64,000 bases of DNA from Hyaloraphidium curvatum SAG 235-1 (GCA_025558095.1 JAIVFI010000020.1:1-64000), one strand, 5' to 3'; positions 1-64,000 are shown, numbered from the stretch's first letter. Notes: generated from the letters alone by a model not told the origin. Numbers and translations: made by a program.

Positions 1-10727: not shown

Positions 10728-11072
10728 ATGTCCTCCACGGCCACGGCAACGGCGCCGACGCCCACGCCCTTCCCAGCCGTGCGCCAGCCCTCCGGCGGCA
10801 TCACCGCGCGCATCGCGCTCCCCTTTGCCTTTGTCGCCCTGCTCGCCGCGCTCGTCCTGCTGGTGCTCACAAAGTCGCGGGCACGCGTGGGGGCGGAGGG
10901 CTCGCGCGCGCGGCCCTATTCCGCGTTGTGGTTTCCCTCGCGCAGGGGGGAGAAGCCCAAGGGGTGGGGCGAGCACGGGGAGGTGACTCTGGTGCAGGGG
11001 GTTGCGGTGCCGAGGGACGTCGAGGCGATGAACTCGGAGGTGGCGAGGCCGGAGCCGGCGGTCGTGAGATGA
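10728..11072 (+). CDS. Small single-pass membrane protein, paralogue 3 of 3
   Basis: Starts MSSTATATAPTPTP. TM segment IALPFAFVALLAALVLLVL, then RARVGAEG and WGEHGEVTLV. Confidence 0.7.
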   Translation: MSSTATATAPTPTPFPAVRQPSGGITARIALPFAFVALLAALVLLVLTKSRARVGAEGSRARPYSALWFPSRRGEKPKGWGEHGEVTLVQGVAVPRDVEAMNSEVARPEPAVVR

Positions 11073-11742
11073 CGGAGGACCGAGGACTCTTTTTTGGAGG
11101 ATTGGTCGCGTCGGACGATGTTCGAACGGACCGGTCTGCCTAGGACGCTCCGCGAATCGGGAAGATCGCCCCCGAAAGAGGGTGGTCCGCACCTGGAAGC
11201 CTCTTCTGCGGCAAAAGGGGATCCCGGGACGTGGCACGAGCGGGCAATGGCAAGCGCACGCATCACATCTCGTCGCCGGCGGGCTCCATTCTTGGTCTGC
11301 TGCCATGGAAATCCTCCTCTCCAGCACATGGTCCACCAGGCCCGCGCGCCTATTTCCACCGTCGACACCCCGATGGATGAGGTGCCTCCGGCATCGAGCT
11401 CCGTGAAACGGCACCATCAGCGAGCGGAGATCCGACCAACGGGATCCGGCTATGCCTGGGGGAACAGCGACCCGAGATCGCTTGTCTCGGGGGGCGGCGC
11501 CACCGGAGGCGGCAGCCAGGCGCAAAAACACGAGGGAGAGGTAGAAGTCGCGGCGCCCGGATAAGCAATTGGATAATCAACGCAGAGATCCATTGGTGTC
11601 AAGAGGAGGAATGCGCCGGCCTAGAACAAGCCCTGTCCAGGAGCAACCGCAGCACCGCGGGGTCCAGGTCCACGACGCGAAAAGTAGCACTCGCGCCCCA
11701 GCAGCGAAGCAAAAGCCAAGGTGCTTGACGATCATGAGCTCC

Positions 11743-12757
11743 TCAAACGAGCTCTGGCGCCTTCTCCCGGCTCGCAAGGTACTCGTACCCGTACTCCTTC
11801 AGCATGAACGCGGTCGACAGCATCACCGCATTGGCCGGGATCGCGCGGGCCATGCACGCGCTGAACCCGCGCGTGAACCTCCGCCAGCCGCCCTCGGCGT
11901 AGAGCTTCCGGAACGCGTCCGCCATCCCCGCGTACTTCTTCTTCCCCGGGGTCATGCTGTCCCCCTGCAGCGCGGACTTGACCACGTCCAAGGGGTAGGT
12001 CACGGCCCAATAGAGCACGCCCCCGATGGAGCCGGCGACCATGGTGGCCGGCAGGCCGATCTTGGACGGGTCCATGCCGCGGTGCTTGGCCCACTCCCGG
12101 CGCGAGGCCTCGAAGGCGCCGATGTGGAAGAAGCCCGAGATGGTGTTGCGGAGGATGTGCGGGGCAAAGCCCGTGTAGAGGGAGAGGAAGCCGTACTTTC
12201 GCGGCGCGCGGGCGACAAAGTCGATCACGTTCCTGAACTCGGGCACGTAGCCGGGGATGCTCTTCTGCTTCACGATCTCGACCTGCATCTGGCTGCTGGC
12301 CACGTTGATTGGGGCCTCGAGGAGCGTGCCCGCTGCCCACGAGAGCGAGCCGCCGATGCCGTAGTCGATGTAGGAGAGTTTCCCGTCCGCCCGGGGGAAG
12401 AAGCTACCGTGCCGGGCCACGTAGGCCAGGTAGGCCGAGTTCCCGAGGAAGATGGAGGTCCGGAAGGGCAGCTGCATCACCAGCGGTGCCGTGACGCCGG
12501 TGTAGAACCCGCGGATGCCCTCCCACTTTGCCGTCTTGATAACGGCGTCGGCGAGCCCGTTGTAGATGTTGTTGGGGGGCGACGGCTGGGTCTGCATGCG
12601 GACCTTGATTGTTTCCATCGGGTAGCCGACTGGAGAGTCACAGCGGGTGAGCGAGACGGCGAGCAGGAGACGCGGGGAGCGGAACGGGCCACGCACCCAG
12701 AATGACGGCCAGCCCGGCCACCGTGCCACTTCCGAGTTCCACTGCAAGCTTGTCCAT
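11743..12757 (-). CDS. Mitochondrial carrier family (SLC25) protein, carnitine/amino-acid carrier-like, 2 exons
   Basis: MDKLAVELGSGTVAGLAVIL, intron 12630-12696, then VGYPMETIKVRMQ. Px[DE]xx[KR]-type motifs (YPMETIK, YPLDVVKS) and RAIPANA. Confidence 0.92.
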
Positions 12758-13237
12758 GGCGAGGGCGGGGGAGATTCGCGTCCGGGGAACGGTCTAGGCG
12801 ACTCCGGAGCGGGGGGCAGGCCAGGGTCTCCCGCGGTCAAGAGTCCGTGGAGAAGGCCTGAGCTCGCGGGATGAAGGAGCCGCGGCAGTAAATGCTCCGG
12901 TGTCACGGGGATGCGCTCTCCTGGCGTGTCTCTGTGTGTGGAGGACGGGGCAGGCGGGCGCAAAGGCGGCGGAGTGGCGCCACCGCGCGGACACCGGCGG
13001 CAAATCACGGTCAGTGGCTCAGGTCGAAAGCACCGCCAGGGAGGATCTGAGTTCGAGAATCGAGAGATTCACGCTTCAGATTCACCAGCCTTTCATTGGA
13101 AGACGACTACGTTGTCCATCCGCATCCCAGACCTTGCCATTCGCCATCTGACGAAGCGAGCAATCGGCCACGCGCCACTCCGCAAACTCGTCTCGCGTCT
13201 CAAGAAAATGCCGCTCCACTAAGGGGACCGGCCAGAG

Positions 13238-13990
13238 CTAGCGCAGCATCTCGATCTAGCCCTCGAACATGATTTCCTGCGCCAGCTCCGGAGGAAGGCC
13301 ACCGATCGACCCGTTGGCGATCCACCTCCTCCACCTCGCGACCTCGAGCACGTCGTCCATCAAAGTACGGTACCGATTCTCCCCGCCGCCGCGCAGCGCC
13401 TTGCGCAGGACGCTGCTCGGCCCCCGAGCCCCATAGAACAGCAGGAGGAGCACGAGCCAGCGGACCCGCGCAGGGGTGAGCTTCGCCTCGCATCCGGCGG
13501 AGATGAGCGCCGCGAGATCGGTGCATCCGGCGCCGGCGCCACCCGTGATCCCCGCGACGCGGGCGAGGACGAGCCGCGCGGAGAAGAAGACGCTGCGGAG
13601 GGCGCGGAAGCCGCCGCCTGTGAGGTAGGGCAGAGCGCCGCCACCGAGGTCCAGGCAGGTGGAGACGAGCGCGGCGTCGGCGTCGACGATGCCGCGGTCC
13701 AACATCTCGAAGTAGATAGTAGGCTCCCTCCAATAATCCAAGGCACGGTTCCGAATCAAGAGAAGGACATCGCGCGGCCATGTGCTCGTCGTTCCGGGAA
13801 AAATCGTGAAACATCCTGCAGGAATGGCGCGCCGTCGCGTAGCAAGGGTCCTGCGACTCGAGAACGTAACCGAAATGAGCTCTCCATGTTACTTGGGTGG
13901 GTCCTTGGCCGAGTTGTTCCCCTCCAGGAGCGAAACTTTGTAGTTTGGGATTATCGTGGAGCTGGCCATCAACATTCGCCAAGAACGCGA
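13238..13990 (-). pseudogene. Family X copy 5, 5'-truncated, frameshifted, premature stop
   Basis: DGQLHD...GQGPTQVTWRAHF...RMFHDF, frameshift near 13770, then YRTLMDDVLEVARWRRWIANGSIGGLPPELAQEIMFEG*IEMLR*. Confidence 0.82.
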
Positions 13991-14094
13991 GCACGTCCCT
14001 CGCGATCCTCCGAGAAACACGTCCTGTGCGCCAGTCTCCTTTTTACGCGTTACTTTTCATTCTCTCGAACGTCCCCGATTTGGTGCACGCCAGG

Positions 14095-14762
14095 ATGGCC
14101 CGGCACCGCCCCTCGCCCCCCCGCTTCCTCCCCCTCCTCGCGCTCCTGCTCGCCGTCCTCCTCGCCTCCCCAGCCCTGCGTTCCCCTTTCTCGGGATCAC
14201 GAACGGGCCTCGTGCTATTTGCCGCGGCGGATGACACGGCCGACGCGTCCGCCGAGCCCGGGTCGGCAGCGGAAGCGCTGAGCGAGGAGGCCGTCTCCAA
14301 GATGAAGATCAAGGAGCTCAAAGCGGGTCTCTCTCTCCCTTCCATTCCATTCCGCGGCTAATTGTTTTATGTAACAGAAATTCCTCGCCGACAGGGGGCA
14401 GGCCTGCGCCGGCTGCGCCGAGAAGCGGGACTACGTCGAGGTGGCGCTCGCCGCGCGGGAGCTCCCCATCGTCGAGCGGCCGCCGGAGCCGGAGAAGCCG
14501 AGGGCGTCGCCCGAGATGAACGAGGACGAGAACAAGGTGATAGAGGAGCTGTTGGGTGGGTCCCTTCCGTCATGCCGGTCGCGGCTTTAGCGCTCACCCA
14601 GGTACCGCGCCAGCCAAGATGAAGCAGAGCGGCCAGCCCATGCCCAAGATCCTGCGGGCCGAGGACATCGCCAAGATGGCGGGGGACAAGGAAAAGTTCG
14701 CCAGGTTCATGGCCCAGGACGGCGGCGGGGCGGCGGGGAACCAGGAGCGGGACGAGCTCTGA
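14095..14762 (+). CDS. ER-luminal protein with an ARMET/MANF-like SAP domain (CxxC) and C-terminal RDEL, 3 exons
   Basis: Signal peptide, then KMKIKELK|KFLADRGQACAGCAEKRDYV, ending RDEL*. The first intron (14323-14377) needs a GC donor. Confidence 0.8.
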
Positions 14763-14815
14763 GCGGGGCGGCGGGAACACCTTCTCCAACGAACCACATG
14801 GAATGGATAAACAAA

Positions 14816-15971
14816 TCACGCCTGGAACAGCCTGCCGACGAGCTCCACCATCCTCTCCGGGTCGGACATGAACACGTCGTGCCCCGCGCCCTCGACCGAC
14901 ACCAGCTCCGCGTTGGGCGCCAGCGCGAGCAGCTTGCGGTGTAGCTCGTAGGGCACCACAGTGTCCTCGGTGCCCCAGATGACCAGTGTGCGGTACGGCC
15001 GGTCGGCCAGCTTCCTGAACTGCTCGATCCGGGGAAAGGGTCAGCGGCGTCCCGCAGCCGTCCAGCCCAGCACCACCCACCGTCTCTTCCTGCCCGCTGA
15101 CAACCCCGTCCGACACGGATCTTAGCAGCGCCCTCGTGTACCCCTTGTGCAGCCTCATCTGCAGGTCCTGAAGCTCGTTGGCCTGCCTCACGGCCGGGTG
15201 CATCGCTGCCTCCGCTGCCGAGTAGCCCCCGCGGGACTTGAACGCCGCCGCCAATATCGGAGTAAAGTTATCCACCAGGAATGCGCCGAGGTATGGGGTG
15301 GAGAGCAGGCTCAGGCCGCCGGAGGGGGCCAAAAGGCCAGCGGGGGCAACCAGGGCGAGCTGCTTTACGCGCTCGGGGCGGGTGACGGCGTAGTGTGCCG
15401 CTACGGGCCCTCCCATGCTGATTCCAAGCGCAGTAAAGCCGTTCTTAAAGTGCTGCTCGGCGCGGGGCAGCGAGGAGAGCAGCTCGTCGAGCATCCCACC
15501 GTAGAGCTTCAGGTCGTACGGCCCGCCGTTGGACGCCCCGTCCGTCCTTCCCCGCCCATAGTGGTCGAAGATGAGCACCAGCAGATTGGGTCGGGAAGCC
15601 GATATTTTCGACAGGACCTCGGCATAGGGCGGCGAGGGCGTCGATATCCCGTGGACAATCACCAGCATCCCCTCGTCCGAGCTGTCCGGCGGCGACAGCG
15701 GATCCGCCGCCTTCCCGCCCTTGAACAGGTTGAAGTGCACCCTGCCCCGGCTCAGCCACGCGTAATGCGAGCCCGGGAGCGCGTCGGCGGGGTACAGCCG
15801 CTCGAGGAGGGCGCGGTCGGCGGGGGAGAGGTCGGCAAAGGCGGGGTCGTCCGGCTTGGGGAGGCCCGGCGCCGGGACGGTGGGGAGCAGGGCGCGGAAG
15901 GCATAGAGGCCCGCAAAGGCGAGGGCAGTGCCCGCTGCCACGTAGGACACGCGTTCGGCCGTCGTCGGCAT
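14816..15971 (-). CDS. Alpha/beta hydrolase with an N-terminal membrane anchor, 2 exons
   Basis: Motifs VHGIS, FDHYGRGRT, nucleophile GISMGG, IWGTEDTVVP, GAGH. Intron at about 15020-15080. Confidence 0.9.
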
Positions 15972-16146
15972 AGTTTTGTTGGTCGGACCCTGATCGGTCG
16001 CGATTCGCGCGCCTCATTTCCTTCCCCGCCGACAGTCGGCGACCGAATGCTTGCAGCCAGGGACTGTTCCGGCACAAGAAACACATTGAATCGATTGACA
16101 GTCCGTGATCCATAGATACATGGTGGTTTCCGGCACCGCTGCGTTC

Positions 16147-17606
16147 TTACCTGTCCTTCAGCAGTGCCATCCACGCCTCGAACATGATCGCTCGCCCCAG
16201 CTCGGGCGGCAGCCCCCCGATCGCCCCCGTCGCGACCCACCGCTTCCACCGTGCGACTTCGAGCACGTCGTCCATGAGCCGCCGGTACCCGCAGGCGGCG
16301 CCCACCAGCGGCCCTCGGCGGCGCCACCCGGCCGGCCTGCGGGGGCCGAACGAGAGCAGGAGGAGAAGGTAGCTCCGCCACCTGACTGGCTGCATCCGCT
16401 CGTCGCGCCGCGAGTCGACGATGAAGAACGGGCCGGTGGGGTGGCCGCCGACCTCGACCTCGACCGGGCCGGCGAGCATCCGCACGAGCTGGGCGAGCTC
16501 ATCGGTGTAGGCCTCGCTGTCGTTGCTACCGGAAGACATGCGTTCAAGAAGCAGCTTTAGGGAGAGGAACAGGTCCCGCCTTCCCTGGTAGGTCGAGATG
16601 TACTTTACAGCCGGTTCGTCGAGGTCCAGGATCGAGTGCACCAAGGGGAACCCGCATTCGACGCATCCCAAATCGAGGAAAAGCTTGTAGACGGCCGGGT
16701 TCCTCCAGGTCTTCAGCGCGTGGGGCCGCATCCACAGCGCAACTTCCCTCCGCACCACCCCGTCGCCCCCGAAAAAGTCCTCGAGCATGCGCAGAAAGTA
16801 TCGCGACCCCAGAGCCTGGCCCGGCCACTTGGTGAGGGGCTCGAAGAACCGCATCCACGTCCTGGCGGTGGGCCCATGGCCGTGGGACCTCATCGCGCGG
16901 TACGTCGTCCAGTAGCCCCAGTTGACGAGCAGAGGCGTAGCCAACGGATCGCCCTCGAACGTCTTTTCGTCGTCGGCGCTCGCAAGCTGGTCCCAGAGCA
17001 CCGGGTAGCGGGGAAACCTCGCAAACAGCTTGCAAAACAGGACGTCGAAGCAGCGCCGGCACGCATCCTCGCTCCGCCCGAGGTCCGCCGCCGACATCCC
17101 CGTCCAGGAGGCGTATCCCTCGTCGGGATCGTGCGTCTCGATGTCCTGGTTGGCAAGCACGGCGAGGTACCGCTTTGCGCCCTCGCGGTCGTCCAGCGAC
17201 GCCAGCCAGCCGTCCCCCGGGTCCGAGGACTCCAGCCTCGCCGCGTTGTCGAGCATCCACGCGAGCGTGGGGTGGGCAAAGTGCTCCAGGGCGGCGCGGA
17301 ACGCGTCGCCGAGGTGGAACGGGCCCACGAGCTCCGCCCACGCCGCGAGGAAGCCGGCGTGCCCGCCCGCGGCGGCGAGGTCCGTCGGCGACCAGTCTTG
17401 CGCCCGCGCGCCCTCCGGCTTGGGCCACGCCGGGTTCGAGAAGCGGGCACCGCGGATCGCGGAAAGGCAGGCGGTGCGCGCCGCGCCGTCGGCGCGGACG
17501 CGAGCAGTTCCCGCAGCGGGTCGCCGGAGCCGCTCACGGCAGCGGCCAGCACGGCATTGTCGGTTTCCAGGACGCGGTTCGCGAGGCGGCGGAGGGCGAT
17601 GGACAT
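16147..17606 (-). pseudogene. Family X copy 6, one frameshift near the 5' end
   Basis: MSIALRRLANRVLETDNAVLAAAVSG, frame switch near 17490, then WSPTDLAAAGGHAGFLAAW...LEVARWKRWVATGAIGGLPPELGRAIMFEAWMALLKDR*. Confidence 0.82.
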
Positions 17607-17804
17607 GTTTGACCGGGGGTTCCGGGTGCGGTTCGGTTTCGGGGACAAGGGGAAGGGCGGCTGGCTGGCCGGAGCTAGAGCTCCCGCCCAGGCGATCACA
17701 ATAAATAGGTGCTTCGGACGCGAGCCGCGCCATGATTTGCCTGTTTCGGCAAGGCACTTCTCGCCAGACGCCGTGGTCTCGCCCAAGCGAACGGATCCAT
17801 CATG

Positions 17805-18826
17805 TTACATGAGCTTGATCATGAACCCCGTGTCCCCCACCTCTTTGATCCTCTCCTCCGTATACGCCGTCGTGGGGTGCGCCCTGACCATCCCATCAAC
17901 GTACTCGGCGTCCTTCCCTATCAATATCCTCCACCTGCCCTGCTCCACCCCGTCCAGGATCTCCACGGCCGCCTGCTCCGCCGAAACCGGCGCGTTGTCC
18001 ACGAAGGCCTTCTGCAGCGGCGGGGCAGCTTCCATCCCGGTGACGATCGAGGCGTTGCCGACGATGCCGGTGCCGATGTATCCGGGCATCACGAGGTGCG
18101 CGGTGACGTGGGGCGCGTGGGTGCGGAGGTCGAGGAGGAGGGATTCGGTGAACCCGCGGACGGCGAACTTGGCTGTTGCGTCTAGAGTGCACGGGGGTAT
18201 TAGGCTGCTCGGAGGCGGGAATCTTGATCCCGACCAGCAGGGGCAAGGAGAGCTACCCACATGCGGACTGCGGCCCTCCCGGGTAGATCGGGGAAACCGC
18301 CCAGAACCCGTTCACGCTCGACGTGTTCACGATCTTGGCTTCCTTGGCCTTGACAAGATCCCCGATGAAGGTGCGGCAGCCGTAATAGACCCCGAAGAAG
18401 TCGATGTTGAAGGTCCTGTCCCATTCCGCGCGCGAGCTCGACATGAAGGAGAACCCGCCGCCGACGCCTGCGTTGTTGAAGAGCATGTTGATCTGAATCC
18501 AATTGAGGAGGAAGGTTCGATGGCGTGAATTGGGGAATACTACGCGTCGTCCCCGGGGTGTCTCCCACCTCGCGCTCCGCCCCGTGCTCCTCCAACACCT
18601 CGCTCCGGAACCTCGCCCAGTCACTTTCCACGCCCACATCGCACACATGCCCGGTGACCTTTCCGTTTCCCGCCTTCTTGGCCTCGCCCAGCGCCCCCGA
18701 TACGCGGTCTTTGGAAATGTCGCAGAAGGCGACGCTCGCCCCGCGCTTGAGGAGGTGGCGGACGAGGTGCAGGCCCATGCCCGAGGCCCCGCCCGAGACG
18801 ATTGCGAACTTGTTTACGAGGGACAT
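17805..18826 (-). CDS. Short-chain dehydrogenase/reductase, 3 exons
   Basis: Motifs SGGASGMG, LFNNAGVG, IVNTSSVNG and a spliced YxxxK (PQSAY-ATAKFAVRGFTESL). Confidence 0.92.
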
Positions 18827-18963
18827 TGCGCGGGGAGGAGAGGATGGCAGTCGGGATTTGGGCTCGACAGTGGAGGCAAGGAAGTGAGGAAGTGATCCCG
18901 CCCGCCTTGTCGGTAAACAAGTTCTGAGTGTCCCCCGCGAGTCCACCGCGCCCGCCGCGAACC

Positions 18964-19458
18964 ATGGCCGCCGCCGCGGCATTGCCCGACCACGTGCGGG
19001 TGCTGCGTGCGCTGGGCGGCGCAACCGACGGCCCCGCCGTGCTGGTCGCGCGGCCGCGGCGCACCGGCGCGCTCTTCCGCCACGTGCCGTGCCGCGGCGC
19101 GCGGTGCGGGGCGGACCTCAAGGACGCGATCGCGCGCGAGCTCGGCCTCCCGAGGCTGCACCGGGCGCACCTCGATCTGCGGCGGCTGCCCGGCACGGGA
19201 CCCCCCGGGGAGCGCGACGTCGCATTGCTCGACGGTCTGCAGGGCGCCTGGACGCTGGCCCTGCCCGGGGGCTACTTCCCCGAGAAGGTGCTCGACGCCG
19301 ACCCCTTCCCCGATCCCTCGCGGGCCTTGGGCCACGGCTCCTTCCTCGTCGCGGCCATCGAACCCGAGTGGTCGTGGAAGCTCATGGCCGCGGACATGGC
19401 GTGCGACTTGGGAATCCCCGTTTATGAGCCGTTGTACGACAGGTGTTACGGCTCCTGA
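18964..19458 (+). CDS. Hypothetical protein, possible ubiquitin-like (Crinkler N-terminal-like) fold
   Basis: Coding-like GC3. The segment FRHV...GADLKDAIARELGL...HLDLRRL resembles beta-grasp 'V.DLK.AI' patterns. Confidence 0.5.
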   Translation: MAAAAALPDHVRVLRALGGATDGPAVLVARPRRTGALFRHVPCRGARCGADLKDAIARELGLPRLHRAHLDLRRLPGTGPPGERDVALLDGLQGAWTLALPGGYFPEKVLDADPFPDPSRALGHGSFLVAAIEPEWSWKLMAADMACDLGIPVYEPLYDRCYGS

Positions 19459-19570
19459 AATCTGCCCCGGGTGCGCCGGTTCATAGAGGGGCCAGCATGG
19501 GGAGCACACATCAGATCCGTTCAGGTGGTCCACGTCATCGGTCAACAAACCCCAGAGTGCGAAAGGAACC

Positions 19571-19885
19571 ATGAGCATGCGGTTTATCGTTCGCCGCAAC
19601 TACTCCGAGGACATGATCGATCTTCAAGTGCCAGCAACAACCGCAGCCGACCTTCGCGCTGCGGTTTGCGCCGAGCAACGCTTCGCGTCTTTGTTTCCAT
19701 TCCGATTGGTCCACGTGGGGAACGCTGAGATCCGTGACCGGAACGAAGTTTTCCGAATCTGCTCCAACCCAGACAACTACATTTTGGACGGAGATCTGGT
19801 GCCGGACGTGACGCGCCCGCGGGGAGGCCTCGTGAACGGTTCCGTGATCGCTGTAGTACCTGCTCCAGAAGGTGCGTGGGCGTGA
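19571..19885 (+). CDS. Small ubiquitin-like (beta-grasp) protein
   Basis: MRFIVRR...IDLQVPATTAADLRAAV...FRLVHVG...GLVNGSVIAVVP follows the Ubl pattern. No C-terminal GG. Confidence 0.5.
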   Translation: MSMRFIVRRNYSEDMIDLQVPATTAADLRAAVCAEQRFASLFPFRLVHVGNAEIRDRNEVFRICSNPDNYILDGDLVPDVTRPRGGLVNGSVIAVVPAPEGAWA

Positions 19886-20194
19886 CTCCAACAGAGCAGG
19901 GCCAATCTGAGGTAGCGCCTTGCAGCTTGGTTCGTTGCGGCATCTGGAACCTCATTGCTGGCAGCGTCGGCTGCGGTGGTTACTGTTCGCGACGCCCTAG
20001 GATTCTCCCTGTTTCTGGTTGCGCTTTTGGCCGCTGCTTTTGTGTTCTTGGGGAACATCCTTGCTATGCCGCGCGTGAGATGACGATATTGCTCACGCGG
20101 AGGAGGATCGGACAGGGGGGGACCGCGGAAGACGATCAGTCCGGGCCACTCAAACTACTGTACTATAGACGGCATTGGAGTCCTCGGCCGGTCC

Positions 20195-21522
20195 TCACCG
20201 CAGCATCTCGATCCATGTTTCGAACATGATCTCCTGCGCCAGCTCGGACGGAAGCCCGCCGATGGACCCGTTCGCGATCCACCGCTTCCACCTCGCGACC
20301 TCGACCACGTGTCCATCAGGCCGGGGTACCTGTCCTCGCCCGCGTCCTCGAGCGTCTTCTCCAGCAACCGCCCCCTTCCACCGGCCCCGAAAAAGAGCAG
20401 CAGCAGCACGTAGCTGCGCCGCCGGTAGACCGACGACGCGGAATCCTGCACCGCCTCGAGCATGGCTGCGAGGTCGTTGGATCCGGCACCGGCGCCGCCC
20501 AATCGCGCAGCGAGGCGGGAGAGGATCAGGCGGAGGGAGAGGAAGAGGTCGCGGCGGCCCTCGTAGCATCCGCAGTATTCGAGATAGAGCAGGTCCGGAA
20601 GCGCGCCGGTGTTGAGGCACGAGGCGAGGAGGGAGGCATCGAGGCGTACAAGGTCATTATCCAAGAGCAACCGGAACACCTCTGGGCTCTTCCAAAACAC
20701 GAGCGCATGCGGACGGACCCAGGAAAGGATCTGCAGCCTCGTTGCGGGGTCGCTGGGGAAGAAATCGCCCAAAAGGCGAACGAAGAACCGGGCAGCCAAG
20801 TGCGTATCAAACCAATCCTCAATGGGGCAGAAAAAAGCGCGCCAAGTCTGTGCAGTTGGGCCGTGGCGGAGCTCTTTCACGCCTTTGTAGATAGTCCAGC
20901 GGCCGATGGTCAGGAACGCAGTACCCTGGTCGTTGAACTGGTCCTCCAGCGTCGGATACCCCTCGAACTTGGCAAAGAGGAGGTCCGCAAAACTACAAAA
21001 GCACGACAGACATGCCTCACGACTGAACGCGGGGTCGGGTATGTGATTCGGGGCTTCCTGGCTTGCCAGGAACCCGAGATGCTTTTTGGCGAGGCGCACG
21101 TCCGACAGCGTAGGGTGCCAAGCGTTCCCGAGATCCGCGTCCTGAAGGTGCGCCGCGTTCGCGAGCATCCAAGCTACGCTCCGATCGGCGAGCCAATAGA
21201 TTGCGGAATCGAACGCGCTCGCGAGGCGGAACGGGCCAACAAGCTCGGCCCATGCGGCCAGGAACTCCGTGTGGTTGCCGGCGGCCGCGAGATCCGTTGC
21301 CGAATAGTCCGCATCCTCGGGCACAGTGATGTCCTCCGCGCACGGCTCCGGGTCCGTGAACCGTGCGGCCTGCAGCGCCGCGAGCTTCTCCTCCCGACCC
21401 GGCGCGCCGGGCTGAGGCACCAGCGCGCGCAGCAGCTCCACGCTCCCCGACGCGCCGGCGTGGATAATTGGAAGCTCCTTGGCGTTCAGAGCGCGGTAAC
21501 AGACGTGGTATTCCGGGAACAT
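20195..21522 (-). pseudogene. Family X copy 7, 1-nt deletion just before the C-terminal motif
   Basis: Starts MFPEYHVCYRALNAKELPIIHAGASG. ATG GAC ACG TGG near 20310 compares with consensus ATG GAC GAC GTG; the other frame gives VVEVARWKRWIANGSIGGLPSELAQEIMFETWIEMLR*. Confidence 0.87.
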
Positions 21523-21661
21523 GGCGGGAAGTGGTCGAGAGGACGCGTCGAAATGTGGGACGCGGGCCCCGAATCGACGGACCCACCCAAGACGGGGTCG
21601 TTCGCTGCGAGCTCTAGAGCGATCAAGCAGGCGACAGAGGGAAACTAGAAGGGAAAATCCA

Positions 21662-22961
21662 TCAGACGTTCGCCAGCTACGCCTGGAACATGATCTCCTG
21701 CGCCAGCTCCGGCGGCAGGCCCCCGATCGCCCGCCTCTCGATCCACCTCTTCCACCTCGCCACCTCGAGCACGTCCTCCATCAATCTCCTGTAGCTGCCT
21801 TTCTTGGCCGTTTTGAGCACGTTGTGGAGGAGCGCGCTCGGGCCGCCGGCGCCGAAGTGGAGCAGGAGGAGAATGAAGCTCCGCTTCCGGCGAAGGGGGG
21901 AGTCGGGGTCCTGCACCTCGGCGACAACGGCGGCGAGGTCATGGGCGTTGGCGCCCGGTCGCGGCCGAGAGCTTCGTGAGGAGAAGGCGGAGGGAGAGGA
22001 AAAGGTCCCGGTGGCCGCTGCGGATCGAAAGATACTGGGAAGCACCGCGGCCCAGGTTCAGGCACGACGATAGAATGCTGGAGTCGCATCGCAAAACGTG
22101 AAGTTCCAGCATCATGCGGTACATCCCGGGGTACCTCCAATTCGCCAGCGCGTAGTCCTTGATCGAGCAGGTGATCTCGTGCGGAGCCGCAAGTCTTCCC
22201 CGAAGAAATCGTGGATCAAAGCAACGATGCGACGGGCACACTTCCGGGGGCTCCTCGCTTTCGGAAAGTTCCGGATCCGGAAAAATGGCCTCCAGTTGCC
22301 TGCCGTCGGCCCGTGCCCCCATGCTCTCAGCTCCTCGTATGTCGTTTCAAGACCCCGGCCGACGATGAATGCCAAGTTCTCGGTCGGAGATTTGATAAAC
22401 TGATCCTCAACGATCGGGTACGACGGGAACTTGGCGAAGAGCGCCGAGTGGAGCAAGCGAAAACAACGCCGGCACGCCTGCCTACTCTGCTTCAGCAGGT
22501 CTTGCGGGGTTCTATACTCGGCTTCTGCCAGTAACGCGACGTAGTCCTTGGCGAGCACTCGGTCCGCAATGGCCTTGCGCCACGTATCGTCCTCGTCGGC
22601 GTCGACCAGCGTGCCAGCGTTTTCCAGCATCCATGCCAGTCAGTCGACGGCAAAGCAGTCCAGGGCCGCGATAAACGCGGTGTGCAGATGGAAAGGGCCT
22701 ACGAGCTCGACCCAGGTCGCCAGGAAGCCCACGTGGTTCCCTGCGGCGGCCACGTCCGTGGCGTCAAAGCTTTCGCTGCCATGAAACCAATCGCACTGGA
22801 CAAGTGCGTCCTGCAGGGCGTCGAGCCGCTCCTCCCTGTCCGCATCCCCAGGCGCGGGCACCAAGCTCCCGCTGCAGCTCCGCGTTGCCTGTCGCGGCCG
22901 CCACCAGCACCGGCGCCGCGGTGGCGCTCTTTAGCACTGCGGCACGGAGGCGGGCAAACAT
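21662..22961 (-). pseudogene. Family X copy 8, multiple frameshifts and stops
   Basis: Starts MFARLRAAVLKSATAAPVLVAAATGN. Pieces lie in several frames, with a TGA at 22640 and the end GGLPPELAQEIMFQA*LANV*. Confidence 0.85.
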
Positions 22962-23715
22962 CGAGCGGCCGCGGCGAGGGGTGGACGAAAGAATCACGGG
23001 GACCGCGGTCGCAAGTCGCGTGGGCCAGGGCCTGACTGGCAGCAGAATGCTCGAGATCGCGGATCCGATGCCCAATCAGCATAGTTATGTAATTCGACCA
23101 TCATCATCTCGACCTGCATAACAACGGTGCCTTTGCCGCGAATCCGCCGTGCGATCCCGGCGCGTGATCTGTTGCTGCGTGCCTCGTCGGGGCGGGCCGC
23201 GAATTGGGGATGTCCGCCAGGTCGACCGCCCATCCGATAGGAGGAACAACAAAAGCTAGTCTACTACTGTAGAAGTGGGAGCGATGTGAGGATTTTGCGG
23301 GTCCCCCCGATGGATCCGACCGCTCCCGAAGGCGGCCGATCGAGGTTCACACACACGAAGGGCGTCCAGCAGCCCATCCATCGCTCGGCCTCATCTCTCC
23401 TTGACAGCACGATCATGCGCAGCCGGCCTTTTCTCGCCTAGATTTCGGACTATTGGACCCAGCTGGGCCGAGTCAGATTTTGTTGAAGGACAGGGTCTCG
23501 CGATCGCCGGCGGGTCCCTGACCGCTCCCCTGACCTGTGGACCGCTCCCCTGTCCTTTCTCTCGGCGCGCACGGCCCACATCCGCGTGCGCGCGGCGCCA
23601 GGTTGAGGCGTCCAGGCATTGGCATTGGCTTTATTGGGGTCCGAGGTGAGCGGCGGACGCACGCCGCGGGGGAGCCGGCTCAGACGCGTCCCTCCCTCCC
23701 CCTCCCCTTCCAGCG

Positions 23716-26700
23716 ATGGCGCGCTTCCTCGCCCTCGCGGCCGCCGCGGCCCTCGCGGCTGTGCCCGCGCTGGCGCAGTCGAACATTACCATCCTCGAAA
23801 ACGGCCCGCCGACGACGTACACGCTCAACTCGACGTCGGCCGGCGGGTGGACCACGCTCGGCGGCGCGACCTTCTTCGGCACAAACAACACCGGCGGCCT
23901 GCGCTTGACAAACAACTCGTTCAACCAGAACGGCCTGGCGTTCCTCAACAGCGTCATCCCCCGCGGTGTGCTCTTCGGCGGCTTCGACCAGCAGTTCGGC
24001 TTCCTGATCGACGAGAACCGGCCCACGGATGCCTCGCAGGCGGACGGCGTCGGTTACCTGTTTGCTGTATGTCCTTTTGCGGCGTTGAGCCCCCCTTTTT
24101 TTCCCGAGATGGTCGCCTTATGTGCCATCCCCCTCTAGCCCCTCACCCAGCCCCCGAACCAGACCAATGGCGTGCCCAACCTGCTCTTCTACCCGCCGCC
24201 CGGCGCCCCCCTGATCCCGGAGGCCGTTGAGGTGCACGTAGGCACCAACGGCCGCGCCGCCAACAACGAGCCCACGGACGCCGACTTCATCGCCGTCTAC
24301 AAGAACCGCGACATCGACTGGAACAAAGTGCCCGCCAACTGCAAGCTCACGCAGCCCAAGGGCACCTTTGTCGGCCGGCCGCTCAGGCTGCGCGCCGATT
24401 ACGGCTACAATCCGGCGACAAACGGCACCTACGTCCTGCGGTGGAGCACGCCGACCAGGCCGTTCCCCGTCGACCCGGACATCAGGTGCACCAACGTGCC
24501 CATGCCCAACATCACCGGCCAGGACATATTCTACAACATCCTGTCGTCAACCGCCCCGGCCCAGGCAAACAGGCACATCATGACGCAGTTCGAAACGGCT
24601 TGTACGTGGCCTCGGATCGCCCCCCGCCGCCCAGGCTCACCCCGTCGTCCTCAGTCTGCACGTGGAACAACTCTGGCTACTCGGGCGGCAACGCCACCAG
24701 GACCCCCTTCTGCTTCTGCGGCCCCGACTACGTCCCCAACGCCGCCGGCAACGCCTGCCTTCCCCGCGGCGTGGTCCCTCCTCCCCCGCCCCCGCCCGCC
24801 GAGTCCTCGGGCCTGTCGCCCGGTGCCATCGCCGGCATCGTGATTGGGTCGGTCGCCGGTGCCGCGCTGCTGGGAGGCGGCGCGTACGCGCTGGCCGGTG
24901 CCAACAGGAGGGCGGCGCTCAAGGATGCGGAGATGGCGCCCGTGCCGCCTCTGCCTCCGGTACGTCCTCTATCTTGTTGATTAAGAGCTCTTCTGATCTT
25001 TCCCGCTGGACAGGTCGGTGCTGCTGCCGCCGCCGGCGGAGCTGGCGCTGCCGGAGCCGCGGGAGCTGCCGGAGCCGCGGGAGCCGCAGGAGCCGCAGGG
25101 GCTGCAGGAGCTGCAGGGGGTGTAAGTGCCGCGGCGGCCGCCCCCGTCGCCGCGGCCGCCGCGCCCGCTGCTGCCGTGAGTTCCTGTCCCTCTGTCTCGC
25201 CCGCACGCACCCATTGATCTGTTTTCGCCCAGTCGTCGATCGCTCCCGCCGTTGTCGGAGGTGCCGTGGGCGCCGCTGCCATTGGCGGAGGCGCCGCGAT
25301 TGCGGTAAGCTGACCGCGTTCTCGATCTCCCCGCTTGGGTCCTGATCCGCATCCCCAGGCTTCGTCCGACAAGGCCGCCGCCGCCGCCGCGGCCCCTGCC
25401 GTTTCCGCCCCGGTTGTTTCCGCCCCGGTTGTGTCTGCCCCTGCTGTGGCCGCCCCCGTTGTGTCTGCGCCCGCTGTGTCTGCGCCCGCTGTGGTCGCAC
25501 CGACTGTGTCTGCTCCGACTGTCGCCGCTGCCTCGGTTCCCGCTTCTGGGGTGAGCTTTTCTCGTCGCCGGGCGCGCAAGTTTGAGCTCATCTGCCTTCG
25601 TAGTCGTCGATCGCGCCCGCCGTCATCGGAGGAGTCGCCGGAGCTGCCGCGATCGGCGGAGGCGCCGCCGCGATTGCCGTACGTTCTCTCTTCTTTCCCT
25701 TTGCCCATGATTCGGCGTCTGATTCGTGCTCACAGGCGTCTGACAAGGCGGCCGCGCCCGTGGCCCCGGTTGTGGAAGCCCCGGTCATCGAATCTCCCGC
25801 CGCTACCGTTGCCGCGCCAAGCATTTCGGCCCCGGTCGTCGAAGCTCCCGCCGCTACTGTTGCCGCGCCGAGCATTTCGGCTCCCGTGGTTGACGTTCCC
25901 GCCGGAACCGTCGCCGCCCAGTCGATTGCGGCCCCGACCGTCGCCGCGCCGACCATTGCCGCGCCTTCCGCCAGCGTTGCGGCCGCCGCTCCCGCTGCCT
26001 CCGCTCCGTCGGCCGGCAGCATCGCGGCCCCCGTGGTTGGAGGCGTTGCCGCAGCCGGTGCCGCCGTCGGCGCTGCTGCCCTTGTGAGTCCGCTTGCTAC
26101 TTGTGGCGGTCTTTCGCTCACCACCCGACGACGCAGCTCAAGAAGGACGACGAGCCCGCTGTCTCGGCCAAGGCCGTTGCGCCCGGCATCGAGCTCCCCA
26201 CCATCCCCGGCGTCGACCTCGCGCCCCTCTCGGCGGCCCTGGGCGACCTCAAGGCCAAGCTCCCCGAGGCCGACTTCCAGGCGCTCGCGGCGCCGTTCAA
26301 GAACCTCGGCACGCCCGAGTTCAAGATGCCCGACGTGTCGGCGATCAAGGCCAAGCTCCCCGACGTGGACTTCTCGGTGCGTTGTTCGCGCGTTGTTCGC
26401 GCCGTGCCCCTTGCGTCTATGGCTAACGTAGCATTTGCAGGGCGTCGAGTCGGCGATCAAGGGCCTGAACATTCCTGGCCTGGACCTCTCCAAGCTCGGA
26501 ATCGGCGCCGGCGTGGCTGCTGGTCTCGGCGGCATCGGCGCTTCGCTCGACAAGATGGGCGCCGACATCAAGGCCGCCGTCCCCTCGGTGGACCTGCCCA
26601 AGCTCGAGCTCCCCAAGATCGACGGCGTCGACCTGTCCGGCCTCGAGGCCTCGCTCGGTGACCTGAAGGCCAAGCTCCCCGAGGCCGACTTCTCCAAGAT

Positions 26701-29318
26701 CAAGGCCGCCTTCGACGGCATCGGCACCCCCGATTTCAAGATGCCCGACCTCGGGTCCCTCAAGGCCGAGCTGCCCAACGTGGACCTGGGCGGGCTGGAG
26801 GCCTCGATAAAGGACATCAAGCTGCCCGACGTCGACGTTAAGGGCGGCCTCGGCAAGATCGGGGCGGGCATCACGGCCGGCGTGGCGGGCCTAGGTGTCG
26901 CAATCGGCGCGGGCGTGGACGACCTCAAGGCGGACGTCGGCAAGCTCGAGGTCCCCAAACTGGAGCTCCCCAAGATCGAGGGCGTGGACCTATCGGGTCT
27001 CGAGGCGTCGCTCGGCGACCTGAAGGCCAAGCTTCCCGAGGCCGACTTTGGCAAGATAAAGGCTGCGTTCGATGGCATCGGGACGCCCGATTTCAAGCTT
27101 CCCGACCTCGACAAGATCAAGGCCGAACTTCCCTCCGTTGACCTCAGCGGTCTCGAGGCCTCGGTAAAGGGGCTGAAGCTTCCTGACCTGAAGCTGCCCG
27201 ACGTCTCGGCCGGCCTGGACAAGCTCGGCGCCGACATCAAGGCGGCCATCCCGTCCGTGGACCTCCCGAAGCTCGAGCTTCCCAAGATCGAGGGCGTGGA
27301 CTTGTCGGGTCTTGAGGCCTCGCTCGGTGACCTGAAGGCCAAGCTGCCTGAGGCCGACTTTGGCAAGATCAAGGCCGCCTTCGACGGCATTGGCACCCCG
27401 GACTTCAAGATGCCCGACCTTGGCAAGATCAAGGCCGAGCTTCCCTCGGTTGACCTCAGCGGTCTCGAGGCCTCGGTGAAGGGCCTGAAGCTTCCTGAGG
27501 TTAAGCTCCCCGACGTCTCTGCCGGCCTGGACAAGCTCGGCGCCGACATCAAGGCTGCCATCCCGTCCGTGGACCTCCCCAAGCTTGAGCTTCCCAAGAT
27601 CGAGGGCGTCGACCTCTCCGGTCTGGAGGCCTCGCTGGGCGACCTCAAGGCCAAGCTTCCTGAAGCCGACTTCGGCAAGATCAAGGCGGCGTTCGACGGA
27701 ATCGGCACGCCCGACTTCAAGCTGCCCGACCTGGGCAAGATCAAGGCCGAACTCCCCTCGGTCGACCTCAGCGGGCTCGAGACCTCGATCAAGGGCATCA
27801 AGCTGCCCGAGGTGGATGTCAAGGGCGATCTCGGCAAGATCGGCGCTGGCATTACCGCTGGTGTGGCTGGCATCGGAGCCTCCATCGGCGCCGGCATCGA
27901 CGACCTCAAGGCCGACGTCGGCAAGCTCGAGATCCCCAAGCTGGAGCTCCCCAAGATCGAGGGCGTGGACCTGTCGGGTCTGGAGGCGTCGCTCGGCGAC
28001 CTCAAGGCCAAGCTCCCCGAGGCTGACTTTGGCAAGATCAAGGCTGCGTTCGACGGCATCGGCACGCCGGAGTTCAAGCTGCCCGACCTTGGCAAGATCA
28101 AGGCCGAGCTTCCGAGCGTCGATCTGAGCGGTCTGGAAGCGTCTGTGAAGGGTCTGAAGCTGCCTGAAGTCAAGCTGCCCGACGTGTCGGCCGGCCTCGA
28201 CAAGCTTGGTGCGGACATCAAGGCTGCGATTCCGTCGGTCGACTTGGGCAAGCTCGAGCTTCCCAAGATCCCCGGCGTGGACCTCTCTGGCCTCGAAACC
28301 TCGCTTGGTGACCTCAAGGCCAAGCTGCCCGAGGCGGACTTTGGCAAGATCAAGGCGGCCTTCGACGGAATCGGCACGTCCGAGTTCAAGCTCCCGGATC
28401 TCGGCAAGATCAAGGCCGAGCTCCCGAGCGTCGACCTGAGCGGTCTCGAGGGCGCTCTCAAGGGGCTCAAGCTCCCCGAGGTCAAGGTCCCCGACGTCGC
28501 TGCTGCTGCGGCAGCCGTGACGGCGGGCGCCGCCGGCCTGGGCGCTGCTGTGGGTTTCTGCGGCTCCTTCCAAGGGCATTTTCTGACTTGACCGTGTCGC
28601 TACAGGTCCAGAAGGCGGGCGATGATGCGATCGCCAAGGTCAACGAGGGCACCGCTTCGGTCACCGAAGCCGCGAACAAGGCTTCCGCCTCGGTGACGGC
28701 GGCCGCCAACCAGGCATCCGCCTCGGTCGCCGACGCCGCCAACCAGGCCCTGGGCGCGCCTTCGGGGTCGCCCGTGGTCCCCGTGGCCTCGGGCGCCGCC
28801 CTGAGCGGCCTCGCCTCGGACCCCTCGTCCCCGTACCGCAAGTACGTCGGCAAGGACCTGACCGCGACTCGCCCGCACACGGCCGCCAAGGACACGGAGC
28901 TCACCGTGGCCGCCGGCGACGTGATCCACCTCATCGATATCAACAAGGACCTCTGGGCCCAGGGCCGCAACGTCAAGACCGGGGCGACCGGCTGGTTCCC
29001 GCTGACTTCCTTCGCCGCCGACACCGGCGCCGCCAAGTCGGACGCCGGGGCCGACCCGTCCGCGCCGTACAAGAAGTACGAGGGCAAGAACCTGACGGTC
29101 ACCAAGCCGTACACGGCGACCAAGGCGTCGGAGCTGTCGGTTGCCAAGGGCGACATCAGTGGGTACCGATCGGACGGACTTTCGAAGCTTGAGCTGATCA
29201 CACCTCGCCCGCAGTCACGATCAACGAGATCAACCGCGACCTCTGGACCTACGGCACCAACGTCAAGACCCAGCAGTCCGGATGGTTCCCCCTGACCTCG
29301 TTCTCGGCCTCGAAGTGA
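23716..29318 (+). CDS. 12-exon type I membrane protein: signal peptide, L-type lectin-like domain, EGF-like knot, TM, Ala/Gly/Pro linker, AHNAK/periaxin-like repeats, 2x SH3 (~1,650 aa)
   Basis: Eleven GT-AG introns (starting about 24067, 24602, 24960, 25176, 25305, 25551, 25679, 26084, 26377, 28550, 29159) join the pieces in frame. Motifs ADGVGYLF (lectin), CFCGPDYVPNAAGNAC, GAIAGIVIGSVAGAALLGGGAYAL (TM), and two ELTV..GD...W..G.NVKT...GWFP (SH3). Confidence 0.8.
26612..28500 (+). repeat. Coding tandem repeat of 312-bp and 357-bp units
   Basis: The anchor CCCAAGATC occurs at 26612, 26969, 27281, 27593, 27950 and 28262 (spacings 357, 312, 312, 357, 312). A further diverged unit lies in the previous exon (about 26190-26376). 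Confidence 0.95.
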
Positions 29319-29494
29319 GCGAGACGAGGGTGTATTGGCTGGAGGAGTGGCTATTCCCGTGGGCACACTAGACGACCACGCAGTATACGGTATGTAGGAG
29401 ATCGGTCGAAGAAGACTGAAGTCATCATCAGCACTGCCTCTGTTCGGTGCTTCGTCTCTTCCTGGTCCATGTACGCGTTCGAGGTGACCCCGCT

Positions 29495-29622
29495 TCACAT
29501 CGCGGGCACCTTCTGCGACACGTAGTTCACCGCGTCCCCGACGGTCTTCAGCTTCTGCACGTCCTCATCCAGGACCTCGATCCCGAACTCGCCCTCGAGC
29601 GCCTGCGCGACCATCGCGAGCG
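29495..29622 (-). pseudogene. Acyl carrier protein C-terminal fragment
   Basis: TLAMVAQALEGEFGIEVLDEDVQKLKTVGDAVNYVSQK matches ACP helices II-IV. The DSL phosphopantetheine site and the N-terminus are missing. Confidence 0.75.
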
Positions 29623-29908
29623 TCACAACGGGTTGAGGATGTTTGTCTGGCTGCTCCTCTTCTACGGGCCGCCCGAGTCCATACACACGGTCATCGAGGA
29701 TGCCGGGGGCAACTGTTACAAGGGTCTCGTGAACGACGTGCTCGACATCGCGCGGTGGAAGAGGTGGATTGCCAAGGGCTCGATCGGCGGGCTGCCTCCA
29801 GAGTTGCCGCAGGAGATCATGTTCCAGTCATGGATACTGGATTTGAAGGACTCCGAAAGAATTGACCGTTCAAATGTGGATTGTTGGATTGACAAAGGTG
29901 CATCATGA
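29622..29908 (+). pseudogene. Family X copy 9, C-terminal fragment
   Basis: GLRMFVWLLLFYG...YKGLVNDVLDIARWKRWIAKGSIGGLPPELPQEIMFQSWILDLK. Confidence 0.82.
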
Positions 29909-29991
29909 ATCAATCAGCCACAGAAGGCAAGGCGGTCGCACCTTCAGCGCTTCGATGCTGTCGGCCACGCGCATGGGGATCTCCTTGGCCG

Positions 29992-30921
29992 TCAGGGAAA
30001 GATGACGATCTGGATCCCGGCGTGCTCGACAACGAGCTCAGATCCCTTCGAAAGCCCGAGATCCCGGATCATCTTGTCGTCCGACAGGACCGAGCCGTCC
30101 ACCTTGAGCCTCACGAATCCGAGGGTATCGAATGCTGGGGAAACAGGGTTACTTGGTCGGGTGCGACAGACGGAGCGTTCGGCCAACGCACGCTTCAGGT
30201 CATCGACCAGCCAACGGAGCTCGCGGACGGAAAGCGAAGGGGAGACGGCCAGATCCTCGGTCCTGGCGACGGTTTCGGGAGCTTTCTCCTCGCGGACTGT
30301 TGGAATCTGGGGTTAATGAGATCCTGTGCGTTGCCGACGGATGGTGCTCACTGGAAAGTTTGATCGTGAAGCTGCCCTCCTCGTCGTCGGTAATGGTCTG
30401 GCGTGCACGGAGCACCATTTCCTCCCTCGTCATCTCCTTCGCCTGCAACCGCAGCTCGAACGGCATTGATCCGGCGGCCGACAGCGAGACCAGGTCGTCC
30501 AGGACCTCGGGCGGCGTCGACAGGGGGATGCGGAAACGAGGCTGGTGGTAGTCCTCGACCAAATGGCATTTTCCATCGCCCGTCCTGACGAGCTGGCCCC
30601 CGTGTCTTCGGTAAGCTTCGTGCACGGGAGGGCGGTTTCGCACCACCTCACATGTAGCTCGTCGAGCCCGCTGCGCGCCTCCAGCACCCCGGCCCTCCCC
30701 TCGTCAAAGTACGCCGAGAGCGGCTTGCCCGGGTCGAGCTTGTTGAACGTGATGTAGAGCGCCTGCTCCGCCGGGTGCACGTCGAATGTCGGGTGCTGCC
30801 GCACGAAGTCCGCCACCGCGGCGCCGACGATGGCCGCCGCGCTGCGCTGGGCGGCTCTGTCGGAGATGTCGACAAAGTCGACGCCGCGAACGGAGGCCAC
30901 GCGGACTCGCAAGGGCGCCAT
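29992..30921 (-). CDS. Protein with ubiquitin-like domains, multi-exon, possibly frameshifted
   Basis: N-terminal Ubl-like segment (LRVRV...EQALYITFNKLDPGKPLSAY) and C-terminal Ubl-like segment (VSPSLSVRELR...VRLKVDGSVLSDDKMIRDLGLSKGSELVV). Intron-like stretches are present, but one junction does not keep phase. Confidence 0.55.
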
Positions 30922-31077
30922 CCTGGGGCAGCAGAGCGGAGTTGATGGGGGGGACGCCAGCCCCGCGAAAAGTCGGCGCTTCAGCTCTCCCCGGCCGGCA
31001 CGAATAGCTCCATATCTCTCCTAAAAGGGCACAATCGACGGAAAAGAGCTCCAGGAGACGCGAGAGCCGGGCCCGCG

Positions 31078-32307
31078 ATGTTCTCCCTGTTGCGCCAACG
31101 CGTGCTGGCGGCCGGCGCGGCTCCCGTGTTGGTCGCCGCCGCAGAGGGGAACGTGGACCTGCTGCGGGAGATTGTGCCGTTGCCGGACGATCCAGAGAGA
31201 GTAGACCGGCTGGCAGCGCTGGGTGTCGCAACATTCTTCGAGCCGGATTTACGCGCGTCATTCGTGGGCAGAGTCGGTTGGTCGGCAACCGACGTGGCCG
31301 CTGCAGGCGGACACGTGGGCTTCCTCGCGGCGTGGGAAGAGCAGGTCGGTCCGTTTGCTCTGGAAAACGCGTTCGTTGCCGCGTTGGTCTGCTTCGCCGA
31401 CACCACTCTCGCCTGGATGTTGGAGAAAGCGGCTGGACTGTCCGACGGTGCCGCCCCGGGCACATGGCTGGGTTCTCTGCGAAACCAGGCAGCTGCGAAA
31501 TGGTACCTCCTGTGTCTGGCTCGGGGCGACTACGAGATGCACGAAGAACGGTGGCCGGATCGGGTGTTGGATGACTCAGAACTCGAAGCCAGCAAAGAAG
31601 CCTGTCGACGATGCTATCGCACTCTGTTTGAGCGGCTCTTCACCGGCTTTGCGACCTATCCCACCATCGAGGACCAGTTCCTTGAAGGCAGCGTAGAGAC
31701 GGCACTTCTTTTTTCCGGTGGCCTTGTGACGTACGGTTCGATCGACGACCCCAAGACTCGTCGCGAGTGCCATGCTTGGTTCGGCGACGAAAAGATCGGG
31801 GACTGGTTCCACCCCACCCTCTTCGAAATGATGCTCGACGAGGGTGTCATCGTCGCGGACGACGACCTGCTCACCACGTGCGTCGGCTTCGGCGGGGGCA
31901 TGGCGATGTACTACACCGACGGCGGACCAGTGGGCGGCGAGTTCCCCGGACGGCGGCACCTCTTCCTGTGCCTCCACTTGGTCTTCCGGCGCGCGTCGGC
32001 CGCCGGCTTCCCGCCGACAGCAGAACACCTCGCCTGGCTCCTCTCTTCGATCTACGAGTCCGAGGCGCCGCACAGGTGCCTGCGCAGCCTGGTCCTGCTG
32101 CTGCTCTTCTACGAAGGCCCGAAGCCGGGAGAGAGGCTAGACAGGTCGACAAAGGAAAATGCCGAGAAGCGATACCGGGGCCTGGTGGAGGACGTGCTCG
32201 AGGTCGCGAGGTGGAGGCGGTGGATCGACAGGGGCTCGCTCGGCGGGCTTCCTCCGGAGCTCACGCAGGAGATCATGTTCCGGACGTGGATCGAGATGCT
32301 GCGATGA
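31078..32307 (+). CDS. Family X copy 10, the only uninterrupted ORF (409 aa), with an apparent in-frame internal deletion
   Basis: Full N- and C-terminal motifs are present, but the GHGPTARTW...RYFLRLLxDFF block (~35-40 aa) found in the other long copies is missing. Confidence 0.85.
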   Translation: MFSLLRQRVLAAGAAPVLVAAAEGNVDLLREIVPLPDDPERVDRLAALGVATFFEPDLRASFVGRVGWSATDVAAAGGHVGFLAAWEEQVGPFALENAFVAALVCFADTTLAWMLEKAAGLSDGAAPGTWLGSLRNQAAAKWYLLCLARGDYEMHEERWPDRVLDDSELEASKEACRRCYRTLFERLFTGFATYPTIEDQFLEGSVETALLFSGGLVTYGSIDDPKTRRECHAWFGDEKIGDWFHPTLFEMMLDEGVIVADDDLLTTCVGFGGGMAMYYTDGGPVGGEFPGRRHLFLCLHLVFRRASAAGFPPTAEHLAWLLSSIYESEAPHRCLRSLVLLLLFYEGPKPGERLDRSTKENAEKRYRGLVEDVLEVARWRRWIDRGSLGGLPPELTQEIMFRTWIEMLR

Positions 32308-32665
32308 ACGTGCAAGTGTGGCTCTCGTTTCACTCGACTTGCAGTCCCCTTCCCGTCCTCCGCGGGGAACACCTTCGCCAACCACCCCGGCGCCTCCACC
32401 CCAGCCTCATCTAGAAAGGCCGCCAGCGCCCGCACCGAGTCCGCCAAAGGGAGATATTCCCTCCGCACCGCTTCGGGCCCCGCTGCCTCCGATGTGCAGG
32501 GTAATCTACTGCAGCTGGGGTTCCTACGATTGGCAGAAACTTACTGCTTCGATTATTTGGACGAATCGTTCTTGCAAATTGGTTTCAATGGGGTCTTCCC
32601 TATCAAAAGTTTGTATATCTGTTATGCAAACCTGCGGATGTATAAGAGGGAGCCCGAAAGGAGTG

Positions 32666-33974
32666 CTAAGCCTGCAGCCCGAGCCTCTTTGCCGCCGCAT
32701 CCGCCCCCTCCCGCATCGCCTTGAGCTTGGCAAACACCACGCCCGGCACCACGGGCGAAATCCCCGCCACCGTCTCGAACCCGCAGTCCGTCGCCGCCAT
32801 CACCGCCCGCGGGTCGCCCAGCGCCGTCGCCACCCTCTCCAGCGAATCCGCCACCGTCTCGGGGTGCTCGATGTAGCTCGTCGTCGTGTCGATGCACCCC
32901 ACGGCGAGCTTGGTGCCCGGCGCGGGGCGCTGCGACTCGAAAAGGCGCCACTCGTGCGCGTGCCGCGGGTTGGCGAGGGAGAGGAGCACGGTGCCGGCGC
33001 CGAGGCGCGAGATCTCGGGCCAGATGTCGGCGAGGGGGATGTCGAGGTCGTGCGGGCCGTTGTCTGCGCGTGGAGGGTGAGGAACGCATCCGTGGCGGCG
33101 ATGGGCGGCCGGCGTGGACCCACAGTTGCCGTAGCAGACATGGAGGCGGACGCGGTCGCGCGGGATGTGGCCGAGGGCGCGATCGATGGCCGAGATGACG
33201 ATGCGGATGAAGCCGAGGAACTCCGCGGTCGGACGGCCGTTGAACTTGATGTGGCGCTCGCCAGCAAGGTCGGGGGCGTCGATCTGGAGGAGGAAGCCGG
33301 CGTCGACGATGGCGCGCCACCTAGTGACATGCATGCGGGTAAGCAACAAAAGGATACAGCGCGCGTATGCAATCAACTCACTCCACGGAAAGGGCCTGCG
33401 CGAGGGCTTCAACGTAGGACTCGGTGTCCGGGTAGTGCTCGTTGGCCATGGCCGCCGCGAGCATGCCGGGAGACGGCGAGCTCATAAAGACGTCCTTGAA
33501 CACGGGCTTGCCCTCGTCCTTGCGCTTCTGCAGGATCCCCTTGAGGCGGGCGATTTCGGCATTGATCGCGCTCTGGTCCTTGTACTTCAGCGGCCCCGAG
33601 ACGACTGGCGGGGCCATGATGGTGCTCGTCGTCTTCTGGGTCTTTACCATGGCCATCAACCTCTGCAGGTGGTCGGGATATTTGAGCATGTCCCCGAACA
33701 TCCTCGGGGGGCTCGGTTTCCCCGCGGAGAACCCGTCCATGCGCCCGACGACGTAGGTGACGAAATCCTCCCTCCCTTGCTCTCCGTCGTTGCCGATGTC
33801 GACGCCGGCCTCGATCTGCCGGTCCACGACGGATTCGACGGCGCGCACGACGGCGGCCTCGAAATCCGCGGGAGACACGGCGTCGCCCGCGGTGCGCGCC
33901 GCAAACAAATCCACGAGCTCCTGCGGGCGGGGCAGGGAGCCGGCGTGCGTGGTCAGGATGCCGCCGGCCGACAT
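32666..33974 (-). CDS. Cobalamin-independent methionine synthase II-like (MetE core domain only), 3 exons
   Basis: Motifs ILTTHAGSLPRP, DIGNDGEQGR, LQIDAPDL, RLHVCYGN, ANPRHAHEW, IEHPE, TDCGF. Introns at about 33323-33380 and 33064-33122. Confidence 0.9.
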
Positions 33975-34440
33975 GGCTCTCCGAGCGTTCCTTTTGGCAC
34001 AGGGGTGGGTGGGATGCGTCGGAGCAGGCAGGCCGGCTCGGCGTCCGACGCCAAGAACCCGATCGGGTCTAGGCCAACGACTTCGGACCGAAGTCGAGAT
34101 TTTTGTCCCGAGGCCTTCGGCCCGAAAGTGGGTGAGCCCCGAAGCTCGGCCCGAGGGCGGGGCGGAAGATCCCTTTTGATTCGCCACTCGTTGCGACAAC
34201 CTTCGTTCGCTGCTTGCTCCTCTCGTCATCCAGGAGGAGACGCAGAATCCGTTAGAGGATAGTGTAAGCCTCATTTGAATTGATTGGTTTTCTCTGGCGC
34301 TTGGATGCGGAAGTTTCTGTGCCTGCGATGATTTCGGTGCGGGCGGCAAGCACCTGTCCCTTGCTCGGCGTCTGTCTCCCACCAAACTCAACTGCAAACC
34401 CGCACGTCCCCTGAGATCATTCGGGCATCTGCGACCGACA

Positions 34441-36530
34441 ATGAAGCTCGTCACCTACGTCGACGAGGCGTCCGCCGCCCCGCGACTCGGCGCCCTGTCG
34501 CGCGACGAGGCCGACGTCGTCGACCTGCAGCGCGCGGCCGAGTCCGTCCGCGGCAAGCCCGACCCGCGCTTCGCCGACATGATCGCCTTCCTTGAGGGCG
34601 GCGGGGCGGCGCGCTCCGAGGCCGCGGAGCTGCTTGAGAAGGCGGGCGACGCGTGCAAGGTCCCGGCCAAGGACGCCAAATTGCTCGCGCCCCTCCGGCC
34701 GCGCACGATGAGGGACACGGCGTGCTACGAGGGCCATCTCGTCAACTCGATCAAGTCGGGCATCATCATGCGGGGTGAGCAGCCCCCGGAGACCGTGAAG
34801 CTCCCCAAGGTGCGAACACCGACGCCTCTTCCGAAACCACGTCGCTGACTGCCGGCCAGATCTGGTACGAGCTGCCGCTCTTCTACAAGTCCAACCTCAA
34901 CTCGATCGTCGGCCCCGACGACGATGTCGCCTTCCCCGAGGGCGAGCGCTTCAAGGACTACGAGCTCGAGCTCGCCGTCGTCATCGGCAAGCAGGGCAAG
35001 AACATCCGCGCCAAAGACGCCATGTCGCACGTCGGCGGCTACACCATCTTCAACGACTTTTCCGCGCGCATGACGCAGCTCCGCGAGATGCCCTCCGAGT
35101 TCCACGTCGGCCCGGGGATCTCCAAGGACTTTGCCAACGGGCTCGGGCCGTGCCTCGTGACCCCCGACGCGTTCGATCCGGCGACCGCGGCGGCGGTCGT
35201 GAGGGTCAACGGCGAGGAGCGCAGCCGCGGCACCACGGGCGGCGCCTACCACACCATCGACCGCGTCATCGAGTACGTCTCTAACAACACGATGCTCTAC
35301 CCCGGCGACGTGATCGCCATGGGAACCATCGAGAACGGCGCGGGGCTGGAGCTGATGCGCCCGCTGGCCATCGGCGACACCGTGGAGCTCGAGGTCGAGG
35401 GTATCGGCGCGCTGCGCAACCGCATCGTCCCGCCCGAGGTGGCCAAGCTCACGAACCGGTTCGGCGTCTACAAGCGTTATGTGGTCGCCACCAAGGACGG
35501 CAAGTCGGACGTGGTGATCGACGACTACGCCGACGTCACCCGGTCCAAGTACGGCGACCTCTGGAAGGCCACCGAGATGCCCGCGCGCAAGTCGGCCACC
35601 GTCGAGGTCGACCAGGGCAACGAGCCCTTCGAGCACGAGGCTCCGCACGGCGGCTCCACCTTCCGCTACATCGAGATCAACCCCGACATGAAGAACCTCC
35701 CCGCGATGGCGGCCCTGCCCCCCGCGCGCAAGAAGTTCTTCCTCGACGTGATACAGGATCTGCACCGCGAGATCGGGACGCACTACATCCCGACGGAGGA
35801 GGACGTCGCGAAGCACCTGAGCGTGCACAAGACCGACTCGCTCAACCTGTTCGTGTGCCTGGGCGGGCTGGTCATCTCGATGAACGACGACGACGACATC
35901 GAGCTCAAGCCCGGGGACGCGTTCGTGCAGGTCGGGAGCATGCACGGGTGGAGCTTCAAGGGGGATCCGCCGTGCTACGTCGGCGGGCTCCTGGTGGACG
36001 GCGACCCCGCGACGCTGCTTCAGCTCGACGCCCCTCCCGTCGCCAAGCTCACCTCCAGCCTCAAGCGGTTCAAGCGCTACGTCTCGGCGACCCTCAAGAA
36101 CCCGAGCAAGGCCATCGGCCGCTCGCGCGTCGTGCTGGACGACTTTGCCCCGAACGAGGCCGAGCTCCGCGACGCATCGGGCAAGCACGTCGGCTGGGCC
36201 GGCGACATCTGGCGCACGCTGGGCCCGCAGGCCGACATGTCGTGCCGCGTGGACCCCGTGGACGGGCCGATGGCGGATGCGCCGCCCAGGGGGGGGATCA
36301 ACTACAGAATGGTCGAGCTGCTGCCGGGGGGGACGCTAGAGACCAACCCCGAGGCGGTCAACTACTGGTCGGTGATCAGGGGGGAGCTGACGGCGCGGAC
36401 GGACGGGAAGGCGGCGGTGCTCAAGGCACAGGAGCACCTGGTGCAGCTGCGGTCCAAGGTGCGGCTGGAGAACGCGGGCAAGGAGAACGTGCTTTTCGCG
36501 CACTTCATGCTGGATGCGGCGGCTCCGTAG
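34441..36530 (+). CDS. Fumarylacetoacetate hydrolase family protein fused to two cupin-like domains, 2 exons
   Basis: FAH motifs DYELELAVVIGK, GYTIFNDFSAR, SKDF, LYPGDVIAMGT. Cupin motifs HKTDS...LKPGDAFVQVGSMHGW, followed by a second degenerate copy. Intron 34810-34859. Confidence 0.9.
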
Positions 36531-36598
36531 AGAGGACAGCGCACGGGCAAAAGAGAGAAGCAAACTCTAATCGATCTTGTCGCCCCAATCGTCAAACG

Positions 36599-37971
36599 TC
36601 AATCAGAGACTATGAGCACAGGCATCGATGGTGCCCACGGCGCTGTTTCGCCGGCAGCTACCAGTCCGCCCGAGGGCAAGTCCTCCGGATCCCTCGCGTA
36701 CGGCTCCCACGACACCTTGTCGGCCCCCAAGAGCCGTTCCCACAAGTGCGACTCTTCTCGCACAGCGTCCCTGACCGTCCGCGGGTCCCATGGCCTGCTG
36801 CGTCCGATCACGCAATCGGAGACAGAAAGCCACTTCCGAGCGAGCAGCGCTGCACATTCGCGTTCAAACGCGGCTCTCGAAAGGGCTGGCATGCCAGACA
36901 CCTCGACGGAATGCAGAGCCAGGCTCTGCGCACCCGATGGCCATCCTAAGAGCAGGTGCGTCGAGTCGAGGCCAGAGATCTTGAGCGACACCCCGGCCAG
37001 GTCGAGTGCCAGAACGGCCGTGTAGGTTTCGGGCGTGACGAGTGGATCGCTATGGCCCGCCCAGAGGTAGACGTCTCGCGGCCTGAATGTTGGTTCATGC
37101 CAGAGCTGGAGAATGCTGCCGAATGATCCTTGGAACGACCGGATCCGGGAAAGAATGCGCAACTGCGGATGCCGCACTGCACCCACGGCTTCGACCGGCC
37201 CAGACTCGATAAATGGCACAACCTCAAAGATGAAATCTTCGTCATCGATTCGTCCAGGCATTGCAAAGTCCACAGTCCTGAGGTTCGGCGCTGCGGCATC
37301 CACGGCCTCGAGCAGGCGCCAATCGATGCCTGACAACGAGAACAGCTTGAGGTGTTCCAGGCACGGCATCGTCGGAAACGATTCCAAATCAAGGAACCGC
37401 GACGTGAGGTCCAAACTCCGGAGTTTGTCGAACCGCCCCAAACGCAGCATCGCGAGCTCCCATTCGGTATGCAACTTGGCGGTCAGAAAACGCAGGCTGC
37501 CGGATAGCAGCACCATCGCCCGGAGTTGCACATCAAGTAGCTTGTTGGCGGATTGACCCCAGGGATGCGTCAAATAGTCGCGCGTGAGGTCCAGCGTCCG
37601 AACGTGCTCGCGGAGCGCAGTGCGCTCCAGGTGGTCCAACGCACGATCGGCTTGCCGCAGCCCCACGAGCTGAATTTGGTCAATCAGGCTGGCGTACTCC
37701 TCCCAGGTCAACATGACAGGGGCGGAAGAGCGCATGACCTTCCGAACGAAGGGCCTACAGAGAACGACGCGACAAAGACCGGAAGGAGCAGCTCCGCGGC
37801 GGCCCGTGACGCCAGCGCCATGTTCAGCAGGCCGCGCGACCGCGGTTTTAAGCATTTCGCGATCTCGACGAGGATTTCGTTGGGCACGCGCGGCGAGACG
37901 CTCGTGGCGGCAGACTCGTCGACCGCGGGCGTCGCGGCCGGTCCTTCGACACCTGCAGCGCTCCTTGCCAT
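36599..37971 (-). pseudogene. F-box plus LRR-like protein, frameshifted near 37760
   Basis: The F-box RVPNEILVEIAKCL...LLNMALASR is in one frame. HVRTLDL, LRSLDL, LEHLKL and APNLRTVDF repeats are in another. Confidence 0.7.
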
Positions 37972-38347
37972 CGCCCCGAACGAGTACGATCACAAAGATA
38001 TTGCTCCCGCCCGCTAGAGCAGGGCTGGGCCTCGTATCGGGGCGAGTTGGGGCGCGGTCCAGGTGCACCGACCGATGACTGGACATGCGACATGACACGC
38101 GACACCGACGCGGTATTGACAATGGGCCGCGAAATCACCTTGCAAAGCCATGGATCGTGAACCAGAAGAAGAGCTTTGGCATCCTCGTTGTACATCGACA
38201 CTCTCTTTATATATCGTTATCGAGCTTGATCTGGTCGTCGATATACGGCACGGGAAGACGCGACCCGCGTCCCAAATTCCGACCCTCCGAATCGCGCCCA
38301 ACAGACTGGCCCTCCCCACCCAGCTCCTCCGCCGCCTCTTCCGCGCC

Positions 38348-39240
38348 ATGCCACCCCCCATCAAGGCCGTCCTCGTCGACCTCTCCGGGTACGCGTTCCG
38401 CCCCGCACCCCCACCTCCACCTCCTAAACGACGCTTGCAGCACCCTCCACGTCGAGCACGACCCCACCCGCGACGCCATCGCCGCGCTCTCCCGCCTCCG
38501 CACGCGATGCGCTGTGCGGTTCGTCAGCAACACGTCCAAGGAGAGCTCGGGGTTCCTGCTGATGCGGCTGCACGCGATGGGGTTCGAGCTGGCGAGGGAG
38601 GAGCTGTTCACGAGCCTCGTGGCGACGCGGAGGGAGGTGGAGAGGAGGGGGGTGCGGCCCATGCTGTTGCTGGAACCGGAGGCGCTGGAGGACTTCGTGG
38701 GGATCGAGACGGACGCGCCCAACGCCGTCGTGGTGGGACTGGCCCCGAAATCGTTCCACTACGAGCGGCTATCCGAGGCCATGCGGGTGTTGCTGGACTC
38801 GGGGGGACCGATCATCGCGATACACAAGGGGAGGTACCTGGCGAGGAAGGACGGGCTGGCGATGGGGCCGGGGCCGTTTGTTCACGCGCTCGAGTGGGTC
38901 CCGCGTGCCCGTCGGGGCCACGTGGACGGGAAGCTGACTGCTCGTTCCCCTCGCGGCAAGGTACGCGACGGACCGCGAGGCCACGGTCGTCGGCAAGCCC
39001 TCCCCCGAGTTCTTCGCCTCGGTCCTGGCGGACCTCGGCGCGGCGCCCGAGGAGTGCGCGATGATCGGCGACGACGTGCGGGACGACGTCGGCGGCGCGA
39101 TGGCGGCGGGAATGAGGGGGATCCTGGTGCGCACGGGCAAGTACCGCGCTGGGGACGAGGCCGCGCACGGGGTGAACCCGACGGTGGTGGTGGCGGACTT
39201 TGCCGAGGCGGTGGATCTGATACTCGAGGGCAGGGTGTGA
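38348..39240 (+). CDS. HDHD2: HAD-superfamily IIA hydrolase (HDHD2/LHPP-like), 3 exons
   Basis: Motifs IKAVLVDLSG|TLH, RFVSNTSKES, PNAVVVGLAP, IAIHKGRY, GPGPFV, VGKP, MIGDDVRDDVGGA, GILVRTGKYR. Confidence 0.92.
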
Positions 39241-39336
39241 CGGAATGTCGTGTTGGCCAGCTACCGCAAGCGAGCTGTCGTTTCAGAGTATCCACAGGGA
39301 TGAGAGGTATCCTTCGCTGACTCTCCCTGGAGCAGC

Positions 39337-39759
39337 TCATGCCGGCTCCGCTGCCGGTTGCCGCCTTGCGAGCCCGGCCTCGGCCGCCAGCCTCAAGTCC
39401 TCCGGCGTGCCCACCGGCAAGTCGACAATTGTCCTGGGGTCGGCGGCCAGCGCCTCCACAACGTGCTTCCACTTCCCGCCCACTGCCAGCCTCAACGGGG
39501 TCTGCCCATCCGGAGCCCGCGCGTTCGGGTCCGCCCTCCCGTCCTCCAGCAGCCTCCCGACCACCCTGTCGTGCCCGAAGAAGCACGCGCTCATCAGCGC
39601 CGTCCAGCCCTCGCGGTCGCGCGCGTCGGGGTCCACGTCGGTCCGCAGCAGGAGGGTGCGGAGGAGCGCGAGGTCGCCGCGGCGGCTCGCGTCGCGGAGG
39701 TCGCGCTCGGCGTCCTCGCGCGGAGGGATGGAATCCACAGGGCGTGTTGCGGGGCTCAT
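39337..39759 (-). CDS. Small ankyrin-repeat protein
   Basis: Motifs ASRRGDLALLRTLL, DPDARDREGWTALMSACFFGH, DPNARAPDGQTPLRLA. Confidence 0.85.
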   Translation of the reverse strand: MSPATRPVDSIPPREDAERDLRDASRRGDLALLRTLLLRTDVDPDARDREGWTALMSACFFGHDRVVGRLLEDGRADPNARAPDGQTPLRLAVGGKWKHVVEALAADPRTIVDLPVGTPEDLRLAAEAGLARRQPAAEPA

Positions 39760-39843
39760 CGGTCCACAGGAAGCGGCAATCGCGCCCAGGGCAGTCCCCG
39801 GGATCGAGTAAACAAGTCAACGACGGAAAGCCCTTGCCGTCCA

Positions 39844-41055
39844 ATGGCTTCCCCACCTGACCTCGAATCGGGCCCGGCCGAGGCCCCGCCGCCCGTCCCG
39901 CGGCTGCCGATCGACGTTTACCTCCTCGTGCTGCCGTACCTGCCGCTGTCGGCGCTGCTCGTGCTGAAGGATGCGTCGCGGGAGCTCTCCGACGCGTGCC
40001 GCCCCGTCGCGCTCGAGACGATGCTGCTGATGGGCGACGGGCCGTGCGGCTGGCGGGAGCTGGTCAAGCGGAGGACGGAGGCGGAGGGCAAGGCGGGCAG
40101 CGGGGCGGCGGACCCGCCGGGGGGCGCCGAGGCCAACCCCCAGGAGCCTCCACCCGACGCGCCCCTCGCAGTGCCCCTCCCGCCCGAAATCTCCCTCGCC
40201 CGCCTCTTTCTATATTCGCTCGCTCGCCGCCCCATGCCGCCCGCCACGCAGCCCGCCGTGCACCCCTCCCTCACCCTCCCCTCGCGGCTGCTCCCCGTCC
40301 CGCCCTCGGACCTCGTCGCCCTGCACTCGTTCGCCGCGGACTTTCTCCTCCACGCCCTGGGCCCGCCGCCGGAACGGTACACCACCGTGCTTTCCGAATG
40401 GCTGCTGTACGATCCCGACGCCGACCCGCGGGAGCAGGAGGACGCGTTCAGGAAGGAATGCGGGCGCGCGGGCAAGGGCCGCCGGCGGGCGTGGGAAGAG
40501 TACGAAACCCGGCGGGAGCGCGCGACGCGGGAACTGAGGGCGGCGTGCGCGGGGATGTGGGCGGTGATGGGGCGGCAGTTTCCCTTCACGCACGCCGAGA
40601 ACGCGGCGCGCAAGGCCCGCCGCGCGCTCTCGTTCCCCCCGCCACCGCAGCCGGCCAACCCGAACCCGATCACGAAGCTGCCGAGCATCCACGCCAACCG
40701 CGACGGTTCCCCCCGGATCGAGGACGACGACCCGTCCGAGTTCTGGGACCCGGACCACAACCGCCCGCGCAACCCCAAGTACGCCACCGTCCCGCGCGCG
40801 CCGGTGCGCAAGTTCTCGGACGACCCGGAGCTGGTGCCCAAGTGGCGGCGCACGCCGCGGACCGAGGAGCTGATCAGGAAGCTGGAGCTCGGGGAGGCGG
40901 GGGCGTCGAGCAGGAAGGACAGGAAGGACAAGGGGGACGGGCTGGTCAAGGCGCACAGGAGGCCGCCGCCGCCCCAGCAGGGAAAGGGGGGCCAGAGGGG
41001 GGAGAGGGCAGAGGGGGAGGCGGCGGGGGACGGGAGCGGGAGGCCGCCGAGGTGA
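39844..41055 (+). CDS. F-box protein (N-terminal F-box)
   Basis: PRLPIDVYLLVLPYLPLSALLVLKDASRELSDAC. ATG at 39844. Confidence 0.7.
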   Translation: MASPPDLESGPAEAPPPVPRLPIDVYLLVLPYLPLSALLVLKDASRELSDACRPVALETMLLMGDGPCGWRELVKRRTEAEGKAGSGAADPPGGAEANPQEPPPDAPLAVPLPPEISLARLFLYSLARRPMPPATQPAVHPSLTLPSRLLPVPPSDLVALHSFAADFLLHALGPPPERYTTVLSEWLLYDPDADPREQEDAFRKECGRAGKGRRRAWEEYETRRERATRELRAACAGMWAVMGRQFPFTHAENAARKARRALSFPPPPQPANPNPITKLPSIHANRDGSPRIEDDDPSEFWDPDHNRPRNPKYATVPRAPVRKFSDDPELVPKWRRTPRTEELIRKLELGEAGASSRKDRKDKGDGLVKAHRRPPPPQQGKGGQRGERAEGEAAGDGSGRPPR

Positions 41056-41068
41056 TGGCCGAGCGGAT

Positions 41069-42727
41069 GTGAGCCTACACGGAGCCAAACATCGAATCTT
41101 CCTCCACCCCTTCTTGCTCATCGTGCTGCACAATGCAACCGGTGCTTTCGGTCCCGCCGGCCGCGGTTCCGTGCCCTCGTCCGCACCGTGGTCGATGATC
41201 GGCAGCGCACCGCTTCCCAAGCCTCGTCTGGCGCCACTGCTTCGTGGGATCGTCTCTTTCGGCTCTGAACTGCACGGCAGCGTCCTACGTATACCGGCAA
41301 AGAATCCTGTTAACAACGAAGGCTCTATGCTGGCGCTTGAGTCGGTGCTGCAGCGGCGGGTCGGTGCGAATCCGGTGATCGACTTGCTGTCCGAGATTCT
41401 GTCGCAAGGGCTGTGGGTCTTTCCCTGGATCTTTGGCCGGGAGATTTTCGGCATTCGGAACCTCGCCGCCGGCCAAGTGTGCTACGTGCTGAACAGATTT
41501 GCCTGGAACATCCTCCACGTTGTTGGACTGTTTGCCAACCCGGGTGCGAGGGCCGACCGGTCCGGGACGGCATCGTGGGGGAAAGGGCGGGCCGCAAACG
41601 GGGCATCAAAAGACGGTCGGCATCAGGGCTCGCCCGTGGGCCCATCAAGGGGGGCCTCGCCGCTGTTGATGGATGCGCACAACTACGCTGGCTTGGCTCG
41701 CTACTACCAACTCGTACAGGTCTGCTCGTCGCAGGACGAAGAGGCTGGTCGCGCCTCTTCTGATGTGGCAGACGTGCGCAAGTTGCTTATTGACGAGCCC
41801 GAGGACGAGCTGTGCCCGTGCTCGGAGTGCACCTCCCACGTGGCTTATTGGAGTGAGGCCTACATGATGGCTTATCTCGCTATTAGCATGGGACTGGGCA
41901 ACTTCGCCTTCATCGTGGCAATCCTGTGGACGCCTGCCGTCACCTTGGGCCCATTCATCTGGACGACATCATGGGCAACTGCCGTGCTTACCGTCATGAT
42001 CATCCAATTGGTTCTTATAATCGAAATCATGACGTATTTTCCCGGTGGGACGCCGAATCCCGCAGTTCTCTCCCTAGAAAAGCGCCTCAAGCACCGCGCG
42101 GTTGCTCTCTGCCTCCGCCAGCTCCTAGAAAAGCTCACCACCGCCATGGACTGCGGTCACGGTGCTTCGGACTACTCTTTAGCATCGGCCGTTGACTCAG
42201 AGGCCTACATTACCCTTCACGGCCAGCTTTTGGTGGACTGGCGCACCAGTCTGGAGGCCAATCGACCCCTGCGCCTTCTCCTCGTTGGAGCCCCCTTAAC
42301 ACACTCGATCGCGGCCGTCATTTCCATCGCCGTGGGCAACTGCGTGCCGGCCGCTCTCGTCGGCGATCTCGTGATCAACGTGTTCGTCTTCTTCGTCCTC
42401 GCTGTCAGCTACGCCGTCAAGAATCTTCAGGCCACCCGCACGGCCGCGCAGTACCGCGCCGCCGCGGAATCCCTCTCCGTCCTCGCCGCGCGGATCCCCG
42501 CGTCCCGGCAGATGCTCCGTCAGGCCGTGCTGGCTCACAGGGACCTGCTGGCCTCGTTCACTCATCTAGAAGGATCCCAGGCCGCCTTCTTCGGCGTGCC
42601 CATAACCTTTGGAACCGTCAGGGGCATGGCCGTTGCTGCCTTCTCCGTCGCGGTCGGGCTGTGGACCGTGCTGAGGGCGACCGGGGTGGGGATCACGCTG
42701 GATTTGGCGTGCCGGGCGCTGCAGTGA
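41069..42727 (+). CDS. Multi-pass membrane protein, gustatory-receptor-like/DUF3537-like; start codon uncertain
   Basis: Several hydrophobic helices. The C-terminus AAFFGVPITFGTVRGMAVAAFSVAVGLWTVLR resembles the split TM7 of GR/DUF3537 proteins. Confidence 0.6.
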   Translation: MSLHGAKHRIFLHPFLLIVLHNATGAFGPAGRGSVPSSAPWSMIGSAPLPKPRLAPLLRGIVSFGSELHGSVLRIPAKNPVNNEGSMLALESVLQRRVGANPVIDLLSEILSQGLWVFPWIFGREIFGIRNLAAGQVCYVLNRFAWNILHVVGLFANPGARADRSGTASWGKGRAANGASKDGRHQGSPVGPSRGASPLLMDAHNYAGLARYYQLVQVCSSQDEEAGRASSDVADVRKLLIDEPEDELCPCSECTSHVAYWSEAYMMAYLAISMGLGNFAFIVAILWTPAVTLGPFIWTTSWATAVLTVMIIQLVLIIEIMTYFPGGTPNPAVLSLEKRLKHRAVALCLRQLLEKLTTAMDCGHGASDYSLASAVDSEAYITLHGQLLVDWRTSLEANRPLRLLLVGAPLTHSIAAVISIAVGNCVPAALVGDLVINVFVFFVLAVSYAVKNLQATRTAAQYRAAAESLSVLAARIPASRQMLRQAVLAHRDLLASFTHLEGSQAAFFGVPITFGTVRGMAVAAFSVAVGLWTVLRATGVGITLDLACRALQ

Positions 42728-42992
42728 GGATCCTCACTCGATTCGCAATCTTCCCCTTGTTCCGAGCTGGCGTCGTTCATCTGCGTAAGCCCGTGACCGC
42801 CGCCTGCTCCGCGGCCTGCTTGCGCACCCTTCCCATCCTCGGCGTCCTCCATGTTGTCGGGGGCTTGTTTTGTACAGGAGAAAGGCACTCGATCGCGGGC
42901 AAGTACTCGTTTGCTCAACGCAGGCCATGAAGCAATGAATCATTTGGCGAAGTATCACTGTATCACGACGAGAAACTACACGGAGCCATCAT

Positions 42993-45900
42993 CTAGTCGT
43001 CCTCCACTCCCTCCTCCTCTTCGTGATACACAACCGGCCCTAGCGGTCCTGGCGGCGGCGGGCCCGCGCCCTCGTCCGCGCCGTGATCGGTGACCGGCAG
43101 CGCAGGTGCCGGCGCAACTTGCGGCGCTCCGACATCGGCGCCGATCGCCCTGCCCGCCCTGCCCGCGCTGCCCGCGCCGTCCTCTCCGATCCTCCCATCC
43201 CCCTGATCATCGCCGACCCGCGACCGCTTGGCCTTGCCGTTGCCGCCCTCCCGCCCCGCCGGTGCCCCGAGGCCATCCCAGTCGATGACCTCCTCCTCGG
43301 TCTCGTTGCCCCCCTTGGCCTCGGCGGGCGCGCGAGGCCGTTTGCCACCCGCGACCGCGCCGGACTTGGGCCCGTGCCCCCGCGGAACGTAGTCCCCGTC
43401 CATGTCCGTGGATCTGTCCCAGTCCGCCGATTGGCCCTCGATGTCGTCGTCGGGCGGGGAGTTGGCAGGAGTGCGCGACCGCACGCCGTTCGGTGATCCT
43501 CCACGCCGATCTCCAGCCCCGTGCGACTCGGTGCGTTCCTTGGGCAGCCTGCCCCTCTTGGGCACCAGACCCATCCTCTCCCAGATGTTCTGTGGCACCT
43601 TGGGGGGTCTGCCCCTCTTGGTGGCCGCCGAATCCGAGACATAGGGCTCGCCAGATTCCGTAGGGTACATGCTGCGAAGACGCTGTCGAGCCAGGAGCAG
43701 GAAATCCACCGCCTTTGCCCCCGCGATCTTCATGCCCGTCCTTGCCATGACAGGATCGTACTCGTTGGCCAGAGCTTGGACCTCCCTCCCTTGGAAGTCA
43801 TCCCCGCCGAGCCTCTGCTTGATCCCAGGAGGCAGGTTCTGCACACCGCCGTAGCTGTGGACGATGTCGCCGCAAACGAGCTCCGGGGCGTTGTACCTGC
43901 GCTGATCTGAGGAGGAATCGTCTTCCCTGCGCAGCGCCGGCAGGACCGGCTCCGAAGCTGGCCGCTTCTTGCGAGGCCTCTCGTCGGCGGAATGCGGGCC
44001 CAGAAGGTCGTCCTCGGCGTTGCGATCCATAGAAGGGGACCGTTTCGGCAGACGGATCGCCTCCGCGGGCAGCTCGAGCCGGTGATCGTTGCCGACCGAC
44101 CGAGCAGCAATGTAAAAGGAGTTTTCGTCCTCCGGATCAGATGCCGTGGCGTGCATGTCCCCATCTGCAGTGCCTCCAAGGAAAGGAATGTCGAGGATGC
44201 GGGTGACTGGGAGCGACACTTGGTTCCTCCGTGCTCCCCCTCCTGAACCAGAACTGGCCGACCGCGGGGCGGCCAGGCCCTCGTCCGCGACAGCCAAACC
44301 GGGCACATGATCGGAGCTCCTCTGTTTCGCTTCAGCGGCATCCACCAACTTTCGCAACTCGTCGATGGTTGCCTGCATCCCGCGGCACGCCTCCTGCGAT
44401 TCACCGCGCTGCCGTTCCAGCTCGGCCAGCCGCTGTCGGAGGTCCTCCGAGGCGCTGCGCTCCTGCTCCAGCTTCAGGCTTGCCGTTCCGAGCTCCGCGG
44501 CGCGGGATGTGGCATCTCCCTTGGCACCTTCCAGAGCGTCCTCAGCTCCTCAATCTCCCTCCAGGCGACGTCCAGCTCGTCCTTCAAGCGACCCAAGTCC
44601 GTCCTCGCGGTCTCCAGCTTGCGCTTCGTGGCCTCCAAAGTCTCCACGGCGATCCGGTTGGCTTCGGCGAGGCCTTCCGCCTGGCGCTCCTTGTCCTCCA
44701 ACTGGCGCTCCTTTTCCTCCAGCAGGCCCTGCGTCCGGTTGGCCTCCGCCAGCGACTCGGCCTGGCGCTCCTTCTCCTCCAGCAGGCTCTGCGTCTCGGT
44801 CAAGTGCTGCTGCTTCTGCGCAGCGAGCGACGCCGCAGAATCGCGCAGCTGGCCCTCGAGCTCCGCGACCCTCTCGTTCAAAGTCCGAACCGTGGATTCC
44901 AGTGCAGTAGTCGCAGCCGCAGCTGCCGTGCTCGAGTCCGCGGCGGTCTGCCTCGCCAGCTCCCTCTCCTCCGCAAAGGCGGCCTCCCGTGCGGCAAGAT
45001 CTTTCTTGGCAGCTTTGAAAGCCCTTTCGGATCCCTCGGATTCCTCCCGCAGCTTCTCAGCCTCGCTGCGCACCTTGGACAACTCGTGCTCCTTCCTCGT
45101 GAGCTCATTTGCGAACGTCGTTTTGTGCCTCTGGAACTGCTGCTTCTCGTCCGTAAGGGCAGCGTCGGCATCCCGGATCGTCCCCTCCAGCGACGCGATC
45201 GTCCTGTCCGCGGCAGCCTTCTCGGCTGCCCACTCCTCCCGCTGGCGGTCGAAGCCCGAGGCCTGCTCCCGCAAATCCTGTTCGAGCTTCGAAAGACGTT
45301 GCTCCAGGTCGCACTTGCCGGCCTCGAGCTCCGAATTCCGCCGCTCGAGGCCCCGGTTCCCGGCATCGAGCTCCGAATTGCGCCGTTGCAGGTCATCCCG
45401 CTCCAGGCGGACGGCGTCCTTCTGGCCCCCCAGCTCCAGCACATGCCTCGAAAGCGCGTCGTGGGAAAGTTGCAGGTCCCCCAGTTCCTTCTCCCGGGCT
45501 TGAAGCTCCGCGGCCAGCCCTTCGTTGGACGCCTTCACCACTGCGAGCTCCTGCTCCGCGTTCCGCCTCCTGAGCGCCTCTTGCTCCAGGTCCGCGGTGG
45601 CCTGCGCACGGTCCGTGGCAGCTTGGGCGAGCTCTGCGTCCCGAATGTCGAGTTGACCTTGCACATCCGCGACCGCCTGCTCCAGCACCCCAACGCGGGC
45701 TAGCGCAGCGTCACGCTCGGTGCGGACCGCGTCGAGCTCGGTTCGGGCCTCAGCAGCGCACTCGTTTAAAGACGTTGCGAGCGCCAACTCGACCTCGGAG
45801 ACCCTGGCCCCGAGCTCGGCGACCCGGAAATCGAGGAAACGATTCCGGTCCTCGAGCTGAGCATTTGTCACGGCGAGGTCGGGCGCAGCGTCCGGAGCGG

Positions 45901-46477
45901 GCTCCGCGCTTTCAACTCCGTCGCCCGCGAGGGCCCAGAAACCGGCAAAGTCGGTGAGGGCGTCGGCGAAGTCGTCGTTGTCGTCACTGCCCTCGTCCTC
46001 GGGAGCGGGAGCAGGGTCCGGATTGGGATTCGAGGGCAGGGCAGAGGTCTCGTGCCGGGACGGAGACGGGGGCTGGGAGGGGACGGCGTCCGTAACCGCG
46101 CTCCACTCGCCGGCATTCTCCGGTTGCGTGCAGTACGAGATGCTCAGTATGGGGCTGCGGAGTCGGAGACGATGAGCAGAGAGCGGAAGGCAGGCAGGAA
46201 AGTCGTCTCACTTTCGTAACCTGAGTTCCACTTTCTCCAGCTCGACCAGGTCCTCAAGCTGGCTTTCCTCCACCATCGCGGGATCATAAACTTCGAGGTT
46301 TACACTCTTGTTGAACCGTCTTGCTCCAGTCGTCCTCTCCAACCGGAACCGGATCTTGTCCCCGTGCTGCAGGCCGTGCCGCGCGAGCATTTCGCGGTAG
46401 TCGCGGCGAAGTGGTGTTTCCATCTTGGCCTTGGAGGTCAAGGGAGCGGCGTCCGCGTTCCCCGTCCCGGAAGCCAT
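42993..46477 (-). pseudogene. Large coiled-coil protein with a basic/AT-hook-like C-terminus; one intron and a 1-nt frameshift near 44540
   Basis: Exon 1 (MASGTG...) splices via an intron at about 46156-46212 into the 44474-45871 coiled-coil frame. The heptads continue in another frame (DALEGAKGDATSRAAEL...MQATIDELRK), which includes KRGRPPK. Confidence 0.65.
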
Positions 46478-46765
46478 TGGAGGGTTTTCGTGTGATAGCA
46501 TGGGAAACTATCGGAAAGCCGCAGGCCCGCGGATAATCGACCGGCGAGGAAGGAGGGGCATCCGGGTCGTCGCGTGTCGGTTGGAAACCTCGCCGGAAAA
46601 CAGGAGCCGAGGTCCGCCCGCAATGTGCTCCTTCCAAAAAGTGAATCTTTCCCAGTTTAACCAGGCAACGGAGGGAGTCGCCGGGAGGTCGGTCCGTGAG
46701 TTTGGAAATGTGGGACCGCGGTCGCGAGCGCGTCTCCATCTCGCGCGAGTCAACTCCTTCGAAGA

Positions 46766-48597
46766 ATGACCTCGGCCAGGAGAATTGTCGCCGCTGCGGC
46801 AAACAATGACGTGCCGGCACTCGAAGCGCTGCTCGACGTGCCCTCGTGGCGGGAGAGCTACGCGGAATTCGCGGCAGACGCAGTTGTGGCCTTGCGGCGT
46901 TCGTACACATAGCGAACTAGAGGTGTAATCCCCCCCTCCTAGGCTGTCGTCACGAATCCGACGCCTCGCGGGGTCAGCGGCTGCAACGCTTCTCAGCGTG
47001 CCACCCGCATTCGACTCGCCGCCTCCCCACACCATCACCCGCCCAGTCCTCCCTACAGTTCCTCGCAGTTGTCGCCGCCTGCAGGGCCGGGCACTCTGCA
47101 GCCGCCCGCCTGCTGCTCGCCGACGTCCGCTTCGACCCGAATGGAACCCAAAACGGACGGGGCGGACTGACTCCGCTGATGTGGGCGTGCTTGGGGCACC
47201 ATGTCCGCGTGGTGGAGCTCCTGCTCGCGCACCCCCGCACGGACGCTGAGCGACGGAGCGACAGCGGCCGGACCGCCTTGTTCTACGCCCTAATTCAGGA
47301 CTCTCACCAGAAAAAGGCCGTCGTGAAGCTCTTCATCGACCGTCTCAAGGACGGACTGGCGGCAGGTTGGATGGACGCGGTTGGGACTGTTAAGGAGACA
47401 GACCCCATGGCAGCCGCGTCTGCGGATACCGTCTATGGCCTGCGGATTGAGCTCATCGCAGCTGGCTGCGATCCGGACTATCTGGGTGTGTGGCTTCGTG
47501 AACCGCCGCCAGCCAAGCCAGAACTTCGCCTGGTCGCCAAGTTCCGGACCGCCTGCGCCTCCAATTTTGTGGACAGGGTCCGAAAGATGCTGACAGACTA
47601 CCGCGACAACCTGGACGACATCGGAGCGAGGACTCCGGATGCGTCCCGGACGACGCCCCTCCATGTCGCGGCTGCTCTTGGGCACCTGGAGATTGTCCAT
47701 GCGCTGCTGAAGGTGCTGCCGAAAGAGGATGCCGACGCCCGGGGCGCCGAAGGGCGCACGGTTGTGCATCTCGCCTGCGCGCTCAACCACATCGAGGTCG
47801 TCGATCTGCTCGCGAACGGGTTCTGGTACCATGAATCAGAATCGCTCGTGAACCCCGAGCCGCTGGCGGCTCGGTCCGTGTTTTTCGTGGACATCGATAT
47901 CCGGGACGCCGCGAGTCGGCTGCCGGAAGAGGCCCAGATCGAGTGGATCTACACGGCCGGCGACGAGGTCCGGCGGATCATCGCGAAGGCGAGGCAGAAA
48001 CGGAGGCAGGTGGCCGAGGAGGCGAGGAGGTTTTCTCAGGCCCGGGATGCCAGGGCGCTGAGGAGCTTCAGGCGGAGCGGGTCTCCCGTCTCGCTCCTGC
48101 AGCCTCGGAGGAGGAAGAGCCGCAAGTCCGGGGAGACGCGGTCCGGGGACGGCGACTCGGCTTCGGGGTTGTCTGCGGAGCCCAACGAACTCGAAGAGGA
48201 CATTCAGTACCTCGCAACCTCTTCCGTGGACCCTCACAAGTTGATCTTGAAGCTCGGACCAGCACCGACACTCCCGCTCTCTTCCGCGCAGCTCAACCGC
48301 GGACCCAACGCTTCTACGTCACCCCATCGGATCAGCGGGACCGCATCAGCTGTTGGAGCTCTCCTTGGGGCCGCAACCGTCAAGGATTGCTCCCTCCCTC
48401 CGCTCCCGCTTCCCGCGACGCCGGAGGCGATCCATGCCGACATTCGGCGGGTTGCGGTGCAGCTGAGCTCCAAGCCTGCGCTGCTGGACGATCCCCGCCT
48501 TACGGCCGATGTTCGGGCAAAGCTGGACGCAATGGATGGGTTCGCGGCCCAGTTGGCTCGCATATGGGGAGTTGATCGCGAGGGACATACACAATGA
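46766..48597 (+). CDS. Ankyrin-repeat protein; 5' structure uncertain
   Basis: Motifs LTPLMWACLGHH, GRTALFYA, TTPLHVAAALGHLEIVHALL, GRTVVHLACALNH. An upstream ankyrin-like piece begins at 46766. Confidence 0.75.
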
Positions 48598-48815
48598 ACC
48601 AACTGAATAGACCTGCAGTCTCCCCGACACCATCATTCGAAGTGCTTTTCCGGAAATGTAGTCCTATTCTTTCGCCGATTCGCTTAGAGTGCGGAATTTC
48701 GGAAGTGATTGCCGACCGACATACTGGGGGGCCACGTCAGCGCCGGACCCCGACCGGAGAGTGCGCCCTTTCTTTCCGCATCAACAGAACCTCCCTCACG
48801 GGCGCTCTTGCAACC

Positions 48816-51065
48816 ATGGCTACCAGCCCTCACACGCAGGACCTGTACGGCGAGCTCACCGGCTCGCAGGACGCCGGCCTCGAGAGCCAGCGCTCGACGC
48901 TCTACGAGCCGGGCAACGGCCACGGCACCCCCCCCTACCCCGCCCCTCCGGCCCCCGTCATGACCGGGGAGGACGTCAAGTACCCTTCTGTCACCGTGCC
49001 CGAGACGTACGACCACAAGCCGGCCGGCGAGCTGGCAGAGGGCCTCGAGGCGCCGGTCGAGACGCCGCGAGCGACCTACACCCGCGAGGAGGAAGCCAAA
49101 GTCATCCGCGGCGTGAGGACGGTCCGGGGTCCTTCGTGGACGCTGCTGATGTCTGTACGTTCCGCAGATGGACTTCAAGCTCATCCCGTGGCTCGGATTC
49201 CTGTACCTTCTGTCGCAGCTCGACCGGGTGAGCGCCACATCATCGCCCGAACCCCGGACCCCGCGCTCACCATCCGCGCAGAGCAACATCGCCAACGCCG
49301 TCATCATGAACGCCGAGACCCCGGAGTCGACCATGATCTACCAGCTCGGGCTGACGGGCAACGAGTTCAACAATGCCGTCACAATCTTCTTCGTCGGGTG
49401 CGTCTTTCCGCCTCGTGGAGCGCATGGGCGGCGCTGATCTATGCCGCAACAGCTACATTTTGTTCGAGATCCCCTCCAACATGATGATGACGAGGTTCAC
49501 GCCGTCCAAGTGGCTCGCGCGCATCATCGTCACTTGTAGGCCTCGGTCGCCGGCGGAGATGACGTTGCTCAGCTCACACTGATCTCCAGGGGGTCTCTGC
49601 TCGACGCTCATGGGCGCGACGTTCAACTGTGAGTTTGATCGTAGGGCGTGCTCGGCGCCGATCCGACGTACGACTTCCCGCAGACGGATCGCTCATGGCA
49701 TGCCGCTTCTTCCTCGGCCTCTTCGAAGCCGGCCTGTTCCCCGGCCTCCTCTTCTGTACGCATCCGCTCCCTGCTTTTCACCCCTGCCCTTTCCTGACTG
49801 GTCCCGCCCCGCAGACCTGCAGTTCTGGTACCGCAAGACCGAGCTCGCCGCCCGCGTCGGCAGCTTCTACGCCGCCAGCAACATCGCCACCGGGTTCGGC
49901 GGCCTGATCGCCGCCGGCATCGCGCGGATGAACGGCGCCGGCGGGCTGGCGGGGTGGAGGTGGCTCTTCATCCTCGAGGGCATCCCGACGATCCTCATGG
50001 GCATCGCCACCTGGTTCTACCGTGAGCCGATCCGTTGCGAGCGACGCTTCGCAGTGCTGATTTCTCATGCGCCAGTGCCCGACTACCCCCAGACCGCGCA
50101 CCGCTGGCTCTTCACCGAGCGGCAGACCGACGTCATCCTCGCCCGCCTCCCGCCCGCCAACCCGTCGTACGATTCCCTCGAGTTCAACAAGTCCGAGTTC
50201 TTCTCGACCTTCAAGGACGTCAAGCTGTACCTGTTCATGGTCGCCGCGTGCTCGCTCATCTCGACGCTGTACGCGTTCGCGTACTTCAGCCCAAGTGGGT
50301 CTGCGAAAGACTCGATGATCGCCTGCCTGGCTGATTGTCCTTTCGCAGCGATCGTGAGCAAGATGGGGTACTCCAGCACGCAGAGCCAGCTCCTCAGCGC
50401 GGCGCTCAACATCAGCGGCGCGTTCTGGGTCGTGTTCATCAACTTCAGCTCGGACAGGTGCGTGCCGCTCGCCCGCTTCGGACGACGACCGCCGACGATC
50501 GCCCGCCGGCAGGTTCAACGAGCGGCCGCTCCACATCGCCGCCTCCCTCGTCTGCCCCATCATCGGCTTCTTCATCCAGGCCTTTGTCGCCCCGAATCTG
50601 AGCAGCGTCAGCACGCGGTACGGGCTGCTGTTCCTGGTCATCACCTCCAACGGCGCCGTGCCCCTGGTCTTCACCTGTCGGTTCCCCGCCCTTCCGGTTC
50701 CCGTCGGCGTGCGCTGATTCGGTTCCCGCAGACCGCACCGACACCGTCTCGGGCACGACCAAGAACGCCGCGGCGGCCGCCGCCGTGGTCGCGGCCGGCA
50801 ACGTCGGCGGGCTGATCGGCGGGCAGATCTACCAGCCCAAGGACGCGCCGTACTACCGGGTCGGCCACTGCGTCAACGCCGGGCTGCTGTGCGTCACGCT
50901 GGTCTGCATCTTCACCCTGAAGCGTGGGTTCGGCCTCGATGCGTGGTGTTTCGATCGCTGACTTGGTTTCGCGCAGTCCTGTTCATGAGGGACGGGAAGC
51001 GGGCCGAGTTCGAGGTTCCGCAGAAGGAGTACAGCACCGGCCGCCGCGAGTCGGTCGGCGTCTGA
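48816..51065 (+). CDS. MFS transporter, anion:cation symporter (DAL5/TNA1-like), multi-exon
   Basis: Motifs DFKLIPWL, LDR|SNIANA, EIPSN, PSKWLARI, RFFLGLFEAGLFPG, WYRKTELAAR, GWRWLFILEG, PKDAPYY. Many short GT-AG introns. Confidence 0.92.
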
Positions 51066-51352
51066 ACGTTCGGATTGGAGGCTTTGCCGTTTCTGAGAGT
51101 ACTAGATGCGACGACTCTGTGGGCAAGGCGTCGCAGAAATCTTGCGCGATGTACCACTGGGAGCAGGGAGAGCAAAAGAAAAAGAGGTTCTAGATGAACA
51201 AAGCGATTTGTTTCCTTTGGATCTCGGATTTCGGGTCCGGGCGGATGCAGTGTGGCTGGGCGAATTTTCGTATCCGCGGCCTAGCTGTCGGCTCCGGGCC
51301 TCCACCGCCGCCGCCTTAGCGATCCCCCACCCCCCTTTCTAGAGTCATCGCG

Positions 51353-53065
51353 ATGCGGCGGGCGCCGTACGCCGTCGCGGCGGCGCTGCTCGCTGTTGCG
51401 GCGGTTGCCGCCGAGCCGATCCCGACGACGACGCTGCTCGGCACGCCGGTGTCGCTGCCGTGCACGGCGCTGCCCGAGCGGTTCCCGCGGTGCGGCTCGC
51501 AGTTCGGCGCGCGCTGCCCGGCCGGCCGCTGCTGCTCGGTGTGGGGCTGGTGCTCCGAGCTCGACGTGCAGGCCGCCGGGGCGCTCGACCCCGCGTACTG
51601 CGGCGCCGGCTGCCAGGCGGGCTTCGGCCTGTGCGTCGCCGCGGGCGCCCCGGCCGCGCAGTGCCCCGAGCCCGAGCCGCTGCCGCCGATCCCGAACGAT
51701 TTCCCGGTGACGACCGTGTCGGCCGGCACGCCGATCTACATGCCGTGCCCGACGCTGCCCATCTCGGGCAACGCGCGCTGCGGGCCGGACTTTGGCACGC
51801 GCTGCGACAGGCTCGAGTGCTGCTCGTCCTACGGGTGGGTGCCAAATAATCGAGGAATATTGAGAGATTGGTTGCTGACGGATTTTGCAGGTGGTGCGGG
51901 CCCGATATGCCGGGGGAGCCGTACTGCGGAACCGGCTGCAAGGTAAGGCCGTCGGCCCGAGCACCGACCGATGCGGCTGACCACATTTCTCCCCCGCCGT
52001 TAAGGTCGGCTACGGCAAGTGCCTGATCGGCGACGGCCCGGTCTCGACCGGCATCTCGTGCGTCGTCAACCCGACCGCGACCGTGTCCCCGCCGCCGCCG
52101 CCTCCCGCGCGCCCCACCACCACGGAGCCCGAGCCCACCATGACCCTGGGCCCGACGACGGTGCCCCCGCCGCCTCCTCCGCCCCGCACGACCACGCAGG
52201 CCCCGCCCCCGCCTCCCCCGCCGACCACGCAGGCCCCCCCGACGCTCATCACCCGGACCCAGAACATCCTGGCAAGCACCACCCGCGGCGCGACCTCGAC
52301 GCCGGTCACCAGCACCTCGCACACCACATTGACGAGCAGCACGCACACGACCACGCGCACGGTGCCCTTCTTCTCCGCCACGGTGTCCATCACGACCGTG
52401 ACGGTGTACCCGGCGTGCCCGGGGTTCCCGGTCAGCAACGACTCGCGGTGCGGGGTCGAGACCGGGTTCCGGTGCCCGGACGGGCTGTGCTGCTCGGGGC
52501 GCGGGATCTGCCAGGACGACGGGGGCAATTCCGGTGGGTGGAGGGCGGAACGGTTTCCCGGACCTCGCCTGATGGACCCCGTTTGGCAGGCTGGGACTGG
52601 TGCGCCTACCCGCCGTGCCAGATCGGCTACGGCAAGTGCTTCGACCGCGCCTCGCCCACCTCCCCCCCTTCGGACCCCCCGCGGTTCGAATGCCCCCCCG
52701 CCCCGATCCCCAGCGGCTCGGTGCTGCCGCCGATCCCCAGCGGCTCCGCGCTCCCCGCCTCGACGCTCTCGGGCTCCGCGCAATCCGGCGCCGCGACCAA
52801 CACCCCCCCGCCCTTCTTCACCCCCCTCACCCTCACCACGCCCAGCCTCTTCCCCACCCTCGAGCCCAGCCTGCTCACGACGGTCTCTGGCGCGCAGCCG
52901 TCGCGCAAGACCACAAACACCCCGCCGACCACCGTGTTCCGCACGCCGCTGGCGACCACCCTGCCGTCCGGGTCGCCCTCGGCGGGCGGATTCACGCCGT
53001 CGATCGAGGTGCTGCCGCCCGAGACGGCGGGGCCGGGCCCGTCGCCGGCCGCCACGAGCAGGTGA
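51353..53065 (+). CDS. Secreted chitin-binding protein with 3 CBM18/hevein modules and Pro/Thr-rich linkers, 4 exons
   Basis: Signal peptide, then RCGSQFGARCPAGRCCSVWGWC...CGAGCQAGFGLC, RCGPDFGTRC...CCSSYGWC, and RCGVETGFRCPDGLCCSGRGIC...CQIGYGKC. Confidence 0.88.
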
Positions 53066-53286
53066 TCGGGAGGAGGGATTTGGGGGGGCAGCCCGCGAAG
53101 AGGGAAGTTCCGCCGCAGGATTGGTTGCCGTGCTTATCTATGTAGTGAGAGTAATCTATTCTCTTGTTTTGCTTTGCGTGCTTGCTCGTGGTGCTCGGTG
53201 ATCGGTGCCTGGAGGGACAACACGGCGGGGAGGGAGGGTGGGTGGCCGATCGCGTCTGCCTCGTCGGCCGCCACTCTCCGGCGTTG

Positions 53287-56200
53287 ATGAGCGCGCCCCC
53301 CGCGCCTCCGAGCGGCCGGCGACCGGCGCCGGTGCTCGAACGCACCAAGACACGTCCGCCGAGCGGGCCGCGTCCCCTGCCCTCGCCGCCCGGCGCGCCG
53401 CCACCCGCGTCGGCACCCCCGCCGGACACCCCCGATCCCTCCCCGCATTCCGCCGCCGCCGCGCCGCATCCCCCCGCCGATTCCTCCACCGCGCCAGCCG
53501 CCGCCCGGCCGCGCTCGGCCGTCGCCGCGTACGCCTTCGCCCCGCCGCCCGGGCTGCCGCACGTCGGGCCGGGCAGCGACCCCGTGCCCCTGGCAAAGGG
53601 CGAACGCGTGTCGGGCGTCGTGCCCTTTGCCGCCGAGGGCTGGGTGCGCGTCGTCAGGGCGTCGGGCGAGGAGGGCATCGTCCCGGAGAGCTACCTGAAG
53701 TTCGACGCGCCGGGCGCCGCGCCGGAACCGGGTCGCGCACCCAAAGGGAGGCAGGGAACGGCAAAGTACGCGTTCGAGCCGCGGGCGGGGACAACCGAGA
53801 TCCGCGTCAAGGCCGGGGAGGTGCTGCAGGAAGTCGAGGACGCCGAGGCGGCGGACTACGTGGTCGCGACCAACGCGGCCGGCGACCGCGGGCTGCTCCC
53901 GCGTGCCTGGGTCAGCTTTTCCGATCCCGCTTCCGGCGGGACCTCATCGGGTGGGACCAACGACCACTCGGACTCGTGGGTCACGAGGCAGGAGCAGGAG
54001 GCCGAGGACGAGCGGCTGGCCCGGGAACTCCAGGCGCAGCTGGACATGGAGGCCACCTCCGCCGCGTCGCCCGCCGAGCAGGCCGACGAGGCGCTCGCGC
54101 GGCGGCTGCAGGAGCAGGAATCCGCGGGGCCGTCGCGGTACCCGACCGCCGAGGTGGAAAAGGACCGCATCCTCGCCGAGCGGCTGCAGCGCGAGATGGA
54201 CGAGGCCAAGGAGGAGACGGTCGAGGACTTCAAGACCTTCTTTGCCGACGAGGCATTGGCGCGCGAGCTGCAGGAGAGGATGCAGCGCGAGGCCGAGGAG
54301 GAGGCCCTGCGGCACGCGGCGCGGACCAACCACGAGCTCGACCCGGGCCGGTTCCCGGCGCCGCTCGCTCCCGCCCCCGACGGCGCCGTCTCGGACGCCA
54401 GCGAGATCCCCAACCTCGTGCGGCGGCACCCGCCCCCCGCCGAGGAGGCCGCGCGCGTGCTCTCGCTGCTGCAGGCCGCGGGCGAGGGCGACAAGACGGC
54501 CGACGGCAAGCCCACCCCCGCGCGCAAGCGCAACCTCGCCCTGCTGGACCTCCTCCAGTCCGAAAACACCTTTCTCCTCTCCCTGCGCACCCTCCTGACC
54601 TCGGTCTTTGACGGCTTCCCCGCCCTGATCGGCGCCGAGGGCCTCGTCGACGACGCCTTTGTCCGCTCGGGCATCTGCGACGTCTACCTGCTCCACGTGG
54701 GCCTGCTCACATCCCTGCTCGCCGAAGTCGCCGGCGAGCTCGCCTCGGGCACCCCGGCGCGCGTGGGCCTGCAGTTTGTCCGCATGCGCGGCGACTTTGC
54801 CGTGTACTCGCGCTACATCGCGCACTACCACCGGCTGTCGCCGGCGCTGCGGCGGATCGCGGAGTGGAACACGGCGTTCGAGAACGACCTGCGGCGGACG
54901 GGCGGCGTGGGCGGGGTCGCGGAGATGTGGTTCCTGCCGGTGCAGAGGGTGATGCGGTACGGCATGGTGCTTGGAGGTTGGGTCCCCGTCGGCCCGTGCG
55001 GCGAAACCGGCGCTCACCCCCTCTGATCCCAGCGATTCTGAAGACGACGAAAAGCCTCGATGCGGCGCTCGAAGCACCTGACGGCCCGAAACCGCCCCCG
55101 TACCAGCCCCCGCACCCCGACATCCCCTCCCTGAACCAGGCCATCTCGCAATGCGTCGCCCTGTCGGACGTGGTCAACTCGATCCAGGCGCGGAGCGAGA
55201 AGCGCGAGGCCGCGGCCAAGCTCCCCGACATCGAGGGTTGGGACGCGCGCGAGCTCGGGTTCGGGGAGATGCCCGGGGGGCAGGACAGGCTGGTGGAGTT
55301 CGAGGGGGAGGGGACGGAGGATCTGCTCGGGCCTGTCAGGGTGTGGGTGGCGACGGATCTGCTGGCCATCGCGGTGGTGGCGACGCCCGACGGGAGGCTG
55401 GCCAAGGCGTCGGCGGCCAAGGGCAAGGAATCGTGGCGGCTCTGGCGCGCGCTGGACGTGCGGGACCTTGCGCTGGAGCAGGGGGCAAACGGCAAGGTCA
55501 GGGTCAAGTTCGGCGACCGGCAGCGCGGGGACGGCAGCTCGACCTACCCGCGGGCGTACAAGCCGCGCTCCTCGATCGGCCGCCCCCCGGAGCCGGCGCC
55601 CATGGGCGAAGAGCGGAGCTACGCTTTCGAGATGGCCAACGAGCGCGCGCGCCGCGGGTTCGAGGAGGCGCTGCGGGCCGTGATCGCCGCGGCCAAGGCG
55701 CGCCCGCTGCCCGAGGGGAACTGGTACGCCGTCAAGGCGCGCGCGGGCTCGCTGGACGCCAAGGACATGTCCGCCATCCCCGGGTTTCGGTCTTCGGACC
55801 CGTTCGTGGTGGTGCGGCTGGTGTCAAAGTGGCCTTCGGCGCCCAGGGACGTGGCGCCGGTCGCCGCGCCGGGCGTGTACCGGATGGACGCGACGGGGAG
55901 CACCTACGTGGTCCCCAAAGACGGGCAGACGGGCGGCGAGGTGCTCGACCCGCGCGAGCGGCTGCAGTTCCTGGGGCGGAGCCAGACGGTGTACAAGTCG
56001 CTCTCGCCCAGCTTTGCCGAGTTCGGCTTCTTCCTGCCCCCGTACGCTGCGGGGAGCAAGCTGCAGATCGAGGTGTGGGACGAGGACGAAGATACCAAGA
56101 GCGACTTCATCGGGGCCGTGAGGGTGGGCGCGGACGAGCTGCTGGGGAGCAGGGGGCTCAGCTGGGGCATCGTGAACGAGGCCGAGAGGGACCGCCGGAG

Positions 56201-56349
56201 GAAGGCCGGGGAGAACGTGGGTCGCCGTGCTGCCGTCGGGACCAAGCCATGCTCACCGAATGCTTCCGCCGCTCTCGACGCAGTACATCAACTCTGGCGT
56301 CGTCACGGTCATGGAGGTGCGCAAGCTGGGCAAGGCGTTCGCGTCGTAG
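53287..56349 (+). CDS. 2x SH3, 4x MIU-like motifs, RhoGEF (DH), PH-like and C2 domains, 3 exons
   Basis: SH3 motifs EEGIVPESYL and RGLLPRAWV. DE.LAR.LQ occurs four times. DH motifs RNLALLDLLQSENTF and LPVQRVMRY. C2 motifs SSDPFVVV, LQIEVWDED and SDFIG. Confidence 0.85.
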
Positions 56350-56664
56350 CAGCATGCATTCATTCCCAAGGCGAAAGATACATTAAAGACCAAAGACCTA
56401 ACACTCTTGACTCTTCTTTTTCGTTTCCTGTCCGCTCTTGATCAAGATCCTAGTCGCCGATGGACTCGCGGCGACCAGTGGACTCCGTGGACTCGCGACG
56501 ACCGCCGGCACCGTCTTTCTTCTGCTCCTGCTGAGGAACGTCGAACTCGGCGTGCTTGCCCTCCCTGGCGAAGAGGACTGCCGCCGAAATGGTCAGCCAA
56601 AGATTTTGCGAGGCAAAAGGAGAAACGTACCCCTCAGGGTGAAGATGCAGATCACGCAGACGCA

Positions 56665-57410
56665 NNNNNNNNNNNNNNNNNNNNNNNNNNNNNNNNNNNN
56701 NNNNNNNNNNNNNNNNNNNNNNNNNNNNNNNNNNNNNNNNNNNNNNNNNNNNNNNNNNNNNNNNNNNNNNNNNNNNNNNNNNNNNNNNNNNNNNNNNNNN
56801 NNNNNNNNNNNNNNNNNNNNNNNNNNNNNNNNNNNNNNNNNNNNNNNNNNNNNNNNNNNNNNNNNNNNNNNNNNNNNNNNNNNNNNNNNNNNNNNNNNNN
56901 NNNNNNNNNNNNNNNNNNNNNNNNNNNNNNNNNNNNNNNNNNNNNNNNNNNNNNNNNNNNNNNNNNNNNNNNNNNNNNNNNNNNNNNNNNNNNNNNNNNN
57001 NNNNNNNNNNNNNNNNNNNNNNNNNNNNNNNNNNNNNNNNNNNNNNNNNNNNNNNNNNNNNNNNNNNNNNNNNNNNNNNNNNNNNNNNNNNNNNNNNNNN
57101 NNNNNNNNNNNNNNNNNNNNNNNNNNNNNNNNNNNNNNNNNNNNNNNNNNNNNNNNNNNNNNNNNNNNNNNNNNNNNNNNNNNNNNNNNNNNNNNNNNNN
57201 NNNNNNNNNNNNNNNNNNNNNNNNNNNNNNNNNNNNNNNNNNNNNNNNNNNNNNNNNNNNNNNNNNNNNNNNNNNNNNNNNNNNNNNNNNNNNNNNNNNN
57301 NNNNNNNNNNNNNNNNNNNNNNNNNNNNNNNNNNNNNNNNNNNNNNNNNNNNNNNNNNNNNNNNNNNNNNNNNNNNNNNNNNNNNNNNNNNNNNNNNNNN
57401 NNNNNNNNNN
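56665..57410. other. Assembly gap (746 N)
   Basis: Run of N. Confidence 1.
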
Positions 57411-58296
57411 GGGGGACCGTTATCCGATGCACTTCCAGCGGGAGTTCGAGCTCATCAAGAGTGCCGCAGTTGTCGCAGCAATGGAGGCCGGTTCGGTGTC
57501 GCGTGAGCTGCCTGCGGTTGCCGAGTGGAAATCCCAACTGGTCGATTCGCGGTCCTGGAAGTGCTTCACTTGCGGGGCTCCGGCCACGAAGGTGGAAGCA
57601 GTCGTTCATCAGCCGCCGTCTCTGCCCGACGAAACGAACGTGCTCATTGTTGCTTGCACCCCGGTCTGCACTCGCGCCGGTTGCTCCGCCGAGGTTGCAT
57701 CTTCGTTCTCGTTCATGAAGGGATCGGCGATGAACGACGTGCTCATGAGCGCGAAGAACGCAGCCAAGAAGGGCACAGTCCTCATTTTGCTATGGTCGGA
57801 CTCGGGCGGAGTGGGCTCATTGCTAAGCACGGTCGACGTCTGGGAGCTCGGGAGCACTCTGCAGAGGCTGGCGATAGGCCCCATCCTCATCTCGGAAGCT
57901 GTGGACATGCGGGACACCCCTGGCGGAGCCAACCGGGATTGGCACTGCGTGCGTTGCGGTGCAATCAGTTGTGCCTTCGTCCTCGGCTTCGACGTCGCGG
58001 ATCCGTTGGATCAGTCACCGGCTCCGATCAATTGGATCGCAGGAGTTTTCCCTCACTGCGACAGCCCGTCATGCCGAGCGGTTGCATCCGCCAGGGCTCG
58101 GGAGGTTGCGAGGGACGATCCCAACGGCGTGGTCGAGGGAAGCTTGTGCGTCGCATGCTCCGCGAGCTCCAATGACAGGGGCCGCGGGATGCAACGCTGC
58201 GGACGGTGCAAAGCGGCGCGCTACCGTTCGGCCGAGTGTCAGCGGAAGGACTGGCCCCGTCACAAGGCCACGTGCGTTCCGAGGGAGGGCAAGTAA
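57411..58296 (+). CDS. MYND zinc-finger protein; 5' end lies in or before the gap
   Basis: C-terminal CVAC...RCGRCKAARYRSAECQRKDWPRHKATC, preceded by two CxxC...CxxxxC modules. Confidence 0.8.
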
Positions 58297-58598
58297 TGGG
58301 CCGACGGGTTCGAAAAAGTGTCTTTGAGCATTCTACTATAGATTTCGGCTCCCCGAATTCGGAGCTAAAAGAAGCGTGTCCCGCCCCCTGATCCGCCGAC
58401 GATCGGTTCACCGACGATCGACACGTCACGATGCAAACCGAGGTCGCGCTTGGAATCTTGGCGGTCGGAGGTACATTGGAGGTTTCGGGAGAAAGTCTAG
58501 CCGTACATGTAAGATGTACTACAAGGTGCGCGCGCAACTTGTCGACTTCGCAATCCCGACCGCCACGTCACAAACTGCAATCCTTCTACCCACCTACA

Positions 58599-59456
58599 AT
58601 GGCTCGTATAACGGAAGTTATCGTGATCTCCAGCGACGAGGAAGATGGCACGCCATCGCGGCAGGCAAAGCGGAACCGCAAAAGGCCCCCGGCCAAGCGG
58701 GTCCGAAACAACAAGGACAGGGCTCCCATCTCCAACTCCGAGCTCGGTGCACTTCACCGCGAACGTGTCGCCCGCCTCGGGTTGAGCCTGCACGTGCGTT
58801 CGACCTCCGAGAAGGCCGCTGTCCAGTCGACATTTCCGTGGACGAGCTTGTTCGCCGACGCTCCGACCATGGGCCTGATCCTGCCTCCTTTCGGACCCTC
58901 CATGGATGTGCGTCTTCGCCGCGCCGAGGGATCGGGGCTGCCTTCCGCCATTGCGCACATCAAGGACATCTTCGGCGACCGCGGCTGCCGGCTCTGGCAT
59001 TTTCTGAACCGCCACTTCAACGGCTCCTACTGGCTCCCCGATCCGCAGAACGAGCTCCGCAACCTCAGCAAGAGTCTTTGGCTGCGAGTGGCCGAAAAAG
59101 GTCTCACGTTGCCTGATTCGGTCTACCGCGGCGGACCGCTGGCCGCGGCGGAGCTATCCCGTCCAAGCGAGTTCGAGGGCCTCGGCTGTCTCCTGCTCTA
59201 CCGCGGCCAGACAATCGGCGAGCACGTGGACGGGCACGGCCGGTGCCGCATTCTCTACTCCGTTGGTTGCACGTACCTGTTCGAGTGCGACGGAAGGAAG
59301 TACGAGATCTCGTCGGGGGATGCGGTCGTATTCAACCCGAGCTCGGCGCACGCCGTCAGACATGCGGTGGGATCGCTGGTTCCCGGAACTGCGCCTCCCT
59401 TTATGCCGTTTGGGCTCAAGGACGCACGCTACAGCGTGGATGTCGGGAACAAGTGA
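58599..59456 (+). CDS. AlkB-like 2OG-Fe(II) dioxygenase
   Basis: Motifs LLLYRGQTIGEHVD (HxD), ILYSVG, SGDAVVF, RHAV, RYSV. Confidence 0.72.
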   Translation: MARITEVIVISSDEEDGTPSRQAKRNRKRPPAKRVRNNKDRAPISNSELGALHRERVARLGLSLHVRSTSEKAAVQSTFPWTSLFADAPTMGLILPPFGPSMDVRLRRAEGSGLPSAIAHIKDIFGDRGCRLWHFLNRHFNGSYWLPDPQNELRNLSKSLWLRVAEKGLTLPDSVYRGGPLAAAELSRPSEFEGLGCLLLYRGQTIGEHVDGHGRCRILYSVGCTYLFECDGRKYEISSGDAVVFNPSSAHAVRHAVGSLVPGTAPPFMPFGLKDARYSVDVGNK

Positions 59457-59565
59457 CGCTTCGACGTAACTGCCAGAACTGCTGGACACTCTTGAACTGT
59501 TCGGCGTTCAAATCGAGGTCCTGAATGAACAGAAGAGTCTTGCTTGCGAGATTGGATACAACGCT

Positions 59566-61245
59566 TCACCACCGCCCGGTTCCACCGCAGAAATCGCACG
59601 TCTCCTTGCTGTCCAGCCTCTCTGCGAACGTCAAGCTCGGCAGGAACCGTCCTTTGCGCATGCAACCCATCGCCCACTCCTCCCGTCCAAGCGTCCGTCT
59701 ATGGGATCCCTTGTACTCGTGGTCCATTTCAAAATCGACGCCAGCGGCTGACAGCTGGGCCTCCTCGGCCTTCAGTTCCGCTCGCGTGACCGTCGCGTCC
59801 CTCCGCTGCGGCAAGGAACCCGCAGGCAAGCACACCAAGCGTCCGACAGTTTGGCCAGTTGCCCGTGATCGCATTGAGAAGGTGCTCCAGTAGGTCTGGT
59901 GCAGCCCGCCTCCGAGCAGGTCTCCACATCCGAGCAGAATCTGGTCCATCACGATCGCGACGATCTCCCAGTGCACTTTTTCTGCCGCAGCCCCGTGGCG
60001 AGCGACGAGATGGGAGTGATCGGTGAAGTTTAGCGCTCGATGCGAAAGAACTGCACGGTACAGGTCCGCAAAAGCACGAGCAAAGAAGATCGGGGGGCGC
60101 TCCGCGGCAGGAATAGCAGCAAAGGCATCCTGCACGACGGTGGAAGTGCCCCATCCGGGAATGCCGACGAGCTTGTCCCCGGCGAGAAAAATCGCGTTCG
60201 GTCCAGCTGTCGATCGAGCGAGATCGACGAGGGAACGCGCGGCCAGCTCGTCGTTCGTGGCGCACAAGGGGAAGCGCATGCGGTACGAGCAAAACTGAAC
60301 GTGGTTGGGGGAAGATCGTACGTGCGCCGCCACAAGGATGGGGTTGGGAACGGGGTAGGAGGCGTAGAGCGGGGAATCGAGCGCGGGGATCTCGCGGGTT
60401 GTCGCTAGCTTGCTGAGGAGCGCCGCCGTAGCCGCCTTCCCGTCGGCTGCGGATGCCAAAGATCCGACGTCGGGAGACAGAAGCCCGTTCCAAAGCAGCC
60501 ACTTGGCGGCCTTCAGGAGCTCGATCCGCGGCGGCACCTCGTCGCTCCCCGCCATCTCCAGTGCACACTCCAGGTCTAGCATGAACGGCTGCGGAATGGC
60601 CACCAGCTTTCCCGCTAGGCTCCCGCGGAAACGTGCGAGCTCAGCCGAGGGTCTCGGTCCCGGGTGCGTCGCCCACTTCTGCAGCACGACGAGCTCCTTG
60701 CACAAGAAAGGCTGCTGCCGGCCCGTGACCCGAGCGTCGCCGTGCGAATGACTGCCTAAGAGGCAGGGAAGAGACAACGGCTTCGCGTTTCGGTACTGGT
60801 GCAGCAAAAGTATGGTGCGATCGGCCGGTAGCCGGATTTCAGCGATCGAGCTGGTATCGTCCCCGCGGGCCTCAGCGACGGCCCGCGAGAGCTGGGCAAC
60901 CTGCTCCCCGTCCGAGAAATCTACGAAAGCACCGCGTGTAGAGTAGTAGGCGTCGAGGGGAATCGTCCCGTTGTCCCAGCCTAGGGCGTGCGGCCCCAGA
61001 GACAGGAACATCGGAAGCACGAGGCAGTTCAGCGTCCGTGCGAGGCCGATGATGCGCGTCATGGAGAGCAGCTGGCTCGAGAACATGTAGGTTCCCAAGG
61101 GGTCGGCGAAGATGAAACAGGGCCGCTCCGCCGCTTCGCTGCCCGCCGGCGGGGGCGGACCCGACTTGGGGAGCAGCAACCGAAAGCACAGCAGCGTCGA
61201 GGTGGCAATCACCGGTATGAAGCGCCGAACCATTGCAAAGCGCAT
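59566..61245 (-). CDS. O-fucosyltransferase-like type II membrane glycosyltransferase, paralogue 1
   Basis: N-terminal anchor, FSSQL...LARTLNCLVLP, AAHVR, MDQILL, STFS. Confidence 0.65.
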   Translation of the reverse strand: MRFAMVRRFIPVIATSTLLCFRLLLPKSGPPPPAGSEAAERPCFIFADPLGTYMFSSQLLSMTRIIGLARTLNCLVLPMFLSLGPHALGWDNGTIPLDAYYSTRGAFVDFSDGEQVAQLSRAVAEARGDDTSSIAEIRLPADRTILLLHQYRNAKPLSLPCLLGSHSHGDARVTGRQQPFLCKELVVLQKWATHPGPRPSAELARFRGSLAGKLVAIPQPFMLDLECALEMAGSDEVPPRIELLKAAKWLLWNGLLSPDVGSLASAADGKAATAALLSKLATTREIPALDSPLYASYPVPNPILVAAHVRSSPNHVQFCSYRMRFPLCATNDELAARSLVDLARSTAGPNAIFLAGDKLVGIPGWGTSTVVQDAFAAIPAAERPPIFFARAFADLYRAVLSHRALNFTDHSHLVARHGAAAEKVHWEIVAIVMDQILLGCGDLLGGGLHQTYWSTFSMRSRATGQTVGRLVCLPAGSLPQRRDATVTRAELKAEEAQLSAAGVDFEMDHEYKGSHRRTLGREEWAMGCMRKGRFLPSLTFAERLDSKETCDFCGGTGRW

Positions 61246-61384
61246 GGGAGAGTTTGCGGGGGTGGTTGTGCGACCTTGGATGCTCCGGCGGAGCTCAGAC
61301 TCCGACGGTCGCACGAAAAGAGCGAACGGCACTTGCGTTCCACCGAACCCCGCCTTTCACCAGCGACCAACACTTCTCATGGTC

Positions 61385-63052
61385 ATGCCACGGACGGGAA
61401 AATCGATCATGCTCCTGGTCCTCGCAACCCTGCTGGTGCCGCTTTCTTTGCTTAACGGCAAAGCGCGGCCGCCTTCCTCGGTCGCACAAGCACCGCCCGG
61501 ACGCCGCTGTCTCCTCTTCGCACGGGTCGCCAACCCGAATCACGGCCTGAATAATCAACTGACGTCGATTTTTCGGACCGCCGACGTCGCGAGGAGGCTG
61601 GGGTGCCGGGTGCTCCCCGCCAACATCGGCGCGCACGGGGCGGCGGCGCTGCACGTCCCGCTGGAGCGCAATTTTGACACTGGAGAGGGAACGATATTTG
61701 CCAATCTGGACGATCCGGAAGAGGCCAAATGGGTCGCGAGGCTGGCTTCCGAGGCCGCGGGACGGCAGAGGGCGTCCGGGATCACCCCCCCGGACCGCGC
61801 CGCACACTCAATCGACCCCAACTCCAACCCCGAACCCCTCTCCATACCCTGCCTCGTCGGCCTTGCCTCCGTGGATGACCCCCGGACTAACACCACCCAG
61901 CCGTTCCGGTGCTCGCATCACCTCGTCCTCGAAAGCTGGTTCACCCACCCCGCGGACCCCTCGGCCGATCCCACTTCCGATCCGCGCGCGGCCCATCTGT
62001 GGAAAGCCACTGAGGGGAAGCTGATCGGCGTGCCGGTGCCGTACGGGCTCAACGTCAGCTGCGCGGTGGAGCTGGAGGTGTCGAGGTTGCTCCGGCCGAG
62101 GGGGGAGCTTCTGCGAGCCGCGAAATGGCTGCTGTGGAACTTGATCCTCAACACCCGTGGCATCTCTGCGGAAGAAGCGACGGCGCTCCTCGGACGGACG
62201 CCTTCCCTGCCGGACCTCCGATCGCCCGCCTACGCCGGCTTCCCCGGCCCCGGCCCCGCGCCGATCCTGCTCACCGCACACATCCGAGGCTCCATCGACC
62301 ACCGCATTATGTGCCGGCATAAGATGCGGTTCCCCCTCTGCGGCACGACCTTCGGACGCGCGACCGATTTTCTCGTGCGGCGGATACGGGAGATCGGATG
62401 CGGGCACGGGGCGGTGAGGGTGTTGCTCGCGGGTGAGACGCTGGGGAACCCGGCGTTCCAGCACAGAGAGGGGGCAACGGTGGTCAGAAAGGGCATGGCG
62501 GAGCTCGCGGTGGGAGCGTGCCCGCCCAGGGTGCTCTCGACCGGCGGCGACCTCGCCTCGCTCTACCCGGCCGTGCTCTTCCACCCCTCGCTCGCGTTCT
62601 CTGTCGCTAACGAGGACCGGGAAGCCCACCTGAGGATTTCGGGCGCCATCCTGGACCAGATCCTGCTCGCGTGCGGAGACTTCCTCGGGAGGGCTGGAGG
62701 CGGCTTCTTCCAGACACGGGAGTCGAGCTTTTCAGCACGCGCATGGGCGATGGGCGCCGCGGTGGGAGCCGAGGTGTGCCTCCCCTCGGCTTTCGCCCCG
62801 ATCGAACTTTCGGCGGAGATGACCGTTGACGAGCAAGCATTCGAGGCCGAGGCGATCGCTTTCTCGGGTGCGGATTTCTCGCGCCCCTTTTCGGCGAGGT
62901 GCAAAACGCGTACGACGCTCAGACCGGGAGAGTCGGCCAACGGGTGCTCGTCCAAGGGCAGGTTCCTGCCGTCGCTGACGTGGGAGGAGAGGGATGCGCT
63001 CCCTGATGACACTGACATTTGCCCGGGCTGCTTCGCCAAGGAACGGTGGTGA
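61385..63052 (+). CDS. O-fucosyltransferase-like type II membrane glycosyltransferase, paralogue 2
   Basis: N-terminal anchor, GLNNQL...VARRLGCRVLP, TAHIR, LDQILL, SSFS. Shares KGRFLPSLT and AAKWLLWN with paralogue 1. Confidence 0.7.
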   Translation: MPRTGKSIMLLVLATLLVPLSLLNGKARPPSSVAQAPPGRRCLLFARVANPNHGLNNQLTSIFRTADVARRLGCRVLPANIGAHGAAALHVPLERNFDTGEGTIFANLDDPEEAKWVARLASEAAGRQRASGITPPDRAAHSIDPNSNPEPLSIPCLVGLASVDDPRTNTTQPFRCSHHLVLESWFTHPADPSADPTSDPRAAHLWKATEGKLIGVPVPYGLNVSCAVELEVSRLLRPRGELLRAAKWLLWNLILNTRGISAEEATALLGRTPSLPDLRSPAYAGFPGPGPAPILLTAHIRGSIDHRIMCRHKMRFPLCGTTFGRATDFLVRRIREIGCGHGAVRVLLAGETLGNPAFQHREGATVVRKGMAELAVGACPPRVLSTGGDLASLYPAVLFHPSLAFSVANEDREAHLRISGAILDQILLACGDFLGRAGGGFFQTRESSFSARAWAMGAAVGAEVCLPSAFAPIELSAEMTVDEQAFEAEAIAFSGADFSRPFSARCKTRTTLRPGESANGCSSKGRFLPSLTWEERDALPDDTDICPGCFAKERW

Positions 63053-63208
63053 TTAACGAAAAATGTAGAGCTGCGCTTTTCTTGCTGAAGAAACGGAGCG
63101 ACGCTTACCTGTTCTATGCCGAGGACGGGAGACGGGCGGGGGTTCTGAAGGAGCGTCTGCTGTTTGTCCGCTCAAAGACGCCCTCCCCCACTTCAGGGAT
63201 CGCGGGCC

Positions 63209-64000
63209 ATGCCGCCTTTCCGGCGCCTCCGCCGGCTCGCCGTCCTTGTGCTCTGGATTTCGGCCGGCTGGTTCGCCGCGGACGCCCTCCGCCGCGGCCG
63301 CCGGGCGCGCGCGCGCGGGCCTCCTCCCTGCGTGCTCTTCGCGGCGCCGGCGCGGGGCTCGCACTCAGACCAGCTCATTGCCGCCGGGCGGACAATTGCG
63401 GTGGCCAGGGCGCTGGCTTGCAGGGTGCTGCCGCTCTTTTTGGCGCCCGGGGTGGACGCGTGGACGAAGCAGGAGACTTGGGATGTGCCGCTGGACGCGT
63501 TCTACCAGGCCCAGGACCCGTCGATTTTCTGGGACATGGGCAGTAAAGCAGATCTTCGGGCGGTGGGAACCGCCGTGGAGGCTTCGGGGGTGCCGCCTCG
63601 GACACGGAATGGCCCGGGAGGAGTCCTCCCGGCCAGGCATGACCTGGGCCTGCACCAGACCCGGAACGAGCACCCTTTGGCGATTCCTTGCCTAGTGGGG
63701 GAACACTCTCTGGACGGTGATCCCCCCGGAGGCATCCAGCAGCCCTTTTCCTGCTCCAAGTCGGCCGTGCTCGGATCGTGGGCTACTCACCGATCCAACC
63801 CCGACGCGCCGCCCTCCGCGGAGCTCTCGGCCCTCCGTGCGAACTACAGTGGCATGCTACTCGGTCTCCCCGCTCCGCGGACGCTGAATCTCAGCTGCGC
63901 CTCGGAACTGCGCGCCGCCTCGGAGCTCCTCCCGCGGACTGAGCTCCGCTGCGCCGCCAAGTTCGCCCTCTGGAACGCGGTGCTCCCCCTCCGCAAGCCA
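63209..64000 (+). CDS. O-fucosyltransferase-like paralogue 3, 3'-partial (absent from the ORF track)
   Basis: Open from ATG 63209 to the window end: PCVLFA...HSDQL...VARALACRVLP...IPCLVG...QQPFSC...AAKFALWN. Confidence 0.7.
   Translation, partial: MPPFRRLRRLAVLVLWISAGWFAADALRRGRRARARGPPPCVLFAAPARGSHSDQLIAAGRTIAVARALACRVLPLFLAPGVDAWTKQETWDVPLDAFYQAQDPSIFWDMGSKADLRAVGTAVEASGVPPRTRNGPGGVLPARHDLGLHQTRNEHPLAIPCLVGEHSLDGDPPGGIQQPFSCSKSAVLGSWATHRSNPDAPPSAELSALRANYSGMLLGLPAPRTLNLSCASELRAASELLPRTELRCAAKFALWNAVLPLRKP

Follow-up and report, generated by a model that had tools for sequence, protein, structure and literature searches.

Results

A single spliced frame spans the locus. The window, a stretch of 64,000 nucleotides from Hyaloraphidium curvatum SAG 235-1 (GCA_025558095.1 JAIVFI010000020.1:1-64000), carries on its plus strand a gene at 23716-29318 with 12 exons and 4,974 nucleotides of coding sequence, which read as 1,657 codons and a closing TGA without an internal stop. 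The exons, each taken from the spliced frame, and the introns discussed below are as follows.

23644-23711, plus strand: 5' UTR intron directly 5' of the ATG (joint 23643>23712, skipping 68 nucleotides, GT..AG)
23716-24066, plus strand: exon 1
24067-24138, plus strand: intron 1, 72 nucleotides, in frame, ending in TAG (joint 24066>24139)
24139-24601, plus strand: exon 2
24655-24958, plus strand: exon 3
24959-25012, plus strand: intron 3, from the transmembrane (TM) exon to the tail, with an in-frame TGA at 24980 (joint 24958>25013)
25013-25175, plus strand: exon 4
25233-25303, plus strand: exon 5
25358-25549, plus strand: exon 6
25603-25678, plus strand: exon 7
25736-26083, plus strand: exon 8
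26084-26136, plus strand: intron 8, predicted, 53 nucleotides, GTGAGT..CAG (frame logic; in a stretch without an X1 contig)
26137-26375, plus strand: exon 9
26440-28549, plus strand: exon 10
28606-29158, plus strand: exon 11
29215-29318, plus strand: exon 12, with the TGA stop at 29316-29318

Splicing was read from RNA-derived contigs of a single public run (X1) that are 100% alike to the locus; these are assemblies and do not by themselves prove a single full-length molecule. Of the 11 predicted coding introns, the contigs skip 10, as well as the 5' UTR intron, all at GT..AG joints (24066>24139, 24601>24655, 24958>25013, 25175>25233, 25303>25358, 25549>25603, 25678>25736, 26375>26440, 28549>28606, and 29158>29215), and the 11th is predicted. 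The original prediction, that separate open reading frames splice through 11 introns into one frame of about 1,650 amino acids, is borne out to this extent. It had also singled out the intron joining the TM exon to the repeats for an RNA check, and that joint is present in a 1,316-nucleotide X1 contig, with 163 letters on its shorter side. Because this contig crosses six joints from 24352 to 25972, splicing removes the TGA at 24980, and transcripts ending at that TGA, the case named as refuting, are not what X1 shows. We regard one expressed 12-exon gene as confirmed, with a single open frame across lectin, TM, repeats, and SH3, in which the junction of the lectin-TM half with the repeat-SH3 half is predicted. 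The modules are ordered as signal peptide, L-type lectin, four-Cys motif, TM helix, low-complexity stretch, seven repeats, and two SH3 domains.

The ectodomain resembles a divergent L-type lectin. The features up to the membrane are as follows.

23716-23778, plus strand: start codon and signal peptide, amino acids 1 to 21, ending A-L-A before Q (hydrophobic N terminus)
23779-24066, plus strand: N-terminal half of the lectin, exon 1, with a Q-A-D-G-V-G-Y motif (Atlas features; hhalign)
24139-24601, plus strand: C-terminal half of the lectin, exon 2 (hhalign; paralogue identity)
24657-24758, plus strand: four-Cys motif C-x17-C-x-C-x12-C, half-EGF-like (Cys 273, 291, 293, and 306)
24813-24893, plus strand: TM helix, amino acids about 325 to 351, with R-R and a P-V-P-P-L-P-P motif after it (hydropathy peaks; paralogue layout)

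Exons 1 and 2 matched no Pfam lectin model (PF00139, PF03388, or PF18483) at an E value of 1 or below. By Atlas features, the clusters nearest to exon 1 were Lectin_leg-like/legB (0.88 to 0.82), with VIP36-like proteins among them. Profile alignment by hhalign matched exon 1 to the C37 lectin family (92.8%, E 4e-7) and, collinearly, exon 2 to the same family (87%, E 4e-6), and exon 2 was 50% and 36% identical to paralogues. The lectin paralogues score 33 to 35 bits on the Pfam L-type lectin model, below its gathering cut-off of 78.3, and the C37 family matches Lectin_L-type_dom at 5e-8 to 2e-8. Against the PDB, the C37 profile found arcelin and legume lectins (2.7e-5), and a Foldseek search with its AF2 model (pTM 0.71) returned legume lectins only (E 6e-12, probability 1.00, TM 0.60 to 0.69 on target); the fold match is that of the family model, and the gene's own lectin domain is split by an intron. 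These comparisons indicate that the ectodomain is a divergent L-type lectin, homologous to a family whose fold is the legume-lectin beta-sandwich. Its Q-A-D-G-V-G-Y-L-F aligns to the family's G-A-D-G-V-G-F and keeps the Asp of the A-D-G-hydrophobic motif, the sugar-binding residue in lectins of this type. Of the Mn/Ca-binding set sought (Glu, Asp, Asn, Asp, and His), V-E-V-H-V-G-T-N ... D-A-D-F-I-A-V keeps the Glu and Asn, and the alignment is too divergent for the remainder; the metal-binding residues of legume lectins are not clearly kept.

Nine N-x-S/T sequons lie before residue 320 and one after it. Moreover, all six Cys of the 1,657-residue protein fall in the ectodomain, with zero after residue 372. 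This placement is counted for a type I topology with the N-terminal 320 or so amino acids outside, and the legume-lectin-like, sequon-rich ectodomain originally proposed is upheld. The EGF-like Cys knot proposed beside it stands only as a Cys motif: it has four Cys versus the six, paired in three disulfides, of an EGF-like domain, exon 3 gave no EGF Pfam match, and weak, below-cut-off matches came from paralogues (EGF_3, 4.5e-4; cEGF, 6.5e-3), covering only the C-terminal half of the models. The arrangement of Cys motif, stalk, and TM recurs in paralogues.

The tail carries AHNAK2-like repeats and two SH3 domains. The features beyond the TM helix are as follows.

25013-26083, plus strand: exons 4 to 8, Ala/Val/Gly/Pro low complexity, A 44% (composition; tandem DNA repeats; four joints)
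26137-28549, plus strand: exons 9 and 10, seven AHNAK2-like repeats (repeat register; TRF period 312; AHNAK2 matches)
28606-28842, plus strand: Ala/Ser/Asn/Gln-rich linker with 33-nucleotide repeats (TRF period 33; sequence)
28843-29013, plus strand: SH3 domain 1 (SH3_1 match; PF00018 at 28879-29001 in an own-genome scan)
29068-29315, plus strand: SH3 domain 2, split by the intron at 29159-29214 (joint 29158>29215; likeness to the first SH3)

The predicted Ala/Gly/Pro/Val linker is a low-complexity stretch of 284 amino acids; it contains three TM-like glycine-zipper motifs, and S-D-K or K-K-D-D comes after each. In all, the spacer between TM and SH3 is about 1,070 amino acids long. The expected seven or so repeats rich in K-L-P-D/E-V-D-L were found as seven units of 117, 119, 104, 104, 119, 104, and about 82 amino acids, the 119-residue form being the 104-residue form with a glycine-zipper insert.

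A HMMER search with the repeat array ranked vertebrate AHNAK2 at the top among 1.84 billion proteins (1.84e9; E 8.6e-120). Shuffled, reversed, and tiled-shuffled repeat queries scored below 8 bits versus 137 to 418 bits for the true sequence, and motif densities were at least those of AHNAK2 and about 100 times the shuffle expectation. The likeness therefore depends on residue order, and the proposed AHNAK/periaxin resemblance is measurable. The motifs F-K-M/L-P and L-P-x-V-D-L/V are common to the repeats, AHNAK2, and periaxin. Single units reached best domain scores of 17 to 27 bits against AHNAK2, with bias terms of 200 to 500 bits, and two units compared by BLASTP were 26 to 28% identical in several registers. 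Because each unit alone scores so low, this is a motif-level likeness, which may reflect either common descent or convergence. AF2 predicted short helices for two units in a weak model (pLDDT 60, pTM 0.35). No PDZ domain was matched in any exon scanned, and the N terminus is instead signal peptide and lectin.

Both predicted SH3 domains were recovered. The first matched SH3_1 at 1.1e-12 (47.8 bits versus a gathering cut-off of 22.9) as well as SH3_9 and SH3_2; the second, whose intron is spliced, is 51% identical in exon 12 to the C-terminal half of the first (E 2.2e-7). The protein ends in S-A-S-K.

The gene belongs to a lectin-TM-SH3 family. Two H. curvatum paralogues, C35 and C37, have the order lectin, EGF-like motif, TM, SH3, and the C37 open reading frame L034 shares 99% identity with the H. 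curvatum protein DFJ74DRAFT_402090. Lectin, Cys motif, TM, and SH3 are also present in P0006 to P0008, the last from an environmental sample. The family is expanded and its heads are variable. Because C35 and C37 share the architecture, L-type lectin, short Cys motif, Pro-rich stalk, TM, and cytoplasmic SH3 form a lineage-specific receptor family rather than a one-off. The original remark that the combination was not known in one protein has to be narrowed. C35, C37, P0007, and P0008 share the order with a stalk between Cys motif and TM, and their lectin halves are homologous at profile level, but they are about 500 amino acids long with a linker of about 120 amino acids and one SH3; the Ala/Gly/Pro/Val and AHNAK-like spacer and the SH3 pair are unique to this gene. 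The repeat block is common to the gene and to two genes on contig C24 that have neither lectin nor SH3, and an environmental relative retains the order repeat, glycine zipper, SH3.

Discussion

How the protein compares with known systems depends on the module. AHNAK is a cortical membrane scaffold, and the repeat unit is 128 amino acids in AHNAK and 165 in AHNAK2. Like AHNAK2, AHNAK, and periaxin, the gene has long tandem arrays of hydrophobic-Pro-acidic-hydrophobic-Asp-hydrophobic and F-K-M/L-P motifs. Unlike them, it has no PDZ, units of 104 and 119 residues, glycine-zipper inserts, and AF2-predicted short helices, and in its fungal host the repeats share one chain with a lectin ectodomain, TM, and SH3. 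Periaxin is likewise a cortical membrane scaffold, with a disordered, Pro-spaced tail (PMC7072810). The ectodomain keeps the A-D-G motif of legume lectins, and its family has their beta-sandwich, but it matches no Pfam lectin model and is uncertain at the metal site.

Plant L-type lectin receptor kinases combine an extracellular lectin, a single TM, and a cytoplasmic output module. The H. curvatum protein has the same plan, but its output is SH3 rather than a kinase, and a Cys motif and Pro stalk precede the TM. Fus1 is a type I membrane protein with a glycosylated ectodomain and a C-terminal SH3 and, by description, is a closer fungal analogue than four-pass Sho1, to which the gene had first been likened. 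That likeness holds for a membrane-anchored protein whose C-terminal cytoplasmic SH3 recruits proline-rich partners; it fails in that Sho1 has its four TM helices at the N terminus and lacks an ectodomain, whereas here a signal peptide and a 300-amino-acid glycosylated ectodomain precede the first TM. Fus1 lacks a lectin, and both Fus1 and Sho1 lack a repeat spacer and tandem SH3 domains. Finally, the best solved-structure match of the SH3 region spans both SH3s of p47phox (NCF1), with a similar short linker (E 6.3e-6). p47phox, however, organises an oxidase as a soluble protein and carries PX and autoinhibitory regions, and the similarity is generic to SH3; cooperative "super-SH3" binding is a suggestion by analogy.

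We propose, with a probability of roughly 60%, that the gene encodes a type I membrane glycoprotein of the lectin-TM-SH3 family whose tail between TM and SH3 has been stretched to about 1,070 amino acids and whose SH3 has been doubled, a putative glycan receptor or tether.

Where the tail lies is one point at which this reading might change. The TM helix originally predicted is present, but calling it the only one is unsafe: on a crude insertion scale biased toward Ala/Gly runs, the assigned TM has a summed score of 2.3 and seven Gly/Ala-rich glycine-zipper segments, which copy its sequence pattern, score 2.5 to 6.0. With these segments the topology of the tail can be read in more than one way, and part of it could lie in or across the membrane. 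Perhaps some or all of them stitch the tail into the bilayer as hairpins or spans, with parts outside, and the protein is mainly a structural tether of wall, membrane, and cortex rather than a signalling sensor. The C31 paralogue, which has N-x-T sequons beyond its second TM-like segment, and the scaffold role of AHNAK and periaxin would suit such a tether. Near-identical repeat units would then end up on opposite sides of the membrane, however, and the tail beyond residue 372 has one sequon and no Cys. Moreover, SH3 domains are, to our knowledge, cytoplasmic modules in eukaryotes, and AF2 gives the glycine-zipper inserts a pLDDT of 30 to 40. We consider a stitched tail unlikely.

Alternatively, the locus could hold two genes, the first encoding lectin, TM, and an Ala/Pro/Val tail that ends near 26083 and the second a separate, soluble AHNAK-like repeat-SH3 protein with its own start, like the C24 repeat genes. 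Positions 25973-26241 (269 nucleotides), which include the predicted intron 26084-26136, are empty of X1 contigs, and the upstream contig ends at 25972. Furthermore, in C31, the closest lectin paralogue, lectin, TM, and glycine zipper occur without repeats or SH3, and the C24 repeats exist without lectin. The upstream contig, however, meets adapter at 25972, with no poly(A) seen there. Given the 70 to 80% G+C of the gap and its end at 26242, the start of sequence repeated in later units, the break is likely one of assembly. The exon 8 frame reaches its first stop only at 26429, by which point the repeats would be read out of frame, and the exon 9 frame has no ATG before 26326, within the first repeat. 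The 53-nucleotide intron, typical in size, is the only consensus-like donor/acceptor pair uniting the two frames, and joins them exactly; an upstream gene without a stop and a downstream gene without an ATG favour its being real. The pattern of glycine zipper plus charged residues also persists across the junction. Two genes therefore seem distinctly improbable.

An intracellular cargo receptor of the secretory pathway is very improbable, for although ERGIC-53, VIP36, and Emp46/47 are likewise type I membrane L-type lectins and VIP36-like proteins are near exon 1 in the Atlas, cargo receptors have short tails with ER/Golgi sorting motifs, whereas this tail is about 1,300 amino acids long with two terminal SH3s and S-A-S-K, the family has expanded and its heads vary, and its Foldseek and PDB profile matches are to legume lectins rather than to ERGIC-53 or VIP36.

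How a stretched lectin-TM-SH3 protein would work can be outlined. The lectin head may bind a glycan, whether in the cell wall, on the cell's own surface, or in the surroundings. At the other end, the two SH3 domains, perhaps working as a unit in the manner of p47phox, would recruit partners rich in proline, for example actin regulators or the scaffold of a MAPK module. Between them, the repeat spacer may lie beneath the membrane as a flexible series of short amphipathic helices; glycine-zipper segments may pin it there, and the spacer would set the reach of the SH3 pair. A single chain would then unite a glycan receptor with an AHNAK/periaxin-type cortical scaffold, and we infer a receptor or tether that binds glycans and is read out via SH3, close to the glycan sensor coupled to the cytoskeleton that was originally suggested.

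Lectin head, AHNAK2-like tail, and two SH3 domains in one fungal protein make a design that is not known to have been described before. We speculate, tentatively, that a distinct receptor class arose in the Hyaloraphidium lineage of early-diverging fungi, in which SH3 rather than a kinase reads the lectin, and that in this member an AHNAK/periaxin-type scaffold, whether derived from an ancestor of the AHNAK repeats older than vertebrates or convergent on the same motif code, is built in and pinned to the inner leaflet by glycine zippers. If true, the protein would be the counterpart, in one chain, of the dystroglycan-periaxin type of link that runs from extracellular glycans to the cell cortex in animals.

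Gene structure and transcripts

Hyaloraphidium curvatum is a fungus of the monoblepharid lineage, and the gene at 23716-29318 (+) lies in a eukaryotic contig of 65-70% G+C, whose GT..AG introns are short, at 53-72 nt (assembly, 31.9 Mb in 55 contigs). X1 was the only public sequencing run that contained the gene's stretch (27 million letters, dated 2018 and guessed to be RNA), and its contigs, which are assemblies and not single full-length molecules, were compared over 23600-29450. In that interval 23 contigs aligned, all at least 99% alike, and eleven GT..AG intervals were skipped. The introns are as follows:

Joint 23643>23712 (+), intron in the 5' UTR, skipped in X1 contigs
Joints 24066>24139, 24601>24655, 24958>25013 and 25175>25233 (+), coding introns 1 to 4, skipped in X1 contigs
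Joints 25303>25358, 25549>25603 and 25678>25736 (+), coding introns 5 to 7, skipped in X1 contigs
26084-26136 (+), predicted intron 8, GTGAGT..CAG, 53 nt, between the frames of exons 8 and 9, inside a contig gap
Joints 26375>26440, 28549>28606 and 29158>29215 (+), coding introns 9 to 11, skipped in X1 contigs

One contig of 1,316 nt spans 24352-25972, and there the intron at 24959/60-25012/13 is spliced out, such that the transmembrane exon is followed by the Ala/Pro/Val exons of the tail. Because this single contig crosses the interval via six joints, the TGA at 24980, at which transcripts would have had to end to refute the original prediction, lies inside an intron that is removed. When the twelve exons are joined, with 26084-26136 also removed, 4,974 nt read as 1,657 uninterrupted codons up to the TGA at 29316-29318. 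Thus, of the 11 introns proposed to create one frame, ten are skipped in X1 contigs and intron 8 is predicted only. Database and fold searches were run exon by exon, and the joined model was used only for frame, hydropathy, composition and short-motif counts.

Three loose contig ends were rejected as parts of the gene. Those at 25021 and 25374 derive not from alternative exons but from a locus on another contig (C15:313068-314057) that has Ala-codon low-complexity words in common with exons 4 and 6, and that at 28818 belongs to an SH3 paralogue on contig C23. We note that a convergent short ORF resembling acyl carrier protein (29495-29686, -) begins about 180 nt past the stop codon.

Whether the lectin-transmembrane and repeat-SH3 halves are one gene turns on 25973-26241. 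These 269 nt have no X1 contig coverage in the depth table while the flanks have depths of at least 146, and the junction is without RNA support because the interval is uncovered. The upstream contig enters Illumina adapter right after 25972, and the downstream contig starts at 26242, the start of sequence that recurs in later repeat units. The gap may reflect dropout caused by G+C content, a break in the assembly or a genuine end of the RNA. The frame of exon 8 (25736-26083), if read onward, meets its first stop at 26429, by which point it is reading the repeats out of frame, and the earliest ATG in the frame of exon 9 (26137-26375) is at 26326, already within the first repeat. Moreover, GTGAGT/CAG is the sole donor and acceptor pair that resembles the gene's other introns, and a recurring pattern of a glycine zipper and then charged residues runs on across the predicted junction. 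By this frame logic, the two halves are one gene with a probability of about 0.85 to 0.9. We conclude that the gene is confirmed, apart from one predicted junction.

Ectodomain

A signal peptide occupies residues 1-21, and residues 22-320 contain nine N-x-S/T sequons and all six cysteines of the protein, as counted on the joined frame. Lectin exons 1 and 2, compared with Pfam exon by exon, reached no model, and exon 2 found no match by Atlas (language-model) features. The same features for exon 1 pointed to the Lectin_leg-like, Lectin_legB and Lectin_L-type_dom clusters (0.88-0.77), a lead only, and the top phmmer match of exon 1 in the PDB was phytohemagglutinin, but at E 0.14 only. A match of a two-sequence exon 1 profile to clostridial TcdA cell-wall-binding repeats (about 8e-5) covered residues 14-57 only and was rejected as a chance likeness of Gly/Thr/aromatic-rich strands.

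A search of the organism's own genome found paralogues of the lectin region on contigs C31, C35, C37 and C26, and the C37 paralogue has a complete ectodomain within one ORF. The C37 protein, its NCBI model P0006 and the relatives P0007 and P0008 match Lectin_L-type_dom (5e-8 to 2e-8) and Lectin_legB, and a PDB search with a C37 family profile matched arcelin-5A and legume lectins, with E values from 2.7e-5 upward. Moreover, the C37 ectodomain was modeled with AF2 (pLDDT 66, pTM 0.71), and the top Foldseek matches of the model were exclusively legume lectins (E 6e-12, probability 1.00). Finally, hhalign of the gene's exon 1 and exon 2 profiles to the C37 family gave 92.8% and 87%, in the correct order, and the alignment includes the A-D-G motif, in which legume lectins have their sugar-binding Asp; it is too divergent to place the full set of metal-site residues. 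Several independent lines agree, and we infer that the ectodomain is an L-type lectin, with its fold assigned via the C37 family. The legume-lectin-like ectodomain rich in sequons thus stands, at least by profiles and models of relatives.

After the lectin comes a four-cysteine motif, C-x17-C-x-C-x12-C, followed by a Pro7 stalk and a transmembrane helix (aa about 325-351). The motif had been described as an EGF-like knot, but it has four cysteines only, its resemblance to an EGF domain is limited to that domain's second half, and the EGF_3/cEGF matches are weak and come only from paralogues.

Tail and SH3 domains

Alanine makes up 44% of residues 373-656, accompanied by Val, Gly and Pro. This segment includes three motifs patterned like the transmembrane helix, each then followed by S-D-K or K-K-D-D. 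Residues 657-1440 comprise seven repeats of 117, 119, 104, 104, 119, 104 and about 82 aa, encoded by DNA units of 357 or 312 bp, with a glycine-zipper insert in the 119-aa form; an Ala/Gly/Pro/Val linker and about seven repeats behind the membrane are what had been expected. When insertion free energies are summed, which is a crude measure, seven Gly/Ala-rich segments score 2.5-6.0 versus 2.3 for the assigned transmembrane helix. The zippers are unlikely to span the membrane fully, as near-identical units would then face opposite sides of it, and they may insert peripherally or as hairpins. AF2 with a shallow alignment modeled two repeat units as short helices of 7-15 residues with Pro-containing linkers between them (pLDDT 70-79 in the core and 30-40 in the zipper; pTM 0.35, too weak for a fold search), and as modeled the region looks like a flexible array rather than a compact fold. 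Single-exon Pfam matches of the repeat exons to EF1_GNE and phage Collar were rejected as spurious, and a word-based search with the repeat exon returned five weak low-complexity matches only.

The two SH3 domains were found as proposed: SH3-1 matches Pfam clearly, at 47.8 bits, and SH3-2, whose coding sequence is interrupted by a spliced intron, shares about 51-60% identity with it. The best solved-structure match is p47phox, in an alignment covering both tandem SH3 domains. The SH3 pair alone has an expressed copy on C23 (75% amino acid identity, sequence in an X1 contig). That copy, a partial tandem SH3 at C23:507737-508574 (7220-8072 of stretch L027) without lectin or repeats, is directly downstream of a Sel1-repeat/coiled-coil/kinase-like fragment.

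A receptor family

The union of lectin, transmembrane helix and SH3 is not confined to the gene under study. The C35 paralogue has a lectin, cysteine motif, transmembrane helix, linker and intron-split SH3, and the C37 protein, P0007 and P0008 (from an environmental sample) have an SH3 at the end (SH3_9 at 3e-4 in P0006). The closest paralogue, on C31 (48-52% identity), has a lectin, transmembrane helix and one glycine zipper, without repeats or SH3. A word-based search with the C37 family, also as a profile, returned three proteins only, from H. curvatum and two other sources, and a literature search for lectin-SH3 receptors in Hyaloraphidium returned nothing relevant. The evidence shows that lectin-TM-SH3 proteins form a family of receptors in a lineage of fungi that has been little studied, and the architecture of the gene is a novel combination of known module types.

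The C37 ORF is 99% identical in alignment to the NCBI protein DFJ74DRAFT_402090 (P0006). The ORF in the genome, L034:247-2112 (-), and both homologues have 20 residues within the lectin domain that this model lacks, probably because an intron was called there in error. Six further L-type lectin loci were seen (C16:263033, C6:878502, C38:90920, C8:795915, C10:168350 and C32:487389), one of which (C16) exceeds the Pfam cutoff. JGI metagenome sample 3300043314 holds two relatives (stretches L035 and L036): a relative of the gene's C terminus with a repeat, glycine zipper, one SH3 and Lys-rich tail (49% identity, GC 58%), and the lectin-EGF-TM-SH3 protein P0008. Both point to an uncultured Hyaloraphidium relative.

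AHNAK2-like repeats

An exhaustive HMMER search with exon 10 (26440-28549; 703 aa) of a library of 1.84 billion proteins returned 60 proteins at E<=1e-3. Among the top matches examined, the named proteins were all vertebrate AHNAK2 of 2,800-6,700 aa (E 8.6e-120 to 4e-13), with 28-33% identity across 4-19 stretches; the remaining matches were rejected as unrelated bacterial repeat proteins (DUF4912, pentapeptide and HHH proteins). In local controls with ten AHNAK2-search proteins as targets and queries within exon 10 alone, the true sequence scored 137-418 bits and shuffled, reversed or shuffled-then-tiled queries scored <8 bits, and thus the likeness does not come from composition or repetitiveness alone. 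Moreover, the densities per 1,000 aa of F-K-M/L-P (8.9 in the gene's repeats versus 7.8 in AHNAK2) and L-P-x-V-D-L/V (10.2 versus 9.9) are similar where shuffling predicts about 0. A single 104-aa unit reached best-domain scores of only 17-27 bits against AHNAK2, with very large bias corrections, and two units aligned by BLASTP in several registers, at 26-28% identity. Internal duplication produced both arrays, and therefore the independent evidence is roughly that of one unit against one unit.

Judged from sequence, the resemblance to AHNAK2 is real, order specific and at the level of motifs, by common descent or convergence. The data do not support placing the fungal protein in the AHNAK family, however, because it has no PDZ domain and its repeat unit is of another length. 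The repeats predicted to be AHNAK/periaxin-like are thus so at the level of motifs. To our knowledge, this is the first measured case of AHNAK2-type repeat motifs outside vertebrates, and a literature search for AHNAK-like repeats in fungi returned nothing relevant. The order of repeat, glycine zipper and SH3 is kept in the metagenomic relative at 49% identity. Two large genes on contig C24 that lack an SH3 contain the same repeat block, and their short repeats resemble periaxin still more closely. These genes, at C24:506964-516333 (+) and C24:563764-567234 (-), have many exons, L-P-x-x-D-A-K-L-P short repeats and a block of about 50 aa shared with the gene under study, with no SH3 nearby; many of their six-frame matches contain one in-frame TAG, probably in-phase introns that end in TAG, as does the gene's intron 1. 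Public annotation appears to lack the repeat-region protein, as the 1.84-billion-protein library returned no H. curvatum protein bearing that region.

Proposed function and significance

The nearest functional analogues of a lectin-SH3 protein are Fus1 and the plant lectin receptor kinases. We infer that the lectin head would bind a wall or environmental glycan and that the SH3 pair would recruit proline-rich partners, with the spacer acting as a flexible sub-membrane scaffold that would set reach or cluster partners. A P-V-P-P-L-P-P motif just past the transmembrane helix may be a ligand of the protein's own SH3 domains. The original interpretation as a whole is partly supported. For the scaffold, the nearest analogue is the link between periaxin and dystroglycan (PMC7072810).

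The repeats of AHNAK and periaxin are still functionally obscure, and truncations of the periaxin tail cause neuropathy (PMC7072810). Here, an RNA-supported gene carries a repeat region without a close counterpart among the proteins searched, and AHNAK2-type motifs in a fungus could be used to ask what the motif code does physically. The 104-aa microbial unit is small and tractable, a convenient model for AHNAK and periaxin repeats. The lectin-TM-SH3 family represents an alternative to the design of the plant lectin receptor kinases.
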